A DNA stretch of 64,000 bases from positions 1 through 64,000 of IMG/VR virus record IMGVR_UViG_3300019370_000055. One strand, written 5' to 3'. Shown one piece after another: positions 1 through 64,000 of the stretch. Origin of the DNA: a virus (Duplodnaviria > Caudoviricetes). Below the pieces are notes generated by a model. That model did no database searches, was not told the origin of the DNA, and saw nothing but the letters and a program-made list of their open reading frames with translations. How positions within the stretch are numbered: position 1 is the stretch's first letter; the number at the start of each line of letters is the position of its first letter. The position numbers and the translations under genes are program-made.

Positions 1-945
1 AACCTTTCCAGTAGGCTCTAAGCGAACACGCATTTTAAGAAATTTAAAACTGTGATTTTTAAATGGAGTTATTTTGCACTTCTTTTCATTTAGTTCAATT
101 CCCATTTCGTTAGAGAGTTCAACCAAAGTATCATGTAATCCTTTTAAAAACTCCAAAGAATCACTTATTACATATCCATCGTCCATATATCTCGCATATC
201 CATGAACTCCAAGTTTGTCTTTGATGTAATGATCAATCGGGCTGGCATAATCTAAAGCAATATTCTGTGATACTTGACTACCTAATCCAACGCCACGAGG
301 ATTGTCCGGGTCATGTTCCACGCCACCCAATTCTAAGAAATCATCAATTAATTGACAACCAATTTCCTGTAATTTGGGATCAAGAATATGTTTCTTTAAA
401 CGTTCTTTCGCTTTGTCATGTGGTATCGAAGCGAAATATCCATGAAAATCAAATTGATAAATTCCACCTTCCAGACCATATAAACGATAATGATGATGCA
501 AGAACTCAACAAGCCTTTTTAACGTCATGTCCATGCCCTTATCAGGCAAACTTGCACTATTATCATAAATGAAACTTCTGGAATAGGCTTCTGTCATGAG
601 TTCATCACAATAACATTTTTGAACACTACGATCCTGAATAACCAAAGAATTAATATCTCGTTCTTTTCCGTGTTCAATAGTTTTGAAATGTTTGAACCCA
701 CCAGATTCATACTTGCCGTTGAGAACTCGATCTTGCAAAGATTCAGTCTGCGTCAAAAGCACTGACTTGAAATTGATAGTAGAGGTTTTCCAGTTCACTC
801 CTTCGCAGCAGTTTTCACCAGCGTCCCACATATTATCAAAGTCAAACACATCCTCAAATGCCTTGCCGCAGACTGGTCTTGCTTTTTCTTCTCGTTCTCT
901 TTTACGTCTTTCGTATCTTTTCTGTTTTCTTTCCTCACTTGTCAT
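1..945 (-). CDS. DGR reverse transcriptase (3' end runs off the window)
   Basis: Not in the ORF track; translated by hand from ATG at 945: MTSEERKQKRYERRKRE...GKERDINSLVIQDRSVQK...FIYDNSASLPDKG...QFDFHGYFASIPH...GVGLGSQVSQ...YARYMDDGY (YMDD at 178-189). The G-x-G-L-G-S-Q-x-S-Q motif is typical of DGR RTs, and the gene lies downstream of TR and avd. Confidence 0.95.
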   Translation of the reverse strand, partial: MTSEERKQKRYERRKREREEKARPVCGKAFEDVFDFDNMWDAGENCCEGVNWKTSTINFKSVLLTQTESLQDRVLNGKYESGGFKHFKTIEHGKERDINSLVIQDRSVQKCYCDELMTEAYSRSFIYDNSASLPDKGMDMTLKRLVEFLHHHYRLYGLEGGIYQFDFHGYFASIPHDKAKERLKKHILDPKLQEIGCQLIDDFLELGGVEHDPDNPRGVGLGSQVSQNIALDYASPIDHYIKDKLGVHGYARYMDDGYVISDSLEFLKGLHDTLVELSNEMGIELNEKKCKITPFKNHSFKFLKMRVRLEPTGKV

Positions 946-1389
946 ATTGCCAAAGAACAAATCCTTTCCGTATAGCCTTATCATTCACTGGCGAATACGT
1001 CTACGCATCACAACCGTATCCGTTGGCAGTTTCCGATGCTGATTTACTAAGCTACGTAACTATGCACCTATGAAATTTAAGGGAGCAACGTGCCACGGAT
1101 CATCAGCCGAAGCCAATTACCGCAAGAAGGAAATGGGATGCTACCTCCTTCCGACACACCGCTCAAATCAGCAAAATGTCAATAAACCATGCAAGCAGCG
1201 TCCAGATGCAAGTATCGAAAAAGTGTTTTAGGATGCCATCAGGCAGAGCCACGGCATACATCCTCCTTCTGAAATAACGGATATTGTTTTCACCAGTAAA
1301 GGCCAGTATTATTTCAAGCCATTAAGGGCTACTAAGTCTAATCCAAGTTTGTGTACTAAATTTGATGCACCACAAACAGCTTCAAGAAT

Positions 1390-1506
1390 CCGGGGCGACC
1401 CCATTGGAATTGCCAGAGTTGTTGTTGTTCGGAGAACCGTCAGTGTTGACATTGCAGAAATTGTTCGTGTTGCCAGCATAGACAGAACGCAGCCACCAAT
1501 TCGCAG
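1390..1506 (-). repeat. DGR template repeat (TR)
   Basis: 117-bp ungapped match to 2412-2528 with 15 mismatches, all at TR adenines on the minus strand. TR has 28 A, with 12 AAY codons in the target frame (ANWWLRSVYAGNTNNFCNVNTDGSPNNNNSGNSNGVAP). Confidence 0.97.
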
Positions 1507-1539
1507 GGGGTTTTATCAGGATGTAACCGTTGTCGGCAA

Positions 1540-2184
1540 TTATTCTTTTGTAGAATCCTCTATGTCAAAAATATCTTCTGGTAAAACTACCTCACTTTCA
1601 TTGGCAATCTCATTTGTTTCATCTTTCTTCTTTGGCTTGGGATTACCGTCACGCTTGATGTATTCCCAAAGTTCCTGTTTAAGATAATCTAAGAACTCGC
1701 AGAAGAATTTGAAATTAATGATCTTACTCCAAGATTTCTTGCTCTGATACTTTTTATAACGTTTCTTATCAGATTCAATGATTCCTTTTACCAGAGCCGC
1801 TTCGTAATTCAAAAGCCTTGCCCATTCTTTAAAGATTCCAGAAGTTTTCTTTTTGTCCCCAAGAAAATTATTTCCTTTTAGCACCAACGAAAATGTCACA
1901 GTAAGCAAACCACTTAATGCAAAAATTGCGGATCGTGCTTTAGCGAAATATTCTTCTCGAAGATTAAATTCTGTTTCCATCATATTGTTATGAATATAGA
2001 TGGAGTTAGCCCGTAATACATCCTCATGAATTTCCAACGCAAGCCGGGTAATATCGTTGGTCAGACAAAACCTGTAAGATTTTGGGAACTTCTTAACTTG
2101 TTCCAGTGTATATGTAGCTAATTGTTGCGCCACTCGAATGAATTCAGCTTTTGATTCATTGCGCTTAGAAGCGTAGACAGACAT
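1540..2184 (-). CDS. avd: DGR accessory variability determinant (Avd-like four-helix bundle) with C-terminal extension
   Basis: Lies between target gene and TR. Basic helical protein with 'KKFPKSYRFCLTNDI...RANSI' Avd-like signature; AGGAGG RBS. Confidence 0.85.
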   Translation of the reverse strand: MSVYASKRNESKAEFIRVAQQLATYTLEQVKKFPKSYRFCLTNDITRLALEIHEDVLRANSIYIHNNMMETEFNLREEYFAKARSAIFALSGLLTVTFSLVLKGNNFLGDKKKTSGIFKEWARLLNYEAALVKGIIESDKKRYKKYQSKKSWSKIINFKFFCEFLDYLKQELWEYIKRDGNPKPKKKDETNEIANESEVVLPEDIFDIEDSTKE

Positions 2185-2266
2185 TGATGATCCTCCTATT
2201 TATCATATTTAGATTATTTGCCCCACATCTAAGCAGATATGAGATTGTTTTCTCAACCCGCCCTTT

Positions 2267-2295
2267 ATGTTAGCAGATTAGTTTCTCATTGTCAA
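2267..2295 (-). promoter_or_regulatory. sigmaA-type promoter for avd-TR-RT
   Basis: Minus strand TTGACA-17 bp-TAACAT about 80 bp upstream of avd. Confidence 0.6.
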
Positions 2296-2339
2296 GGGCA
2301 AATTGAGAAAATTTTCTAAGATTAAGGGTAAACCGTTCA

Positions 2340-2384
2340 TCCCCCTTATCTGTCCCGGCTTGCGCCTTAGACAAGATAGGGGGA
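2340..2384 (-). other. Hairpin/cruciform just 3' of VR (DGR target-recognition element and/or terminator)
   Basis: Minus strand TCCCCCTATCTTGTC...GGC-GCAA-GCC...GACAGATAAGGGGGA begins 13 nt after the target stop codon and is absent after TR. Confidence 0.65.
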
Positions 2385-2397
2385 TTCACTGATTAGC

Positions 2398-4419
2398 TTA
2401 AACACAGAAGGCCGGGGCGACCCCAAAGGAAATGCCAGAGGCGGTGCTGTTCGGAGAACCGCCAGTGTTGACACGGCAGAAACAGTTCGTGTAGCCAGCA
2501 CAGACAGAACGCAGCCACCAATCCGCAGTTGATGTTGTAGCATTATGGCGGTAGAACACTTTGCTGTTCCCGGCTTTATAAAAATCATACTGTAATTGTG
2601 AATTCTGCTCATACTGACTGGCGTATGACCTTGCCCCTTGTACTTCAAACTCAGCAAGCAAGAATAAATAATCATCTGTCTTAGTTATTGCACTTGCTGC
2701 GTTGGAACTTCCACCAGTATTATCAGAATACTTTGAACAAGACTTCATGACCGCACGAAGATCACTCGGCAATGCCGCCATAAATGTCTTTGCCGCAGGA
2801 CTTGTTGGATTCTGACCCAACAAATTATTTCTCATAGAACAGTCTTTCCAACCACCAGCATTTGTACTATTACCAGATGTTGAACCATTCATGGTAAACG
2901 TACCATTCCAGTTAGCGTACTGAGCATCAACAAAGCAAATATTATTGCCCTTATTACTGACCTTGCCAATCTGGAAGTGAATGCGGTTTGCACCTTCCTT
3001 TGCGCTATTATGGTTAAAGCCCAAAATAAACGCCCAAACATTCATGTTAATAGCAGTTGAACTAACAGTACCATTTACTAAAATCTGTTTGCCATCACCA
3101 ACATTCCAATAAGTCGAAGCCACACCAGCATCAGACACTTGCCTAATCTGCGCCCAAGTATACTCATTAAGTGCCTTACCAGAAGCAGGAATAAACTCCG
3201 CATTCACAGTAAAGGTCTTATTTGCTGGAGCGTTATGATTAGTGCCAGCCGCCACCGCAACAGTAATTGTCGCTGTACCAGACTTCTTATTAACATGACT
3301 AACAGTGATCACATTACCACTAATGGAAACCGTAGCAACGTTGGTATTGCTGGATGTGGCAGTAATCTTACCGTCACCAGCACGTGTCGCAGTCACAGTA
3401 TCAGTCAATTTATCAGTGTTCAATGTCACAGAAGTCTTATTCAGACTCAAACTACCAGCCGCCTTACCGATTGTCCAAGACACTTCCTTGGCAGTAGTAG
3501 AACCATCACTCCAACAGTAATCAGGTTTAGGAGTAAACGTAGCCTTATATGTACCAGCGGCAGTTTGTTTAGTAACACCGCCAATGGTCAACTGTGCTGT
3601 ATTGTAATTGCTGAATGTAGGTGTAAGTTCTGCCCCTGTATAAGTCAACGTACCACTCTGAGCAGGAACAGCGGTCAATTTGGTCTTATTGGGAATTGCA
3701 GTAATTCTACCAACCGTACTTGTGTTTACTGCACCTTCAGTAGAAATTGGGAACAGGGCAAAATAATAAGTAGTCCCATTTGTGAGGCCAGTTACCTCCA
3801 GTGGACTACTTGCGTGTGCATTTCGAGTTGTACTATTCAAGGCCAGTGTGCCATCTTCAGGAGATGTAGGATAACCACCAGTCTTATAAACCACCTTTGT
3901 ACTTGCCCATGTAGAGAGCGTCACACCATCTTGAACCTTTGTTGCGGCAGGATCATTCCATTTAAGCTGAACACGACCATTTAACTGAGCCGCAACAGTC
4001 AGATTAGAAATATCACCCGTAGGCACAGGATTGGGTGTAATCGTTACCTCATTTGCAGGATCATCTGCATATGTATTTGTAGTAGAATATGGGAAGAACT
4101 TGTAATAATAAGTCACACCATCACTCAAACCGCTATCACAAAAATATTGTGTCTTATATGCGTCACGAGTTTTATTGTCAAGAACAACTGTACCATCACG
4201 GCGACTTGCTGGCATAGAACCCGCCTTACGAACCAGTAACGTACCAGCCCATGCAGCAAGAGTAGCATCACCAACAACCGTATCAATAGGATCAGTCCAT
4301 TTCAAATATGCTTTGCCTGAAGCAGCCAGTGTAGCAAGACCAGTCACAGGAGCCAGAGGAATCCCGCCACCGCCGCCAGAACCGCCACTACCAGTTGGGA
4401 AAATAGAAACAATAGGCAT
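2398..4419 (-). CDS. DGR target: tail fibre/receptor-binding protein (two FN3-like repeats, Ig-like domains, C-terminal C-type-lectin-like variable domain)
   Basis: Two related repeats (LKW.DP...G.TYY..FP.ST), T/A/V-rich Ig-like segment, and C-terminal WWLRS...GVAPAFCV carrying the VR. Last gene of the tail module. Confidence 0.9.
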   Translation of the reverse strand: MPIVSIFPTGSGGSGGGGGIPLAPVTGLATLAASGKAYLKWTDPIDTVVGDATLAAWAGTLLVRKAGSMPASRRDGTVVLDNKTRDAYKTQYFCDSGLSDGVTYYYKFFPYSTTNTYADDPANEVTITPNPVPTGDISNLTVAAQLNGRVQLKWNDPAATKVQDGVTLSTWASTKVVYKTGGYPTSPEDGTLALNSTTRNAHASSPLEVTGLTNGTTYYFALFPISTEGAVNTSTVGRITAIPNKTKLTAVPAQSGTLTYTGAELTPTFSNYNTAQLTIGGVTKQTAAGTYKATFTPKPDYCWSDGSTTAKEVSWTIGKAAGSLSLNKTSVTLNTDKLTDTVTATRAGDGKITATSSNTNVATVSISGNVITVSHVNKKSGTATITVAVAAGTNHNAPANKTFTVNAEFIPASGKALNEYTWAQIRQVSDAGVASTYWNVGDGKQILVNGTVSSTAINMNVWAFILGFNHNSAKEGANRIHFQIGKVSNKGNNICFVDAQYANWNGTFTMNGSTSGNSTNAGGWKDCSMRNNLLGQNPTSPAAKTFMAALPSDLRAVMKSCSKYSDNTGGSSNAASAITKTDDYLFLLAEFEVQGARSYASQYEQNSQLQYDFYKAGNSKVFYRHNATTSTADWWLRSVCAGYTNCFCRVNTGGSPNSTASGISFGVAPAFCV
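2412..2528 (-). repeat. DGR variable repeat (VR)
   Basis: Encodes the C-terminal ADWWLRSVCAGYTNCFCRVNTGGSPNSTASGISFGVAP of the target. Differs from TR only at TR adenines and ends in GC-rich GGGGTCGCCCCGG, after which TR and VR diverge (IMH/IMH*). Confidence 0.97.
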
Positions 4420-4431
4420 ATATAACCTCCT

Positions 4432-4833
4432 TTAACCAAGAAGAATAATTGTCACAGGAATATCACGTGTAGGCTTGTCACCATATGCTGTAACAGTAAA
4501 AGCACCATCCACCTGACCGCTAATACGCATATCAGCAGCTACAACATCTTCAAGCTGTTCAGTTGTGATATTTTGTCCAATAGTAATCATACCGTTTTGC
4601 TCTGCGGTAAGTCCATCAATGGAAATAGTTTGCGAATAAGGTGAATCTTCACTCCATGCAGATACAGACAAAACAGCGTTAATCGCTACACTTAGATTTG
4701 CTTTCTCACCAAGGGCTGTATCAATTTTAATCATGTTTGAGTTTGTATTGCCATTGATACTGTTTCGCCAAGCAAGAAATTTTGTTTGTGCATCATCTGT
4801 TAAATTAAGATGATAATTTTTAGTTTCACTCAA
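4432..4833 (-). CDS. Tail-fibre-associated small protein
   Basis: C-terminal ~80 aa paralogous to 4858-5310 (AW....QT.S....A.QNG...Q...VVAA.M...Q.DG..T...GD.P...IP..I.LLG). Confidence 0.7.
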   Translation of the reverse strand: MSETKNYHLNLTDDAQTKFLAWRNSINGNTNSNMIKIDTALGEKANLSVAINAVLSVSAWSEDSPYSQTISIDGLTAEQNGMITIGQNITTEQLEDVVAADMRISGQVDGAFTVTAYGDKPTRDIPVTIILLG

Positions 4834-4857
4834 AATAAAACACCACCCTTTCTTGCA

Positions 4858-5310
4858 TTAACCAAGCAGAGTGATGAGGATAGGAATATTAATTTGTGGT
4901 GTATCTCCACGGCAAGAAATTGTAATGGAGCCATCTGCTTGAGCGGTCACAAACATTTCAGCAGCTACAACAGCGTCATATTGTGCATCGCTAAACGCTT
5001 GTGGCAATGTTACATAACCATTCTGATCGGCCATAACAGCAGAGACAGATAAAGTCTGTTGCCCATTAACCCAAGCATTTGCCAGTAAAGTAACATTTAC
5101 TGTTTCACTTGGTTCACAGCTTTCAGCACCATCAAAAGGCAATTCATTATACCGTTTACCACCATATCCAGTTTTATGACGTGTTCTACCATCATCAAAA
5201 ATTACCGTAATCTGTTCACCATCTAAAAGAATAGGATTTTTAGTTGTCCAATTTTCAACGGTATCTCGCCGTTGCTGAATTGCGCCAACTTTCATTACTT
5301 TCTCAGCCAT
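4858..5310 (-). CDS. Tail-fibre protein with Mtd-N/hyaluronidase-N-like domain
   Basis: N-terminal IQQRRDTVENWTTKNPILLDGE...KTGYG...YNELPF motif. Confidence 0.7.
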   Translation of the reverse strand: MAEKVMKVGAIQQRRDTVENWTTKNPILLDGEQITVIFDDGRTRHKTGYGGKRYNELPFDGAESCEPSETVNVTLLANAWVNGQQTLSVSAVMADQNGYVTLPQAFSDAQYDAVVAAEMFVTAQADGSITISCRGDTPQINIPILITLLG

Positions 5311-5336
5311 TTTTCACACTCACTTTCTTTTAGAAT

Positions 5337-5362
5337 AAAAAAGGGAAGGCTTTCGCCTCCCA
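5337..5362 (-). terminator. Intrinsic terminator
   Basis: Minus strand GGGAGGC-GAAA-GCCTTCCC followed by TTTTT. Confidence 0.7.
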
Positions 5363-5374
5363 AATTAGCTTCAA

Positions 5375-6514
5375 TCACGCATTGCCACCATCCAGAATGA
5401 TAGTGTCAGTATCATGCACGACAGTATCAGGCAGAGTATATACAACAGTCTCAGTACCGCCAATTTTTACATTACCGTTAGTATCGGAGGCTTCAACCTT
5501 AGTCGCACCCTCTGCAACACCATTCAGCTTAGTCTTATCAGTAGCAGACATGGCACCAGAAGCAGTAGTAGTTGCTTCATCCAACTCCAGACCAGCAGTA
5601 CCAACCTTCAGGCCATTAGCGTTTGTACCCAGCTTAATAGCAATGATGTTGGTTGCAGAAATCTCAATGCCATCACCAGCGGTATACTCCTTCACAAAGT
5701 CCTTAATAGCAAGATAAATGTGGTTCTCATTGCCATCGCCGTCAACAGTGTTCACCACAAAATCAATGTACTTATCACCAACAGCAGCACCAGTATAAGG
5801 AGCATCAACGGTATCGACCACCTTAATATCAGCAGACTTAACCAGATAGTCCTTCGGGATGTTAATATCAGCACCAACCGCAGTACCATCTACCTTCACC
5901 TGATAAGTAGCAATATAACCGTCATTAGCAGTATCCTTCTTTACAACATCAAATGTATGATCCTTGACATACAGACCATCATCCTTTTTCTCCAAACCAT
6001 TATCAGCCTCGGCAGACATATTCACACCGATAGTCTTAGCATCCGCATCAACAGTAACAGAGCCATCAGCAGCGGTGTAAGTAGTATCAGCAGTAGTAAT
6101 CCGCACAACCTCAGTATAATCCTCGTCAGCCAAAGCCTTCGCAGACAGAATCAGGATATGCGGATCAGTAGCATCCTGCTCCAGCTTATATTGAGTATCG
6201 GTGTCCTGTACCTTACCAGCAATATATGTGTCAATATTTTTAATCTCTTTTGCCTCATACACGGGCTTAGTAGCAGCCTTTGCCCATTCAGGAACATCCC
6301 CCGCCAGAGCTGTAATATAAGGCAAATCATTAAAAGCAGTAGTGCCATCACCCAGCTTCAGCAAAATAGCGGCCTTAGTACCAGCATCAGTATCGGCGGG
6401 GATCAGCACAACAATAGGCTCATTCACAGCATAAATAGCATTCTTGGCCTCTAAATTAGCTAAAGTATCACCACGAAGTTTATACTGAACAGCAATAGTC
6501 TTAGTAGTAGCCAT
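5375..6514 (-). CDS. Virion fibre/decoration protein with Mtd-N-like start
   Basis: LRGDTLANL...LKLGDGTTAFNDLPY and GAMSATDKTKLNGV motifs. Strong codon bias like the capsid and major tail genes. AGGAGG precedes the ATG at 6514. Confidence 0.7.
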   Translation of the reverse strand: MATTKTIAVQYKLRGDTLANLEAKNAIYAVNEPIVVLIPADTDAGTKAAILLKLGDGTTAFNDLPYITALAGDVPEWAKAATKPVYEAKEIKNIDTYIAGKVQDTDTQYKLEQDATDPHILILSAKALADEDYTEVVRITTADTTYTAADGSVTVDADAKTIGVNMSAEADNGLEKKDDGLYVKDHTFDVVKKDTANDGYIATYQVKVDGTAVGADINIPKDYLVKSADIKVVDTVDAPYTGAAVGDKYIDFVVNTVDGDGNENHIYLAIKDFVKEYTAGDGIEISATNIIAIKLGTNANGLKVGTAGLELDEATTTASGAMSATDKTKLNGVAEGATKVEASDTNGNVKIGGTETVVYTLPDTVVHDTDTIILDGGNA

Positions 6515-6535
6515 AATCAATACCTCCTAATATTT

Positions 6536-6853
6536 TTAAACGTTACCATCAAGAATGATGTAATCACCATTATCTTGCTTTAATTTGTTTACATTCAACG
6601 AAACGACCTCCATTGTGCCGTCTTTATTGATAGAAACTTTATTCTCGGAATTACTGGATTTTACAATACCAGCAGTAGTCTCATCACCAATAGGAACATC
6701 AGCAGCGACACCCTCTTGGATTGACTTATCTACTTCCGCAAATTTTTCCTGAACCTTTTTGAAATTGTCGTTGATTTTTCTGGCAACTTCTGCGCCAGAA
6801 TCAGAATTGGATTGTGTTGTACCAGCCCTTAACAACTCATAAACAAAATTCAT
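6536..6853 (-). CDS. Hypothetical tail-module protein
   Basis: ORF track. C-terminal 'IILDG' end resembles that of the adjacent protein. Confidence 0.65.
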   Translation of the reverse strand: MNFVYELLRAGTTQSNSDSGAEVARKINDNFKKVQEKFAEVDKSIQEGVAADVPIGDETTAGIVKSSNSENKVSINKDGTMEVVSLNVNKLKQDNGDYIILDGNV

Positions 6854-6876
6854 TCAATTAGTCACCGCCTCCCTTT

Positions 6877-7068
6877 TTAAGCATACAGAATATAATCTGA
6901 ACGTAATTCGGCGGTATCAAAAAGGAATCCTTTATAGTCCTCTGGCTGTCCTGCTGGAGCAAAACAGTTACCAGCAACAGCAGGATCGTCACCGCCTCCG
7001 GGCGGCTCATACGGAGGACTATGAACTGGATAGAATACGCCCCAATAGAAACCATAAGCCATAGACAT
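6877..7068 (-). CDS. Small hypothetical protein
   Basis: ORF track; RBS AGGCGGTGA; fits operon spacing. Confidence 0.55.
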   Translation of the reverse strand: MSMAYGFYWGVFYPVHSPPYEPPGGGDDPAVAGNCFAPAGQPEDYKGFLFDTAELRSDYILYA

Positions 7069-7082
7069 ATCACATCACCGCC

Positions 7083-7379
7083 TTAATAAATAAAACAGAT
7101 AATACAATCGCTTACAGGCTTTTTGAATTTCACATTACGGATTTCAGCGGTATTAGTACCGCCAAGAGCAATACTTGAAAAGTTGCCCAAACCATCCGTG
7201 GTGTACTCAAAACCGTCCATAAAAAATTCAGTATAAGCCGCCGTTTTCATGGTGATGTGATATAATTTGTCTGCACGTGAACTTGGCTCCACCTTTTTAA
7301 TCTGCGCCAAACACCGATCAACTACATTTTCATTTGCCGCAAAATTCTGATGAATCAATCCACCTTGTTTTCTTACCAT
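7083..7379 (-). CDS. Hypothetical protein
   Basis: ORF track; RBS AGGTGGTGA. Confidence 0.65.
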   Translation of the reverse strand: MVRKQGGLIHQNFAANENVVDRCLAQIKKVEPSSRADKLYHITMKTAAYTEFFMDGFEYTTDGLGNFSSIALGGTNTAEIRNVKFKKPVSDCIICFIY

Positions 7380-7413
7380 TACTTCACCACCTTTATAAAT
7401 CGAGTTCTTTATG

Positions 7414-8343
7414 TCATTCTGCCAATATCACATAATCAACTTCTTCCAAAGTCATATCATCAAAATCACTCAAAGGATGATCGTCCATTTCTGACAATAA
7501 CCGATAACGTTTTAGTCCTGCTCTTGCCATACAATCTAAATACATTTCGGTTTGTCCAAAAATAAACTGAATCAAAACATCTGTCATATCCGCAAGTAAA
7601 CAAAGAGAATTTTCAATCTCGGCAAACTTTTTTAGTTGCCAATCTATATCTGCGCTTGCACTTAAATACATTTCCGCATTTACATCATGCAAAACCTTTT
7701 TTAGTACATAATCACTAATAGGTTCTGCAAACATATGTGTAATGGCATTGCCTCCTGTTGTAAGTTGATAAAAAATCGAAGTCGGTGCAACATCAAGATA
7801 CAAATTAATATCTTCAACACCTACGTTTTTCAAACTCGAAAAGTCAATGTCTGCGGACAACTCAAGACTTGGCATAAATTTTTCCAAACTGCACTTTAAT
7901 GTTTCAAGTTCATTTACCAGCAACATCATATCAAACTCAGTTCTGTCGAAAGAATGAGCGATAGAATAATCCAGTGGGTCAACAGAAATTTCCAGAACAG
8001 AATCACCGCTACTAAAACTTTTTTCCACAACATCCATTTCACTTGCGAACAATTCCATTACTGTTTCACCACTGGTAAGCACACCATTTAATAAATTTAC
8101 ATCAACATCTAAGTGCATTTCATTAAAAATTTTCTCATATACTTTTTCTAAAATGTCATCAATTTTAGCATTTAAAAACACGGCTGAATCAACATTTAAA
8201 TTCTTACGTATTTCTAAATCGCCCATCGAGCAATACATATAGAGCCAATCATACATAGAGAAAGAATCTCTTTGAACTAACTGCGTGATAATAACATTAA
8301 TTTCGGTGAGCCGCTTTTTCAAGTAAACATCATAAGTCTGCAA
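7414..8343 (-). CDS. Acidic hypothetical tail/baseplate protein
   Basis: 309-aa ORF, TTG start after AGGTGA, within the tail operon. Confidence 0.65.
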   Translation of the reverse strand: MQTYDVYLKKRLTEINVIITQLVQRDSFSMYDWLYMYCSMGDLEIRKNLNVDSAVFLNAKIDDILEKVYEKIFNEMHLDVDVNLLNGVLTSGETVMELFASEMDVVEKSFSSGDSVLEISVDPLDYSIAHSFDRTEFDMMLLVNELETLKCSLEKFMPSLELSADIDFSSLKNVGVEDINLYLDVAPTSIFYQLTTGGNAITHMFAEPISDYVLKKVLHDVNAEMYLSASADIDWQLKKFAEIENSLCLLADMTDVLIQFIFGQTEMYLDCMARAGLKRYRLLSEMDDHPLSDFDDMTLEEVDYVILAE

Positions 8344-8371
8344 CTATCTCACCTACTTTCTTTGTGTGATT

Positions 8372-8773
8372 TTAAGTTGGATTTGCAAGAGTCAATTTTA
8401 AGCTCCCTGTTTTCACCATAACAATCGTTGCGGTTTCAACACTTCGAGATTGTGACAGCACATTATACATAAGCAAGTTGCCATTTACAGGCGCATCGTA
8501 TAAAACAAAGTGCGTAATTGTACCCCAACTTGCAGAACTCTCAGGAAACGAAATATCGGAATCATTTGTAATCACACCATTTGCTGGTTCGCCTAAAGTA
8601 GTCAATTCAACACGTTCATAACCACCAGACGCAAGCGGCTCCGAAACCCCCGAACCATCAATACTTGGTGCAGTAGAACTCAGGCCAAGATAAACCTTAC
8701 TTGGCAAAGTTGGATTCTTTTTGGTCTGAAACACATTGCCCATGATACAATTCAGAAAATATGTAGAAGTCAT
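8372..8773 (-). CDS. Minor tail protein
   Basis: VYLGLS...GYERV...ISFPESSASWGTITHFVLYDA motif seen in siphophage minor tail proteins. Confidence 0.7.
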   Translation of the reverse strand: MTSTYFLNCIMGNVFQTKKNPTLPSKVYLGLSSTAPSIDGSGVSEPLASGGYERVELTTLGEPANGVITNDSDISFPESSASWGTITHFVLYDAPVNGNLLMYNVLSQSRSVETATIVMVKTGSLKLTLANPT

Positions 8774-8812
8774 ACTACGTTCAACCTCACTTTCTCAAAT
8801 TAAATTTTGTCT

Positions 8813-9196
8813 TTATTCCAAAAAACTTTCATTGATATTGTGGGCAATAAAGAAAATCCCATGATTAGGGATTTCAGCTTCTCCATCAATATCTTTGATA
8901 GTAATTTGATAAATATATTTCCCCCATAATCCCAAAGTATCTGCTGGTAACAAATCTACAGAAGCAATATTTTTAACTCCTGTCTCATCATCGCCAATGC
9001 TAAATGTAAGAGATTTTGAGATCAATGGATCGCCAGTCTTATCAGAATAGTCCACTACTGCAAAATTACCTGTGCATCCATCCGCATTAAATGGAACTTT
9101 CTTTTCTGTTAATAGCCTCCAGCGGAGGGTTTGAGACTGACCAGCAACAAACACGATTTCAGGCAAAGTAAATACATCATGTCGCATAATAATCAC
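8813..9196 (-). CDS. Baseplate upper protein (BppU-N-like)
   Basis: 'LLPADT..L.GKYIYQITI' beta-sandwich pattern; directly after Dit. Confidence 0.55.
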   Translation of the reverse strand: MIIMRHDVFTLPEIVFVAGQSQTLRWRLLTEKKVPFNADGCTGNFAVVDYSDKTGDPLISKSLTFSIGDDETGVKNIASVDLLPADTLGLWGKYIYQITIKDIDGEAEIPNHGIFFIAHNINESFLE

Positions 9197-10005
9197 CCTC
9201 CATAATTCAAAGGAAATTCACATATAAAATCTAAAATGCAATTCCCCTTTACTTCCAATTTGTTCATCCCCTTTTTTAATGGTAGCCAATTAAAATTAAA
9301 ATACCGATACAAGTTAGAATAACTCGTATCAGACGATTCAATCTTTCCAAGTTCATTATCAATAGATATTGTAAGAAAGTGGCTCTGTGGCAATCCAGTA
9401 AATTTCAACTCTATATTGTCACAAGATTTATTTATAATGGAAATTGTATTGCTGCCATTTAGCTGAATGTTCAACTTAGGATAATATAATTTTTGAATAG
9501 TAGATCGACTGATTAGGTTTATAATTGTATTTCCGCTACAAGAATAATGAAATTTTTGGGGAAACATATATCCAAACGGAGAGTCGCAAGTAATTTTAGC
9601 TGAAAAAGCCCAAGGCAACCAAGACAACTGAATCGGAGTTAATTCGCTTATGACACAATGGTATCGAATAACTTCCAAATCTGGTTGCTCTATCTCAAGC
9701 CACTTATATTGTGTAGTTGCTGTTAGCCAATTTGCAATAGCATCCATCTCATAGCGGTCAAGATGTTCATTCATTTTAATGGCAAGAGGATCAAGGCCAA
9801 ACACTAATTTAAATTCTAATGGACTGTTGAACGTCCTGCCATATAAAAAAGTCCGTCCTCTGGACGGAATCACATCAGTTTGCAGTTCACCAGCACTGGC
9901 AAAGGGAGTAGCTTCATTGTCGTTTCCATCAATATCAAAAATACGAAGCCCATATTCTTCACACGGGATACGGTTATAAGAAAACTTTTTTGCAAGAAAA
10001 CCCAT
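9193..10005 (-). CDS. Distal tail protein (Dit)
   Basis: 'ITCDSPFGY' and 'WLPLKKGMNKL' Dit motifs. Confidence 0.8.
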   Translation of the reverse strand: MGFLAKKFSYNRIPCEEYGLRIFDIDGNDNEATPFASAGELQTDVIPSRGRTFLYGRTFNSPLEFKLVFGLDPLAIKMNEHLDRYEMDAIANWLTATTQYKWLEIEQPDLEVIRYHCVISELTPIQLSWLPWAFSAKITCDSPFGYMFPQKFHYSCSGNTIINLISRSTIQKLYYPKLNIQLNGSNTISIINKSCDNIELKFTGLPQSHFLTISIDNELGKIESSDTSYSNLYRYFNFNWLPLKKGMNKLEVKGNCILDFICEFPLNYGG

Positions 10006-10028
10006 CTACTCACCTCGCTTTCATATTA

Positions 10029-10232
10029 TTAGGGCTTTTCTTCATCCTTCTGACTTGGAGGCGTAATATTACATTTAACCAAAAAAGCTAATGTCTCCTG
10101 CAAAATTGTAAAACATGCTGCAAGATTTCCCGCATTCTGCGCACCAGATACAGCAATACCACCATCTAAAGTTTTACAAACCGCATCAATGCGCTGCAAT
10201 ACATCATTTTTATCCTTAATATTTGTATCCAT
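10029..10232 (-). CDS. Small hypothetical protein
   Basis: ORF track; AAGGAG RBS. Confidence 0.6.
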   Translation of the reverse strand: MDTNIKDKNDVLQRIDAVCKTLDGGIAVSGAQNAGNLAACFTILQETLAFLVKCNITPPSQKDEEKP

Positions 10233-10249
10233 ATAAATCTCCTTTTCAA

Positions 10250-10897
10250 CTAAATCATATTGTTTAAGCAGTTAGCCAATGTCGTAAAATACCAGCCATA
10301 AACTGTATCGCCACGGCTTACAGTATTAATTCCCGTTGAATAGTGCAAGCCAATATTAAAGCGAAGTGAATTAAATCTTGTAGCTGTTAAGACCTTATCC
10401 CTCGAACTCATTAAAGTAGATGAATATGAAGCAAAGTTATTACTCCATCCCCATCCTTTTGCATCAACAATCTCTTTCACTTTATTAACCATATCATTCC
10501 ACACTAAATATGAAAAACTACTTAACTTACCATTACTTCTAATGGCAGAATAAGCAGCACTTGTTTGTGAAGCTGACGCTTCTCCGTTTGATCGTGACCA
10601 CGACCACGGCTCAATAGAGGGAGAATCCGTTTCAGCGGTCGTATCTAATTCAACTACTTTTGTCCATCCGGGGGCAGTAATAGATACAGAAATGTCATAT
10701 GTAGTTCCAGCTTTTAAACCAGAAAAGGTATATGTTCCTCCAGAAGAAACTTTCCCACCAAGGGTAGACGTACCATTTCTTCTTCCATTTAAGTACCATG
10801 TACATACTCGATCTGAACGTTCATATGTTGTGTCAAGTCCTCTTATTTGGACTCTGATAGAAGTTTCCGTTGTTGAAAGAATTGCTATGTAGGCCAT
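10250..10897 (-). CDS. FN3-domain tail protein
   Basis: 'YTFSGLKAGTTYDISVS' FN3 signature. Confidence 0.7.
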   Translation of the reverse strand: MAYIAILSTTETSIRVQIRGLDTTYERSDRVCTWYLNGRRNGTSTLGGKVSSGGTYTFSGLKAGTTYDISVSITAPGWTKVVELDTTAETDSPSIEPWSWSRSNGEASASQTSAAYSAIRSNGKLSSFSYLVWNDMVNKVKEIVDAKGWGWSNNFASYSSTLMSSRDKVLTATRFNSLRFNIGLHYSTGINTVSRGDTVYGWYFTTLANCLNNMI

Positions 10898-10908
10898 ATC
10901 TCACTCCC

Positions 10909-13900
10909 TTATCCAAATGTTGCTGAAATTCCTGTTACTGTAGCTCCTGAAAAATCACAATATCCAGTAAATGAGGTTCGATTAAATCCCCAATAAGCAT
11001 ATGCTCCTGCTGGACTCCAAAACTCTATTTCAGGACTAAAGCCAGTATCAGCATAACCAATATTCAACATATGATAAAGCGTATTGCCAAAATATCCATA
11101 CATGCTGTACCCACCTGTCCATCGGTTTGAATAATTGTTTTTTGGTTTCACAACAAATTCATCCGCATAAATAGTTGGACTATAAATTTCAGTTCCATTA
11201 ATAAACGTACCATTATTAAACTCGCCATTTGCTATTCTACGTGCAAGTCTTTCGGCTTCATACGCATCATCTGCGGCATCATAGGCTGCATCAAGAGCCT
11301 CATTTGCGGCATCATAGGCCCCATTAATTGTATTAGTAACAGAAGAACTCAAGTTTGCCCAAGTAATAGAACCATTTTTCAATGTCAAATTACCTTGCAT
11401 ACTAACATTCCCGTTCTGATCAACATAAAAGTTGTACCCATTATTTGCATACCTGTTAGGCCCAACACGAATACCAATACCTTCTATCCATCCACCTCCA
11501 GCCGCAGCAGACAATACCCCACTAACCCTTGCCGCACTTAACACACCGCTAAACGTACCATCAGTAGCTTTTATTGATCCATCTTTTTTTACCCAAAACT
11601 TTGCGTTCGCTGGATTCTCTGCTCCAGCCCAAAAAGCATATTGAGAGTAATAACTTGTACCACCATTCAATGCTACTCGATTAGACCCGCTGCCTGAATA
11701 TAAATAGCTGGATGCAATTTCCCAACCGCCAATAGAGCCAGACGTAGCAAGAATTTTTCCCTTAAAATAGGCGTTCCCTTTCATATCAAGCCAGAAATTA
11801 GCGTTTGGTTGATCTCCAGATACTAAATCATTAATAGAAGTGATGCTGCGATTTCCAGTCGTTCTTACTCCTGTTGGCTGACCTTTAGAGTTATAATAGA
11901 ATAAGGTGTTTTTATTTGCACCAGCTACAATGCCAAAGATTGCTCCAAGGTCAATGCGACCACCAGAACTACCATAAAGATTAAAAGAAGCATTATGCAA
12001 CGAAGCACCTTCAGCATCCACTTTGAATACTGCTACACCACCATCTGTTTTTTCACTTTCAATGACAAGCTGAGAACCAGCAAGAATTGTCCCTACAATC
12101 GCAGGAGCAATAATGCCAAACATTGAACCTAAGTTCTTATCAATAAATTCTCCAATACCAATAGTTGCAGTATTCCAGCCATCTTTTGTGAACATCAAAG
12201 CATTATGAGCCATCCAAATCTGTTCAGGTTCATAATCGCCACTGGTTTCGTTATACTTCCTACATCGTAATCCAGCCGGATCAATAGTAATTTGTTCATG
12301 ATCTCCCGATAAAATACGATTTTTCATAGTGTCAATCGCATTTGTCATAAAATCTTTAACTTGTGTTTTTGCACCGCTGTTTACAAAGTTACTATAGTTA
12401 TACTGGTTAAAATCAAGCGTACTTCCCATTGAAATGCTTTCTTTCAACAAATCCTCTAATGTAGCTTCATTCAATGAAAAAGCATCACCAAAGTCAATCT
12501 GAAAGTCAGATGGATTATCGAAATCAATGGAAACAGCAACTACAATCGGAGACAATACACCTTGGTCAGTATGCAAATAAATTTTCTCGCCTAATTCAAG
12601 TTCTTTTGCAAATTGGGAAAAATATTCTAAGGCCAGAAAATTAATACTGGACACTGAAAAACTATGTGTTGGAGACGATAACCGCTGAAGGCATTCAACG
12701 CCATACTCAAACAATTCCCATTCAACGGACATTTTCTGATATTCAGTCACTTCTTGTGTTAAATATAAAGTCGAAGATGTTGTCTTGAATTGCAAGGTAT
12801 TAGTTGAACTTGTTGCATTTGCACTCAAATTCCCTGTCATTGCAATAGTGCCTCCGGGGAATGATTTGCCGTTTAACTTTCCGTTCTCCAAATATAACGA
12901 TAATACGAATGACAAATCACGATTTACCTGTAATGTTCCATGAACAATTTTCGAATCAATAGTTACATTGGAATTATTTGTGTTAATTGAACCGCCACGA
13001 ACAATGTAAAATGTAATATCGTCCCCATAAGGTGTCTTGGTAACAGAGGTGGCATTTACAATGTTGAAAATTGCAGACAAGCCACGGATAGTCTCAGTGT
13101 CAACCGCATAAGAGTCTACAGATGTTGCCACAAAATTGCTATCAGTTAATGATCCACAACGAAAATAACGATCCAAGATAATCAATTCGTCTTGTGTAAA
13201 GAAAGACGAAAAAGAAGTTCTCTCATTAATAGTTTTCAATTCACGTTTGAAACTATCAATTTTGTTTTGTACACTCTGCAACAAGTTTTCTTGTTGCTTG
13301 ATTTCAGACTCCTTGGAACGAATCTGACTATTCACCTTATTTAAATCCGACTGTAATGCCTTATCAACAGCTATGGCCTGAATGATAACCGCTTTTTTAG
13401 ATTCTAAAGCGGTCAGTTCACCCTTTAAATCTGCCAGCACTCCATCTTCAGTTGTGTAACGACTTATCTGCATATTTTGGGCGATAACTAATTGATAATA
13501 TGGCTCTTGATAACTTTTAAAGGTATCTTTCCATTTGTTCCAGCTCGTTATCATTTTATCAGAAAAGTAACTGCTGTTCATATACGCATCAAGGTTATAA
13601 ATACGGTTTGTTCCCATTGGATTAACGCTTCTTATTGATACCCCATCTGCTCCATTTACATCCAAAACTGTAACTAAATCATCTGTACTCTCTTTTATCT
13701 CAATTTCCTTGATGAGATTGCTGGTTGAAAGATACACTGGCTTTACATTTACTATATCATTAATACTGCGAACATTAATCTTACGTTTATATGTATCAAA
13801 CTCAAAAATACACCCGTATGTCTTTTGTAGGTCCGACTTCATCCAATCATAGATGTTTTTCCCATCTGTACTGAATGTTCTATATTTCCCAATCAAATCA

Positions 13901-14367
13901 TCCGAAACCGATCCAACACTCCATGACTTAACTTCTGATAGAATAATCCCAAGTACAGTGCTGTCAGGAGAAAACGGATTCCAGAAATTATAGGTTCCTT
14001 CTTCCAAAGAGATCGTTTTATTTGTAAACTCGTATTCTAAAGAGTAACCTGTACATTTCTTTTTCTTAGTTACACCATCATATGTCTCTTCAGGATTTCT
14101 TAAAATAAACTGCCCATAGCCTTTTACATCAACAATCCGCATTCCTGTTAAGAGGTCATATTCTGGTAAAATTTCGCCATTCATCCACGCAGGATATTCA
14201 AAATTAATTTCAGATACATCATTATAGCAAAACTTTCCTGATGGATTTAAAATATTGGTTAAGAATCCAATCGCCATGTCATCTAAATTACGTAAAATAA
14301 ATTTAGGCCGTTGTTCTAAAGAAATTTTTGAAAAATCAATTACCACAAATAAGCCCTCCCTTCCCAA
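10909..14367 (-). CDS. Tal-like tail spike/baseplate hub (prophage tail endopeptidase-like N-terminus, coiled coil, beta-rich C-terminus)
   Basis: 1152 aa directly after the tape measure; 'FEFDTYKRKINV', 'SIRSVNPMG', 'ATSGSIGGW'. True start probably GTG near 14346. Confidence 0.8.
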   Translation of the reverse strand: MGREGLFVVIDFSKISLEQRPKFILRNLDDMAIGFLTNILNPSGKFCYNDVSEINFEYPAWMNGEILPEYDLLTGMRIVDVKGYGQFILRNPEETYDGVTKKKKCTGYSLEYEFTNKTISLEEGTYNFWNPFSPDSTVLGIILSEVKSWSVGSVSDDLIGKYRTFSTDGKNIYDWMKSDLQKTYGCIFEFDTYKRKINVRSINDIVNVKPVYLSTSNLIKEIEIKESTDDLVTVLDVNGADGVSIRSVNPMGTNRIYNLDAYMNSSYFSDKMITSWNKWKDTFKSYQEPYYQLVIAQNMQISRYTTEDGVLADLKGELTALESKKAVIIQAIAVDKALQSDLNKVNSQIRSKESEIKQQENLLQSVQNKIDSFKRELKTINERTSFSSFFTQDELIILDRYFRCGSLTDSNFVATSVDSYAVDTETIRGLSAIFNIVNATSVTKTPYGDDITFYIVRGGSINTNNSNVTIDSKIVHGTLQVNRDLSFVLSLYLENGKLNGKSFPGGTIAMTGNLSANATSSTNTLQFKTTSSTLYLTQEVTEYQKMSVEWELFEYGVECLQRLSSPTHSFSVSSINFLALEYFSQFAKELELGEKIYLHTDQGVLSPIVVAVSIDFDNPSDFQIDFGDAFSLNEATLEDLLKESISMGSTLDFNQYNYSNFVNSGAKTQVKDFMTNAIDTMKNRILSGDHEQITIDPAGLRCRKYNETSGDYEPEQIWMAHNALMFTKDGWNTATIGIGEFIDKNLGSMFGIIAPAIVGTILAGSQLVIESEKTDGGVAVFKVDAEGASLHNASFNLYGSSGGRIDLGAIFGIVAGANKNTLFYYNSKGQPTGVRTTGNRSITSINDLVSGDQPNANFWLDMKGNAYFKGKILATSGSIGGWEIASSYLYSGSGSNRVALNGGTSYYSQYAFWAGAENPANAKFWVKKDGSIKATDGTFSGVLSAARVSGVLSAAAGGGWIEGIGIRVGPNRYANNGYNFYVDQNGNVSMQGNLTLKNGSITWANLSSSVTNTINGAYDAANEALDAAYDAADDAYEAERLARRIANGEFNNGTFINGTEIYSPTIYADEFVVKPKNNYSNRWTGGYSMYGYFGNTLYHMLNIGYADTGFSPEIEFWSPAGAYAYWGFNRTSFTGYCDFSGATVTGISATFG

Positions 14368-14395
14368 GATTGAAGGGGAGGATTTACCTCCCCCT

Positions 14396-17300
14396 TTACG
14401 GTTTCAATGTCGTGCCAAGGCTCTTATGTCCCCGCTTTATAAAGCTGTCAGTGATTTGCTGGATCGTACTTTGACTAATTTTCCTTGTCAACTGCTTAAT
14501 CTCCGCATCATCCATCTTTTGTGCTGGATAGATTTGTACTGGAACATCAATATTAAAAGTGTCACCGCCCTGTCTTACAACCGCTTGTGCCTGTTTCGCA
14601 TCCTGCTTAATTTGTTCTTGCATTTTAAGTTCTGCTAAATCAGAGCCAGAAAACGAATTGAAAAGTTTCCCGTACTTACCTAACAGCGTTTCCGCAAAAT
14701 CAAGTGTACGATATAAAGGTTCTTGCTGTTTTTCGGTAATAACAGCCTCACCCTTCTCCAGCTTTGCGAAGATTTCTTTCTGCTTTAGAGTAGGCTCATC
14801 CCCAACAATGCCGCCAGTATGATATACACTATAAGGATAAGTCTCATACAGCTTCGGCCCACCAACTCGATCCAGATACCAAACACCATCATCACCACGT
14901 ACAGCGGTACGACCAATCAGCGAAGTCAACTGCTTACCTAAATCAAGGTTTGCTTTATTCAGTCTGGCTTTGCCAGCAGCATCCGCACTATGATGTGCCG
15001 CCGAGTTTTCTTTCATCTGGTGAACAATATTTTTCACTTGCCCCAAAGTCTGGCTTCCACTGGTGTCATAGTTTCCAGTAGCACCAATCGCAGAGCCGCC
15101 TTGAGGTTTCCCGCCAGAAGAACCGCCGACTACATTAGAACCAGAACTTGACTCATATGATGCAATCTGCCGTTGTGTCTCCAGAATAGCATTTAAATAA
15201 CTGCCATACTGTTGAACCGCTGCGCTTGCTGCATCCCATGCTTTGGTGATTTCATCGTTAGTAACAGAGCCATATTCATAGTTCCAGTTAATCAAATCCT
15301 GATATAACGTGTTCCAATGATTATTAATCCGATCAATGGCAAGCTGATACAGCTTTTCTTCAGAAGAAATTGTATTCTCCAGAATGTCAATTTCTTTCTG
15401 CTTTTCCTTTTCATAAGAATCAGCCATATCATCAAGCATATCGCTGGTAGCGTCATAGGCATGATCTGATTGATAATCCGCAAGGTCATTAATCTTTTCA
15501 GAAAGTTCCTCTTGCAGTTTGGCCTTTTTCACCGCTGCTTCACGACTATCATCCAAGTCAAGCGCATGAATTTGTTTCTGTAAATCCGCAATTTCTTTCT
15601 GCTTGTCTGAAACAGTCTTTGTATAATTATCTTTTTCCTTTTCCAGTTCAAGCGACTTCTTTTGTAAATCTACGATTTCCTTATATGCGTCAACCTGATC
15701 CTCCAGAGCCTTAACCTGATTCTTGACTTCCTGTTTAATCATTTCTTCAACGTATTTAAGCAAGTCCTCAAGTGCGCTGGCCTGATCCTCGACAGCCTTC
15801 TTTGCCGCCCCATCAACCTTACCAATACTGGTAATAGCAACGTCCGACAGAGAACGCAAAGCATTAATGCGGTTCAAAGCGTTATTGTACTGTTGCTGAT
15901 CCAGCCCTAACAACTGCAACTGCGCATATACCAAATCCCAAGTAGAACTTGAGGCCGCATTTGTTGCTGTAGTAAGATTCATAAGTGCTACAACATCATT
16001 ATCAGCCAATGCCTGTCTAAGTTGCTGAACATAGTTTAATGCTGTTTCAATCGCCATCTGCTGTGTACGAGCAGCGATTACCTTTTGAATGTTTTCCTCA
16101 TTGATAACCAACATCCCATTTTCATCTTGCAAATAGGCCAGATTCTCAACACCAAGTTTAGCAATCTCTTGGAAAGTAGAGACTGTTATATAACCACTTT
16201 CAGAAAATTCCTTTGCCGCATCTTTAAGAGTATCATACAGGCCAGTAATTTGATCCAGAGCATCATGAGCATTATCAACTACCTGTTGCCAAGCATCGGC
16301 AGATACAGTCTTGATTTCATCATAGTAATCCCACCACAAGTCCTCCAGCTTTGTAATTTCATCGCTGGTATCTGCATATCCGAGAGAACGATAATATTCC
16401 GCTTCTTGACGAACCGCCTCTTGCATAGCCCGATAATGGTCAACAATCTCGCCTGTGTTTCGAGTAATCTCGCCACGGTCATTTGATTCAATCGCATGAT
16501 TAAGCAGATTTTCATTCTTTGTAATTGCATTTTCATGTTCTTTAGCCGTATTTTCATAAATGGCAATATTAGCTTCTTGAATCTTGTATGCTAACTCCAC
16601 CCAAGAATCAGAATTTTCCTGATTAGCTTTATTAAGTTCCCCTAATGTATTAATCAGACTTTCCGTATCTTTCCGAAGTGCATTTGTAGCTTCTTGCAAA
16701 GAGCCATATTTGCCTTTACTATCTGCGGTTAATTCATTTAAATGCTCCAGATTCTTAACAAAGAAATTATTCTTGTCAGGATCATACTCAACATCAAATC
16801 CAAGCTGGCGAAGTGATTCAGTACCATCTTTAATAGTTTGATCACGTAATTCATTCAAATCATGAAGCGCATCTTGTTCCTCTTTGTAAACACCAATTAA
16901 TTCTTGCTGAAGTTCAATTTGTGTTCTTAGATCATTGGTATTTAAAAGTTGAGTTTCTAAGTCGCTTTTCTTAATTTGAACACGGTTAAGCCGCTCGATT
17001 GCTTCACGGTAATCATCAATAGCAGCAATATATTCTTCAATCTCTTTTGTTGAGGAACCAGAGCCGCTTTTAAAATTCTTGAGTGGTGCATTTTTTAATG
17101 CTTGCAAAGCCGCAATCTGACCATCAATTTGAGAAATGGCCTTCTGATAAGAAGATATATCAAGTTCAACCTGAGATACAAAATCTTCTAAGGACGCACC
17201 CTTAAAATCAAAATCAAAGTCAAACCCATTAAATTCGCCAGAAGTAATATTTGTCTTAATTTTGTCACGTAATTTTCCACCAAAAGAGCCAGCAAATTTT

Positions 17301-19918
17301 GTTACAGAACCTTTAACTACACCATTTGCCATACCCTCAATCGCTTTGGCACTTTCATGGGCTTGTTTTGCCACAGAAGCAATATCGGTCTTGGCTCTTT
17401 CCATATTCTCATAGATGCCCATAGCGGCATTATAAGCTGCTGCATTAAAATTACCATCTACATCAGTACAAACATCTCTTGCAACACGATCAAATTCCTC
17501 TGCATTCAAGGCCATTGATTGTGCCGCTAACTTATACGCCTCGGCTTCATCAATACCATTATCAATTAATGCCTGAACCATTTCATTAGATGCTTTAATA
17601 CGATACTCTGCAACCTCTTTTGCTACCTGACCTTCACCTTCACCAACATTTTTTGCCAGTTCAAGTTGTGCCTGTGCCGCTTGCATCTTTGCTTCAAGAA
17701 CAGTCTTATCAGCTTGAAGTTCTGCGATTTGTGTATCAATTTGAGTATCTAATTCTTTCTTTTTGCTCGTTAAGAAACTATTTACAACTTCTTTATTTAA
17801 GGCAATTTGCCCATTAGATGACACTTGGGCATTATTAAGAATCTCTGGATATACTTTTGCAAATTCTAACGCCTTGTCCAAGGACATAGTAAAACCGTTT
17901 GCTACTTGAGCCTGTAAATCTGCAAGTGTCTGGAATGAATCAGAAACAGAATCAATCGTATTTGCTATATTAATGAAATTATTAAGAGCGGAGGCATAAG
18001 CATTTGTGTCACCAGTAATGCTCCCATATAAACTGCTATAAAGTGTTAATTTCGCTTGATTTGCAGCAATGGCCTCTGTGTTTGCATTTATCTCATCTGT
18101 TGTATCTTTGATTTTTTTATCCCAAGCCGCTATTGATGAAGTATCACCAATACTCATACTCTTATTGGTACGATACATTTCTAAACTTTGAGCCAGAACT
18201 TCATTTCTTTCTTCTAAAGAACTAATCTCTTTTTGAATTTCATCTATATCGCCCAACATTTTAGTATTGGCATTTTCTTTCCACGCCTCAGTATTGAGTT
18301 TAATTACACCATTTTCTTCATACAGATAATCAAGGTAATTAGCTTCGGCCTCTGCCAAATCAGCAATCGTATCAGGTGATAACCCACCCCCACCAGCCAT
18401 TTCTTCTTGCGCCGTTGCCAGAACATCATAAGCAGACTGCAAATCAGACAACGTTTCTGTAAGATCAGAAAGTTGAGCAGAATAGCGGCCTGTGGATTCA
18501 GCATTACTATCGGTTTCGACTTTTAATGCGTTATAATGACTTGCCAATTCATATGCTGTATAACCAGAATCCTCCATCCACTTTGCAAGTTCTTGATACT
18601 GACCAGCTAATTCATTAATTCTCTCTGCTGTTAAACCACCCTCAGACCCCTCGCTATTTAATACGTCCTTCAAATCATTAGGAAGTTTTTCAAGTAAAGA
18701 TGTAAAATGTTCTGCTGGGTTGATACAAGCATCAATCGCATCAGCAAGGTTATTCCAATTCTTAACATCATCGCCATCACCAACAAAATTATCAATATAA
18801 TCGTTTTGCAAAGTTTGACTAAGTGAAAGCAACTCGCTTCGGATTGAAGCCATTTCTGCAATTTGACTATCGGTTGCATTTTGACCTAAACCTTCTAATT
18901 CCTTATATCTTGCAATCAGTTGGTCAACATAATCATCAAATCCAAGTTGTTCTGGATATTGTAATTTATTATTGCCCTCTAACATCAAATTCTGATATTC
19001 AGAATAAAGATTTATTAGTCTCTCTTGTTCCTCTTCACTGAACTTATCCCAATTTTCAGACCAACCATTATGCCATTCTTCTAATGCTTTAAAACCTTCT
19101 GCATTATTCGCTCGAATAGCATCTGCATCAAACAGCATATACATTCCGGCATTAGAATTATAATATTCGTTATTATAATCTTTAACCAAACTCTTATTAG
19201 ATTTATCTGCTGCCTCTTGAGCAGCTTCATTCTTTAACCGAATTTGACGTTCTAATTGTGCATTGGTTTCTAACAGACGATCCAGTTCCTCTTGTTCAAC
19301 GAGAGTTATTCTACCTTCATCAGATAATTTTTGAAGTTCAGCAATACGATCTTTTGTTGTCTTTAATTCGGAGTTTAGTCCATCAAGTTCACTTGCTAAA
19401 TCATCATATTCTTGCTTCAGTTCTTCAGTTGTCTTGTGAAATTTATTGAACAGATTAATTGCCATTGGAACTATTGCGATTAAGAGAGAAATCGCAGTTA
19501 CAGCAATCATAAAAGGATTTGCTGCCATAACAGCAGTTAATCCACTCATAGCCGCAGACAGACCGCCTGTAGCAGCGGTAGCAGCGGTTTCAGCGGCAGT
19601 AAAAGTTGTAGCTGCTACCGCATCTTTTATTTGCGCCTTTTCAAATCCAGCAGCACTCATTGCAGCCATCGTTGCTTGTTCAGAAAATTGCAATGTTGCC
19701 ATTGTTGCGGCTGTTTGTGTAGCCGTAAAACCAGATGCCTTTAAGGACGAAGCAACTTGTTCTGCACTAAGACCACTTAAACTAACAGTTGCGGCTATTT
19801 GTGCCTCATTTAATCCTTGTAACGATAAGTTCAAAGAATCAAATGTTGCTTTTGATATACTTCCACTAACAGCAATTTCTTTTAATATAGCAGAAACATT
19901 ACCTATGGATTTAAGTGA
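14396..19918 (-). CDS. Tape measure protein, exon 2 (annotated alone as a 1841-aa ORF from 19921)
   Basis: Long helical/coiled-coil ORF with hydrophobic 'AANPFMIAVTAISLLIAIV' and C-terminal 'YHTGGIVG'. No Shine-Dalgarno before its ATG. Confidence 0.85.
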   Translation of the reverse strand, partial: SLKSIGNVSAILKEIAVSGSISKATFDSLNLSLQGLNEAQIAATVSLSGLSAEQVASSLKASGFTATQTAATMATLQFSEQATMAAMSAAGFEKAQIKDAVAATTFTAAETAATAATGGLSAAMSGLTAVMAANPFMIAVTAISLLIAIVPMAINLFNKFHKTTEELKQEYDDLASELDGLNSELKTTKDRIAELQKLSDEGRITLVEQEELDRLLETNAQLERQIRLKNEAAQEAADKSNKSLVKDYNNEYYNSNAGMYMLFDADAIRANNAEGFKALEEWHNGWSENWDKFSEEEQERLINLYSEYQNLMLEGNNKLQYPEQLGFDDYVDQLIARYKELEGLGQNATDSQIAEMASIRSELLSLSQTLQNDYIDNFVGDGDDVKNWNNLADAIDACINPAEHFTSLLEKLPNDLKDVLNSEGSEGGLTAERINELAGQYQELAKWMEDSGYTAYELASHYNALKVETDSNAESTGRYSAQLSDLTETLSDLQSAYDVLATAQEEMAGGGGLSPDTIADLAEAEANYLDYLYEENGVIKLNTEAWKENANTKMLGDIDEIQKEISSLEERNEVLAQSLEMYRTNKSMSIGDTSSIAAWDKKIKDTTDEINANTEAIAANQAKLTLYSSLYGSITGDTNAYASALNNFINIANTIDSVSDSFQTLADLQAQVANGFTMSLDKALEFAKVYPEILNNAQVSSNGQIALNKEVVNSFLTSKKKELDTQIDTQIAELQADKTVLEAKMQAAQAQLELAKNVGEGEGQVAKEVAEYRIKASNEMVQALIDNGIDEAEAYKLAAQSMALNAEEFDRVARDVCTDVDGNFNAAAYNAAMGIYENMERAKTDIASVAKQAHESAKAIEGMANGVVKGSVTKFAGSFGGKLRDKIKTNITSGEFNGFDFDFDFKGASLEDFVSQVELDISSYQKAISQIDGQIAALQALKNAPLKNFKSGSGSSTKEIEEYIAAIDDYREAIERLNRVQIKKSDLETQLLNTNDLRTQIELQQELIGVYKEEQDALHDLNELRDQTIKDGTESLRQLGFDVEYDPDKNNFFVKNLEHLNELTADSKGKYGSLQEATNALRKDTESLINTLGELNKANQENSDSWVELAYKIQEANIAIYENTAKEHENAITKNENLLNHAIESNDRGEITRNTGEIVDHYRAMQEAVRQEAEYYRSLGYADTSDEITKLEDLWWDYYDEIKTVSADAWQQVVDNAHDALDQITGLYDTLKDAAKEFSESGYITVSTFQEIAKLGVENLAYLQDENGMLVINEENIQKVIAARTQQMAIETALNYVQQLRQALADNDVVALMNLTTATNAASSSTWDLVYAQLQLLGLDQQQYNNALNRINALRSLSDVAITSIGKVDGAAKKAVEDQASALEDLLKYVEEMIKQEVKNQVKALEDQVDAYKEIVDLQKKSLELEKEKDNYTKTVSDKQKEIADLQKQIHALDLDDSREAAVKKAKLQEELSEKINDLADYQSDHAYDATSDMLDDMADSYEKEKQKEIDILENTISSEEKLYQLAIDRINNHWNTLYQDLINWNYEYGSVTNDEITKAWDAASAAVQQYGSYLNAILETQRQIASYESSSGSNVVGGSSGGKPQGGSAIGATGNYDTSGSQTLGQVKNIVHQMKENSAAHHSADAAGKARLNKANLDLGKQLTSLIGRTAVRGDDGVWYLDRVGGPKLYETYPYSVYHTGGIVGDEPTLKQKEIFAKLEKGEAVITEKQQEPLYRTLDFAETLLGKYGKLFNSFSGSDLAELKMQEQIKQDAKQAQAVVRQGGDTFNIDVPVQIYPAQKMDDAEIKQLTRKISQSTIQQITDSFIKRGHKSLGTTLKP

Positions 19919-19936
19919 CATTTCAATAAAATACTC

Positions 19937-19964
19937 TTGCTTCTTAATGGGAATATGTTATAAT
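19937..19964 (+). promoter_or_regulatory. sigmaA promoter of the intron cargo gene
   Basis: TTGCTT-16 bp-TATAAT with extended -10 (TGnTATAAT). Confidence 0.7.
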
Positions 19965-20000
19965 ATGGTTGAATTAAATTAATTGTTGGAGGATGATATA

Positions 20001-20528
20001 ATGTCGCTCATTAAATGTCCAGAATGCAACAAAGAAATTAGCGATAAATCAGAAGTTTGCATACATTGTGGATTTCCAATTAAAGCCCAATCAGAATTGT
20101 TAAAACCGCATACGTGTAATATAAATGGCAAAATTATTGATTTTTCAAACGTTTATAATGCAATTCCAATATCAAGAGATGACTATTTAAAGTTAGATAT
20201 TTATGATCAATTTAAATATAGTAAGCAAGTTGTACAAAATATCCAATCTACGATTTCTATAAATAGCCTTGCTGCTAATTATCTTGCTGAACAAATTCTT
20301 GAAACAGGAGAAATACCTAAAGAATTTGATGCAATTAAATATGAAGCACAGGACAATCAAAATAAAATTGATAGGCAAAATATCATGCAAATTCATTGTC
20401 CTCGTTGTGGTTCCACTTCTATCACCACAGGAGCCAGAGGTGTAAACTGGACGCTGGGCTTGATTGGAGCCAGCAAAACAGTCAACCGTTGTGCCAAATG
20501 TGGACATACATGGACTCCACATAAGTAA
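20001..20528 (+). CDS. Double zinc-ribbon protein, antisense cargo inside the intron
   Basis: GGAGG at 19988-19992, then ATG 20001. CPECNK...CIHCG at the N-terminus and CPRCGS...CAKCG at the C-terminus. No GIY-YIG, LAGLIDADG or clear HNH motif. Confidence 0.85.
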   Translation: MSLIKCPECNKEISDKSEVCIHCGFPIKAQSELLKPHTCNINGKIIDFSNVYNAIPISRDDYLKLDIYDQFKYSKQVVQNIQSTISINSLAANYLAEQILETGEIPKEFDAIKYEAQDNQNKIDRQNIMQIHCPRCGSTSITTGARGVNWTLGLIGASKTVNRCAKCGHTWTPHK

Positions 20529-20963
20529 TTGAATTTCTTACGCCCCTCTCAGGACTTGGTAAAGAATAGAACTAAATTCATAAAGGTTCTATCCACTATA
20601 CATTATAAGTCATAAACACTTATGGCGGTTTATGGCTCAAAGAATCGGTAGTCTCTGAGGATTCAGGCCACTAAGGTCTGTGTCCTACTGATTGCCTCTT
20701 GTCAACAGTCCGTAGCACAGGATCACTCCTGCTTTTATCTCAGCATAGACCATCCAGATAATTTTTTCTGCTTTCGCAACATTCACGCCTATCATTACTG
20801 ATTACGTTGTAGTTTATCTGGCCCTTGAAGGCTTTCCAGTATTTACTTCTTTGATTATTTTAGAACTCCCATCACTATGCTTTGTTAGTTACGCCATATT
20901 GTAACTTTCTCAGCATAATTAGACTCACTATCATCCATAGGTAGTGTGTGATCTTATCACTCA

Positions 20964-23900
20964 ATCCAAGTTCTTTACAAATGCAGCAATTCCAACTCCA
21001 GCAAGTGCCGTTCCAAACGGCCCAATTAATGAAGTCACGAAATCAATCGCACTGGCTAAACCAGTAAGCATATCAATAATTACACCAATTTCTTCTCGCT
21101 TAAACAAATTCTGAAAAATTCCTGTGCCAGTTTCTTTCAGCGCATTCAATTTAAATTCAAGCGATTTGGTGATAATCTCCATTTCCGCATCTGCATTACC
21201 AGCACTCTCAGCCATGTTATTCATTGCCTTTTCCGCAGCTTCAAAGTTTTGCAGAATAGCTTGACCAACGCTGGCTCTATTCTTGCCGAACAGCTTCTCC
21301 ATCAACTGTTGCTGTTGCTTTTCGCTAAGATCATCATAAACCTCAGAAATATCTTTTAAGTATTGATAAACTGATTTATAATGTTCTTGTGTTTCATCCG
21401 TAAACAAAGAAACACCTTGAGAATTTTCAGTTGCCTTCGTCAAATCATAAACTTCACCAGTAATATTTGCAAGTTCTTCTGAAAGTTCTCCTGTTTCCTC
21501 ATCATACCCACGCACACGCATAGAAATACTACGTAGAGCGTTACCAACTTTTGAATCATCTTGGGTAATTTCTTGTGCCGCAGTAAACAGCGCAACGTTT
21601 TCTTCCAATGTGGAGTTCATCGCCGCCATAGCTGACGCTGAATTTTGTAAGCCATTAATAATCTCTGCATTTGACGTTGCTGCCGTATTGCCAACGATAT
21701 TAATTTTCGACATTACGCCATCAAGCACTTCTTCAGCCTCAATACCATAGGCTTTCATGACACTAACCAATCCAGTTGTTGCCGTTCCAATATCTACGCC
21801 TGGGGAGATTGCTGAGAATTGAGCCGCCAGTTTCGCCATCATTGTGGAACTGGTTTTGTCGCTATAGCCCAAACGTGACCAATCCGCCGCTGACTGAATA
21901 ATATCCTTTGTTGTTACACCAAGTTTCTTAGCGGCATCATTAGCTTCTTCATAAAAAGAAACCAAATCTGATCCAGACATTGTAGTTGTCTTTTGCAAGT
22001 CAACCAATGCTGTATCAAGTTCAACAACTGTATTTACGCCTTCTTTGATTACGGAAATAATTTTCCGTATAACCATTACTCCGCTTGTTAGACCAAGCAG
22101 TTGTAAAGTAGTATTTTTAAGAGAAGTTGCAAATTGACTTGTCACAAGGCCAGCAACTTTAGCTTCAGACTTTATCTTAGCCAATTCTGCTCTTGCTTTA
22201 GCAAGCATTATTGGATCACTGTTATTGGCTAAAAGGGCTTGTATTTCACGTAACTTATCACCATATACTTGAGCGGCCTTTGTATTCTGATTCATCCATG
22301 ATTCAATAGAATTTGAAAGAGTGGATGATTTCGTCATTGTCAACTGTGCCGCAGTATCATCTTTAACAGCTTTTTCGTGTTCTCTTGTAGCCTGTTCCGC
22401 AGCTTTTGATTGCCTTGCCATTATGTCAAGATCATTAGATACTCTTTTGATTATTGCATCATATTGGTCATAGGCATTAATAACTTGTGCATTATTTGTA
22501 CTTGTTGCAATAGTTTCTGCCAAAGAACGCAAATGTACAAAATTGCTTTGTATAGATTGAGCAGAACTATCAGAGACATTTTTCAAGGCCAAAAACTTAG
22601 TTTCTAAAGCACTAATACTATTTTCTAATGAATTAGACTTTGCTTGATCACGATAGTTGTTTGCTGTCTGCATAATAGCATCAGCAACTTTTCCTTCTGC
22701 TATTGCTAATTTGCCGGCGTTTTCAGCAGTTTGAATAACATAATTATTAAATTCTTTAGAGTAGTTAATTAATTCAGGATGGACACTTACAGTTCTTTCA
22801 ATTTCAGATGTAATTCTACGCCTATATTCATACTGTAATTGAAGTTGATCATTAAGTGCTTTATATTCATTTGAATCCTTACCTTTTCCAACCATAGATT
22901 TCTCAAGGCCAGAAATTTTACCCTGAATGGTTTGTAAGGCTTGATACTTTCCGTTTAACCCTCTAAGTTGTTCTTGGAAAACTTTTACGTCTGCTTTCAA
23001 TAAATCAAAACCATTTAAATAAGCTGTCAATGAATTATTATCAAAAGCATTACTTAATTTCCCAGTTAATTCAGTAATCCGATTTTTAAATTCTGCTGTT
23101 AAGACACCAGCATTATCGAGATGACTTTCAAAAAGGGCTAATTTTGATAGTTCTTCTTCTTTGATAGGCGCAATATCCTTAGTTCTAAGCTGAGTGGCAA
23201 CATATTCCGCATTTTGATATTCTTTTGCCAAACGCTTCAAATCTGCAATCTGAGAACTAATATTCGACCTTTGCTTTTGTGATAATGCACCATCGGAACT
23301 TTCCAGTTGTTCAATTTGAGTTTTTATTGATTGATATTGTTTTTCTAATTCTCTTAAATGACTTTCATCATTAACACTTTTAGGAGAATTTTGATTAGTA
23401 TAAGCGGATGCAATATCTTTCAACAAAGACTTCTGTTGAGACAAATACTTAACTCGTGCATCATTTTCGGCCTGTGCCTTTTTTGCTAAAGTATCTTGTT
23501 CTTTTTGCTGCGCTTTTAAATTGTCTGTGATTGCAGTTTGTGTCCGTACAACTTCTCCCGTTTCTACATTGAATTGTTTTGTTATAGAGACAAGTTTACC
23601 TTGTTCCGTTGAACCTTGAATCATCAAGTTCAAAAGTTTCTGTGTAGATTCAGTTCCATCATCTTCGGCTTTTTTCACTTCAACCCATTTATGCTGAACC
23701 TTTTCCAAAGCAATATTCATAGAGGTGAATTCTTTCATTAATTCTTTCGCACCAGAATCACTAATCTTCAAGCCAGACAGTTCACTTTTGATACGTTCAA
23801 TGTTACTTTGTTCAAGGCTAATATTGACTTTAATATCTTTCACAGTCAAAGACTGATTAAGTTGCTTGGCAATGTTATTAATCTGCGAAGTGATTTGCTC

Positions 23901-24044
23901 ACTCCGAATATTATCAATCTTGGCACTTAAAGTAATTTCCTTTTTGCCAATATTAGTCAACACTCGGTTTAAGTCTTGATCCATCTGTTCTGTAGTTTTT
24001 GCTATATCTAAACCTAATACAATCTGACCATCCACATCAGGCAT
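20964..24044 (-). CDS. Tape measure protein, exon 1 (TP901-type core)
   Basis: 'VELDTALVDLQK', 'AADWSRLGY', 'VGNALRSISMR', 'LFGKNRA' TMP core. Ends ...AAFVKNLD at the predicted 5' splice site. Confidence 0.9.
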
Positions 24045-24062
24045 TCAATTCACCTCCATTAT

Positions 24063-24097
24063 AAAAAATGTCGCCTCCTTCAAAATGAAAGAGGCGA
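24063..24097 (-). terminator. Probable intrinsic terminator/attenuator upstream of TMP
   Basis: Minus strand TCGCCTCTTTCA-TTT-TGAAGGAGGCGA followed by CATTTTTT. Confidence 0.5.
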
Positions 24098-24099
24098 TT

Positions 24100-24567
24100 T
24101 TATTCTTCCCAATAATATTTATCAGGTCTTTTTATCAACTTTACTTTAATAGGTAATGTCGTTTTATTGTTGAAATCCGCAATTCCTTGTTCAACAAAAT
24201 GCTCCGATTTGCGATAAACCCAACGTTCCTTATGAGCAAATCCATCAAAATACCAATCCTTCTGTACAACAAATCCATCATTAATAAGCCAAAAAACGTT
24301 TGCATACTTGTGATTGGATTCATTGAATATTGATGGATGCTTAGAATTTTGGATTTTTAACGTGATTGTAAGAGAATTGCCATCCACTTGAATATCCGCA
24401 AGATCAGACGTTGAGATACAATCTCCCATTGTCTCACGATTAATTCTATCTTGAATACAATCTCTTAAAAGATTAGCTGCCTTTACTAACTCTTGTGCTA
24501 ATGTCAATCCAGATGGTGCTTTTACTTTTGATATATCAAGACTTTTTATAATCTTGTCTAATGACAT
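24100..24567 (-). CDS. Tail-module protein (possible tail completion protein)
   Basis: ORF track and position only. Confidence 0.55.
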   Translation of the reverse strand: MSLDKIIKSLDISKVKAPSGLTLAQELVKAANLLRDCIQDRINRETMGDCISTSDLADIQVDGNSLTITLKIQNSKHPSIFNESNHKYANVFWLINDGFVVQKDWYFDGFAHKERWVYRKSEHFVEQGIADFNNKTTLPIKVKLIKRPDKYYWEE

Positions 24568-24569
24568 GA

Positions 24570-25211
24570 TTACTTCCCATCCGAAATTGGAATTATATTA
24601 CTGGCCTCCATACTAACACTGTCCATTGCATTTGTAATCTGCGTTAATGTCTCTAAAAATTTCTTGTTTTCCTCTACATCATTAACAGCAGCTAACAGCG
24701 GTTTTAACATTACCAGCGGGTTAGAAGCCTTTCGTGCATTAATATCTTTTACATAGGCTAACTTATCAGCAACCATCTGACGCAATTCCCCAATTAAAGC
24801 CTGATACTTTGTATCTGTAACATTCTTCACAAGGTTAATTGCCTTGCACAGTTCATAAGTCTTTTCAATATTAATAAGTGTAGATTTCTCGCCTGTTTCA
24901 TTACCTGTATCATCCAAAACAGGAATTACATCTTCGATGGGTGGAACATTAGTTGTCATCTGGAGCAAAGTAATCATAAACAACGGATCAAGATATTGCG
25001 GCATAAAATCTCCATCTTCATCAAAACAAGGCATCACAACACGATCAACGAAAATACCCTTTTCAGGAATTGTCAAAGATGTTTTAAGAGCAATCTCCAT
25101 AATGACAGAACTACCATCTTGCGGATCAGTCAGCTTCAATACAGTATCAGTAGAATTGCGCTTATAAACATCCATCAGCATATTAATAGATTTCTTTGTA
25201 ATCTTTCCCAT
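24570..25211 (-). CDS. Probable tail assembly chaperone
   Basis: Helical 213-aa ORF between the major tail and tape measure genes. Confidence 0.5.
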   Translation of the reverse strand: MGKITKKSINMLMDVYKRNSTDTVLKLTDPQDGSSVIMEIALKTSLTIPEKGIFVDRVVMPCFDEDGDFMPQYLDPLFMITLLQMTTNVPPIEDVIPVLDDTGNETGEKSTLINIEKTYELCKAINLVKNVTDTKYQALIGELRQMVADKLAYVKDINARKASNPLVMLKPLLAAVNDVEENKKFLETLTQITNAMDSVSMEASNIIPISDGK

Positions 25212-25212
25212 A

Positions 25213-25671
25213 TCAATTCTCCTTTAATTTAATATTTGTAATTTCAATTTCAGTGCGTGGATATTCCTTGTCCACATAACATTCCAGCGTTAAGGAAATA
25301 AGATGTGTGCTATCATCGTCAATTATAAATCCGCTTTCTGTAAATCCATCTAAAATGAATTTTGGCGATGCTGCGTCAACATCATGTCTGCGATTTGTTT
25401 TATAATATGTAGTAAATTTCATTTCACATTTATCAATGTGTAGGTTAGCGTAACCTTGTTCTTTAATGAACCAAACTATGAAATCTTTCCAACGTTGTTT
25501 TAAAGCATTCATCATAGGACGCTTCATTATCATCCATTGATTTAGCAACGGGTGAATTGGTTTATCTATTGGCCTTTTTGTTGCTTTAGGATGCAATCTA
25601 AAATAAAACTGTTCGTACTTTTCCAACGTATTATTATCAATAACCAATCGCATATTCTCTACTTCATTCAC
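25213..25671 (-). CDS. RusA-like Holliday junction resolvase
   Basis: 'RRHDVDA...KFILDG...GFIIDDD...PRTEIEI' RusA pattern. Confidence 0.75.
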   Translation of the reverse strand: MNEVENMRLVIDNNTLEKYEQFYFRLHPKATKRPIDKPIHPLLNQWMIMKRPMMNALKQRWKDFIVWFIKEQGYANLHIDKCEMKFTTYYKTNRRHDVDAASPKFILDGFTESGFIIDDDSTHLISLTLECYVDKEYPRTEIEITNIKLKEN

Positions 25672-25722
25672 ATTAATCCTCCCATAAGACTAAAAAGGGG
25701 AGGGCATCAAACCCTCCCACTT

Positions 25723-25992
25723 TTACTCATTTGTATTCTTGCGTGGTCTACCACGAGTGCGCTTTTGCTCTGATTTGTTGTCATTGTTCTTCCTGTCATC
25801 CGTAGACACTACTGCATCAGGGGCTTCAGAAGATTTCTGACGTGCTACCTGAACACGGCGCAAATATTCAGCACCGCATTCAGGACTACAAGCAACTTCA
25901 CGATAATTGAAAGCACCAAGCGCACCACTTGTCTTATTGCAAGGAGTAAACATCTTTCCACACACACGACACGGAATAGTATGTACTGCCAT
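25723..25992 (-). CDS. Small Zn-binding protein
   Basis: CRVCGK...ACSPEC; basic AT-hook-like RGRPRK tail. Confidence 0.65.
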   Translation of the reverse strand: MAVHTIPCRVCGKMFTPCNKTSGALGAFNYREVACSPECGAEYLRRVQVARQKSSEAPDAVVSTDDRKNNDNKSEQKRTRGRPRKNTNE

Positions 25993-26007
25993 ATTCAATC
26001 ACCTCAA

Positions 26008-26388
26008 TTATGCAAAAGTCGCCTTCTTAAAATTCAGTGTAACAATCTCTGTACCATCAACCTCAATAGTAAAAGTGGTATTTTTATCAGAAACCCGGAA
26101 AAGAATATCAGGATCAAATGCCATATTCTCTTTACCAGCTTTTGCTACGCCATTGGTTTTCAAAGTCATCTTCGTTCCTGTCTGTGTAAGACGCAGCGGG
26201 AAATAATGTCCAGACTGTTCATTTACATCAGCGGAATTAAACTCAGTAAAACCACTCACATTTTTAAGTGTGCCTGTCACAGAGCCATCAGTATACACCT
26301 TAATATCTGTTCCAATCAGATCGGAAACAGGCTTGCCCAATAGAGTCTGACCTTGGGCTGGAATGGTAAGGCGGTCAGACCCAATTAA
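26008..26388 (-). CDS. Ig-like extension domain of the major tail protein (probably reached by -1 frameshift)
   Basis: Frame is open back through the MTP stop (AAA CCC TTA ATT GGG...). No RBS before the TTG at 26340. 'LLGKPVSDL...GTLK.V.GFTEF...EQSGHY' domain. Confidence 0.7.
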   Translation of the reverse strand, partial: LIGSDRLTIPAQGQTLLGKPVSDLIGTDIKVYTDGSVTGTLKNVSGFTEFNSADVNEQSGHYFPLRLTQTGTKMTLKTNGVAKAGKENMAFDPDILFRVSDKNTTFTIEVDGTEIVTLNFKKATFA

Positions 26389-27218
26389 GGGTTTCCAGCC
26401 GCCCCCGTATCATCAGCATCCTCGGCATCTGCGCCAAAGACTGTCAAATCCCAAAACTTAGTGCCACCAGTAGTACAAGCAGAAGCCAAGCTGGTTGCCT
26501 CAAAGCCATGAGTAGTCTGACTATCACCCATTGCAAGATCAAATGCACCAGTAAAGTCAGCATAAGGAAGATAGAACTGAATGTGATAAATGTTGTGGCA
26601 CTTATCTTCAGCCAGACCATCCACATACATCTCAACAGTTTCAGAATAGTTATCAGAAATATTGCTGATAACATCACCCTCAACATTGCGAGTGTAATAC
26701 ACAACAATAGCTGTACCATTCTCAATCTCATCAGCAGCAAATGTCAGTTCCTTGGTCGCAGGATCATAAGCAAACTTACCCTCGGCAGCAGTAGCATCCT
26801 GAGACAGCCGCTTCTTGATAGTGCCATCAGAATTCTTAACAATCACTTCCTGAATCTCATTACCAGCAGTACCAACGGCCTTATACTTGGTAGTGGCCTT
26901 ATTATCAGTAACCACCAGATAATCAGGGAACTTGACAGGAGTAGAAGCCCGATGCTCACCAGCAGAACCGACCTCAACCTCAACAAGACCCATAGACACC
27001 ATACCGTTAGTACCAGACACGGTAACAGACTTATTCTGCTTCAACTGACCAATAGTGCGACCACCCTTACCAGTCAGAGCAGTATTATCCTGACTATTGG
27101 CAATAGTAGCATTCTGCAATTCATCCAGAGTAAACCGATGTGCGCCGCCATTAATACCAAACGCCATAATAGTCTCAAGACTTGTAATAGACAGATCATT
27201 AACAACAACCTTAGACAT
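26385..27218 (-). CDS. Major tail protein
   Basis: 277 aa, T/A/G-rich, strong codon bias, AAGGAGG RBS, position after the connector genes. Confidence 0.8.
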   Translation of the reverse strand: MSKVVVNDLSITSLETIMAFGINGGAHRFTLDELQNATIANSQDNTALTGKGGRTIGQLKQNKSVTVSGTNGMVSMGLVEVEVGSAGEHRASTPVKFPDYLVVTDNKATTKYKAVGTAGNEIQEVIVKNSDGTIKKRLSQDATAAEGKFAYDPATKELTFAADEIENGTAIVVYYTRNVEGDVISNISDNYSETVEMYVDGLAEDKCHNIYHIQFYLPYADFTGAFDLAMGDSQTTHGFEATSLASACTTGGTKFWDLTVFGADAEDADDTGAAGNP

Positions 27219-27264
27219 ATTGAATCCTCCTTTATTTTTACAAAATAAAAATCACCAGAATGTA

Positions 27265-27993
27265 TTATTCCGGCGATAACCAACTAATTTTCTCCCAATC
27301 AATTTTATCTTTATCAACAGTTCCAAAGTAAACACCGTTCATCGTCTGATCCCAATGCTTCTTCTTTTGAATCTGTCGCCAACTTGCATTCAACTTATAT
27401 ACACTAAGCCCCATAACTGTTTCATAGTTATATGGAAATTCCTCCGTATTAACAAGAGAAATAATCATACTTTCTAAAAATGACTTGTACGGCTTCTTTG
27501 CAAGTCGTTGTTTTGTTTTGCGTTTGCGTTCAATTAAATATCTTTTGGCCTCTGCATTTCCAGCACGACCAACAGGAGCCTCCCAAAAATGAATCTTACG
27601 TATCGCATTGCAGATTTCTAAAGCAATCATTTGATCAATCACAATATCATTATTCTTATCCCAAAGAACCTTTTCTCCATTTTTGGGATTTACAGCCTCT
27701 TGAAAATTCTTTAAATTCAAATTCCCAAAAAAAATAGTCGTATCATCTTCATTTATGGCAATAGATTCCATCATCAGAACAAACAACTGATAATCTGTAA
27801 TTGATTCATAGTCAATCCCAATATCATCAAGTTCAACCATCAAGTCAAATGGTGTTGCTACTAAAGTTTGAACTGTACTGTAATACTTTTGATCTCCAAA
27901 ATCAAAGATTTCATCAACTGTTGGAACATGAACCGAAATCTTATCATTTACTTTGTATTCATTGACTTTAAGTAAATTTGGCTTTTGAATCAT
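27265..27993 (-). CDS. Conserved tail-region hypothetical protein
   Basis: ORF track; operon position. Confidence 0.65.
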   Translation of the reverse strand: MIQKPNLLKVNEYKVNDKISVHVPTVDEIFDFGDQKYYSTVQTLVATPFDLMVELDDIGIDYESITDYQLFVLMMESIAINEDDTTIFFGNLNLKNFQEAVNPKNGEKVLWDKNNDIVIDQMIALEICNAIRKIHFWEAPVGRAGNAEAKRYLIERKRKTKQRLAKKPYKSFLESMIISLVNTEEFPYNYETVMGLSVYKLNASWRQIQKKKHWDQTMNGVYFGTVDKDKIDWEKISWLSPE

Positions 27994-28009
27994 ACTTCAG
28001 CACCCGCCC

Positions 28010-28483
28010 TTAATCACCATTAATTGTAGGACGATTAAACTCCGAAACAGTATATTCTAATGAAATACCATGAAATTTAGGTGAAGGACTAATATCATTG
28101 ATTTCAACCAATTTCATTCTTCCTACACCAAAGTCCATTGTTCCATTAAACAAATCTTCAATCCTCTCAGCAATTAAATCATAACGCAATCCATCACTTG
28201 TACGAATATTATCTTGATGAACAAAGACATAAAAAACAATCGACATTTTTTTAAATGTCTTATTCATTACATCTGGAACATAAATACGATGGCAAATAAA
28301 AGTACCCGTATCCTTTATCGCATCAGGCGTATAGGCATACGGATAAATTTGTTTATACATCAAATCTCGATCTGGAATTGGTGACTTTGGCTTATCGTTA
28401 ATCAAATCAACAATTTTTTGATCGCTACAAAGTTTCTGATTAATCCTACTGCGAAATTCTGTCAACTCACGTAACATAGCCAT
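28010..28483 (-). CDS. Probable tail terminator
   Basis: Size, position and 'RYDLIAERIEDLFNG' pattern. Confidence 0.55.
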   Translation of the reverse strand: MAMLRELTEFRSRINQKLCSDQKIVDLINDKPKSPIPDRDLMYKQIYPYAYTPDAIKDTGTFICHRIYVPDVMNKTFKKMSIVFYVFVHQDNIRTSDGLRYDLIAERIEDLFNGTMDFGVGRMKLVEINDISPSPKFHGISLEYTVSEFNRPTINGD

Positions 28484-28492
28484 AATATCACC

Positions 28493-29266
28493 TCAAATCC
28501 ACATATCTGGTTTATCTTTCAATTCTGCACCAGTTCCAACAGGATCAAAATAGTAATCAGCAATCATCAATTCTTTATTGTCTCGCTTTGGATCGAACTG
28601 ATCTTCAGCAACAGTTAAATGAATATATCCTCTTTCCCCCGCATCTGAATAACTAATAGTATCAGATTGCTTCACTTCAAAAGCTGTTGGCTTTTCTAAG
28701 TTTCTATCTAATAGGAAACGAAATCCACCATCAATCAAACGTGTATGTTCATCGAATGTGATATATACAATCATTTGTGATGTACCAATAGTCATATGTA
28801 ATTTTTCATCATACCTATCAGTTTCGCCGCTACCATACTGCGTAGAGTTAATAACGCTAATTGGATACTCAACAATTTCTTTTGTCAACGGAGAAAAGAA
28901 TTTAACCTTATGATTGCAAAATGACAAAGTTCCTTCCCACTGAATGCCATGCAAATTATTGGCATTCACACATAGCCAATACCCATGTTCAGGCCAAGGA
29001 ATCACATCACCCATATAAATCGGCTCATGAATCATTGTTTGAATATTTGCTTGTGCTGGCGAAGTAGAACGATACCGCTGCGTATAAATACGAGGGTGAA
29101 TAAGTCGTTCTGAATTCCATATAGTTACACCATCAGGAATATAGGAAGGATCGTCTGCGAAAGTCTCTTGAAGCAAATGCAAAGCATTATGAATTTGCTC
29201 GTTGCGCATCATATTCCCTCCAGCATTCATCCTACGAAGGAAATTCTGATAACCTCCCACAAACAA
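28493..29266 (-). CDS. Probable head-closure protein
   Basis: 'GDVI.W....WL' pattern; position after the adaptor. Confidence 0.55.
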   Translation of the reverse strand: MFVGGYQNFLRRMNAGGNMMRNEQIHNALHLLQETFADDPSYIPDGVTIWNSERLIHPRIYTQRYRSTSPAQANIQTMIHEPIYMGDVIPWPEHGYWLCVNANNLHGIQWEGTLSFCNHKVKFFSPLTKEIVEYPISVINSTQYGSGETDRYDEKLHMTIGTSQMIVYITFDEHTRLIDGGFRFLLDRNLEKPTAFEVKQSDTISYSDAGERGYIHLTVAEDQFDPKRDNKELMIADYYFDPVGTGAELKDKPDMWI

Positions 29267-29273
29267 TCACCTC

Positions 29274-29687
29274 CTAATCTTCACGCTTAATCCAGCGATA
29301 CCGTGACAATAGGGTTTCATTGTTTTTCCTATACATTTCACGTACTTCTATTGCTTTACTCAAATGGTTAGCTGGTGAAAACGCATTAAAATCTTTACTT
29401 GAAAGTGTTGGCTTTAACATAAGTGGTACACGGATATAATTACTATCAAGATATTCAATTACCATATAATTTGATAGAATTTCAATTTCCGTATCATTTA
29501 ACTTGCACTTAAATTTGACTTTGTTCCTTTGTGATAAATCTTGTCTACAACCTCTAAAGGCCGCAATCGCAGGACGTAAATAATCTGAAAGAATTTCATA
29601 TACTTCATCTTCTTCCAAATGTATAAAGTCATAGTTCTTTATTTTTGATAAAACACTCTCATAAAGTTCAGTGTAAGGTGTACCCAT
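29274..29687 (-). CDS. Probable head-tail adaptor
   Basis: 'T.Y.ELY..VL.KI', 'EIEILS.YM', 'DF..FSPANHL' helical pattern. Confidence 0.6.
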   Translation of the reverse strand: MGTPYTELYESVLSKIKNYDFIHLEEDEVYEILSDYLRPAIAAFRGCRQDLSQRNKVKFKCKLNDTEIEILSNYMVIEYLDSNYIRVPLMLKPTLSSKDFNAFSPANHLSKAIEVREMYRKNNETLLSRYRWIKRED

Positions 29688-29702
29688 AAGGAATCGCCTC
29701 CT

Positions 29703-30215
29703 TTACACCAAATCCATCAATTCAATGCCCAATTTCTTTTCAAGCAGCCGAATCATTTTCACGTTTGCAATTTTGCCATCCTTAACATACTTAACGATTT
29801 TAGGTGTCAATTCTGTCTTTGCATTAGAATCCAAACCAGAAAGTAATTCTTCAACATCCTTAATATCATCACCACAAAACCGTTTCATGTCAGCACGATT
29901 TACCTTTGTCGCATAAATCTTATCCAAATGCAACTTCTTCATAACAGTTCCATCATTAGGCAGAAGCCACTTTTCAGTGAAATAACGAGGATACTTTGTA
30001 TTCATAATACGAAGTTGCTTAAAAGTCATTTCCTGTGTATCACCGACTTCCAACCACGAAAAAGTTTCAAATGTAACTGGACAAGTATAATAAACAGCAG
30101 GAACACGTGCTTCTACTACAATCCTTGTATCATCATTCAAAACGTTGGAAGTGGCAGAGGCGGTCTGTTCTGCCGCCTCATTAACAGGATTTAAATTTTT
30201 GTTTTCCTGTGCCAA
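29703..30215 (-). CDS. Hypothetical head-region protein
   Basis: ORF track; AGGAGG RBS with TTG start. Confidence 0.65.
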   Translation of the reverse strand: MAQENKNLNPVNEAAEQTASATSNVLNDDTRIVVEARVPAVYYTCPVTFETFSWLEVGDTQEMTFKQLRIMNTKYPRYFTEKWLLPNDGTVMKKLHLDKIYATKVNRADMKRFCGDDIKDVEELLSGLDSNAKTELTPKIVKYVKDGKIANVKMIRLLEKKLGIELMDLV

Positions 30216-30249
30216 TTTTAACGCCTCCTAATATGTATTTAGGATTTAA

Positions 30250-31326
30250 TTAGGCCAAATCCCAATGCCCAATAACATCACTGGTAACAGCAGCCAAACC
30301 AGCCTTAACCTGAATCTGACCTTCAAGTGTCATATCCATGTTATCACGGTTATCATTTGTTTCCTTCAGGCGAGAATCACCCTCAAACACAAATTTAATA
30401 GGCTTCGCATTTGTAGCAACAATCAGAATTTTAGTTGTAGACAGGGCAAAGTCAAAAGTACCTTGCTTAAACACCTGTGGAATTGGCATCAGATCGTAAC
30501 CCTCCCAACTGGAGATCACACCGTTGCGCTTGCGCTCTTCCTTTGCAGACTCAGGAATCCAATTCTCATCAATATTTTTTTGCAGCTTACGCAAAGCAGC
30601 ACCAGTACCAACAAGCACAGGCTTCACGCCATTAGCAGTTTCCACTTTCTCAATCAGTTCAAGTAGATTATCACGCTCAGTATCAGTAGACAGCGCACCA
30701 TGACCAACAAAACCCTCTGGAGCCATATCAGCCATATCAGCAAATGCGGCATACACGGCATTCTGGAACGCCTGTAAGAAAGACTTACGAGCCTTATCCA
30801 TCAGCTTAGTCCAAGAATCAATATTCTTCATAAACCGCTCAAACTCATTGTAGAAATGAACTTCCCACCAAGAAGTTTCAACGGCGAAAGATTTGCCCAT
30901 GTCCATACGCTCACGAATAGTATCCCAATGATTACCGCTAAACTTAGAAACAATGAAATTGCCGTTATCCTCTGCGTAGAACTCATTCTTATCACCTAAG
31001 TCAACACGAATAGTCTCAACAAAACGATTAAAGAACTCGTTCTCGCTCCAGCCTTCAGGCAAAGTTTGATCCAGAACAGTTTCCAGAATCTCAAAAATGT
31101 CATTCTTGTATTTACGATAAACACGATAGTTAAACTTCTCGTCATGCAAAATTTCCTTTGCAAAACGCTCACGCATAACATCATCCATGCTACCAGCACT
31201 CGTATCAACATCCTTGGCAACGTAATTACCCACATCACCAGTATAAGTATCAATACCAAGTGCGATCAACTGCTGCTTCTCAGTAGAGAAATTAGCCAGC
31301 TTACTCATATCACAAGCCATATTCAA
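30250..31326 (-). CDS. Major capsid protein
   Basis: 358 aa, strong codon bias, position after scaffold and decoration genes. Confidence 0.85.
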   Translation of the reverse strand: MNMACDMSKLANFSTEKQQLIALGIDTYTGDVGNYVAKDVDTSAGSMDDVMRERFAKEILHDEKFNYRVYRKYKNDIFEILETVLDQTLPEGWSENEFFNRFVETIRVDLGDKNEFYAEDNGNFIVSKFSGNHWDTIRERMDMGKSFAVETSWWEVHFYNEFERFMKNIDSWTKLMDKARKSFLQAFQNAVYAAFADMADMAPEGFVGHGALSTDTERDNLLELIEKVETANGVKPVLVGTGAALRKLQKNIDENWIPESAKEERKRNGVISSWEGYDLMPIPQVFKQGTFDFALSTTKILIVATNAKPIKFVFEGDSRLKETNDNRDNMDMTLEGQIQVKAGLAAVTSDVIGHWDLA

Positions 31327-31348
31327 TACCTCTCTTTCTTCTTTTCAA

Positions 31349-31927
31349 TTAGCCTACAATATCGTTCCGCAGAATCTCGATAAAGTAGATAATATAAGGA
31401 CGACCATACTGCTTACCGCCCTCAGTTTTCCAGCCAAGGCCACGCTTCGCAGTACCAATAATCTTGCCAACAAAACCCTGACCAGCAGTATCGGCCTTCT
31501 CGACCATCTTCACGGTAGTCTTACCAGCCTCGACAATAACGTACTTACCAATCTCAGGGGCATCGCCAGAACCATAATTAATACCCTCCTTGCTTACAGC
31601 ATACACGTCATGCGCAATCAGATCATAAGCCCGGAATGGACGATCAGCCTCGTTAATGTAGTTATAAAGAGCCTGATTAGTACGCCGTGTCTCATCATAA
31701 TCCCACTCAGGATTAGCAACCAGCACAACACGATCTTTACCAATCAAATCAGCAGTAGGAGCCAAAAACTCATGAGTTTCCAGACCTTCCACATCAGTAG
31801 CCAGATCACCAACATACCCAATGTGACCGTTCTCCACATCAACATCAGCAATCAGACTATACAGATGACCACCACCACGAACAGCGGCAATCTTAGAAGT
31901 TTCAACGACAGTGTAATTCTTATCCAT
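31349..31927 (-). CDS. Head decoration/cement protein
   Basis: 'VENGHIGYVG' pattern; highly biased codons; immediately before the capsid gene. Confidence 0.65.
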   Translation of the reverse strand: MDKNYTVVETSKIAAVRGGGHLYSLIADVDVENGHIGYVGDLATDVEGLETHEFLAPTADLIGKDRVVLVANPEWDYDETRRTNQALYNYINEADRPFRAYDLIAHDVYAVSKEGINYGSGDAPEIGKYVIVEAGKTTVKMVEKADTAGQGFVGKIIGTAKRGLGWKTEGGKQYGRPYIIYFIEILRNDIVG

Positions 31928-31949
31928 AGTCTTAATCCCTCTCTTTCAA

Positions 31950-33401
31950 TTAATCTTTCTTAGTTGGCAGAACACCATAGCGAGAATTTACCTCCGCTGC
32001 CGGAGTCTGCTGGAACACATCTGCAACAGGAGCAGAAGTTTCCTTTACCTTGCGACCAAAGTTCGCATTCAAGTTTTTCTGTGTGAACATAATTGCACAC
32101 TGACTCTGAATATCCTCCAGTGTATACTTGTCACGATCTTTCTTCAGCGCAGTATAATCAGCACTATCAGCCAAATGCTGATCAAACTTCCTAAACTCTG
32201 CATCCTTTGCGGCCTCGATAGCCGCAGCCTCACGTTGCTGTTCTGCAACCACATAGGCATCATACTTAGGCTTCATTTCGTCCAACTCGTTCTTGGCGGC
32301 AGTATAATTGGCCTCCGCTGTAGCCTTTTCCTCATTAGCAATATCAATCTGGCTATTCATATATGTAGCCACATCAGAAACAGCCTGTTCAAAAACAAAA
32401 GGCGCAGAATCTTCCACACCTTCCTCGAAATCAGTATATGTAGTTTTCTTTCGAGTTGCTGTTGCGAAATCAATACTGATCTTATCGCCGTCCATACTCA
32501 TCTTCATACCATAAATACGATAATGGTCAGCACGATCCATAACAATTACTTCATCGCCCTGAACATCAACAAAACAATACTGAGAACATTCGTAGCCCCA
32601 ACTGTCACGATATTTCTTTTCGCCCAGCACAGCACGAATCTCATCAATCTGCTCCATCAAGTTCAAGGTAAAATTAGCTTTAGGCATAGTTTCACCTTCC
32701 TTTATAGTTTGAGTTTCACTTGTTTGTTCAACAGAAATAGTATACTCATGCAATTTGTCTTTGATTTCTTGTGCAATAGATTGAACAGTAAATTTAGCAA
32801 TAGCTTCACTATCAATCATTGCTGGTTGAATACTCTCATCTGTTGATGACAAAAGGCAACAACCTTCAAAATTAAATCCTGTGAAAGTAAAAGTGCCATC
32901 GTCATTTTCTTCGCCAGTGATTGAAGAAAGTTCTAATTCCATGCTTTGCGGTTTGCCACCATCACGTTCAAAAATAGTAACTGCGTCATCAAATTTAGTC
33001 CACAAAAGAGCATCAACTTGAAAGAACTCCCGACAAATTCCATCGGAACAGACTTTTTCAATCCAACGATAGTTACATGACTCTGGAATTACACCATAAG
33101 CAGAACCAGCGTACACATAATCTTTACCATCTCCGTCTTTAACAGTTTTGTATTTATGTCCCTGAAAGTCTAATTCTCCGTCTGGATTCAGAGCAATATA
33201 CCCCAACACTGGTGTATTCTTGATACTTTCGGCATTAGCATCAACAACTTCCTTTTCAAAAATACTGCCGTTAAAATTTAACCCCGTATGTAAAACATCA
33301 ATCGTTATGGCAAGAAATCTCGAATCTTCTGTTTCCACACAGTTGTTGATTGTAAACGAAACTGGCAAATTTTTTCGTTCATGACCCACTTTCCTCATCA
33401 C
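31950..33401 (-). CDS. Prohead protease-scaffold
   Basis: N-terminal 'VLHTG.N.NGS.F...QSMEL...GCCLL' protease-like region and acidic coiled-coil C-terminus. Confidence 0.75.
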   Translation of the reverse strand: MMRKVGHERKNLPVSFTINNCVETEDSRFLAITIDVLHTGLNFNGSIFEKEVVDANAESIKNTPVLGYIALNPDGELDFQGHKYKTVKDGDGKDYVYAGSAYGVIPESCNYRWIEKVCSDGICREFFQVDALLWTKFDDAVTIFERDGGKPQSMELELSSITGEENDDGTFTFTGFNFEGCCLLSSTDESIQPAMIDSEAIAKFTVQSIAQEIKDKLHEYTISVEQTSETQTIKEGETMPKANFTLNLMEQIDEIRAVLGEKKYRDSWGYECSQYCFVDVQGDEVIVMDRADHYRIYGMKMSMDGDKISIDFATATRKKTTYTDFEEGVEDSAPFVFEQAVSDVATYMNSQIDIANEEKATAEANYTAAKNELDEMKPKYDAYVVAEQQREAAAIEAAKDAEFRKFDQHLADSADYTALKKDRDKYTLEDIQSQCAIMFTQKNLNANFGRKVKETSAPVADVFQQTPAAEVNSRYGVLPTKKD

Positions 33402-33441
33402 CGCCTTTCTTACAAAATTTTAATAACACCAAAAGGTGATA

Positions 33442-34980
33442 TTAACGATTCAAATTAGCATCGGTATCTTTTGTGGTTTCACCTTCCTCGGTTAAATCCA
33501 AACCTTTGCTTTCATTTGTGGGGCGACCCCCTGCTACATCCTCGCCAGTAGACGTATAAGAAGTTGCTAAAGGAATATATTCCTCATGTAATTTCAAAAC
33601 ATGATTTTCCAAGAACAGACTACCAAGTTGTCTGCTGGGGGATTTGCCCAATGCAACACCATAATCAATCTTAAATGGTTCTCCATTTTGTGCTGCTTTC
33701 AAAAACGCATCTGCTACTTCAAGTCTATTGAATACAGTTGAATCTTGAATGCGTAATGCAAATTTAAATGCTGGTTTATTGAATTTCCGCAATTTTATAA
33801 ACCGTGTGAAATATCGTTCACATTGTCTATAAAACCCATAAATAAAAGCAGCATCATTTTCAAGAGACAGCTTAAAAGCTGTTCCAGATGATCCACTGTT
33901 AAACAATTCACTGGACACACCAGCATTGTCATATATGTTTTTAATTGCATCACTTAGATTGTTTGCATTGTTAGTATTATCTTTAAAACTAACCGCTGTA
34001 GCTTTGCCCGGAGCATGAATTAATCCAATATCGTCAGGCATATTAGCTTTATTCATTTCAGCAAAAACAGCAAGCGTTTCATCAGTCAGTAATGGCTTAT
34101 CAACTGCATCTTCATCAATGGGAATCTCAATTACAATAGCCTTATAATTATCTACTCTGGCCTTCTGCATTTTTAGTTTCTTATATACGTCTAAATCAAG
34201 AATATCTTTCACCAATGCTAATAGCAGCGGCATAGGATATAAGCAGGATTCATTCAATTTGAAACATACTTGTTTATCTGCGGGAGGCACATACCATCCA
34301 TCAAAATATTCATCTCCATTTATATATTCAATATACGCCTGTTGAACATAAGCAGGATAAGATGTAATTTCAAGAGGATTAATACCACTTAATCTAATCT
34401 TGAAATTATATACACCATCTTGAATTTGCTTAATTTGGCATATAGACGGATTCATTTTGTGAATGAAGAAATCATAGCTATCTTCAAAAATTAAACCATA
34501 ATAAACATCTTCGACTGTCAACACGCTCATGATTTTAAGCATCTCGTGCTTGAATCCCATCTTTTCAAATTCAGAACAAACATTTGCAAAAGCGTCACGC
34601 ATTTTTGCAATCTTTTCATCAGAATCCAACTCTCCAGTTTTTACATCATACATATCAATGTTGTAATTAAAAAGTCCCATCTTTGAAAAATAATTATTGA
34701 GGCGCATATAGAATTGAGAAATATTCATCAAATATCTACTAACATCAATAATCATATTTGAATGTGCCGCTGGATTATTTAACGCATCCTGAATCCGTTC
34801 AAGAGAATAACTACCAATCTTATATGACCGTAAGATTTCTGTATTCGTGCATAGATCATGAACCATAAGCCTTCTAAATGCACCTAAGTCCAAACGGCCT
34901 TTGCCACTGACAGCATTATCAAACGATTTTGAATCTCGTTCATAATCTACTTGCGAATAAATTACTTTTGTCTTTGACAC
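33442..34980 (-). CDS. Portal protein
   Basis: 512 aa right after TerL; C-terminal 'TSYT.....GGRP' typical of SPbeta-like portals. Confidence 0.85.
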   Translation of the reverse strand: MSKTKVIYSQVDYERDSKSFDNAVSGKGRLDLGAFRRLMVHDLCTNTEILRSYKIGSYSLERIQDALNNPAAHSNMIIDVSRYLMNISQFYMRLNNYFSKMGLFNYNIDMYDVKTGELDSDEKIAKMRDAFANVCSEFEKMGFKHEMLKIMSVLTVEDVYYGLIFEDSYDFFIHKMNPSICQIKQIQDGVYNFKIRLSGINPLEITSYPAYVQQAYIEYINGDEYFDGWYVPPADKQVCFKLNESCLYPMPLLLALVKDILDLDVYKKLKMQKARVDNYKAIVIEIPIDEDAVDKPLLTDETLAVFAEMNKANMPDDIGLIHAPGKATAVSFKDNTNNANNLSDAIKNIYDNAGVSSELFNSGSSGTAFKLSLENDAAFIYGFYRQCERYFTRFIKLRKFNKPAFKFALRIQDSTVFNRLEVADAFLKAAQNGEPFKIDYGVALGKSPSRQLGSLFLENHVLKLHEEYIPLATSYTSTGEDVAGGRPTNESKGLDLTEEGETTKDTDANLNR

Positions 34981-34997
34981 TTAATCACCGCCTTTCC

Positions 34998-36644
34998 TTA
35001 ATACATTTTTGGCCTACGGTTTAATGCTTGTAGCCGCTTTGCAAAAGATTTTATATCAACATCACTTTTACGACTATCTGTTTCTTCTACTTTAATGATA
35101 AAATATAACAAATATGCTGTCGCAGAAAATCGGTCTTTATCAAACTTATTAACTACTTTCTCAACCGATAAATTTTTTCCGTTCTGAACCAATTTGAGAT
35201 TTCCGACCTCTTGGAAGAACAATTCTTCTTGAACATATGGCATTACTTTAGAATTCAAATCTTCATCTGTACGAATTGAATAATCATCGCCGCCATTCCT
35301 ACTTTCAAGAAATCGAAGCATACAAGAATCAATCACATTAATGAAATTTGAAAGAATCTGTGTTTGACAAGACTGTGCTTTAAGATCATACAAACATTGT
35401 TCGGCTTTTGGTGTCTCTGGCTCTGCGGTAGTGTTCATCGTATCCCAAGCTGGATATGTTTCTCCAGTAATCGGATCATTTTGTGATTTTAACAATTCAT
35501 CAATCAATCCGCTGCCTAATCCATTTCCATCCACTACAACTTTTCTGGCATGATACCTTTTTCTAACTCTTTTTACCATTATTGCTTGTGTTGTAAAACT
35601 AAAGGTATTAGACATATGGATTAAGTTCACTAACTGAATCTCAGTAATCTTCCCATCGGCCCCTCGAATCACCTTGCCAACAGCAATAGATGACTGGTTA
35701 TTACTTTTATTTTGAGAACGTGCAACGTCAACCCCTAAATAATATTCGTCATCATCGCTGGATGCACTGATTTCTGGAGCAGTTAAGGTACGGCAGTTCA
35801 TAAGGCGGTTGATATTGACAAGCGCACCAGTTGAACTACCAACCCAATTACCACCATAGTTCATATCAAAAGCAATCGGGGACATATCTTTTTTCTTTTT
35901 CAAGATTGTACTTTTGCTTGATCCACGTCCATACCAGCAGCCAAGCATCCAATTAGACCCTAATACAATTTTACCATTCAGATCACGCATATCATGGAAC
36001 ATAGATAAATTTCGATTATACTCATCTGAACCTCTAAACCCCGGAGTAGTATAAAAATTGATTTGCTGATTAAGTTCTTCTGGATTAACAATCGCCAGCT
36101 TACCGCAAGTAGTGCGACCAACCTCCACAACAGGCTCAAGAGCATCCTCAAAAATAACATTATCCATCAAGTTAGATTCTTCGATACTAATTCTCTTTCT
36201 ACGTTGTCCCTTACTGGTTTGAGCATTAGCTAATGCGTCAATTCTGGCCCCATTTCTAAAGACGATTAAAGCATCACCTTTAATGAAACTTGTTTTTACG
36301 ATTTCTTTGGCTAACATAGGATAATACCGAACCAACTCATTATATTTATCTTTTAACAGTGCTGCGGCATTTTCCTTTGTCTGTGCTGTTAATGCAAGTT
36401 CAATATTAGGATACCGAATACAAACAATCACCATGTTTGCAAACTCAAGAAATGTCTTTCCATACCCTCGATTGAAGCAGCCATGTTCACTAAAAAACCG
36501 TGTTCCTGCTCTCATGAAAACACGCTGATCAGTATGTAATTTAATAGCCCCCTCTTGAGGGGCCATCAAATCTAATGCAAGATCAGGATACCAAATCCAC
36601 CAGCTTGCAAAATATTCAGCTTTTTTAAGTTCTTCAGTAGTCAT
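34998..36644 (-). CDS. Terminase large subunit
   Basis: Walker A RGYGKT, Walker B ISIEE, nuclease GVDVAR, VVDGNGLG and KDRFSA motifs. Confidence 0.93.
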   Translation of the reverse strand: MTTEELKKAEYFASWWIWYPDLALDLMAPQEGAIKLHTDQRVFMRAGTRFFSEHGCFNRGYGKTFLEFANMVIVCIRYPNIELALTAQTKENAAALLKDKYNELVRYYPMLAKEIVKTSFIKGDALIVFRNGARIDALANAQTSKGQRRKRISIEESNLMDNVIFEDALEPVVEVGRTTCGKLAIVNPEELNQQINFYTTPGFRGSDEYNRNLSMFHDMRDLNGKIVLGSNWMLGCWYGRGSSKSTILKKKKDMSPIAFDMNYGGNWVGSSTGALVNINRLMNCRTLTAPEISASSDDDEYYLGVDVARSQNKSNNQSSIAVGKVIRGADGKITEIQLVNLIHMSNTFSFTTQAIMVKRVRKRYHARKVVVDGNGLGSGLIDELLKSQNDPITGETYPAWDTMNTTAEPETPKAEQCLYDLKAQSCQTQILSNFINVIDSCMLRFLESRNGGDDYSIRTDEDLNSKVMPYVQEELFFQEVGNLKLVQNGKNLSVEKVVNKFDKDRFSATAYLLYFIIKVEETDSRKSDVDIKSFAKRLQALNRRPKMY

Positions 36645-37709
36645 TTACTCACCATCCCCATAGTAATCAGGAGGCAAATTAATGAACTCTGAAATCTTTT
36701 CACGGTTTGCTAATGTTGTATCACCCTCAAAAATTCTATATGGATCACCATATTGTTTGAGATATTCTTCTACTTTTTCATCATAGAACTTATACACATC
36801 AGCATACTCAACCTCTGGCTTGCCCTCTAAACGGCGACAATAATTCACGTAGCACCAAATAATAAAATCTGGAGCATCATTAGGCCGATACTTGAATTGC
36901 GGAAGGATTCTGGTTATATCCTGTTCCCTTTCAAATTTTTGAAAGAACTCTGAAAAACAAGTAATACCACCTTGAATATCAATAGCATTTAGTTGCTTTA
37001 ATGCTTCTGAGGCCAGCTTCGACCACTTTTCAGCATCAGCAATTCCACCAGAACTTGTTGCGATTGCCTCTTTTGCTGCAAACCGAACATATCTCAACAA
37101 TAAATTTCGCTGATTACTTGAAATATTCGGATAATCTTCTTTACTATCATCATAAATCCGTTTCATGGTTTCATACTCTTTGGCGGTATATCCTTCACCG
37201 AACAAACGAATTACATCTTCAGTAACAATAAAATCCTCATCACTCAAATAATAAACTTTATCAGCGTTCATAGATTTACGCCTTGCTGTTTCAATACCTC
37301 TTTCTGCACTTGGATTATCATTAAAATTACTATCTTTCCAAGTCTTACTACGATGTTGTTGCATAGAAATATTTTTAATATATTTTCCCACAACGGCATC
37401 TTCAGAAACATCATCTGATCCAGTATTTTTCTTTACTTCGGTTACAGATTTATTCCATAATTTTTGAATAAAAGGTTTATCTAATTGCCGCAAAAGTGAT
37501 TGAAAACTTTCAATCTCAAACTCACCATCATCATTATAACAAGCATTTCTAATGCAATCTTTACACATAGGTATTCTTCCATCGCTATGAAGTGAATTAT
37601 AGCTTACAAAGAAATCACGTGTAATTGATTTTTCTTTTCCACAAGCAGAACAAACCTTTTTAACGACTTTTGTTTTGGCAGTATTAGAACTGCCTGATTT
37701 TCTTGCCAT
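36645..37709 (-). CDS. Probable terminase small subunit (N-terminal Zn finger)
   Basis: CSACGK...MCKDC; 'FGEGYT..EY'; abuts TerL. Confidence 0.6.
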   Translation of the reverse strand: MARKSGSSNTAKTKVVKKVCSACGKEKSITRDFFVSYNSLHSDGRIPMCKDCIRNACYNDDGEFEIESFQSLLRQLDKPFIQKLWNKSVTEVKKNTGSDDVSEDAVVGKYIKNISMQQHRSKTWKDSNFNDNPSAERGIETARRKSMNADKVYYLSDEDFIVTEDVIRLFGEGYTAKEYETMKRIYDDSKEDYPNISSNQRNLLLRYVRFAAKEAIATSSGGIADAEKWSKLASEALKQLNAIDIQGGITCFSEFFQKFEREQDITRILPQFKYRPNDAPDFIIWCYVNYCRRLEGKPEVEYADVYKFYDEKVEEYLKQYGDPYRIFEGDTTLANREKISEFINLPPDYYGDGE

Positions 37710-37733
37710 ACTGCCACCTCACTTATAATTTTT

Positions 37734-37809
37734 TGGCTCCTGCGACTGGACTTGAACCAGCGACTCCTTGATTAACAGTCAAGTGTTCTACCAACTGAAC
37801 TACACAGGA
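37734..37809 (-). tRNA. tRNA-Asn(GTT)
   Basis: TCCTGTG..AGTTGGTA..CTTGA-CTGTTAA-TCAAG..GGTTCAAGTCC..CGCAGGA-GCCA cloverleaf. Confidence 0.92.
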
Positions 37810-37845
37810 ATATAAAAGGCCAAGGGATAAAAACCCCTTGGCTTC

Positions 37846-37919
37846 TGGTAGAAGGTGTCGGACTCGAACCGCTATACCACATCCCAAATGTGGTGTGTTA
37901 CCATTACACTACACCCTCT
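37846..37919 (-). tRNA. tRNA-Pro(TGG), atypical T stem
   Basis: Anticodon arm CCACA-TTTGGGA-TGTGG, GTTCGAGT loop, CCA end. T stem pairs only 3 bp. Confidence 0.7.
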
Positions 37920-37926
37920 ATATAAT

Positions 37927-38020
37927 CCACAATAGGCCGAACGACACTTCGGCATCTCCATTTCGCCAGTACGCACAATCCGGCATTGGTGATAGCTGCC
38001 TGTTCTATCCTCTATTGTGG
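37927..38020 (-). ncRNA. Candidate structured RNA (four-way junction) between tRNAs
   Basis: Closing stem CCACAATAG/CTATTGTGG enclosing three hairpins; strand assumed from the operon. Confidence 0.5.
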
Positions 38021-38137
38021 CATTGCTGTCTAAAGCAACTACTAAATAATGTGCCTTATTCAGATGTGTTGTAACTCCAGCAACAAAGTTTGTTTATAGC
38101 AAAGAAAGGAGACTCGCTGCCGCTTACCCAAGGCGGC

Positions 38138-38222
38138 TGGTACTGCTGACGGGGATCGAACCCGTATGCCTCAAGGCGAGGGATTTTAAGTCCCTTGTGT
38201 CTGCCAATTCCACCACAGCAGC
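38138..38222 (-). tRNA. tRNA-Leu(TAA)
   Basis: GCTGCTG..GGAATTGGCAGAC..AGGGA-CTTAAAA-TCCCT, long variable arm, CCA end. Confidence 0.93.
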
Positions 38223-38229
38223 ATATTTA

Positions 38230-38460
38230 TTATTCATCCCAAGGAATACAATCATATAAATCGACTGGAGAACTTGCAGTTTTCATTTTAATAAATCCCT
38301 TATCAACTATCTTCCACAATGTAAATTTTTGTTTTTCTGTATTTTGACTTATTTGATACTTTTGACCAGACTTTCTTGCACATAATACTCCTGCTCCATT
38401 TTCAGATGTAGGAATATTCTTTACTACTTTTTCGCTGGTTTCTTCAGATTTCTTTCTCAT
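38230..38460 (-). CDS. Small hypothetical protein
   Basis: ORF track; ATG at 38460 overlaps the upstream stop. Confidence 0.6.
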   Translation of the reverse strand: MRKKSEETSEKVVKNIPTSENGAGVLCARKSGQKYQISQNTEKQKFTLWKIVDKGFIKMKTASSPVDLYDCIPWDE

Positions 38461-39098
38461 AAATAACTCCACCTATAATGATATGCTGTTTTGCGGTTTC
38501 CTTTACACACAGAACTTATATGTGCAGCAGCACCAGATATTAATTTCACATCATCTGTTTGAAGAACATATCTTGCGGCATCTGTTTCACTCGAAAATGA
38601 TTTTATAAATTCTCCATTCAAAGAAAACATATTGATATTTTTGCCACAGACTTTATTTATAACTTGATTTCCTGAAGCAAGTTTAACATTCCTTATATTC
38701 AATATATTTTTTACTGTAGCTATATCTATACCGACAATTTTTGCTGTTTCTTTTTGATTATGAGTTAATTCATATATGCGAACCACTAAATCATAATCGA
38801 CATACTGTGTACCATCTCCACCAACCGTTGCATTATATCCATTTCTATATGTATCATAATAATTTATCCAATATCTTTCTCTTTCAGAAAGAATTAAATC
38901 ACTACAAGTTTCAACTTCACTTATCTCAAAATTTTCAATACCATATTTTCTTATTGCACGATATAATGGTCTGTTTTGGTATCTGTCTTTCTGGCAATCA
39001 TTACAATGCTCCTTCCATCGCTCTTGAATTGTAAACATTGTCTTACCAATATAACACTTACCATTAATTTTATTTACTATTTTATAAATAAATGGCAT
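38457..39098 (-). CDS. Free-standing GIY-YIG homing endonuclease with NUMOD1-like C-terminus
   Basis: FIYKI...CYIGKT...RWKEH...ERYWI...GYN; 'IKSFSSETDAAR'; lies among tRNA genes. Confidence 0.88.
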   Translation of the reverse strand: MPFIYKIVNKINGKCYIGKTMFTIQERWKEHCNDCQKDRYQNRPLYRAIRKYGIENFEISEVETCSDLILSERERYWINYYDTYRNGYNATVGGDGTQYVDYDLVVRIYELTHNQKETAKIVGIDIATVKNILNIRNVKLASGNQVINKVCGKNINMFSLNGEFIKSFSSETDAARYVLQTDDVKLISGAAAHISSVCKGNRKTAYHYRWSYL

Positions 39099-39117
39099 TT
39101 ATATCACCTCTATTTTA

Positions 39118-39193
39118 TGGTAGGGGCAGTAGGAATCGAACCTACGTTTCTGGCGTGAAAGGCCAGCGTCTTAACCACTTGACTAACGCCCCG
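39118..39193 (-). tRNA. tRNA-Glu(TTC)
   Basis: CTGGC-CTTTCAC-GCCAG anticodon arm, GTAGG-TTCGATT-CCTAC, CCA end; acceptor stem slightly irregular. Confidence 0.82.
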
Positions 39194-39263
39194 TATTATT
39201 GAATACACCGTTATATCTTTTAAACTTTTGCCAGTTGGCTTACTGTTCCTCCTGACATTATTT

Positions 39264-39292
39264 ATTATAATTGATTATACCGTTATTGTCAA
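39264..39292 (-). promoter_or_regulatory. Consensus sigmaA promoter with operator-like motif in its spacer
   Basis: TTGACA-ataacggtataatcaat-TATAAT (17-bp spacer). Confidence 0.85.
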
Positions 39293-39323
39293 GAGGTTTT
39301 TTGAAATTTCTTTAAAAAATTTT

Positions 39324-39398
39324 TGGTGGGAGAAAAAGGACTCGAACCCTTTCCCTTTGGGCTTCAACCAAATGCTCTACCTGTTAAGCTATTCTCCC
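39324..39398 (-). tRNA. tRNA-Phe(GAA)
   Basis: GGGAGAA/TTCTCCC acceptor, TTTGG-TTGAAGC-CCAAA anticodon arm, CCA end. Confidence 0.88.
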
Positions 39399-39431
39399 AT
39401 ACCGGGCAGGAGGCACGATCCTCCTGTCCTT

Positions 39432-39704
39432 TTATTTGACGCAATCTGTTAAAGCGTTGCCGGGACGAATCTTCACATAGTCGTGGGCTGGAACTATACT
39501 TCTATCTTTAGTTCCAAAACCATGTCCCAAATACTCTTTCTTTTCCTTACGCTCAATTTTCATGAACCCATATAATGATACAGTGTCACCATTACGAATT
39601 GCATTTACAATCACTGATTCATATGCGTCCATAAAAACAGCAACATCTTTTTTGGATAATTCTGTACTGCTTGCAATAGCAGAAATCAATTCATTCCTAT
39701 TCAT
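39432..39704 (-). CDS. HU-family DNA-binding protein
   Basis: MNRNELISAIA...LSKKD...GDTVSLYGF...PG..L; 90 aa. Confidence 0.9.
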   Translation of the reverse strand: MNRNELISAIASSTELSKKDVAVFMDAYESVIVNAIRNGDTVSLYGFMKIERKEKKEYLGHGFGTKDRSIVPAHDYVKIRPGNALTDCVK

Positions 39705-39712
39705 ACATCACC

Positions 39713-40900
39713 TCACAACTTAATAGCATACTCAATAACTTTTCCTTTTTCTTTTTCAAAAACAAGGAATGTGGCTCCAGCATTTGAGGTTTTATGAATA
39801 GATAAAGAATAATCGTCTACGCCAATAATACTTGGAACATTAATCACTTCCTGATTAATTCCAATAGTTTCACTACGAGAGTGATGCTTATGTCCCGCAA
39901 TCAAAAAATCAAGTTGTACTCGATACATTTGTGAAAAATCTTTAATGGCCTGTTCCATACTTTTCACTTCACCATGAATGCCAAGTAATTTATAACCAAC
40001 AATGTCAGCATAAATGTATCCAGTAGGATTTTTAGTGAAAATAAAATTAGGATTATTGGCAAGCCGTGTAGTTATAATTGCATCCACTACAAGGCTCATA
40101 TTCTCTTTTGTAAATGTACCTTTAGGCTGTCCAAGCATACGAAGTTCTGTATGGTTTCCAGTAGTTGTTTGAAATTTAACACCTACGTGCTTACTTAATT
40201 CATTTAGCCAATGCGAAATGAAATCAGCATAACGCACAGTTCCCTCAACTACGCCATAACGAAGCTGCATTAATTGTTTTACACGCAATAATCCATCTTC
40301 AAAATCGCCCATTGAAAATACATGAATTTGCGAAAATCCTTCTTTTCTTACAATAGAAACAATCTGATCTAACAAATTCCACATTCGACTTTCAAAAATT
40401 TCAGGACTATAAGAATTGATTATCTCATTATGAAGGCCACGAATCTCAAATTCAGTTCCATAATGCTCATCGCCAAACAATAATACGCCTTCCCTATCAA
40501 GCAGTTCAGTATGAATTGGATCAGGAATTACCAATGGCTCCAATTTCTCAACTGCTTGACAGATATGTTCTACAATTAATTCATCACGTGCGTTTTCCCG
40601 CAACCAACGATTTAACTCTAACTTTTCAGTTTGAATTTTATAGCGTTCCTTTTGCAGTTCACGCATCTGAATCGTTGCTTCAGAAGGAGTAGCAGCAGAA
40701 CTTTCCGCAGGATTTTTAATCCAGCCAGCTTCTAAATATTCATAGAATAGTTTTGCCCCCTTACGAATTGTATCATGGTGTTCATCCTTACCAGTATATT
40801 CAGTACGTAAGTCCGCTATATCCTGCCATTCAATAGTAGGATCATTCAAACGTTGAGAGAGCAAATTAAACTGTTGGCTTAAAAACTCTGTTTGTTCCAA
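39713..40900 (-). CDS. Calcineurin-like metallophosphoesterase
   Basis: GDEHYG, GDFEDG, GNH, HGE and GHKH motifs. Confidence 0.85.
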   Translation of the reverse strand: MEQTEFLSQQFNLLSQRLNDPTIEWQDIADLRTEYTGKDEHHDTIRKGAKLFYEYLEAGWIKNPAESSAATPSEATIQMRELQKERYKIQTEKLELNRWLRENARDELIVEHICQAVEKLEPLVIPDPIHTELLDREGVLLFGDEHYGTEFEIRGLHNEIINSYSPEIFESRMWNLLDQIVSIVRKEGFSQIHVFSMGDFEDGLLRVKQLMQLRYGVVEGTVRYADFISHWLNELSKHVGVKFQTTTGNHTELRMLGQPKGTFTKENMSLVVDAIITTRLANNPNFIFTKNPTGYIYADIVGYKLLGIHGEVKSMEQAIKDFSQMYRVQLDFLIAGHKHHSRSETIGINQEVINVPSIIGVDDYSLSIHKTSNAGATFLVFEKEKGKVIEYAIKL

Positions 40901-40937
40901 CTGCTATCACTCCCCTTCATGGATAAATATATTATCC

Positions 40938-41120
40938 TTAATCTTCGTTTGCAGAACCATCATCCTTTGCATCAGCATCGGGTGCATAGTCCATACACTC
41001 TTCCATTGTAAGTGTAATCATCATATCCTTCTTTGCACTTTCATGAAACTTCATCAAGGGCTTTAGCTTCTCACAAACCATATAATGATCACAACGCTCA
41101 CACATAAAATTATTAATCAT
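40938..41120 (-). CDS. Small Cys-containing protein
   Basis: MINNFMCERCDHYMVC...; AAAGGG RBS. Confidence 0.55.
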   Translation of the reverse strand: MINNFMCERCDHYMVCEKLKPLMKFHESAKKDMMITLTMEECMDYAPDADAKDDGSANED

Positions 41121-41157
41121 AATATCAATCCCTTTCTTTTTTGAATAAGTAGTTATT

Positions 41158-41985
41158 TCAATCAAGCAAATCTGCCATTGCAGCAGTTTCACTACGTTCA
41201 GTCTTGAGTAACTTTACATAGCCAAAACGCTTATGACCTTTAAGACGATCAACAGCTATCATAAGCCCATTATTCTCAGCAAATGTCTTATGATCGGTCT
41301 GCTTATAATCTCCATTTAACCAAAAAGCAGAACCTTCACCGACACGTCCTAAAAGTAACTGCACGTGTTCCTTGGTCATATTTTCAGCTTCGCTACACAT
41401 GATAATTGTATTCTTAATATCACGCCCACGAATAAAACCTAAATGTTCAACCTCAACTTTCCCGTCATCCATTAAGGCTTCGAGGCCATCAACACCACCA
41501 ACATGGTCTGCTAACGGCATAGCAAAAGGCAGCAACTTATCAAACGCATCTCCCGGCAAAAATCCAAGTGGTTTAGAATTTTTAACTTCAACATTATTCC
41601 GAACCCACATAATTCTATCATACTTTCCTTGCATTACTAAATCCAGTGCTGCCGATGCCATAAGATAATCTTTACCTGATCCAAAACAACCAGATAAAAT
41701 CTTTACTGTAATATCATTGTTATAAAGTAAATCCATAGCAAGACGCTGTTGAGGATTCCTTGGTTTAATATTTCCAGTATAAGAGTTCTTGATTATTTTA
41801 TAAGCAACAGGAATATATGTAGAGCCATTCCACCGATAAAAGTCTTTAATTTGACCTTCAGCATCATAAATCAAAACATATTCGTTTTGTAAACAGTTGA
41901 AAATGTTATCGCTAAGATTTCCATAGAAATCACTTAATCGTGCATCATCACACATGATTTCTTGAAATCCACGGTATTCGTCCAT
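41158..41985 (-). CDS. phoH: PhoH-family ATPase
   Basis: PRNPQQ, GCFGSGKD, LGFLPG, RGRDI, SEAEN, GDYKQTD motifs. Confidence 0.9.
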   Translation of the reverse strand: MDEYRGFQEIMCDDARLSDFYGNLSDNIFNCLQNEYVLIYDAEGQIKDFYRWNGSTYIPVAYKIIKNSYTGNIKPRNPQQRLAMDLLYNNDITVKILSGCFGSGKDYLMASAALDLVMQGKYDRIMWVRNNVEVKNSKPLGFLPGDAFDKLLPFAMPLADHVGGVDGLEALMDDGKVEVEHLGFIRGRDIKNTIIMCSEAENMTKEHVQLLLGRVGEGSAFWLNGDYKQTDHKTFAENNGLMIAVDRLKGHKRFGYVKLLKTERSETAAMADLLD

Positions 41986-41998
41986 ACGCTAACCACCT

Positions 41999-42638
41999 TT
42001 ACAGAATTTCATCAAGGTTACAGTCCTCTCCGATAATATAATCAGTTACACCAAGATTTTTTGCTTCGTCTGCGAACATATACCATTCCTTACGCATTTG
42101 AGCATCATACATCTCAGACGTAATTTTAGTCTGCGCCAGAACATATTCTTTAATTCTCTGCTCAATGCGCTTATTAAACTCCATCTGATCCTGCGCCTTT
42201 GCACCAGAATTGATAACAAAGTTTGTACCATCGTGCATCAAGAACTTAGCTGTTTTAGACGCATAACGCTTATGCCCAGCAAGACCAATCAAAAATCCCA
42301 TTGAATATTGATAGCCAAGATTAATTGTGTAAACAGGTGTATTACTCTGAAGAATTACATCAACCAGTTCAAACCCCGGATCAATTTCGCCACCATTAGA
42401 GGAACAATACAACAAAATAGGCTTACGATCCTCAACTGGCTTACCTTTATCATCAGCATTATATTGAAGAATATGTCGAACAACACTATCAATAACACAA
42501 TCATCAATATCTTCAGTAAGGTACAACTTTCTATTTTGCAGATTACGCAAATAGAAAAGTTCATCGACCCCCCCAAGATTTCAGAATTGCTCCTTCATCA
42601 AACGAACAGTCAATATCATAAAAACCACGTTTATTCAT
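41999..42638 (-). CDS. clpP: ClpP-like protease, frameshifted at a G7 tract (42568-42574)
   Basis: RKLYL, SNGG, YSMG, FLMHD and WYMFADEA ClpP motifs. The RBS-led ATG at 42638 joins the main frame only if G7 is G6. Confidence 0.8.
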
Positions 42639-42650
42639 AATCCACCTCCA

Positions 42651-42959
42651 TTAATGACGGTATCTGCGCTTATTGCGCTCACGTTCCTTATCAATCTGCT
42701 GGCAAATTGAAGCTGCCGCATAATTACTATCAACAATCAGCCGTAAATACTTCTCGGCCTCTGGCAGATAATAATGATGTCGCTTACTTTTCTGAATACA
42801 GGTTCTTACAATCTCTGCATGAGGGAACACCTCACGCACACGCTCCGACTCTGACTTTGTAATAGCAATCAAAATATTCAGTCCTTTACAATAAATTTTT
42901 GAGTATAAAAGAGTTTTATTTTTATAATTAAACCCCTTTACCCTAATCACTTTTTTCAT
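42651..42959 (-). CDS. Small basic hypothetical protein
   Basis: ORF track; true start probably internal (LIAITKSE...). Confidence 0.55.
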   Translation of the reverse strand: MKKVIRVKGFNYKNKTLLYSKIYCKGLNILIAITKSESERVREVFPHAEIVRTCIQKSKRHHYYLPEAEKYLRLIVDSNYAAASICQQIDKERERNKRRYRH

Positions 42960-43052
42960 AACACCTTAGAATCTCCCCATTTTGGGGAGATTTCAGGGTA
43001 TTACACTTACATGAAATCTACCGAAAATGCCCCAAAATTGCGAAAATTCACA

Positions 43053-45986
43053 TCACACCAGCACTCTCTTATAGCGAAAATCATAAATTTGAATATCGCC
43101 CATATTGCATTCTTGCAATTTGCATATATCGCCCTTGCTTGATTCAATTAACTTATAAAATTCTTCATTAGGCTCTCCAAACAAAATGCCAAACAAAAAT
43201 CTTGATATATCAGAATATTCTTTTGAATCAACAAGTCCAACTAAATATCTCATTGTTTTTTCACCAAATTTAGTATTGCAAACATAATCAATACAATCTT
43301 GCCGAATTTCTTCAGCTATGTTTCTCTTTTTTCGATTTGACAATCCATCATCTGTAGACCAAACAAGAGATATATGAGATTTCGCTTCTCTTACAACATT
43401 AATAATCCGATTTACTTGTGGATATTTCACTTGACCACATAATTTATCAGATGAAATCAAAATATCCGAAAGTCGCTTTTGCTTTTTTCTTAAAGTCTTT
43501 GAACGAAACTTATTAATGCACAATTCCAAATAATCCATGCTTGTTTCATGTCTTTGATACGTCATGCGTCCTCGTTCAACCATAACACTTCCAGTTTCTT
43601 TTAATACTTGTGCCTCTTTATAACTTTCAACCACTCCTTGCTTTATGTATTCGCCATCTTCTTCTACATAAATGTAATATCCATCACGATAACCTTTGTA
43701 ACCATCAATATATCTAAAAAATAATGGTCTTATATGCCGTCCTTTTTTATCACGTACATCATACTTTTTCTTTAAACACTGTAATTCAAAAGTATTATCA
43801 GCCGGATTTTCTCTCTTTGCAGAATCAATCTCCAAATTGCTCATAACGTCCAACTGCGCAATATCGCAATATAATTCCATCACATCATCAATACTTGCAC
43901 CATGATATAACCGATCCCAAAGGATAGAATTTAGTTCCTGCGACAAGTTAATAATCTCGCCAATTTTATTAACACTGGTTTTAATATCCAAATCAGCTTT
44001 ATCAATATCTGTATATTTCCTTTGGCGAGTTTCAGACTCAACTAACTTGGTAGGAACAGGAAACCGATCATAATTTCGTTTAGCTGCTTGAACCAATATC
44101 TCGTTATCGGTAAGCATAACAGTATCACTATCAAAATCTGCTCCAGATAATCGTTCCAAAATATTTTCATTAATACTATTAATGTACACAATTTCCTTTG
44201 TAGGATTCATATATCGACTAATTTCCGAACGCAAGACGTTACAGGTAACAAGTATATTACCAATAGTTACATGAGGACTTCTGGAACCAAGTAGTTCTTT
44301 ATTGTTTTCAAAACGTATACTGTGAACCGTCCCATTATCAATAACAGAACTACCATCAAATATTCCAATAGACTGTTTAAGCATTTCGATTGGATTTCCG
44401 CAAATCGTACTATAATTACCTTGTACTAAAAGGTGTCCTAATCTTAGATTTTTTATAAAAGACTTCACAAGATCATCTCTAAACTGCTGATAAATTTTTG
44501 TATCAGCAAATTTATCTGTGATCCCAAGCATTCTATAAATTATATCATTCTTAGATGTAATTGCTTTATTATAAAAATCATCGTTAGGGCTTTGATACTG
44601 ATAACCAATTTGATGCCGCATTGCAGCTATATCAGTTTTAATCATTCTTGCATAATCCAAAGAAGGTTTAACTAACTGCTCAACCTCATCATATGTCATC
44701 TGCAAAGTATTCAATAACTGATAGTGTGTTTGCACCATACGTCCATCAAAGAAGTGGGTAGGCTTTTCGTGTTTTACCACGCCAAATGTAGATTCTAAAG
44801 TATCAAGCCAATATTCCAGCTTTCCAAATTTCACATACTTGATAGAACTTGGTGTTGTAATCAGCTTAATATCTTCTATACGTTTAGCTTTTGTCTCGCC
44901 GTTCAACTGGCCTACATCTGTTATACCATTGTCCGCAAACCACTGTTGAATATTAGCGTTGAAACAGCATGACTTGAAGAATCTGGCACGTAGCAGTAAC
45001 ATACCATGTTCACGTGCATCAGGATTATTCTTCTGCTGTTGCTTTTGAAAATCTAAAAACACACTACGATCCATAAGAGATTGACCATCCCAAATACTGT
45101 TGCTAATCTCTACGTCCTCAACTTTAGATACCAACCTTCCATCAATAAACCGTGTAGCTACAACCCTATCTTTAAAAACACTCTTGTAATCCTTTACGAC
45201 CAGAATATTTTCAGGATGAATTTGAATAGTATCAATAATACTGCTTAATGTTAAAGCAATATAAGGCTCCAGCGCAGCAAGATCAATGTCTTGACCTTTT
45301 TTTACTTTGATACCACACATTTCCCATTTGTGCATCTGACGATAAAGCCGTTCATCAATAAAGAGACATTTTCCTACACGACTGGAACCAGCACTACGTT
45401 TAAACCGAACATACTTAATTCCATCACAAAGAAATCCATTCTCATATAATTCTTCACGGATATTCGCCACACTATTTAAAATTGGGATATTTGATTTTGC
45501 TCTATACATCCCATTTTCATAGTAAAAGCACTTTCCAAGAATGTCGCTGGTTACAGGATTATCTACTGGAGTGTCTACCTCAATACCCACCAGAATACCA
45601 TTCTGCATTGCTATACAATCTTTAAAGGCCAAATCTTCATAAGCATAACCAAACTTCACAAAAACTCCATTGCGAACTCTGTTAAACGCTTTGTTGTTGT
45701 ACTTAAAAGTTACATTAATTACTCGTTGCGTATAGTCCTTACCATTCTTGTTAAAAGAAAAATCCCGCCGCCGATACACGCTTTCATATACTTCCTGCAT
45801 TTTAATTAAATCCAGACTATAATCAAGCGTATTTATAAATCGCTTTAAATTTAAATCACCGTTCTGATCCCGCAGCTTATATCCAATTTTCAATCCCTTA
45901 TCATTGACTTTGGGTGTCAAATAGCTATTTGATATGTAAATGTCTTTTCCGTCTAATGATAGAATATGAACGCCGCTTTCAAGCAT
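43053..45986 (-). CDS. yonO: YonO-like single-subunit DNA-dependent RNA polymerase
   Basis: 977 aa with RSAGSSRVG, DGQSL, RSPH and catalytic GADFDSD (DxDxD); precedes the late operon as in SPbeta. Confidence 0.88.
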   Translation of the reverse strand: MLESGVHILSLDGKDIYISNSYLTPKVNDKGLKIGYKLRDQNGDLNLKRFINTLDYSLDLIKMQEVYESVYRRRDFSFNKNGKDYTQRVINVTFKYNNKAFNRVRNGVFVKFGYAYEDLAFKDCIAMQNGILVGIEVDTPVDNPVTSDILGKCFYYENGMYRAKSNIPILNSVANIREELYENGFLCDGIKYVRFKRSAGSSRVGKCLFIDERLYRQMHKWEMCGIKVKKGQDIDLAALEPYIALTLSSIIDTIQIHPENILVVKDYKSVFKDRVVATRFIDGRLVSKVEDVEISNSIWDGQSLMDRSVFLDFQKQQQKNNPDAREHGMLLLRARFFKSCCFNANIQQWFADNGITDVGQLNGETKAKRIEDIKLITTPSSIKYVKFGKLEYWLDTLESTFGVVKHEKPTHFFDGRMVQTHYQLLNTLQMTYDEVEQLVKPSLDYARMIKTDIAAMRHQIGYQYQSPNDDFYNKAITSKNDIIYRMLGITDKFADTKIYQQFRDDLVKSFIKNLRLGHLLVQGNYSTICGNPIEMLKQSIGIFDGSSVIDNGTVHSIRFENNKELLGSRSPHVTIGNILVTCNVLRSEISRYMNPTKEIVYINSINENILERLSGADFDSDTVMLTDNEILVQAAKRNYDRFPVPTKLVESETRQRKYTDIDKADLDIKTSVNKIGEIINLSQELNSILWDRLYHGASIDDVMELYCDIAQLDVMSNLEIDSAKRENPADNTFELQCLKKKYDVRDKKGRHIRPLFFRYIDGYKGYRDGYYIYVEEDGEYIKQGVVESYKEAQVLKETGSVMVERGRMTYQRHETSMDYLELCINKFRSKTLRKKQKRLSDILISSDKLCGQVKYPQVNRIINVVREAKSHISLVWSTDDGLSNRKKRNIAEEIRQDCIDYVCNTKFGEKTMRYLVGLVDSKEYSDISRFLFGILFGEPNEEFYKLIESSKGDICKLQECNMGDIQIYDFRYKRVLV

Positions 45987-46000
45987 TTAACCCCTCCCGT

Positions 46001-46372
46001 TCAAAAAGAATTTTCAAGATTATTTGCAAAATGAATATGTTCTGGAGTATAGAACTCCGCTGTATCAGGAAGTTCATCACGAAACTCATCTGGAATTTTG
46101 CCCTGATACCACAAATTATTTGTAGTCAATGTTGAACCATCTTTGAACCTAATCCAGAATCTACGACCAGCATGACCTAAAGTTTGATTCATTAAAGGAT
46201 TATCAACATTTCCGACATCACAATAACATACACCATTAATGACAATATGTTTATCTTTTTCAGCAATTATCCTTCTCCAGAAATTAATTGTAAAGCATTC
46301 GCCACTACAAAGAACATTTCCAAAATATTGACTTTTCTCAATTTCCTTACCACAAACTTCGCATCTTACCAA
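46001..46372 (-). CDS. Hypothetical protein
   Basis: ORF track; CxxC and 'TTNNLWYQG.IP..F...LPD.A' motif. Confidence 0.7.
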   Translation of the reverse strand: MVRCEVCGKEIEKSQYFGNVLCSGECFTINFWRRIIAEKDKHIVINGVCYCDVGNVDNPLMNQTLGHAGRRFWIRFKDGSTLTTNNLWYQGKIPDEFRDELPDTAEFYTPEHIHFANNLENSF

Positions 46373-46410
46373 TTAATCACCTCATTGCGTAAAATTGATT
46401 ATATCGTTAT

Positions 46411-46854
46411 TTATCGCTTATAAAGCACTACTGTATGCCTCTTAAAAATATCTTGGATGAGTTGATGCACAATACTCCAATCTGCACCGCCATTCCCGCA
46501 GCCAATCATATACGGCATAGCAATCGGCTCAGATACAGGAACAATCTTAGCCAGACTATTCATAGCCTTACTCAATGCAGCAATATCCGTATACTGCTTA
46601 CCATACCCAAAACGCTCCTGTCCAAACAAATTACAAATTACCTTTCCGTCATCCACTGGAACCAACAGCATCCTACCAAGAAGATTCTTTGCTCGATGTT
46701 CGTCACAATACTCATGATAACGGCGGTATACATCAGGATACTTATTCTTAATCTGCAACGCCACTCCCCGCCCCATTGCTCCATAACAGTTCACTTGATG
46801 AGCAATATAAGTTTCCTTGGCCTCCAGCAAATCACCATTAATCAGCTTTACCAT
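46411..46854 (-). CDS. Macrodomain (Poa1p/TARG1/DarG-like ADP-ribosylhydrolase)
   Basis: GDLL...IAHQVNCYGAMGRGVALQIK...AMPYMIGCGNGG.DW; start ATG 46854. Confidence 0.88.
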   Translation of the reverse strand: MVKLINGDLLEAKETYIAHQVNCYGAMGRGVALQIKNKYPDVYRRYHEYCDEHRAKNLLGRMLLVPVDDGKVICNLFGQERFGYGKQYTDIAALSKAMNSLAKIVPVSEPIAMPYMIGCGNGGADWSIVHQLIQDIFKRHTVVLYKR

Positions 46855-47329
46855 TTTCAATTTCCTCCATAATCCGATAAAATTCGCTGCCTTTAATTTC
46901 TGTAAATATATCAGAAGACATTTCAATCTGATCTGCACTAAAAGAACAATACAGAACTCCATTATAATCAAATAACCGTGAAGAACTGCGTCCCATATAA
47001 TTGTTATACCATGCAGGAGAGGGTTTATGCGTATTCTTTATTTCTATCGCACGTTTTACCCACTCTTTATTAATCGCAGAATTTTTCTTAAAAAACCTAA
47101 GTCCTTCATTTGTTTCCTTTGAACAAAGCTGTTTCTCAAACTTAGCTTTATCATTTTCAGTTGGCACAATTCCAATTACATTATGACTTGGGCAAAACAA
47201 AGTTGATTCAATTCCAAATTCTTTGAAAAAATCATCAGCTATCTTTCGATTAGGCTCAATACTATTTTTCCAAGCCCAATAATCATCATATAACTGAGAA
47301 CCTTCATTCACTGTATAAAATTTCTCCAA
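46838..47329 (-). CDS. Hypothetical protein
   Basis: ORF track; start approximate (TTG after AAGGAG). Confidence 0.65.
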   Translation of the reverse strand: MEKFYTVNEGSQLYDDYWAWKNSIEPNRKIADDFFKEFGIESTLFCPSHNVIGIVPTENDKAKFEKQLCSKETNEGLRFFKKNSAINKEWVKRAIEIKNTHKPSPAWYNNYMGRSSSRLFDYNGVLYCSFSADQIEMSSDIFTEIKGSEFYRIMEEIENGKAD

Positions 47330-47342
47330 CAAAATTCTCCTT

Positions 47343-47912
47343 TCAAATATGCGTCCAAATTTCATTTTTTACAATCCGTGAAATAAGCCCAACGCTTACT
47401 CCAAAATAGTTAGCCAACTCTTTACGATTACATTTCTGCCCTTTACCTTTTGGTATATAATGCTCACGAATATATTTTACATCATCCTCTGTCAGCTTTG
47501 ACATTCCATTATTACTACCCCGATACTGTCCATAATGTGAATCAGATGCAAACCGCCAAGTATGAATCGGATTTATTAACTCCATATCCATTGCGTGTTC
47601 ATAATTATATTCACGTGAACACCACTCAAGATTTGATAATTGGTTATTTCTTTTGTTACCATCTCTATGATTTACTATCTCTAATCCATCAGGATTAGGC
47701 AAAAATGTTTCTGCAACACATCTATGTACTCTAATGTTTTTATTCTTTCCACAAACCGATGTACAAATTTGTAGATACTCATTTGTTCCAGCATGAAGCG
47801 CATATATTCGTTTAGTCTTGGCGTTCCGAATCCTTCCCCATGTTGATACTTCAAAACGCCAAGAATAATCTACACCATCATACCAAGCACCAGCCCATAC
47901 TTCTTGCTCCAT
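47343..47912 (-). CDS. NUMOD4-HNH homing endonuclease
   Basis: EVSTWGRIRN, VHRCVAETF, VNHRDGNKRNNQLSNLEW; C-terminal HTH. Confidence 0.9.
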   Translation of the reverse strand: MEQEVWAGAWYDGVDYSWRFEVSTWGRIRNAKTKRIYALHAGTNEYLQICTSVCGKNKNIRVHRCVAETFLPNPDGLEIVNHRDGNKRNNQLSNLEWCSREYNYEHAMDMELINPIHTWRFASDSHYGQYRGSNNGMSKLTEDDVKYIREHYIPKGKGQKCNRKELANYFGVSVGLISRIVKNEIWTHI

Positions 47913-49057
47913 TACATCATTGCTTGAAGCTGCTTAACACTTTCAAAAATGGCGTTAGCTGCTTGAATCATTTCATTGCTATAGTTATTAGCACTCATAG
48001 AAATCCTAATAGTACAACTCGCATCCTGATCATCAAGATATAATGCTTTCAAAACATGGGACGGATCAAGCGAACCAGCAGTACAAGCGGAACCAGCAGA
48101 AACACAAATTCCTTTTTCATTCAGCAACAACAGCATAGCTTCACTTTCACAATTCGGCAAAGTCAAACTAATAATATTCGGTACACCGCCATTACAATTA
48201 ACAATATAATTTACACTAAGCCGATCTAATTCATCAAAAAATGTTTTACGCAAAAGTTCATAGTGCGTTTTATTTGCGTCCATATTTCGTATAGCTGTTT
48301 CCGCTGCCTTGCCCATAGACACAATCCCCGGTACATTTTCTGTCCCTGCCCGAAGATGATATTCTTGACCCCCACCTGTAATAATAGGTTCCAACTTAAT
48401 ACCACGCCTTACATACAATGCACCAACGCCCTTCATGGCATGAATCTTATGACCCGACATTGCCATCAAATCAATATGATTTTTATTTACATCAAGAGAA
48501 ATATGGCCTAAAGCCTGAACAGCATCCGTCATAAAAAGAACACCATACTCCTGACAAAGATCACCAATGTCATCAATAAGCTGAATAGAACCAATCTCAT
48601 TATTTACTGCCATAATTGAAACCAAGCCAAGCGTATCTTTAAAAATTTTCATAACACGCTCTAATTCTTCAATATCTACACGCCCATCTTCATCAACAGG
48701 CATATAAATAACTTTAAATCCTTCTTTCTCAAGCACCTTACAGGTATTAAGAACTGCATGATGCTCAATCTGGCTGGTAATGATAGTTGTTCGTCCAATC
48801 TCCTTCAGATAAGGCGAAATCCCCCTCAACGCTAAATTATCGCTTTCACTACCTCCAGCAGTAAAAATAATCTCATCCGATGTAGCACCAATACATTTGG
48901 CAATTTGCTGCCGAGCATTATTAACCATTTGTGCCGCATTTGTTCCCGCCTTATGCAAACTACTTGGATTTCCATAATTCTCATATATTGCTTTTAGTGC
49001 AACTTCAGTAGCCTCCCTTGACATTCTTGTTGTTGCTGCATTATCAAGATAAATCAT
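47912..49057 (-). CDS. iscS: Cysteine desulfurase (IscS/NifS family)
   Basis: MIYLDNAATT, GNPSS, EHHAV, DAVQA, SGHK (PLP lysine), SAGSAC (catalytic Cys). Confidence 0.93.
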   Translation of the reverse strand: MIYLDNAATTRMSREATEVALKAIYENYGNPSSLHKAGTNAAQMVNNARQQIAKCIGATSDEIIFTAGGSESDNLALRGISPYLKEIGRTTIITSQIEHHAVLNTCKVLEKEGFKVIYMPVDEDGRVDIEELERVMKIFKDTLGLVSIMAVNNEIGSIQLIDDIGDLCQEYGVLFMTDAVQALGHISLDVNKNHIDLMAMSGHKIHAMKGVGALYVRRGIKLEPIITGGGQEYHLRAGTENVPGIVSMGKAAETAIRNMDANKTHYELLRKTFFDELDRLSVNYIVNCNGGVPNIISLTLPNCESEAMLLLLNEKGICVSAGSACTAGSLDPSHVLKALYLDDQDASCTIRISMSANNYSNEMIQAANAIFESVKQLQAMM

Positions 49058-49061
49058 TCTA

Positions 49062-49331
49062 TCACTCCGTTTCAATTTCTTCAAAATCATTGTCATCATA
49101 AGGTTCATCATCATTTTCATCAATTTGAATATTTCCATCACTAAATTCACTGACATATTCGGCATATGCTTTCCCGTATTCTTGTCGGTTTAATTCAACA
49201 GCAGCTTTAACTTCTTCATCTGTTAATGTATCACCACTATGTCCGGCATCAAAAAATTCACATGGCACATCACTTTCACATTGGTCATGCCAAATGCAAT
49301 CTACGCAAGAATAATTTTCGTTTGTTTCCAT
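49062..49331 (-). CDS. Small acidic Cys-rich protein
   Basis: ORF track; CVDCIWHDQC...C. Confidence 0.6.
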   Translation of the reverse strand: METNENYSCVDCIWHDQCESDVPCEFFDAGHSGDTLTDEEVKAAVELNRQEYGKAYAEYVSEFSDGNIQIDENDDEPYDDNDFEEIETE

Positions 49332-49390
49332 CCCCGTAATTCACTCCTATTCATTATGCTATTCCTCCTTTTCTGTTGAATATATAGTTA

Positions 49391-51196
49391 TTAGTCGAAC
49401 ATAAAAGCAACAAAATCGCTTTCCTGAGACTCTTTCCCATTGTACTGTTTAGTAGAAGAAATATGCAGTATTTTTTCTGCTCTCGTAATTGCAACATACA
49501 TAAGCCGCTTTTCCTCATCAATATTATCACTTTTTTCATGAGGCAGTAATCCTTGATTGACTCCAGCAACAAATACAATCGGGAACTCAAGTCCCTTTGA
49601 TTTATGAATTGTCATAAGCTGAACAGAATTAGGATCGTGCTTCTTCTCCTTTGAAAACTTCATCATAAAGGAAATAAATCGCTTTGCATCATTGTAATTC
49701 GAGGCCATACGCTGAAGCGTATTCAAGTTATCAGTGCGGTTGTCATCGTTGTCACACAAATCCTTTGAAACATAAGAATCCAGATTCAACGTTTCCCGCA
49801 GATCAGCAATCATATCGGCAACTGTTTTATACTTTGATTCACTAATTGACTTGATTGTTGCATGAATACTATTTACACTATTCTTTACTTTCCAATTCGT
49901 TCTGCTTACTCTAAACATAGCACAATAAAGAGACATTTTTTCTTTTCTTGCAGTACGCTTAACTTCCTGTAAAAAAGACTGACCAAGATAACGATTAGGG
50001 CGATTATAAATATATTCAAATGCTTCATCATCATTTATATCGCAAACTAATCGCAGATAAGAAAGGACAATTTTAATTTCACGGCGATCAATAAATGACA
50101 TACCATCTACAATCGTATAAGGAATTTCACTACGATATAATGCTGTCTCAAAATTTTGTAGCTGTGCATTCGTCCTTGTTAAAATTGCAATGTCTTTGTA
50201 ATCATACCCAGCATTGATATACGTTTGAATTTTCTTTGCAATCTCGTTCGCTTCTTCGCTTTCATTATCATATCTTACATACTGTGGTTCTTCAAACTTA
50301 TCCTTATCGGCAACACTCTCAACATAATGCTTATGCTTTGATTCTGGAATACACTCAGCAAAATGATTTGCTGTTGTGACAATATCTTGACTGCTTCGAT
50401 AATTCTTGTTCAAGTGGATAACTCTTGCATTAGGCCAATCATCATCAAAATTCATCACAAATTTGTTATCACTACCCCGCCACATAAAAATATTCTGGAG
50501 AGGATCATCGACAACAAAAACATTTTTATACCTTGCACCAATCAGTTTGATAATTTCATACTGAACAGCGTTGGTGTCCTGCATCTCATCAGCCAAAATA
50601 AACTGATACTGCTCTTGACAATAGTGAAGCCCCTTTTCGTTTGTACTTAAAATCTCATAGCACTTTACCAGCATATCATCAAAATCTAACTGATTATGTT
50701 CGGACTTATATCTTTCATAATACTTATAAACCTTACCAAACTTTGTAGATGTATCTGGCTTTTTCATTTGATTCTTTTGAATCGAAATATAACTCAAAAT
50801 ATCTGCAATTTCTTGTCCATCTGGTTCCTTTTCTTTAAAATAATGTTGTAAAATTTCTTCAATGATTTTAACTTTTTTCCAGTCAGCATCTAAAATCTCA
50901 AAATCTTCTCGGTTAAACTTTCGTACAATACGAAATCCAAAAGAGTGAAAAGTTTCAACATTAATAAACTTCACATACCCCGGAATCATCTTGGTTAATC
51001 TCTCAACCATATTTTCTTTTGCTTTCTTGCTGAATGTAATCGCAAGAATCTTTCCGGGATCAACGTCATAATTCTCAATTAACTTTACAATTCGATTTAC
51101 AAGTACCCTTGTTTTACCACTACCAGCAGAAGCAATAACATTACAACATCCTTCGTAAAAATCAACTGCCTCTTGCTGAACTTTACTAAGTTCCAT
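49391..51196 (-). CDS. UvrD/PcrA-like SF1 helicase
   Basis: ASAGSGKT, TFHS, DEMQD, Q.IF.WRG, NYRS, MTIHKSKGLEF, YVAITRA. Confidence 0.95.
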   Translation of the reverse strand: MELSKVQQEAVDFYEGCCNVIASAGSGKTRVLVNRIVKLIENYDVDPGKILAITFSKKAKENMVERLTKMIPGYVKFINVETFHSFGFRIVRKFNREDFEILDADWKKVKIIEEILQHYFKEKEPDGQEIADILSYISIQKNQMKKPDTSTKFGKVYKYYERYKSEHNQLDFDDMLVKCYEILSTNEKGLHYCQEQYQFILADEMQDTNAVQYEIIKLIGARYKNVFVVDDPLQNIFMWRGSDNKFVMNFDDDWPNARVIHLNKNYRSSQDIVTTANHFAECIPESKHKHYVESVADKDKFEEPQYVRYDNESEEANEIAKKIQTYINAGYDYKDIAILTRTNAQLQNFETALYRSEIPYTIVDGMSFIDRREIKIVLSYLRLVCDINDDEAFEYIYNRPNRYLGQSFLQEVKRTARKEKMSLYCAMFRVSRTNWKVKNSVNSIHATIKSISESKYKTVADMIADLRETLNLDSYVSKDLCDNDDNRTDNLNTLQRMASNYNDAKRFISFMMKFSKEKKHDPNSVQLMTIHKSKGLEFPIVFVAGVNQGLLPHEKSDNIDEEKRLMYVAITRAEKILHISSTKQYNGKESQESDFVAFMFD

Positions 51197-51464
51197 TATC
51201 TTTTTCCTCCAAATTCATTATTGCTCCACAATGAGGACAATACTTAGTTTTTCGTTCATTCCACATATCACAACAGCTTGATACAACACCACTGGCTACT
51301 GATACGCCAGACCGATATTGTTTAACCCATTGTCCGTAATGAACAGGTATAGCTTCTATTTCCTGCTGCCTATTAATTACCGATAGCGCATTGGCCTGAA
51401 ACCCCGTACCACACATTGCATACATCATATCCTCATAAACAGCAGCACGATCAATCAGTTCCAT
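51186..51464 (-). CDS. Small Zn-ribbon phage protein
   Basis: MELIDR...G.W...KYCPHCGAIM. Confidence 0.7.
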   Translation of the reverse strand: MELIDRAAVYEDMMYAMCGTGFQANALSVINRQQEIEAIPVHYGQWVKQYRSGVSVASGVVSSCCDMWNERKTKYCPHCGAIMNLEEKDNGT

Positions 51465-52575
51465 CACGTTTCCCCCCTGTCCCATATTCTACTTCATATC
51501 CATATCGCTCTTTCATAGTATCTTGGTAATCTTTCTCCTGAACAGACGGTAACATTTTTATCACATCATCTGCTCCATATAGCAAAGTAATATCAGACAA
51601 TCGCTTAAACTGTTCTATGTAGTTACTGCCCAATGCTTCATTCTTTTCCAGACGTTTTTCTGCATTGGTATCCATAATGGCTTTTAGCACTACGCCAATC
51701 TCTTGCCGCCGCTGATCAATAGTTTTTTCATTAAAACTGCGCAAAATATTTTTACACTGTTCTTCATCAACACGCCACAATTCAAAAGCACGACATACAA
51801 ATAAAATCCCATGTTCTTTCATCATACGTGTCAACTCAGTATTGTAACGCAATGCTTTCTTCCCATACCACTTTTCACTATCAGATAAAATTTTAGCTTT
51901 GCGGCTGGCCTTTTCAACCAATTTTGAATACAACTTCATTTCATCATCTGTAGCTTTTCTGATCTCCGCTTGCTCAACAATGATATGTCCATTTTCAATC
52001 TCTGCCGTTGTAGGCATAACACCAATCATATGTGTCTCATTGTAAATCACACAATTCATTGCTGCCAGATACTTAATGCACCGCCGAATATAATCATCAA
52101 TTCGATTGTCAGCCTTGTTGAAATACTCTGAAAGAATATTTGCATCAAAGTCCATATCAATAACTACTGAATCCTGATTATATTTCATCTTGGTATAATT
52201 GGAATTTACCATGCTTACTACTTGTGCTAAATCTATAGATGTAATTACAGCCTTACGATCTTTATATCCCTCGCCAAAAAGAACCTCATATAAAATCAGC
52301 GGTGCAAGGTATTGATAAATCCCTTTGTGTATCTTGGAATCATACAATGACTTTGGGTACTTGTAGACCTCCAGCACCGTATACTTTCTGGTTGCTACAT
52401 CATACTCATAATCACAGTATCTTGCCAAAGTATCTAAGAACATACTTTGATGTTTTCCACTGGCGAATTTTTCTTTTCGATGATATGATCGCCGCTGCGC
52501 ATCAGAGCAGACCTTATCCACCAGCACACTTTCATTGTAGGTTCCCCGCTTTAGTCGAACTTCCCGTTTTTCGAT
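51451..52575 (-). CDS. Hypothetical protein (possible replication/DNA-binding protein)
   Basis: 358-aa ORF whose frame extends to an ATC at 52575 placed 8 nt after AAGGAG. Confidence 0.6.
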   Translation of the reverse strand: MEKREVRLKRGTYNESVLVDKVCSDAQRRSYHRKEKFASGKHQSMFLDTLARYCDYEYDVATRKYTVLEVYKYPKSLYDSKIHKGIYQYLAPLILYEVLFGEGYKDRKAVITSIDLAQVVSMVNSNYTKMKYNQDSVVIDMDFDANILSEYFNKADNRIDDYIRRCIKYLAAMNCVIYNETHMIGVMPTTAEIENGHIIVEQAEIRKATDDEMKLYSKLVEKASRKAKILSDSEKWYGKKALRYNTELTRMMKEHGILFVCRAFELWRVDEEQCKNILRSFNEKTIDQRRQEIGVVLKAIMDTNAEKRLEKNEALGSNYIEQFKRLSDITLLYGADDVIKMLPSVQEKDYQDTMKERYGYEVEYGTGGKRDGTD

Positions 52576-52886
52576 TTTTTACACTCCTTTCAAAATTGCC
52601 GAAGTTGCTCCTTCCACAAAAACGCCTGAAACCGTTGTGGCGCAACGGATACAGCGATTTTACCTATGTACTTTTTTGCCATAATTAAATATATATAATA
52701 TTATGGCCTTTTGGTACATACAGGAATCCCGCAGAAGCAAGCCAGTTTGGGGTTATTCTAAGACTTTTTTCTGGAGGACAACTATCAGATACAGCTATAT
52801 TATTTCATGAACTTGCCGTAAGGCAAGTGAATGACAGCGAAGGCAACGCTTCAGCGTTGGCAAGCTGAAATTATACCTCCCGCCAA

Positions 52887-53651
52887 TTAAAGCCCGTGGT
52901 TTTCAATAAAGGTATCCATTTCAGTTTGACTTCGTTTAATATAATGATAAGTGGTTTTAATATCATTATGCTGTAGGAACTGAGACACCATTACTTCATC
53001 TTGGGTATCAGTGCTGGTTGAAATCATATGATAAGGATTGGTTTTGCGTAAAGAATGCGTTCCCATGTGCATATCAATATTTAATGCTTTTGCCGCCCTC
53101 TGGAGCATACGCCGCATTCCATCAACTGACATAGGTTCTGTTGGTTTCTTTCCATTAGGGAAAAGCCAATCAGACATTTTGTACTGACCAAGAGTATTAA
53201 AGTATAATGTCAAGGCTTCTCTGGCCTTTGAGTTTAATAGCACTACAGATTTCTTACCCGTTTTTTGTTCGTGTTCAAATGTTACGTGGGTTTTAAAAGA
53301 CCCATCTGAGTTCAAAATATCATATACATGAAGTGCTAATATATCCCCCGCCCGTCTGCACATATTCAATGAGAACACAAAGTAAGTGTAATCACGAATA
53401 TTATTATTGGCCCATCCTTTACGACTCAAGAAGTAATTCTTCAACCGTTCAATATCATCCAGTGAACGAATAGGATCGGTGGGATTATGATTACAATGGT
53501 CATGCTCTACATAATCCTGATCCATAATAGGAGCAGCTACTTTTGGTACATTAATAGTTTTTTCCTGCATCAACCGTCCAAGCATTTCTTCCAGTTCAGG
53601 AGCAAAAGAAATGGTTACGTTTTCGGCATTGATAGATTTTTGAGTGTTCAT
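52887..53651 (-). CDS. Short tyrosine recombinase (catalytic domain only)
   Basis: R (RRAGD), K (EQKTGK), HSLRK, LQH and Y (YHY) all present. Confidence 0.9.
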   Translation of the reverse strand: MNTQKSINAENVTISFAPELEEMLGRLMQEKTINVPKVAAPIMDQDYVEHDHCNHNPTDPIRSLDDIERLKNYFLSRKGWANNNIRDYTYFVFSLNMCRRAGDILALHVYDILNSDGSFKTHVTFEHEQKTGKKSVVLLNSKAREALTLYFNTLGQYKMSDWLFPNGKKPTEPMSVDGMRRMLQRAAKALNIDMHMGTHSLRKTNPYHMISTSTDTQDEVMVSQFLQHNDIKTTYHYIKRSQTEMDTFIENHGL

Positions 53652-53734
53652 CGTGCAAAACCTCCGTTTTGATTGATTACACCGTTATTCGTTGAAATTA
53701 AAAACCGCCCAAATTAGGTGTCTTTCTATTATCT

Positions 53735-53763
53735 ATTATATATGATTCTATTTAAGAAGTCAA
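53735..53763 (-). promoter_or_regulatory. sigmaA promoter, leftward
   Basis: TTGACT-17 bp-TATAAT, flanked by two 16-bp motif copies. Confidence 0.8.
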
Positions 53764-54476
53764 GGACTTTTTTGATTAAACCGTTATTTATTTTTCATTA
53801 CTTTTACTGGTTATTGAAATAGCCGGGACACAAATTCCCCATTTTAGGGAATTTTATCGGTAATGCTTAAATCAGAAAATGCAATTTATTGTGGTCTGTG
53901 TAAGTTCGCAGTTGGCTACTTTTGCCCCATTTTAGGAATCTTCTCCGATGACATTTGCGATGACAAATTGCAGTTTGGATGTTGAGTAGGTGTACTTTAC
54001 CTTTTTGGGAAAAAGAAAAAGCCTTCAAAATGTAAACCATGCCCCACGTTGACACGGGAGGGATCACGGCGGGAGGCCGTGGCAGTTTGTCCCCATTTTG
54101 GGCGGGTTTGTTCGGCATACCACAAAAACCGAACAAACGGCAGCAGGACGGCAAACGGCAACAGGCCACGGCGGGAACGTCTACCAGATCAACAGGGGAG
54201 GCCGTGGCGGTTTTGTCCAGCCTGAAGGCCGTTTTATATGTCGCTTCGCCGTCTATCGCTTTTTAAGGCCGTTTCCCGCCTTTTTGACGTTCCCACATAT
54301 ACCAACATAGACAACCCCACAAAAGCCCATTAAACCGCCTTAAATCGCCGCATACAGGCCAGCGCATAAACAAGCCCTTCCCCGCTAATACTGGCACAAG
54401 CCGCAATATAACGGATTAGTCAATAATGCACAATTTAGGCTTTTGTTTTTTGTGCAATTTTGAAGCAAAAACGTTA

Positions 54477-54505
54477 TTGACTTTCCCGTTATGCGGTGCT
54501 ATACT
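54477..54505 (+). promoter_or_regulatory. sigmaA promoter, rightward (early operon)
   Basis: TTGACT-17 bp-TATACT with TG at -14/-15; overlaps a 16-bp motif copy. Confidence 0.8.
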
Positions 54506-55026
54506 TTAGCCATACCAAACGAGACAACAAACCGCCACAAATAAGCCGCTTGACATAGGAGGCAAGCGCAAGGGTGGGAGGCAAGGTCAGAGCCGTGAAC
54601 CTTGAAAATAGAATAGGCCGTTGATCCCCTGTTATATAGGCTTAAACACTGGTTGACGTGTCCCACGTGTGCAAGCTGGCCTTCCTTAATATAGGAAGTC
54701 TACTACTCTGGCGGTTGAAATACCGTCAATGGCGAAGTAAGGAATTGAGGGGATTTAATGAGGCCATAATAACGATTTATTCAATATTCCAGCACTTTAC
54801 CGGGCTATTGGAGCATAGCAGATCAAAAAGGCAGAAGGTAAACTGCGATAATTAAACCGAAAAATGATTGAATGATTGCATTTTGACAAACAAACCACAA
54901 TAAAAAATTGTTGGAGTCCATGCAATAGCTATAAATCACGTGTTTTTCTGAAGGGCTTTTCACGCACAAAAAGCCCTATCCCATGAACCATTAAACCACA
55001 ATAGAAAATTTATGGAGGTTTTCAAA

Positions 55027-55581
55027 ATGACAGTTAAAACAGAGTATCAGGCATGGGAGGCCGTTACCGCATTCTTCCCCGCAGAGTACAAAAAAGATGA
55101 AGAGTCCAGCGCAAAAGCGGGTTATCCCGTTTATAGAAGTATTAAAAATCACTATGATTATTTTTGTATGTTGGGCGATAGAATCGAAGTAAATTTTTCC
55201 AATGGCAAAACCGTCAACGTATGGATTAAACCCGATCCGAAGCCTGAAGTCAGGGAACATAAAAAAGAATCAGAATTAAAAGAAATTGCTGAAGGTATTA
55301 GTCAAGAAGTTGTTATCCGCACATATGAAAACGGCAGCAGTAGAGACACACGGCGCAAGGCAACGGCAAAAGAAAAAGCCATTATTTACCGTGTAGCATA
55401 TGGGGCATTGTTGGCATTAAATCACGGCGAAGATAGCAGATCGTCACGACTGGCAGAGCAAAAAATCATTGATACGGCAGAATTTACAATAGGTTTATTT
55501 ATTCCCGATTGTAACGGATATGACACAATGTATATTCCTCTGAAAAAGGCCGTTGCAAATTGGGCGAAGGAGGCCAAATAA
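55027..55581 (+). CDS. First early-region hypothetical protein
   Basis: GGAGG RBS; ORF track. Confidence 0.75.
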   Translation: MTVKTEYQAWEAVTAFFPAEYKKDEESSAKAGYPVYRSIKNHYDYFCMLGDRIEVNFSNGKTVNVWIKPDPKPEVREHKKESELKEIAEGISQEVVIRTYENGSSRDTRRKATAKEKAIIYRVAYGALLALNHGEDSRSSRLAEQKIIDTAEFTIGLFIPDCNGYDTMYIPLKKAVANWAKEAK

Positions 55582-58500
55582 TGAAAACGAAAAATATTGA
55601 CGTTCACGGCGTTTATAGCCTGTTTAACACTGGCGGGATCGAAGTACACATTGAAGAAGGTTATGATCCTTTTATCCTCTGGCGGTTTTCTATCATTGAC
55701 ACGGAGCCGCAAAAATGGCACAAGGCAAAAATCAACGACACGGCAGCAGGAAGGGCATATTTCCGGGCTAATGGCAAGCGGATTTATTTAGATCAAGTTA
55801 TGCATGTATAACGATATAATCAACAATAAAAGTAGCTGGCCTATCGGCATAACGGGGAGAAAGTGAAGGTAAATCATGAAATACAAAACGACAAAAAAGG
55901 CGATCCGGGAAATGGGCGATCCGGTTTATTGTGTCAGTTATTGCAATCTTCAAAATCTTTTGCGTTTCCGTGATCCGTTTGCCTATAGCACAAGGGCCGA
56001 AGGTTGGGCTTGTGATTATTACAGTTTAGGAAACGTGATTATTTCCACAGGCTATTCCCCCATAGGGCGCAAAACTGATTATAACCTTTGTCACGAATAC
56101 GATCAAAAAGCATATAAAATTTTACGTGATTATTCCCTGAAATGGGAGCAGCAACGGGATCAACTCGAAGCCTTGATTGAAGAATTTGTTCAGCGGTTGA
56201 CCAAAAAGAAAAAGGGATAAAATAGGCGGTTTTCTAAAGGGTTTTCCGCAACAAAAAGCCCTATTCCATGAAGCTATAAACTAAACGGAAAAATCAGGAG
56301 GTTTTATCATGACAAACCAGAATTTGACTTTTAACACGCTTGACAGTTACTTCCTTAATACTGGAAATATGCGCTTGAATATCGGTTATTTTCGGGATAG
56401 TGTACGGGATCAATTCGATATTGTCCAGCGTCACACAAACGGCGGAAACGGGAAAAGTCTGTTGACTGTAAATCTTGAAAATTCCCGCCGTTCGATCCGT
56501 TCCCTTGTATGGGAAGCGTTTGTAATTATGACTAATGACTATATCGAAAATGAGACAGGAAACAAGAAATTTTCTTGCACAAGTCAGCAGCTAAAAAAGT
56601 ACCTTGCAAAATATGGTTATACCATTGAAGAAGCCCTTCAACCTGTTATTGATGAAGTAACAAAGTGGAGAAATGACGTAAAAGCGGGGAAAGCGGTTTA
56701 ATAAAAGGAGAATAAAACAATGACATATTATCAGGTGAAGCCAGAGTATGACGGGAAAACTCTGTATAAAAAGTGTGGGGATCGTGGTTATAGAAACGGT
56801 TATAGAATCCCTAACGGCTATAATTTAATAGCTAATGAATTATTGACGGGAAAAGAAGTGGAAAAATTGAACGTGCCGCAAATGTGCGTTGATCCCGTCA
56901 ATATAAAAAAGACTGAAACATATTTCTGTTTTGGCGCACGTTTTCAAATGGAGAAGGAGGCGGTTTGAAGTGTACGCATTCAAAACCTATCGGAAAATTG
57001 ACGTTGCTATTAATGGCGTATATGCCTATAGCACAAGCGCATATAGAACGTGTAAAGAGGCTATAGCAGCACTACGGGAAAAACAAACCGTAATAGTTGC
57101 CAGCATTCCAGACTATACCGTGACAGTTAAACCAGAGGACAAAATAACGGCGCATTTTGCCAGACGATAAAAGGGAGCGGAAAAATGAAAATTTTAGAAA
57201 AGGCCATTTTGAAAAATGGCGTACACATTCAACTTGAGGACTGGAGAGAAAACAATACACCTAAATTTCCCAACTTGTATGGTTTAACTATAGCGGCCTA
57301 TCCCATAGCGGAAAGATCAGACGGTTATTGGATTAAAGGAGGCGAAGAATTTAGATTAGCAATTAGCTATAATCAATATACTAATTATACTAATGATATG
57401 GTATTAGCTGATTATAAAGCATTGATTAATGCGGAAAAGTCTCTTGAAGATTTAGCGGATCGCTTTTATAACGGCGAGAAGGACAAATGGCGGTTAGGTA
57501 TGTCAACAAACTACAGGCCACAATAAATTGGAGGACGGAAAAATGAAGATTAAAATTACATATAAAGTTTGTAGAGTGGAATTTTCCGCAACGGCAACTT
57601 GTGTATCTGAAGCGTATGAATACCTTCAAGCTATCATTAAAGCGAATGCAATTAATTTTCCCCGTCAAGCGGAAACACTGTCGGAGTATATGTGTATTCT
57701 TGTTAAAATCCAAAATGGAGAAACAATCAAAAGTGAAAATCATATCTTTAGACTTGAAAAAGTTGTGGAGGAAAAATCATGATTTATAACAATACCATTT
57801 CTGATATTGAAAGCAGCATTTTTGAGCCGTGGAGAATATGCGGAGAATATAAAGACGGTTTTTCTGTTACCGTGGGCGGGAATGATGAAGAAGATTGTAT
57901 GCAACGGCTGATTGACCTACAGGAAAAACACGGCGATTTAACGTGGTATTCTGGTTATACGGATCAAGATTATGCAGCGGGAGAATATATCAGCAGAGAA
58001 AATTTTATCTATGACTAAAAATGGAGGCTGGAAAAATGATTAAACATGAAATTGAAATGGTTTTACATATTGAAAGATACCCTAACCATTGCAAAGAATG
58101 TCCTATGTTCTATCAGCAGCCTTATTCATGCCATAATGAAAGAGGGATGGAAGGCGGTTGTCAATTAGGATATATGGCACATAGCGATACAAGGGATTTT
58201 TCAGGACATACGCTTTTTAAAGGTTGTCAGATTAAACAAAACAAAAATGTAATTCTTGATCTTTAATAGGGAGGCTGGAAAAATGGTAAAGTTTGAGATT
58301 AGACAGATTGACGCATGGGCAGAGGCCGAAGGCGGTTGGACGTGGAATAACTCTATAAAAGTAGGCGAATTTCAGACAAGAGCAGCAGATCAAAAGCGGG
58401 CTTTTCTATATGCCCTTCACAAGTTGGGGATCGTGTGCAAGCGTGGAAGGATGGCGGTTGTTTATGACGGTGATATTTATGAATTGCAAGATAGGCGCAC

Positions 58501-59143
58501 AAATGAACCGCTTTTTGCCGCTATTCCTTGTTAAATAAGAGGTTGAATTATGAAAATTGAATTTACCCAAAATGAAATAATATTCGCTAAAAAAGCATTG
58601 CAAGAGTGGAGTTGCGGAAAATTATTGTCAATACCTCCAGACATATTAACAATACTGTTAAAATTGGAAAATGCGGAAAAATGTCTTTCTAACAAGAGAG
58701 CGGACAGGGAAAGTAAGGAGGATACATAATGTTTCAAGAAGTATTTAATAACATTCTTTCTAATCTGGAATACGATAATATTAATTATGACGTTGTTACA
58801 GAATGCGGAAAAACTGTTATCAAAATCAAGTGTGAAAACGGAAAAATTGGGAAAATCATATTTGACGATACGGAGGAAAATAATGATTGTCTATAGTGTA
58901 ATTGGTTTTCCTATGGGTGGAGGTTGGGCAACATTTCATAAAGAATACAAACGGCGCAAAAATGCGGAAAAGCAACAGAAGAAGTTAGCAGTTAGCGGAA
59001 ATTTCAAAAGCGTTATGTTGCGGCAAGAGGAAATTCTTCTTAATAATGGAGAAGATTATATATCTATTGATAGTCCTCTTAATTCATTAGAGCATGACGC
59101 AAGCGGAAAAATCACAATGAAGGTATTTCATGCGGAAAAATAA
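55581..59143 (+). other. Cluster of about 13 small co-oriented hypothetical genes (e.g. 55581-55811, 55876-56220, 56309-56701, 56720-56968, 56970-57170, 57185-57526, 57543-57782, 57779-58018, 58036-58266, 58283-58534, 58883-59143)
   Basis: Tightly packed ORFs, most with GGAGG-type RBS; no recognisable domains. Confidence 0.75.
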
Positions 59144-59156
59144 GGAGGCTAATACA

Positions 59157-59864
59157 ATGAAAATCTATGCAAGACAGATTGAGCCGGAATTTCAGGATAG
59201 CAGGATTTTTGATGATGATACATATAGTACAGAGTATATCAATATATGCGGAAATAAGGACTACCAGAGCCGCACAAGCAGCGTTTTTGACAGGGTAAAG
59301 GAATGTCTTGACGCTGGAGAACTGGCAACGGAATTTGAATACATTGCAAAGAAAAGTATGTATGCAAGTTATGATACTGTTACAGAAGCAATCAATAATT
59401 GGTTGTACCATGACGGCGGAAAAACCTACAACAAACAGCAGATCGGAAAACTGAAGCGGCTTGTTTTGGAGTATAGCGAATGTAGTAGCAGTAGAGAGGA
59501 TCAAATTTTGGTTGAAGTTCTTTCTATTGTAACAGGAGAAGAATGGGACTATAAGCAAATCCACGGTTGTTGTCAGGGAGAATGGAATACCGTATATTAT
59601 CCTATCCAGTATTGGACAAAGGAAAGTCTTGAATCCTTTGAAGTAATGTACTTCAATAATGGATCGGAATGGATTGTCCATGATGGTGATACAGAGCCGA
59701 CAAACCCGGAAGAAATTGATGGTTGCGCTTACTATTGTGTGTCGTGGAATGATGAAGGCATTAAAAAGGAGTTAGCGGAGGCCGTGGGAGTGGAAAATCC
59801 TGAAGATATTATTCTTTACAAGTATGCTGGATCGGTTAGTGTTCCTATATACAAAGTAGCTTGA
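59157..59864 (+). CDS. Acidic hypothetical protein
   Basis: AAGGAGG RBS; 'IHGCCQGEW' motif. Confidence 0.75.
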   Translation: MKIYARQIEPEFQDSRIFDDDTYSTEYINICGNKDYQSRTSSVFDRVKECLDAGELATEFEYIAKKSMYASYDTVTEAINNWLYHDGGKTYNKQQIGKLKRLVLEYSECSSSREDQILVEVLSIVTGEEWDYKQIHGCCQGEWNTVYYPIQYWTKESLESFEVMYFNNGSEWIVHDGDTEPTNPEEIDGCAYYCVSWNDEGIKKELAEAVGVENPEDIILYKYAGSVSVPIYKVA

Positions 59865-60075
59865 CCATTGCGGAAAAATAAGGCCATACGGTAGAAGGGA
59901 AAACTGAAATGGAAACTTATTATGTAAAAACAAAGGACATTGCTTCTTTACAAGACGCATTAGGAAGAATGATTGAATTTGCTATGTTTATGGCAAAAGA
60001 GAGCGGATCACAAGATCGTGTCAATTATATAAATGAAATTTTAAAAGATGATGATATTGAAGTGGAGGTACAATA

Positions 60076-60357
60076 ATGGAAAAGGGTTTTAATGCGGAAA
60101 AGTTTATGGCCTATCTGGAGCAGGAATTTAATGGCATGGAAAACTGTATGTTGCGTCAGATTGTGGAAAATTTGATTAACTATGGACACAAGCATGAACA
60201 AGTTAGCAAGGATCAGTTTGTCCAGTGGTTAGCCGACATGATCCCCGAAGTATCTTTTGGTGAAGTTGCCGCTTTTATGGAGGATGATTGTTTGACAGAA
60301 AACGGCAAGCGGGAAAAACAAGCAGCCTTAAAGAATATCAAGTGGCCTATGTATTAA
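60076..60357 (+). CDS. Hypothetical protein
   Basis: GGAGG RBS; ORF track. Confidence 0.7.
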   Translation: MEKGFNAEKFMAYLEQEFNGMENCMLRQIVENLINYGHKHEQVSKDQFVQWLADMIPEVSFGEVAAFMEDDCLTENGKREKQAALKNIKWPMY

Positions 60358-60370
60358 TGGAGGTAGAAAT

Positions 60371-60625
60371 GTGAACTACATAGATAAAGAATGGGCAGAA
60401 CTTGAGCGGAGATCAGAAAAGATAGACAAGGTAGAAAAGATTGTACGGACTATTTCAGGTTGGGCAACGGCAATATTCTTTTTCTTGATTTTAGGAAAAG
60501 CTGGTGCTTCAGATTGTGGCGCACCGTGGGAAGAAATTTTCCCGTCAACATTTATCTATTGTGGATTGATGATCCTATCGTTTCATATATGGGAGTCCGC
60601 TGGAGGTAATTGTGTAAGCAAATAA
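60371..60625 (+). CDS. Small membrane protein (2 TM)
   Basis: Two hydrophobic segments; GGAGG RBS. Confidence 0.65.
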   Translation: MNYIDKEWAELERRSEKIDKVEKIVRTISGWATAIFFFLILGKAGASDCGAPWEEIFPSTFIYCGLMILSFHIWESAGGNCVSK

Positions 60626-60773
60626 CGACATACTCAATAAAGGATGGTGGAAACGTGACGTACATTATTTGTGGTATTCCTTGTATTGAAGTTTGTATGG
60701 AAAGTGACCACAAAAAATCATTCTTTTATGCAGGGAGGTATTTTGTAAAACTGTCAGATTATTATGAAGAGGA

Positions 60774-61232
60774 TTGATTAAAGTGAAATGTTCACAATGC
60801 GGAAAAATCATTTCAAACAAGCGTTATGGAGGATTGTGTCAGGGTTGTTACAAGTATTTCAAAAATGGTGGAAAGATACATGACATTCCAGCAGCGGGAA
60901 CAATCGCTTATGACAATCGGGGAAAAATCATATGTCACATTTGCGGAAAATCCTTTGTGCGATTAGGAAGTCATGTACGGGAAAGTCACGGAATGACCAT
61001 TGATGAATACAAAGAGCGTTTCGGATTATGTCATAGTGCAAGAACTACAGAACAAAACTATTCTAACATAATGCGGAAACACGCAAAAGAAAATGGAATG
61101 GTGCAACAGATTTTAGACGCTGGAAAAGGTACACGGATCAAAAAAGGTGAAACACATTTGAGAAAAGGAAAGAAAGTAAGATTGCAAGAAATTATTAATA
61201 GCAATTTGCGCAAGCGGAAAAATCACAAGTAA
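60774..61232 (+). CDS. Ros/MucR-like zinc-finger protein
   Basis: IICHICGKSFVRLGSHVRESHGMTIDEYKERFGL matches the Ros/MucR finger pattern. Confidence 0.7.
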   Translation: MIKVKCSQCGKIISNKRYGGLCQGCYKYFKNGGKIHDIPAAGTIAYDNRGKIICHICGKSFVRLGSHVRESHGMTIDEYKERFGLCHSARTTEQNYSNIMRKHAKENGMVQQILDAGKGTRIKKGETHLRKGKKVRLQEIINSNLRKRKNHK

Positions 61233-61272
61233 CTACAAACCAAAATTAACAATTATAAAGGAGAATATTACA

Positions 61273-62388
61273 ATGAATAGACTTAATGTACAGTGGACAG
61301 CAAAGACTCTTGTTAATCAGATGAAGCGTGGAAACGTCAACTTTGACAATGCGGTGCAGCGTGGCCTTGTGTGGGACGTGGAAAAGAAGTCCCTCCTTAT
61401 TCACAGTATGATTTACGGCTATGCAATCCCCGCTATGTATTTCACACGTGACGAGAATAAGATTTATGACAGTCTGGATGGAAAGCAGCGGAGTAATGCA
61501 ATCTGTGAGTTTATCAGTGACGAGTTTGCACTTTCCACCAATACGCCTCCTGTTTTTGATGATGATGGAAACGTGGAGGACATTAGCGGAATGACGTTTA
61601 GCCAGTTGCCCGAATGGGTACAGGATCGGATTAACGAGTATTCCCTTACGATTTACTACTATGAAGATATGACGGAGCAGGAGATCAGGGAGTTCTTCAG
61701 GCGGTTGAATAATGGTAAGCCCTTGACGGCGGTTGAGTTGACCAGAGTAAATACGCCTTGTCTGGTAGTGTTCCAGCAGCTTGCAGGGCATGACGCTATC
61801 CAGAATGTTGTTACAGCAGCGGGCAAAAAGCGGTTTACCGATGAAAACATTGCAATGCAGCTTTATCATATGGCAACTGTGGAAAACCCGGACTTCTCCA
61901 CCAAATCTTTCCGTGAATGGGCAAAGTCTGTACAGACTGACGATGATACTATCGGAAAAATCCAGTCTGGCCTTGACGCTTACAGCGCATTCCTTGAGAG
62001 TCTTGATCCTACCGATGATAAGAAAATCCTTCGGGCAGTAAAGACACGGACGCATTTTGTAAGCTGTGCTTACTATTGCTATCTGGCAGTACAGGAGGAA
62101 AAGACGCAGGACGAGATTAACCAGACGTTGCGGACGTTCTTTAGCGGAAATCCTTCTACTTCCGATGATTATAACAAGACTGTCGGTAGTGGTAGTGCGA
62201 AGCCCGGAGCAGTTCAGACACGGCAGCGGATTATGCGGGAATTGGCTGGTGTAAAGGTGCGGGAGGAAAATAACGTAGAGGATCAGAATGCAGTACAGGA
62301 TCAGGAGCCGTTGAATGATGGCGAAGCGGAAAATCATGATGAATCTGGTGAGCAGCTTACTATTACAGATGGAGAAAAGCAGGAGTAA
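61273..62388 (+). CDS. DUF262 (ParB/Srx-like, GmrSD N-terminal) domain protein
   Basis: QRGLVW...LIHSM..GYAIP...LDGKQR...FRRLNNGKPL motifs; acidic tail; no nuclease domain seen. Confidence 0.85.
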   Translation: MNRLNVQWTAKTLVNQMKRGNVNFDNAVQRGLVWDVEKKSLLIHSMIYGYAIPAMYFTRDENKIYDSLDGKQRSNAICEFISDEFALSTNTPPVFDDDGNVEDISGMTFSQLPEWVQDRINEYSLTIYYYEDMTEQEIREFFRRLNNGKPLTAVELTRVNTPCLVVFQQLAGHDAIQNVVTAAGKKRFTDENIAMQLYHMATVENPDFSTKSFREWAKSVQTDDDTIGKIQSGLDAYSAFLESLDPTDDKKILRAVKTRTHFVSCAYYCYLAVQEEKTQDEINQTLRTFFSGNPSTSDDYNKTVGSGSAKPGAVQTRQRIMRELAGVKVREENNVEDQNAVQDQEPLNDGEAENHDESGEQLTITDGEKQE

Positions 62389-62441
62389 GCTATAGCGGAA
62401 AAGCTGACCTATCGGCTATACGGGGAGAAAGGAATTAAACA

Positions 62442-63657
62442 ATGCGAAAAATATCTAATAAAGAAAAGATTATTTATCAAAATCAAAATGGGAAAATTAT
62501 TGCCATTGAAAATATGATGTTTGGTGGAACACGATATATCTTACTGAATGCAGATGGAAATTATGTACAAGATTTAATAGTTCCATTTGCTGTAGCAGAT
62601 TATTTATGAAGGAGAATTAAGATGATTAGATGTAATAATTGCGGAAAAATATTTATGAATGAAGAAGATATACCTATTCTTATTGAATGGGAAAACGGGG
62701 AAACAAAAATATTGGAGGTTGGAAAATTTACAAAGCCCGGAGGTGAGACATTTAGAGGCTGTCCGCATTGTATGACGGATATGTATTTGATGGATATGGA
62801 GGATAATGAAAATGCGAGTTAAAACGGTTTATGTCAAAGACAAGCAGCGTCTTAATTTGAGCAGTTTTCCGAATTTCAGTGTGACAGGCAGTATTGCGGG
62901 AATGAAGAAAAAATACTATGGTGAGGACGCATTACTTGTTCGTTGTGGCAGTTGGATTTATAACGTAACCAGTAGACCAGACATTTACTATGGTGAGGCA
63001 CATTAAATAAGGAGACTGGAAAAATGGATCGTATCAAATTAGGTATTAATCATGAAAAGTTGGCAGAGCAAGGTTGGAGTTTTGAAGATTGGAGCGATAT
63101 TTATTCTTACATAAGCGGACTTGTGGATTGGCTGGAAAGTCACAACAAAAATTACACAAAAGAACAATATCATAAGATTGTTATTTTAAAGGAAATTCTG
63201 GATTGTATTGATTATGGAGTATAGGCAGTAATGCCAGAAAGGACAAAGTAAAAATGGATAGATGGACGAAAAAACAACTTGAAGAAATGAACGATTTAGA
63301 TTTTGCGATTTGTATTTTGACGGAGCGGAGAAATAAAGTAAGCCCTTATTCTCCATTAGGTTTGAAATTAGATCAAGCACGACGCACATTAAATAAAATA
63401 AGAAATGAAAAGGTTGGTATGTCATTATTGCCTATAAGGGAGGAATTGGAAAAGTGACCAGTATTGTATATCAAGATAGAGTTGGCGGTTTAATGTACAT
63501 ATATCAACCTAAATATCCAGCACAGCGTAGTTTGTTTGAACAAAAGCGTACAGAACGGATTATTGCAGCACTGGAAGAATTAAAGCATATTGGAAACATT
63601 AATGTCTTTCTTTATAAGAAAGGTAAGTTGCGGAAAATTGCAGAACACAAAATATAG
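62442..63657 (+). other. Cluster of small hypothetical genes (62622-62822, 62806-63006, 63024-63224, 63254-63457, 63454-63657 and one near 62442)
   Basis: ORF track and RBS spacing. Confidence 0.65.
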
Positions 63658-63667
63658 GAGGTTTAAA

Positions 63668-63823
63668 ATGCAAGTATATATTGTTTGTGGCGGTTGTGTA
63701 GACGATCATCATATCATTGCTGTGTATAAATCATAAAAGAAAGCGGAAAAGCGTGTAGAGCAGGAAAATAAAGAATGCAAAGGGCTTCATGCTTATATTG
63801 AAGTATATGAAATTTCAAAATAG
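63668..63823 (+). pseudogene. Small ORF with internal TAA
   Basis: AGGAGG-led MQVYIVCGGCVDDHHIIAVYKS*KKAEKRVEQENKECKGLHAYIEVYEISK*; internal stop at 63734-63736. Confidence 0.55.
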
Positions 63824-64000
63824 AGGAGGAAATCACAGTGGATAGTATTAAAGCTATGGCAATTTTTACAGAAATATTAAAGGCCGGAAATGTGGATCAA
63901 CATATGGACGAAATTAAAGATTGTTGCAATAATATGTTAAATGATGAATTAAGAAATGTTGCATTGGAATTGATTAAGTCAGTTTACACGAACTGTAGAT

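Follow-up and report, generated by a model that had tools for sequence, protein, structure and literature searches.

Our analysis supports the reading of two adjacent tail ORFs of a mouse-gut phage as the exons of a single tape measure protein (TMP) gene, split by a 1045-nt group I intron at positions 19919..20963 (minus strand) of the window, the 64,000-nt stretch of DNA analysed here (part of a 124-kb virus record with an estimated completeness of 97%). Contigs from two RNA libraries (X16 and X17) and covariation among related introns both support this assignment, and the intron is very probably spliced out of the TMP transcript. Moreover, this natural ribozyme appears to select a 3' splice site lying 600 nt away by means of a long guide that has co-evolved with the exon.

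The initial annotation had described the TMP as two ORFs, and both were found: ORF 1 (24044..20961, minus strand) encodes 1027 aa with the Pfam domain PF10145, and ORF 2 (19921..14396, minus strand) encodes 1841 aa when counted from an apparent ATG at 19921–19919, with a 1039-nt gap separating the two. As exons, the same sequences comprise 1027 codons for exon 1 (20964..24044, minus strand; PF10145 PhageMin_Tail, E 8.6e-23), whose product has the C-terminal end ...FVKNLD, and 1840 codons for exon 2 (14396..19918, minus strand), which begins SLKSIGNV..., the apparent ATG of ORF 2 being part of the intron and not of exon 2. Joining them yields 2867 aa in frame (...FVKNLD/SLKSIGNV..., where the slash marks the junction). 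Among the homologues of ORF 2 are single proteins of 2136–2997 aa that bear PF10145, and BLASTP comparisons show that the unsplit TMPs P0041–P0049 are collinear with exon 1 and that unsplit homologues match ORF 1 and then ORF 2 in order. For example, residues 144–1024 of ORF 1 correspond to residues 238–1084 of P0048, and residues 50–1736 of ORF 2 to its residues 1170–2904. Since these unsplit homologues span both ORFs in order, the two were originally one gene.

No Shine-Dalgarno sequence was found before the ATG of ORF 2, where the upstream sequence is AGAGUAUUUUAUUGAA; this agrees with the earlier statement that ORF 2 has no ribosome-binding site of its own, and can be compared with the GGAGG found eight bases upstream of the ATG of an antisense ORF within the intron. 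The close relatives of this gene (identity of 66% or more; over 40 clusters and well over 100 contigs) are all split at the ORF 2 methionine, and a collection of 5.8 billion proteins contained no fused TMP among relatives at that level of identity. A tblastn search of INPHARED phages for close relatives of the exon 2 N-terminus gave no match, and no related loci of this region were found in IMG/VR. The host of these gut phages is probably a member of the Oscillospiraceae, and their tape measure is about 2900 aa long. For annotation purposes, the adjacent tail ORFs should be merged into one 2867-aa tape measure, and the same merge applies to the whole gut-phage clade and to a prophage-like contig in a Flintibacter muris assembly.

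Exon 1 ends with the codons ...AAC UUG GAU, its final U lying at 20964, and the first codon of the intron is an in-frame UGA. At the other end, the intron closes with a G at 19919 (omega-G), the third base of the apparent ATG, and position 19918 is the first of exon 2. Splicing at these positions was assessed by mapping contigs of four RNA-labelled public runs onto positions 19300–21600. Two of the runs, X16 and X17, which come from independent studies, contain contigs that join position 19917 to 20963 and skip 1045 nt; because one base fits both sides of the joint, this is equivalent to removal of 19919..20963. The RNA junction predicted in the initial annotation, AACTTGGAT-TCACTTAAA, is therefore present in contigs of both studies, which, along with the unsplit homologues, supports its proposal that splicing produces one 2867-aa TMP. 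The joined contig from X16 (a metatranscriptome, study P8) extends 618 nt into exon 2 and 30 nt into exon 1, and that from X17 (a transcriptome, study P9) 325 nt and 24 nt, respectively. Their exon 1 sides fall below a 31-nt bridging rule and are close to the maximal reach of a unitig beyond a branch point if Logan words are 31 nt. In X17, the intron interior (19972–20936) was recovered as a separate contig and no contig crossed either exon-intron boundary, a pattern that fits spliced mRNA together with excised intron. Two further runs (X1 and X2, from a third study and also RNA-labelled) yielded unspliced contigs only, 28–44 kb in length, and were set aside as evidence on splicing, as they are possibly DNA or the window's own source.

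The joined sequence could also have come, as DNA or as mRNA, from a phage variant without the intron, the TMP then being made as two proteins. The X16 contig, which has 7 mismatches to the window and comes from a variant strain, is in keeping with such an origin, as X16 contains more than one strain, and so is the nature of the evidence, which consists of contigs rather than reads and in which RNA and contaminating DNA look alike. On the other hand, the X17 joined contig has no differences from the window, every X17 contig is identical to it, and X17 is the library in which boundary-spanning unspliced contigs are missing; nor was the fused 2867-aa protein that an intron-less variant would encode present in any of the clusters (more than 40) formed by close relatives. 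Joined DNA is likewise missing from metagenomic collections, with 0 matches to the joined junction both in IMG/VR (where an unspliced-boundary control also gave 0) and in JGI contigs (where the control gave 1, the contig L007, apparently chimeric past about intron position 315), although this is a weak test because IMG/VR and JGI hold very few copies of the phage. Two proteins would also leave ORF 2 to be translated without a ribosome-binding site, and it would make no sense for a relic that does not splice to be under purifying selection as strong as that described below for P1, P10 and the core. We therefore consider an intron-less source very improbable, and favour removal of the intron from late mRNA with in-frame ligation of the exons, a reaction that would presumably be autocatalytic and use guanosine. 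Considering the UGA that opens the intron and the missing ribosome-binding site of ORF 2, production of the full-length tape measure, and hence of the tail, should require splicing, so that an RNA-processing step should be a precondition of tail assembly in these phages.

The ribozyme core occupies 20529..20963 (minus strand), the first 435 nt of the intron, and contains P1, P2, P2.1, P3, P4, P5 with P5a–c (GAAA loop), P6, P7, P8 and P9. Diverged copies were retrieved from IMG/VR and GTDB contigs with a 17-mer from the R element, and L004–L006 were added; the alignment used (A4, made with MAFFT and not fitted to structure) holds 11 distinct sequences of four lineages, all located at the same TMP site. 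Our structure model comprises 106 pairs in 20 helices, including P1a, and 92.8% of its cells are paired in the 11 sequences, compared to 33–38% when the pairing partners are slid. Both sides had changed at 44 pairs, as opposed to 1–8 in the slid controls, and none of 500 shuffles reached the observed value. Compensatory changes were seen in P1, P2, P2.1, P3, P4, P5, P5a, P6 and P8. These patterns support the identification of the element as a group I intron, as judged from sequence comparison.

In the model, the core follows the canonical order, with a P4-P6 domain and a P3-P8-P7 domain that includes the P3/P7 pseudoknot. The order given in the initial annotation (P3, P4, P5 with its GAAA loop, P6, R, P8 and a GNRA P9) stands, with a refinement in P4 (UACUGG/UCAGUA), whose 3' strand we assign to the second of two UCAGUA copies (intron 273–278), the P5 extension of about 130 nt lying between the two. 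The first copy, AAUCAGUA, had also been considered as the P4 3' strand, but homology with Goe20, Twort and phiEF17H pointed to the second. The P9 hairpin (20542..20555, minus strand; GUCCU-GAGA-GGGGC) has a GNRA loop, which reads GAGA, GAAA or GGGA among the relatives, and its stem co-varies.

A covariance-model match, to which the initial annotation had looked for a check, was not obtained: Rfam RF00028 gave no match at E <= 1 in this region, and a scan of the whole window at the gathering score gave no group I match. The same model also misses the homologous introns in L001 and L002 (a Silviavirus and Lactococcus phage AM1), and as these related introns lie in known split genes, the negative result weighs little. 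Folding of the core as a single sequence gave a z-score of only -2.1, from a procedure in which the pseudoknot cannot be represented.

P1 (20919..20969, minus strand) pairs the exon sequence UUGGAU (20969–20964) with the guide GUCUAA (20924–20919), with the P1a hairpin in its loop. A U.G wobble is found at the 5' cleavage site in 11/11 sequences, and three of the six P1 pairs have changed on both sides (UUGGAU/GUCUAA, UUGGGU/GCCUAA and CUAAGU/GCUUAG). The guide extends well beyond P1: of its 25 nt (20943–20919), 22 pair with the joined exons, UUGGAU-UCACUUAAAUCCAUAGGUA, with the U.G pair at the junction. Our recount by hand gave the same figures as the initial annotation. The P10 portion of the guide (20925..20943, minus strand; UACCUAUGGAU-GAU-AGUGA) pairs with exon 2 over its first 19 nt (19900..19918, minus strand; UCACU-UAA-AUCCAUAGGUA), forming 5 bp, a 3-nt internal loop and 11 bp; across lineages, the arrangement is 5 plus 9–12 bp, spanning 19–22 nt. 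P10 is ordinarily a short pairing (PMC3984707). The duplex between the guide and exon 2 of the window has a predicted energy of -25.1 kcal/mol, compared to a shuffle mean of -6.6 (n=1000), with no shuffle reaching the observed value.

The exon 1 end, the P1 guide strand, the exon 2 start and the P10 guide vary in concert across the four lineages, as the initial annotation had anticipated for related phages. In the window lineage, UUGGAU/GUCUAA goes with exon 2 UCACU-UAA-AUCCAUAGGUA and the P10 guide UACCUAUGGAU-GAU-AGUGA. The corresponding sequences are CUAAGU/GCUUAG, exon 2 CAACU-ACAAA-AUUUAGGAAA and guide UUUCCUAAAU-AA-AGUUG in group B; UAGAU/GUCUA, exon 2 UCAUU-GUCG-AAUUUAGGAAG and guide CUUUUCCUAAAUU-UGAU-AGUGA in group C; and GAU/GUC, exon 2 UCACU-AAA-AAAAUAUAGGAA and guide UUCCUAUAUUUU-GA-AGUGA in group D. 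All of the resulting junctions are in frame (KNLD/SLKSIGNV, KNLS/QLQNLGNV, KNLD/SLSNLGSN and KNFD/SLKNIGNV), and the terminal G of the intron, correctly recognised from the window, is present in 10/10 sequences with a defined 3' end. When guides and exons were compared across lineages, the cognate guide/exon 2 duplexes (-13.7 to -25.1 kcal/mol) outscored the non-cognate combinations in every row of the matrix, and none of the 1000 shuffles reached them. Because compensatory changes conserve the pairing, we regard the unusually long P10, already remarked upon in the initial annotation, as real. The guide strand would thus form P1 and also the long P10, placing exon 2 and the remote terminal G of the intron within the active site. 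Such a role would follow from the layout of the intron, as about 600 nt of cargo separates P9 from the 3' splice site and the exon would have to be tethered by pairing. No clear candidate for a long P10 was seen in the distant TMP introns L025, L023, L035, L039 and L041.

The P7 helix departs from the usual layout. Its 5' strand, in the R element (20649..20655, minus strand; G-A-GACUA), is invariant in 11/11 sequences and pairs with UAGU...CC, the G at 20653 being presumed to be the guanosine-binding G. When the S element is read as a contiguous sequence (GUAUAGU-GG, -GA or -AA), a purine falls opposite this G, which in the window makes a G.G mismatch. At the same time, a CCA is invariant in the clade after a 35-nt hairpin, and the distant TMP introns with an identical R (L025, L023, L039, L041 and L035) contain an uninterrupted GUAUAGUCCA, in which UAGUCC gives G-C, bulged A, G-C. 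The simplest reading is that the 3' strand of P7 is split (20558..20598, minus strand), with UAGU at 20598–20595, the hairpin inserted at 20594–20560 and CC at 20559–20558, an arrangement that would restore G-C, bulged A, G-C. The P7 pairs themselves never vary, so we infer the split helix from this comparison; in the hairpin stem, both partners have changed at 4 pairs, and no other conserved partner for the P7 5' strand was found within the intron. Two alternative 3' strands were discarded for lack of conservation: UAGUC within the antisense ORF and GG[A]UAG, which L004 and L006 do not share.

The loop of this hairpin (UGAAUUU, 20580–20574) could moreover pair with the tail of the core (AAAUUCA, 20536–20530), forming a candidate pseudoknot (20530..20580, minus strand). 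All sequences that reach the tail contain the 7 bp, and one position appears as G-C, G.U or A-U, which tentatively suggests a genuine interaction. A UGAAU/AUUCA pairing was also considered among the alternatives for the P7 3' strand and proved poorer than the loop-tail pairing after L016 and L032 were added.

The stretch that separates the core from the 3' splice site contains a cargo gene (20001..20528, plus strand), antisense to the TMP, which encodes a 175-aa protein with zinc ribbons at both termini and starts at ATG 20001, a start at TTG 19983 being unlikely. Pfam recognises zinc ribbons only, and the sole PHROG match is phrog_2546, of unknown function. The neighbours of the protein in a protein atlas are viral zinc-ribbon clusters; its AlphaFold model (pLDDT 79.5) resembles generic zinc ribbons only, and a structure search returned no match at E <= 0.001. 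No homing endonuclease (LAGLIDADG, GIY-YIG, HNH, His-Cys box, PD-(D/E)xK or EDxHD) was recognisable in the cargo ORF by Pfam, PHROG or structure, and no transposase domain (IS200/IS605 or IS607) was found in any intron ORF. Promoter and terminator scans of 19800–21100 gave sites not above those in shuffled sequences, leaving the antisense gene without a clear promoter. The gene is antisense in all lineages of the intron, and also in L025. The conserved parts of the protein are a ribbon at the N-terminus (CxxC...CxxC) and a module at the C-terminus, about 45 aa long (CPxCGS...RG...G-IG--K--N-C--CG), with a variable region between them.

Such constant company might mean that the group I intron needs a protein helper to splice, either the zinc-ribbon protein or a host factor, all the more so because P7 is non-canonical (interrupted, or mismatched when read directly) and the 3' splice site lies 600 nt from the core; the gene accompanies the intron in every lineage and is devoid of a nuclease motif, which is compatible with this view. 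However, both G-C pairs of P7 are regained with the invariant CC that follows the hairpin, the long P10 together with the loop-tail pairing offers a solution by RNA only, and the middle of the zinc-ribbon protein is not conserved, being replaced in L004, L016 and L025. Dependence on a helper thus seems unlikely, and splicing by the RNA itself is the reading we prefer.

The content of the interval is also variable among relatives, with intron lengths of 985–1493 nt and an extra sense ORF in L004/L005. This variability is what one might expect if the gap were a mobile zinc-ribbon cassette between independent tail genes, with the guide complementarity serving translational coupling or mRNA stability. 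Such a cassette would nevertheless have to coexist with an exact junction in RNA contigs, with all the hallmarks of a group I intron and their covariation, and with homologous TMPs that are single polypeptides; we consider it the most improbable of the explanations discussed here. The group I intron remains our preferred reading of the interval.

A more speculative view, which we find possible though rather doubtful, is that the clade represents a distinct group I subclass, with a two-part P10 of about 20 bp replacing proximity in the choice of the 3' site, a P7 tolerant of a hairpin whose loop pairs with the tail of the core, and a zinc-ribbon factor. If so, the long P10 would permit several hundred nt of cargo between core and splice site, and the conserved antisense zinc-ribbon protein, in place of a classical homing endonuclease, would represent a novel type of factor associated with introns, with a part in their mobility, retention or splicing. 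The finding is mainly of interest for RNA biology, and for phage genomics it is ordinary.

Relatives of the ribozyme were identified by blastn, in which intron positions 115–234 (J3/4, P4, P5 and P5a) were about 80% identical to unannotated gaps in split essential phage genes. These elements lie in the ribonucleotide reductase of phiEF17H, Pol III alpha of AM1 and rpoB of LPJP1, as well as in Twort, Remus and Goe20; overall, the blastn relatives come from Twort-like, Lactococcus, Enterococcus, Listeria and Fusobacterium phages and have canonical P, Q, R and S elements. The introns of Twort-like (Herelleviridae) and SPO1-like phages, AM1, phiEF17H and LPJP1 share the P/Q/R/S architecture with the window intron, with P3' right after P7. 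They differ from it in having R = CAACGACUA and a contiguous S = AUAGUCU, whereas the window intron has R = CAGAGACUA and a hairpin inside S; moreover, their 3' splice site lies just past P9, while the window intron carries a 600-nt 3' tail. In the use of a long guide, the window intron recalls engineered trans-splicing group I ribozymes, in which an extended antisense guide beside the P1 guide holds an exon that is not covalently attached. Unlike those, however, it is natural, acts in cis and has been kept by compensatory evolution.

Group I introns have been described at three sites in TMP genes of B. cereus-group prophages (Tourasse & Kolsto 2008, PMC2504315), so an intron in a TMP gene is not new in itself, and Cluster J mycobacteriophages have spliced introns in genes for tail and capsid proteins (PMC3706429). 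Like these, the window intron is found in a tail gene, has P1 and P10 fitted to its site and is inherited with the phage lineage. On the other hand, P10 is a few bp long in the B. cereus-group and Cluster J introns, as against a two-part pairing of about 19–22 nt here, and the window intron differs from both in its antisense cargo between P9 and the 3' splice site, with no recognisable homing endonuclease. We could not find a description of a two-part P10 of about 20 bp that co-evolves with the exon, of an interrupted P7 or of a non-nuclease antisense cargo.

IStrons, in which a 5' group I ribozyme is fused to a 3' IS element (PMC4227781), resemble the window intron in having a core at the 5' side and a long coding cargo before a distant 3' splice site, and in Fusobacterium phage Fnu1 the relative of the intron has a transposase gene after it. 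The cargo of the window clade is instead a zinc-ribbon protein of 137–175 aa encoded on the opposite strand, with no transposase, and the element is fixed at one TMP site, with which it co-evolves, rather than transposing. Moreover, in the distant copies of the TMP intron the insertion point follows the same hydrophobic TMP segment (...G-GIA-----), which points to long residence at this site, with inheritance and co-evolution, and not to recent homing.

An isolate genome contig of Flintibacter muris DSM 110149 (NZ_CALPCP010000004.1, locus 1-3489) terminates within an intron copy 93% identical to that of the window. Upstream of this copy lies a tape-measure protein (TMP) exon 1 with 83% protein identity to the window's, suggesting that the contig derives from a related prophage or from a co-assembled phage. 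The finding also marks Flintibacter (Oscillospiraceae) as the probable host.

Two other loci, L004 and L005, encode ORF 2 proteins that are 71-76% identical and carry introns of 1406-1407 nt, longer than the window's. Within intron positions 436-915, their cargo contains an additional 70-aa ORF on the sense strand and a zinc-ribbon gene shortened to 137 aa. The core and guide are retained while the cargo region turns over.

Five more distant introns (L025, L023, L035, L039 and L041) have an R element identical to that of the window intron, with P7 uninterrupted, and are inserted in other TMP genes after the same hydrophobic G-GIA segment; the L025 intron also carries the antisense zinc-ribbon gene. 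A metagenome contig (L007; OFGG01027066.1, 611-1473) matches the window intron to about position 315. Beyond that point its 3' part is another one, in which the S element is a canonical GUAGUC, and the exon that comes next is unrelated. P3 in this molecule would be broken. The composite arose either through chimeric assembly or through recombination between two related introns.

The window contains further RNA features. An RT-2 RNA motif, of a kind that usually adjoins reverse-transcriptase genes, lies at 1036-1346 on the minus strand, where its Rfam score (46.1 bits) exceeds the gathering score. Five tRNA genes are clustered at 37737-39398, also on the minus strand, and a skipping-rope RNA (RF02924; Rfam, 55.3 bits) is found inside this cluster at 37928-38019.

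Homologous introns also occur in named phages. Staphylococcus phage Remus (JX846612) has two group I intron cores in tandem at locus positions 1438-2226, in the gap downstream of a 'capsid protein' fragment, where the record annotates only predicted promoters and terminators; group I introns are unannotated in many public Twort-like records. Another homologous core occurs in Fusobacterium phage Fnu1 (locus positions 1435-3118), downstream of a DUF1983 tail gene and followed by a transposase gene, an order resembling that of IStrons, in which a group I ribozyme at the 5' end is fused to an IS element at the 3' end.

Follow-up and report, generated by a model that had tools for sequence, protein, structure and literature searches.

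An antisense, separately promoted zinc-ribbon gene in the 3' loop of a spliced group I-type intron that splits a gut-phage tape-measure gene

Group I introns of phages are usually understood as ribozymes paired with homing endonucleases that are encoded on the same strand. The locus described here raises the question of what a small gene is doing between a ribozyme core and its 3' splice site if it runs against the surrounding intron, carries a promoter of its own, and encodes two zinc ribbons in place of a recognisable nuclease.

The DNA analysed (the window) is a stretch of 64,000 nt from the IMG/VR virus record IMGVR_UViG_3300019370_000055, of which it forms a part; the full record measures 124 kb and is rated 97% complete. 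DNA near-identical to the window occurs in mouse-gut metagenomes from 12 studies, and the source is an SPbeta-like, mouse-gut phage, for which a temperate lifestyle is possible given the two tyrosine-recombinase genes in its genome. Between 1.5 and 54 kb, the plus strand of the window holds essentially one gene, that for the zinc-ribbon protein. An initial annotation had placed this gene within an intron of the tape-measure gene, had read the intron as a protected slot for exchangeable cargo, and had proposed a short helix that would loop the cargo out. Features of the locus and of its relatives are collected in Table 1.

A tape-measure gene interrupted by a spliced intron

Two very long minus-strand open reading frames (ORFs), one of 1027 aa (20961-24044) and one of 1841 aa (14396-19921), are separated by a gap of 1039 nt. 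In the first of these, the match to PF10145 (PhageMin_Tail) lies toward the C-terminal end, and the last 400 aa resemble the middle of proteins that are single tape measures in Brevibacillus phage Sundance (2528 aa) and Bacillus phage Tsamsa (3123 aa), both of which run on for 1400-2100 residues past the part that matches exon 1. The N-terminus of exon 2 had no match among isolated phages in a tblastn search. The two ORFs belong to one tape-measure gene of ~2870 aa, split by a group I-type intron.

The ends of this intron follow from an internal guide, GUGA/GUCUAA (20928-20919), that pairs with both exons. Exon 1 closes with UUGGAU (20969-20964), followed by UGA, and the guide lies 40 nt downstream; its GUCUAA strand (20924-20919) pairs with UUGGAU to form P1, with a U.G at the 5' splice site, and its GUGA strand (20928-20925) forms P10 with the UCAC (19918-19915) that opens exon 2 directly after G19919. 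P1 covaries among relatives (UUAGAU/GUCUAG, CUAAGU/GCUUAG, UGGCU/GGUCG), and in L004, where exon 2 begins with UCGC, P10 is retained by way of a G.U pair. Splicing at the junction set by P1 and P10 produces the in-frame sequence ...FVKNLD/SLKSIG.... An intron in the tape-measure gene had been proposed from the outset, with its 3' end at 19922; the intron stands, and its end moves to G19919, the 'ATG' at 19921-19919 being the three final bases of the intron. The base before exon 2 is G in 31 of 31 related loci, with the two preceding bases variable, and the triplet ahead of exon 2 in relatives reads ATG, TTG, GTG, AAG, GAG or TAG and has no ribosome-binding site, so that in many phages exon 2 would be untranslatable alone.

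The spliced form occurs in RNA libraries. In contigs X17 and X18, which come from two different studies, 19917/18 is joined to 20963/64 with exactly 1045 nt left out, and X17 is letter-identical to the window on either side of the joint; this evidence consists of assembled RNA-library contigs in which the short side of the joint measures 24 and 30 nt. No joint was seen in RNA runs X15 and X20, and one contig of X15, the source of which was possibly DNA or unspliced RNA, spans the whole stretch. A search of IMG/VR viral DNA for the exact 24-nt joint found no contig with the joined form. A degenerate version of the junction pattern recovered an unsplit relative, L097, in which a frame of at least 2286 aa passes uninterrupted through ...GIAAFVKNLG SLKSAANL...; over the junction it is colinear with the two exons, with 77% identity to the end of exon 1 and 39% to the start of exon 2. 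The same pattern also matched L096, at a site that is not in a tape-measure gene, and this match was discarded as chance. With the exact joint in RNA contigs and the colinear unsplit relative, the claim that the split tape-measure gene holds an intron is well founded: the intron is cut out of the RNA and the exons are joined exactly, and protein-free self-splicing is predicted.

The ribozyme core occupies the 5' ~420 nt of the intron; the helix names used for it (P2-P9) are our own assignment. Across 13 core sequences, standard pairs fill 94.9% of the cells, compared with 31-40% in a control with slid partners. Of the 66 helix pairs, 39 have changed on both sides, a number matched by none of 500 shuffles. 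These two-sided changes back P2, P3, P4, the P5-type helices and P8. P7 (GACUA/UAGU) is invariant and hence uninformative on covariation; its G-binding pair reads G.G in the window-type introns (8 of the 13 sequences, window included).

The Rfam group I model RF00028 found no match on 64000, 1501 or 441 nt (the last being the core), even at E 10, and Rfam scans at gathering and E-value thresholds, which included 12 related loci, reported no group I or group II intron in the clade. This silence was not taken to mean that an intron is absent, because a positive control, the Staphylococcus phage relatives of the core, itself scores 31-49 bits with RF00028, below the gathering score of 50. The core profile matches three tandem elements of a Staphylococcus Silviavirus phage (nhmmer E 3e-29), the same ones that RF00028 scores. 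A 110-nt part of the core also has blastn matches in 119 phages, where it falls in gaps that lack annotation and interrupt split genes; the DNA polymerase III alpha gene of Lactococcus phage AM1 is one example.

The intron tolerates the stretch from P9 to its 3' splice site as a peripheral loop. The helix that had been invoked to loop out the cargo and return the terminal G to the core finds no support: its two arms are complementary in the window, but a perfect helix of at least 6 bp between the same two regions arises in 658 of 2000 shuffles (33%), and among the closest relatives three of the six pairs are broken in L004, while L010 and L005 have no counterpart, with no compensating changes. 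A conserved CAAG in the 3' tail, considered as another pairing partner, was rejected, since the promoter -35, whose TTG it complements, explains it better.

Table 1. Features of the split tape-measure locus in the window, and extra cargo in related loci
Feature	Position	Strand	Remarks
Group I-type intron	19919..20963	minus	1045 nt, U20963 to omega-G19919; joint in RNA contigs
Ribozyme core (P1 loop, P2, P3, P4-P6 domain, P7, P8, P9 hairpin)	20545..20963	minus	Helix covariation, core profile
Internal guide GUGA/GUCUAA (P10 and P1 strands)	20919..20928	minus	Pairs with both exons
Tape-measure exon 1	20964..24044	minus	1027 codons, C-terminal ...FVKNLD; PF10145 PhageMin_Tail at residues 702-920
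Tape-measure exon 2	14396..19918	minus	N-terminal SLKSIG...; in frame with exon 1 once spliced
Sigma-A-type promoter	19937..19964	plus	-35-like TTGCTT 19937-19942, 16-nt spacer with TG extension, TATAAT
Ribosome-binding site GGAGG	19988..19992	plus	8 nt before ATG; CCTCC-like complement kept in relatives
Double zinc-ribbon gene (phrog_2546 family)	20001..20528	plus	175 aa, ATG 20001, stop 20526-20528; 878 homologues
Proposed looping-helix arms	19922..19927 (AUUGAA, 3' arm), 20528-20533 (UUCAAU, 5' arm)	minus	Unsupported
Extra cargo, L044 and L046			DUF6173 plus 270-aa and 101-aa ORFs without known function
Extra cargo, L029, L039 and L072			375-425-aa proteins without known function
Extra cargo, L032			DUF2513
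Extra cargo, L030 and L012			DUF262/GmrSD_N protein, PADLOC NsnA match E 6.5e-37, defence-like

The zinc-ribbon gene on the opposite strand

That a genuine plus-strand gene lies between the core and the 3' splice site, as first proposed, is confirmed by the ORF itself (20001-20528), by the size of its family (878 members in the searched length range at E <= 1e-3) and by dN/dS values of 0.18 (window vs. L004) and 0.17 (L016 vs. L017), which indicate that the protein is under purifying selection. Homologues measure 170-175 aa, and on these lengths ATG 20001 was taken as the start and TTG 19983 rejected. The protein matches phrog_2546 (E 5e-14), and the G+C content of its gene is 33.7% vs. 37.8%. 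In an alignment of 51 members the eight ribbon cysteines are invariant and the middle is variable; the C-terminal signature CPxCGSxxITTGxRG...G..G..KTVNRCxxCGHxWxP is likewise invariant. The AlphaFold2 model (pLDDT 85) places zinc ribbons at the N- and C-termini, with a helical domain between them. One homologue, 43% identical, is located in a bacterial chromosome among housekeeping neighbours.

The gene has expression signals of its own: an extended -10 (TGtTATAAT) stands at 19956-19964, and the promoter lies in the last 46 nt of the intron. An automated promoter scan did not list it, a failure that we attribute to the -35, which matches at merely 3 of 6 positions. Among 44 distinct relatives, 30 have an extended -10 no more than 80 nt upstream, counted as TGnTATAAT with one mismatch allowed, compared with 3.6% of control windows; this conservation, together with the GGAGG at 19988-19992, supports the original description of a separate extended -10 promoter and ribosome-binding site. 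RNA contigs from two studies start at 19972 and 19973, 7-8 nt past the -10, which is a weak hint at the transcript start; differences in RNA-contig depth between the zinc-ribbon region and the exons are not usable as expression evidence. No terminator-like site directly follows the stop codon, the nearest (20718-20731) lying 190 nt downstream of the gene.

The protein had been described as two CxxC...CxxC ribbons with no endonuclease motif, and database searches concur. Pfam assigns it to generic zinc-ribbon families only, as it does 50 of 51 relatives; no nuclease family was returned by Pfam, NCBIfam or PHROGs for the window protein or by Pfam for the 51 relatives, and six longer relatives that were examined have no nuclease domain or fusion. 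A weak PADLOC match to 'HEase' (E 2e-4) covers the N-terminal ribbon only. In a Foldseek search of the PDB no row reached E <= 1e-3, the top rows being TFIIS and ribosomal zinc ribbons with TM 0.15-0.2; the best result of a wide VIA-align search (Z 4.1) was to TetR-like helices, from which no fold was assigned; and the ESM Atlas returned only unnamed virus-rich zinc-ribbon clusters. Structure prediction, which had been named as the check for a hidden nuclease, thus finds no match to a nuclease fold; a cryptic active site embedded in a ribbon may have escaped it. Nor does the intron (19919-20963) contain a transposase ORF; the product of its sole ORF matches ribbon families only.

A constant resident with variable neighbours

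Whether the core is conserved while the cargo varies was asked of 80 viral loci, all of which were fetched by search with the zinc-ribbon protein, so that introns at this site with other cargo would be missed. The zinc-ribbon gene is antisense and adjoins an exon-2-type ORF (start resembling SLxKIG) in 63 of the 80; 42 of those 63 have an exon-1-like segment farther along on the same strand, and a profile search detects the intron core in 33 of the 80. The identity of the zinc-ribbon protein to that of the window ranges among relatives from 65% down to ~30%, and in intron loci its gene is always the one nearest the 3' splice site. Its antisense position beside exon 2 in 63 of 80 loci marks the zinc-ribbon gene as the constant element.

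The variable element is extra DNA between the core and this gene, which amounts to 0-3 kb and carries genes on either strand; homologous split loci have inserts of 1.0-4.1 kb. No extra cargo is present in the window, L004 or L010, where the insert is 1.0 kb. Elsewhere the extra cargo is diverse (Table 1), and includes several uncharacterised proteins, which overall measure 265-425 aa. The proposal of an exchangeable-cargo slot therefore divides in two: the core is kept while the amount and kind of extra cargo vary, in agreement with it, and the zinc-ribbon gene, which was itself to have been the exchangeable part, is constant, an outcome that had been named beforehand as counting against the proposal. 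In L005, a second intron lies farther upstream and contains a homing-endonuclease-like ORF on the same strand.

Nine loci present a different arrangement, in which the gene is free-standing and sense-oriented, and the tape-measure gene, two genes downstream of it, is unsplit. These free-standing copies sit between orthologues (58% and 53% identity) of the adjacent 213-aa and 155-aa genes of the window, and are mostly without the extended -10. In the intron-less L097, a record that is 74% complete, no zinc-ribbon gene was found.

The region around the intron is strongly mosaic. Identity to L010 is 87% at the end of exon 1, 92% in the core (nt), 46% for the zinc-ribbon protein and 33% at the start of exon 2, and over 37 loci the correlations among the four segment identities are weak (Spearman 0.19-0.41), which makes the intron region a frequent recombination boundary. 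The idea that the zinc-ribbon gene is co-inherited specifically with exon 2 was dropped in view of these weak correlations. A recombination boundary suits homing-type exchange and ordinary modular recombination equally.

Possible roles and known counterparts

It is, in our judgement, very probable that the locus is a spliced group I-type intron with an antisense, self-promoted zinc-ribbon gene in its 3' loop, fixed in its residence and variable in its neighbours. What the protein does is a question on which we lean with less assurance: the chances are slightly better than even that it is an accessory nucleic-acid-binding protein, for which the intron is a harmless site. The protein would then be made apart from the late tail operon, either early in infection or in lysogens, and would act as an accessory binder of nucleic acids that is distinct from any intron nuclease. 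The intron would offer its gene, and further cargo, a harmless site within an essential gene. The zinc-ribbon gene is the constant intron resident across a large phage clade, with other genes coming and going. The weak points of this account are the silence of RF00028, the G.G at the G-binding pair of P7 and the short overhangs of the RNA joints.

The protein might instead be the mobility factor of the intron: encoded antisense, it would be a homing endonuclease of a new, unrecognised type or would supply the DNA-targeting part of such an enzyme. This is unlikely, though it is the main rival reading. Its product would cut intron-less tape-measure alleles, and the free-standing copies would represent a stage of 'collaborative homing'. 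Gene and intron strictly occur together, at a single site, even where the tape-measure genes have diverged to <30% identity, the intron-less L097 is without it, and the minimal 1045-nt intron has no other ORF; moreover, the family occurs both within the intron and free-standing near the same target gene, which is the behaviour of homing endonuclease genes, known families of which likewise occur in both settings (PMC3984707). The strong mosaicism around the intron (87/92/46/33% for L010) and the weak PADLOC HEase match to the N-terminal ribbon count on the same side, as does the precedent of nuclear group I introns that encode homing endonucleases antisense (PMC9548176). Against a homing factor stand the failure of Pfam and NCBIfam to find a nuclease family, the confinement to the ribbons of conserved residues beyond the zinc ligands, the fact that some relatives have typical nuclease-like ORFs besides, either within the insert itself or within a second intron, and the non-mobile surroundings of chromosomal homologues; the gene is also no more alike between lineages than the exons are, unlike a recently homing element. 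More doubtful still is the notion that intron and zinc-ribbon gene form a long-lived composite element of a new kind, in which a protein free of any nuclease fold gives spread or retention: either would come about through homing, targeting or the exclusion of intron-less competitors, and the loop would collect defence-type genes, as a refuge within an essential phage gene. The last ~46 nt of the ribozyme would, in such an element, double as the promoter of the antisense gene.

A service to the tail or tape-measure module, as an assembly or ejection factor or as a helper or timer of splicing, strikes us as improbable. It would account for the gene staying by the tape-measure gene in either orientation, inside it in 63 loci and as a sense copy within the tail operon in nine phages, most of these without the extended -10; zinc ribbons so shaped also often bind RNA, and what weak matches there are involve ribosomal proteins and TFIIS-like ribbons. 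It sits badly with the lack of a copy in the related L097 (record 74% complete), with chromosomal homologues outside prophages, and with the promoter of the antisense copies, which is of the housekeeping type and not one of late-operon transcription. We give very little credence to a slot for the exchange of whole cargoes, in which the zinc-ribbon gene would be one alternative of many, looped out by UUCAAU/AUUGAA. Extra cargo does differ among loci, a defence-like NsnA/DUF262 gene included, and the zinc-ribbon gene does have its own promoter; yet this gene is present in all split loci (loci that were recovered through its protein), the sole intron-less allele found has no cargo, and the looping helix is unconserved and at chance level. 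That there is no intron at all, but two large tail genes with a small divergent gene and a structured RNA in the intergenic space, is scarcely conceivable: although Rfam reports no group I intron here and the second ORF of the window opens with ATG, RNA contigs contain the joint, the unsplit homologue is colinear over the junction, exon 2 of relatives follows AAG, TAG or GAG without a ribosome-binding site, and P1 and P10 set an in-frame junction.

The arrangement that we favour, an antisense gene resident in the 3' loop of a spliced intron, shares single traits with several known systems. The IA2-like introns of Twort/Kayvirus phages, SPO1 and Lactococcus phages (three of them, for example, in Twort orf142) have a homologous P3-P6 core, and Twort-type introns resemble that of the window in their location in a late structural gene, in the U.G of P1 at the 5' splice site, and in the terminal G before exon 2. 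The window intron differs from them in being RF00028-negative, in its extra P2 and P6 elaborations, and in a hairpin after the 3' strand of P7; its ORF is antisense and without a recognisable endonuclease, whereas theirs, where they have one, is a same-strand HNH or GIY-YIG gene.

IStrons such as CdISt1 of Clostridioides difficile are group I introns whose 3' end houses an IS200/IS605 element (PMC3984707). As in the window, the cargo lies between the core and the 3' splice site, and kilobases of it are tolerated by splicing; unlike IStrons, the window has no transposase, and instead of a transposing element the intron holds a small antisense zinc-ribbon gene that keeps to a single target site. 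In Fusobacterium phage Fnu1, a related core is found beside a transposase and a RAGATH-18 RNA. The T4 nrdD (sunY)/I-TevII intron (PMC3984707), like other introns with an ORF 3' of the core, resembles that of the window in its 5' core and in the long ORF-bearing extension that sets the 3' splice site far from the core, but its ORF is a same-strand GIY-YIG endonuclease, while that of the window is antisense with no nuclease detected. Nuclear rDNA group I introns (PMC9548176) offer the parallel of a gene opposite the ribozyme strand that needs a promoter of its own; they are eukaryotic and encode a recognisable His-Cys box nuclease, in contrast to the window, where the intron belongs to a phage protein gene and has no nuclease signature. 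Phage morons, finally, are alike in having their own sigma-A-type promoter and ribosome-binding site, in running against the late operon, in being missing from some relatives, and in their slightly lower G+C; the window gene differs from them in lying within an essential-gene intron, in having no terminator directly after its stop codon, and in a position conserved over deep divergence.

Both 3'-end cargo (IStrons and T4 nrdD; PMC3984707) and antisense intron ORFs (PMC9548176) thus have precedents; a literature search on tape-measure introns found no description of such an arrangement in phages, where the combination appears to be new. Since the Rfam model misses this entire intron clade, many phage genomes probably contain such split tape-measure genes under a mistaken annotation as two genes. 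Throughout one clade of large gut phages, an antisense, separately promoted gene without a recognisable nuclease domain is kept at one intron site in the tape-measure gene, with variable further cargo beside it. Such a gene would represent a new class of intron mobility protein, or else self-splicing introns may offer accessory and defence genes a neutral place to settle within essential genes.

The G-binding helix of the ribozyme core

In introns of the window type, the 3' strand of P7, the ribozyme helix that contains the G-binding pair, reads UAUAGU; next come a G and then a hairpin that covaries (GGAUAGAAC/GUUCUAUUC). A sister group of introns (loci L058, L063 and L070) instead carries the canonical UAUAGUCC. 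Because of this arrangement, the G-binding pair of the window-type introns is, as aligned, G.G. Elsewhere in the window, Rfam matches comprise an RT-2 RNA, of the type associated with reverse transcriptases, along with five tRNAs and one skipping-rope RNA.

Features in the window and in related phage loci
Record	Positions (strand)	Feature
Window	1036-1346 and 37737-39398 (-)	Rfam RNAs
Window	20564-20600	P7 3' strand, G and hairpin
Window	20718-20731 (+)	Terminator-like hairpin and T-run
L083	3683-4273	Zinc-ribbon gene
L087	3602-4171	Zinc-ribbon gene
L003 (Fusobacterium phage Fnu1)	1275-3118	Intron-core family member in an apparent IStron-like composite
L030	5656-6687	DUF262/GmrSD_N gene
L012	9085-10116	DUF262/GmrSD_N gene
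L005	7089-9034	Two-intron part of the tape-measure gene

The antisense zinc-ribbon gene

In the zinc-ribbon genes of L083 and L087, the constant part is limited to the C-terminal ribbon module, the N-terminus being SHOCT-like in the former and a different, Cys-rich sequence in the latter; both genes are nonetheless antisense and adjoin the long tape-measure exon. Complementary to a hairpin of the intron, the terminator-like site in the window lies 190 nt past the zinc-ribbon stop codon; the antisense transcript might end there, within the ribozyme core.

Other cargo and further introns in related phages

A 343-aa DUF262/GmrSD_N protein (PADLOC NsnA match, E 6.5e-37) is encoded inside the tape-measure insert of L030 and L012, where its gene and the host gene share a strand. 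In Fnu1, a member of the same intron-core family precedes an annotated transposase and has a RAGATH-18 RNA match at its far end; the arrangement looks like an IStron-like composite beside a DUF1983 tail gene.

The upstream intron of L005 contains a same-strand, homing-endonuclease-like ORF of 286 aa (domains DUF4379, CapR and DUF723), and the middle exon (186 aa) matches the end of PhageMin_Tail, the exon 1 domain. In L023-L025, the intron-core profile has, besides its first match, a partial one within exon 1 (E 5e-17), ∼650 nt further upstream, which suggests another intron in these tape-measure genes.

Follow-up and report, generated by a model that had tools for sequence, protein, structure and literature searches.

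Comparative analysis of a group I intron in the tape-measure gene of a gut phage suggests that its P7 helix is built as a three-way junction at the guanosine-binding pair, with a 3' strand supplied in two pieces; we put the probability of this reading at roughly two in three. No helix of group I introns is more conserved than P7, which holds the guanosine cofactor and omega-G. The intron lies in the 64,000-nt stretch analyzed here (the window), the opening 64 kb of an IMG/VR phage record that is 124 kb long (Table 1). The first-pass annotation of the window had described a P7 interrupted by a 35-nt hairpin, and we find the same letters on the minus strand at 20603-20542: AUGUAUAGU-GGAUAGAAC-CUUUAUGAAUUUA-GUUCUAUUC-UUUA-CCAA-GUCCU-GAGA-GGGGC. 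The interruption is indeed 35 nt long (9+13+9+4 nt, or a 31-nt hairpin and a 4-nt linker), and its removal restores the canonical UAUAGUCC. Read contiguously, the strand would bring G311 (20653) opposite G370 (20594), the G.G clash that had been pointed out.

Table 1. Features of the intron and its flanks in the window
Feature	Position	Strand	Pairing or remark
Group I intron, 1,045 nt	19919..20963	-	Uninterrupted homologue L002; core-helix covariation
Antisense zinc-ribbon ORF, 181 aa, in the 3' part of the intron	19983..20528	+	In all family members
P1 exon strand UUGGAU	20964..20969	-	Pairs with guide GUCUAA (20924-20919); U.G at the splice site
Internal guide sequence	20919..20929	-	GUCUAA (20924-20919) for P1; AGUGA (20929-20925) for P10
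P10 exon 2 strand UCACU (first bases of exon 2)	19914..19918	-	Pairs with AGUGA (20929-20925)
P3 5' strand AAAGAA	20847..20852	-	Pairs with UUCUUU (20644-20639)
P4 5' strand UACUGG	20836..20841	-	Pairs with UCAGUA (20691-20686)
P7 5' strand G309-A310(bulge)-G311-A312-C313-U314-A315	20649..20655	-	Within invariant AAUCCUCAGAGACUACC
P8 hairpin, 11 bp, among them a C.A mismatch, conserved loop CGCCAUAAGU	20607..20638	-	Covariation
J8/7 AUAAUGUA	20606-20599	-	Directly before UAGU
P7 3' strand, part 1, UAGU	20595..20598	-	Pairs with ACUA (20652-20649)
Inserted hairpin hpA, 9-bp stem GGAUAGAAC/GUUCUAUUC, 13-nt loop	20564..20594	-	Covariation
hpA loop segment UGAAUUU, pseudoknot 5' strand	20574..20580	-	Pairs with the post-P9 tail
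Linker UUUA, from hpA to CC	20560..20563	-	Variable (UUUA, CUUG, CAUAG)
CC, proposed P7 3' strand, part 2	20558..20559	-	Putative pairs C405:G311 (guanosine binding) and C406:G309
P9 hairpin GUCCU-GAGA-GGGGC, GNRA loop	20542..20555	-	Covariation
Tail AAAUUCA, pseudoknot 3' strand, 5 nt past P9	20530..20536	-	Pairs with the hpA loop

The tape-measure gene is encoded on the minus strand and is split into two ORFs (24044..20961, 1,027 aa, and 19921..14396, 1,841 aa). The intron opens with UGA, the in-frame stop codon that closes exon 1, and its last base is omega-G at 19919, so that the predicted spliced reading is ...KNLD|SLKSIGN.... In an intron-less tape-measure homologue (L002, 77% identical), the sequence ...AAFVKNLG|SLKSAANL... 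runs unbroken across the predicted junction. Other tape-measure genes also stop at the intron-site codon, and homologous introns that are 67 to 80% identical over the ribozyme core were found in L005 and L018 to L022. Four of the six P1 pairs show changes on both sides, and the U.G pair of the 5' splice site is present in all 14 sequences. P10 covaries as well: UCACU/AGUGA in the window is replaced by UCGCU/AGUGA, by CAACU/AGUUG in L019, and by pairings of 8 to 12 bp in L048 and L035. The terminal G of the intron was present in each of the nine lineages checked.

The core was evaluated with a 14-sequence alignment and helices P1, P2, P2a, P3, P4, P5, P5a, P6, and P8. In this alignment, 91% of the cells are paired, compared with 36 to 45% when the partners are slid, and 33 pairs change on both sides; the covarying helices are P1, P2, P3, P4, P5a, P8, and P10. 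The order P3-P4-P5-P6-P7-P3'-P8-P7' of a group I core is present, together with the P3/P7 pseudoknot, and P3, P4, P5a, and P8 are compensated. Two positions of P3 change from A:U to G:C in five sequences, P4 is paired in 96% of the cells with both-sided changes in three pairs, and, in the P7-P9 alignment described below, six pairs of P8 change on both sides. Because the L002 sequence runs through the junction, the core helices covary, and the U.G pair and P10 are kept, the element is, by these comparisons, a genuine and selected group I intron, and presumably one that self-splices. A very remote alternative is that no splicing takes place, in which case the tape measure would consist of two separately made polypeptides and the intron-like sequence would be a decaying relic. 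The in-frame UGA at the end of exon 1 and an AUG directly before exon 2 (in the window and in L183) would suit such an arrangement, but the corresponding triplets are AAG in L019 and GAG in L035, neither of which is a start codon. Moreover, P1, P10, and the core are compensated across lineages up to about 0.35 substitutions per site apart, and the exon phases always match the frame of the intron-less homologue.

Two other layouts were considered and set aside. A first manual model, in which CCAGAUAA/UUAUCUGG served as P4 and UUCAAGGG/UCUUUGAG as P3, was dropped on covariation; the former helix is P5a. An IA-type layout (hpA as P8 and the upstream hairpin as P7.2) leaves no conserved partner for P3', and UUUACCA is poor as J8/7. 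J7/3, between P7 and P3', is CCGA, and because it comprises only 4 nt, the intron lacks P7.1/P7.2, the hallmark that IA2 introns carry between the P7 5' strand and P3'. The Rfam group I model gave no match to the intron by cmscan over three nested ranges, either at the gathering score or at an E value of ≤10; since canonical relatives and Staphylococcus phage introns are also missed by this model, the negative result carries no weight. Elsewhere in the window, Rfam matches at the gathering score lie at 37928-38019, 1036-1346, and 37737-39398 (all on the minus strand) and include a skipping-rope RNA among five clustered tRNA genes and, close to where the window begins, an RT-2 RNA.

Relatives of the intron were collected by two routes: (i) viral, metagenome, and genome collections were scanned for a pattern in which the R strand precedes AUAGU and purines, and (ii) homologues of the antisense ORF were searched. 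At least 15 distinct introns have the same split-P7 layout, all of them between two tape-measure halves and at the same codon. Their sources are viral contigs, metagenomes, and Logan/ENA assemblies, and one lies in the genome of Flintibacter muris DSM 110149, a cultured bacterium whose prophage carries an intron copy 89% identical to that of the window. Among 151 genomes of the family to which this Flintibacter genome belongs, it alone was matched by a P7-P9 covariance model, and a loop-based pattern scan of viral sequences returned chance matches only. The insertion is no assembly artefact, because 15 distinct introns at the same codon carry the hairpin; the suspicion that it might be unique to one assembly is contradicted by its occurrence in many independent assemblies and in an isolate genome.

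Alignment of the insertion-type introns to a P7-P9 covariance model, the kind of comparison that the first-pass annotation had called for, shows that the insertion is conserved and that hpA covaries. The hpA stem (G:C, G:U, A:U, U:A, A:U, G:C, A:U, A:U, and C:G in the window) is paired in 99.3% of the cells of the 15 distinct introns, with six of its nine pairs compensated, compared with about 40 to 47% when partners are slid by one to three columns. The hpA loop and the tail beyond P9 form a pseudoknot that is paired in 97% of the cells and has two compensated pairs; one position is G:C, G:U, or A:U, and another alternates between U:A and C:G (GAACUU/AAGUUC in L152 and L309). P9 keeps a GNRA loop throughout (GAGA, GAAA, or GGGA) on stems that vary (GUCCU/GGGGC, UGCC/GGCA, and UUCC/GGAA). 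In a tree of the 305 nt upstream of P7, all 13 insertion-type introns included fall on one side of a branch (support 80/82), with terminal branches of up to 0.35 substitutions per site. This distribution is consistent with a single origin of the insertion followed by long persistence.

The 5' strand of P7 lies in an R-like segment (CCUCAGAGACUACC, 20660-20647, minus strand) and is invariant in 15 insertion-type introns and four canonical relatives. On the 3' side, RNAalifold on its own predicts the four UAGU/ACUA pairs. The base that follows UAGU belongs to the hairpin and not to P7, because the pair that closes hpA covaries, being G:C in 14 sequences but A:U in L005. Downstream of hpA, CC and the next A are invariant in all 15 distinct sequences, and both flanks of this motif vary. 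UAGU/ACUA together with C405:G311 and C406:G309, and with A310 bulged, corresponds to a canonical P7 pair for pair. These six pairs are possible in 15 of 15 introns and none of them ever varies, so that covariation neither supports nor opposes pairing of CC with the two G residues. RNAalifold recovers the four proximal P7 pairs, P8, hpA, and P9 but not the two CC:G..G pairs, which is expected for isolated pairs that close a junction. Two such pairs are thermodynamically weak and would need tertiary support; they are inferred, as is the coaxial continuity of P7. In junctions with one continuous strand and unequal linkers, two helices commonly stay stacked, and a normal guanosine pocket is plausible for this reason.

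We propose the following arrangement. The 5' strand of P7 would be continuous, with UAGU (20598-20595) paired to ACUA. Between this A:U pair and the guanosine-binding G:C pair, the 3' strand would leave the helix and form the 9-bp hpA, which would project outward from a junction with no linker nucleotides on one side and 4 to 5 nt on the other. After the 4- to 5-nt linker, the strand would return, and CC (20559-20558) would pair with G311 and G309, with A310 bulged, which would place the guanosine-binding pair at a three-way junction. Pairing of the hpA loop with 7 nt beyond the GNRA-capped P9 creates an H-type pseudoknot, the long loop of which returns CC and P9 to the foot of hpA; this would hold CC in place. 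We regard the full proposal, namely, a natural group I ribozyme with its guanosine pocket across a three-way junction, a discontinuous P7 3' strand, and a CC delivered by a pseudoknot, as evenly balanced between being right and being wrong.

A different way to fill the pocket would be to use the last base of the hairpin, C400 (20564), as the guanosine-binding C and the next base for the second pair, so that the closing pair of hpA opens and no 4-nt linker is needed. Alignment positions 100-101 are CC, CU, or UC, and thus a G:C or G:U pair could form in every lineage. Nevertheless, we consider this improbable: position 100 covaries with the first base of the hairpin (G:C to A:U in L005), as befits a hairpin pair; L005 would have G:U at the guanosine-binding pair; and both positions vary, whereas the downstream CC is invariant.

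It had also been left open that a conventional P7 partner might exist elsewhere in the intron, and our search speaks against it, as no conserved partner was found. A contiguous UAGUC or AGUCY was sought in each intron, and none occurs at a conserved position in any lineage. One candidate helix pairs CUCAG-A-GACU with AGUC-CUGAG (20556-20548), which would turn UAUAGU and hpA into an expanded J8/7 and leave no P9. For the 141 nt of the window itself, this is both the minimum free energy and the centroid fold of RNAfold, with 9 bp and the canonical bulged A. In nine distinct relatives, however, only 75% of the cells pair and not a single pair is compensated; the guanosine-binding G is opposite U in seven of the nine, C13:G110 is found in four, and A8:U115 is found in one. 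The helix also competes for its 3' nucleotides with the covarying GNRA-capped hairpin, is absent from the RNAalifold prediction, and would imply a structured insert of about 50 nt in J8/7, which is itself no more canonical. Together, these points make a contiguous P7 highly unlikely. The perfect 9-bp form of this helix (20660-20650 with 20556-20548, minus strand), which would destroy P9, is seen in the sequence of this window only, where it may reflect chance or a lineage-specific alternative conformer.

The split P7 at a three-way junction also agrees with what is seen in sister introns. L035, L106, L048, and L073 have a contiguous UAUAGUCC at the tape-measure codon that the window intron occupies. 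These sisters share with it the insertion site (after ...KN-x-x), the antisense zinc-ribbon ORF, the P1-P8 architecture, an R strand of identical sequence (CCUCAGAGACUACC), and J8/7 (UUUUAAUGUA). In them, too, the loop of a downstream hairpin pairs with a tail beyond a second hairpin. This loop-tail pairing covaries, with CUUAUC/GAUAAG in L035 versus CUUGCC/GGCAAG in L073. In the sisters, however, the equivalent hairpin begins 7 nt after CC, whereas in the clade of the window it is placed between UAGU and CC, and a GNRA loop caps the second hairpin. Because the sisters carry a comparable hairpin after CC, what separates the two clades is the order of CC and the hairpin; the hairpin itself occurs in both. 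At the same codon, L003 and L004 (3601-4500) have a more divergent group I intron, which likewise has a contiguous P7 and carries an antisense ORF; in L003, GGACA/UGUUCC replaces GACUA/UAGUCC, a compensated exchange within P7's distal half.

These comparisons lead us to modify the earlier proposal that a helix bulging from P7 marks a new structural subclass. Of the options put forward, this one agrees best with the comparative data: the insertion shows conservation and covariation, CC is invariant, the sisters have the contiguous UAUAGUCC, and no other conserved partner for P7 is found; the G:C pairs across the junction remain a putative element of it. What was taken as a simple insertion is better described as a re-ordering of CC and a P9-type hairpin, and neither the pseudoknot between the hpA loop and the post-P9 tail nor the hairpin downstream of CC in the sisters was part of that account.

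The antisense ORF has a zinc ribbon at each end (Pfam Zn_Ribbon_1 and phrog_2546) and occurs in all members of the family, those with a canonical P7 and those with a split one alike. Its homologues number 847 at an E value of ≤1e-5. Four of the more distant homologues were looked up, and three (L312, L316, and L317) have no recognizable ribozyme adjoining them; these are free-standing genes beside large tail genes. L107 has a longer intron (minus strand), with an antisense ORF of 233 aa as opposed to about 170 to 190 aa. Because the ORF occurs in canonical-P7 relatives and as a free-standing gene, it is not specific to the split P7. This bears on a further alternative, raised in part at the outset, that the intron has no intact guanosine pocket of its own and depends on a protein cofactor, uses altered chemistry, or has slow or partial activity. 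The lack of covariation at the two G:C pairs and the conserved gene inside the intron can be read in its favor. On the other hand, that gene is antisense and is shared with canonical relatives and with loci that have no intron, and the P7 5' strand, J8/7, omega-G, P1 with its U.G, and P10 are kept as in the sisters, which argues for standard chemistry. We therefore regard the loss of an intact pocket as unlikely.

The 3' region offers one more pairing. The post-P9 tail UUCAAU (20533-20528, minus strand) can pair with AUUGAA (19927-19922), just before omega-G; L152 has a compensated version of this pairing (UUCAAAUU/AAUUUGAA), and L183 has the pairing as well. As the tail overlaps the pseudoknot partner (20536-20530), the two pairings are mutually exclusive, and they could act as a folding switch.

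In the literature searched, we found no account of a group I intron whose P7 3' strand is interrupted. To our knowledge, the subgroup classifications differ in the periphery only, and P7 is continuous in all of them. Here, a structured insertion has been kept exactly between the A:U pair and the putative guanosine-binding G:C pair through substantial divergence, in a layout that is conserved and widespread in gut phage sequences. If the split P7 is correct, strand continuity of P7 is not required for catalysis, and the choice between the pseudoknot and the competing pairing of the tail with the intron 3' end could gate assembly of the active site. The split-P7 clade and its canonical sister clade at the same genomic site constitute a natural matched pair for studying the strand topology of the active site, and the small RNA and the cultured lysogen F. 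muris DSM 110149 make the question directly testable. Current covariance models miss this entire group of phage introns, and split tape-measure genes of gut phages are for this reason probably often mis-called as two genes.

Beyond this family, a likeness is seen in the P5 extension (intron positions about 127 to 234; 20837-20730 in the window, minus strand), which contains the module ...CUACAACGUAAU...GCGUGAAUGUUGCGAAAGCAGAAAAAAUUAUCUGG.... This extension resembles introns of Herelleviridae (Twort/K-like Staphylococcus phages), Lactococcus phage AM1, Listeria phage LPJP1, and Fusobacterium phage Fnu1, with about 77 to 84% identity over about 90 to 118 nt. Like the window intron, they lie between the halves of split genes, and the P5 extension is the sole part shared. 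Those examined have a canonical P7 (ACGACUA with UAUAGUCU, UAGUUC, or AUAGUCU), the 3' strand of which contains no hairpin. The matches to the extension (L300, L301, and L302) are mostly located in unannotated gaps of split genes, and the Rfam group I model detected none of the P5-extension introns checked. In L302 (Fusobacterium phage Fnu1), an intron-like core is directly followed by a gene annotated as a transposase, as in IStrons.

IStrons combine a group I intron with an IS200/IS605 element; their ribozymes are IA2-like, with P7.1/P7.2, and they carry transposase ORFs (PMC4227781). The window intron resembles them in having the ribozyme core at the 5' end, a cargo gene past P9, and a distant 3' splice site. 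It differs in its 4-nt J7/3, its split P7, and its cargo, a 181-aa zinc-ribbon protein encoded on the opposite strand; this is the sole ORF in the 3' part of the intron, where no IS200/IS605-type transposase gene is present. Another parallel is the GIR1 lariat-capping ribozyme, which is derived from a group I intron and has a group I-like core, with the surroundings of P7 rebuilt by extra junctions and pseudoknots. GIR1 presumably lacks P1 and exon ligation, and in it the extra helix P15 replaces J6/7 while the P7 3' strand stays unsplit. In contrast to GIR1, the window intron has P1, P10, the U.G pair, and omega-G all in place.
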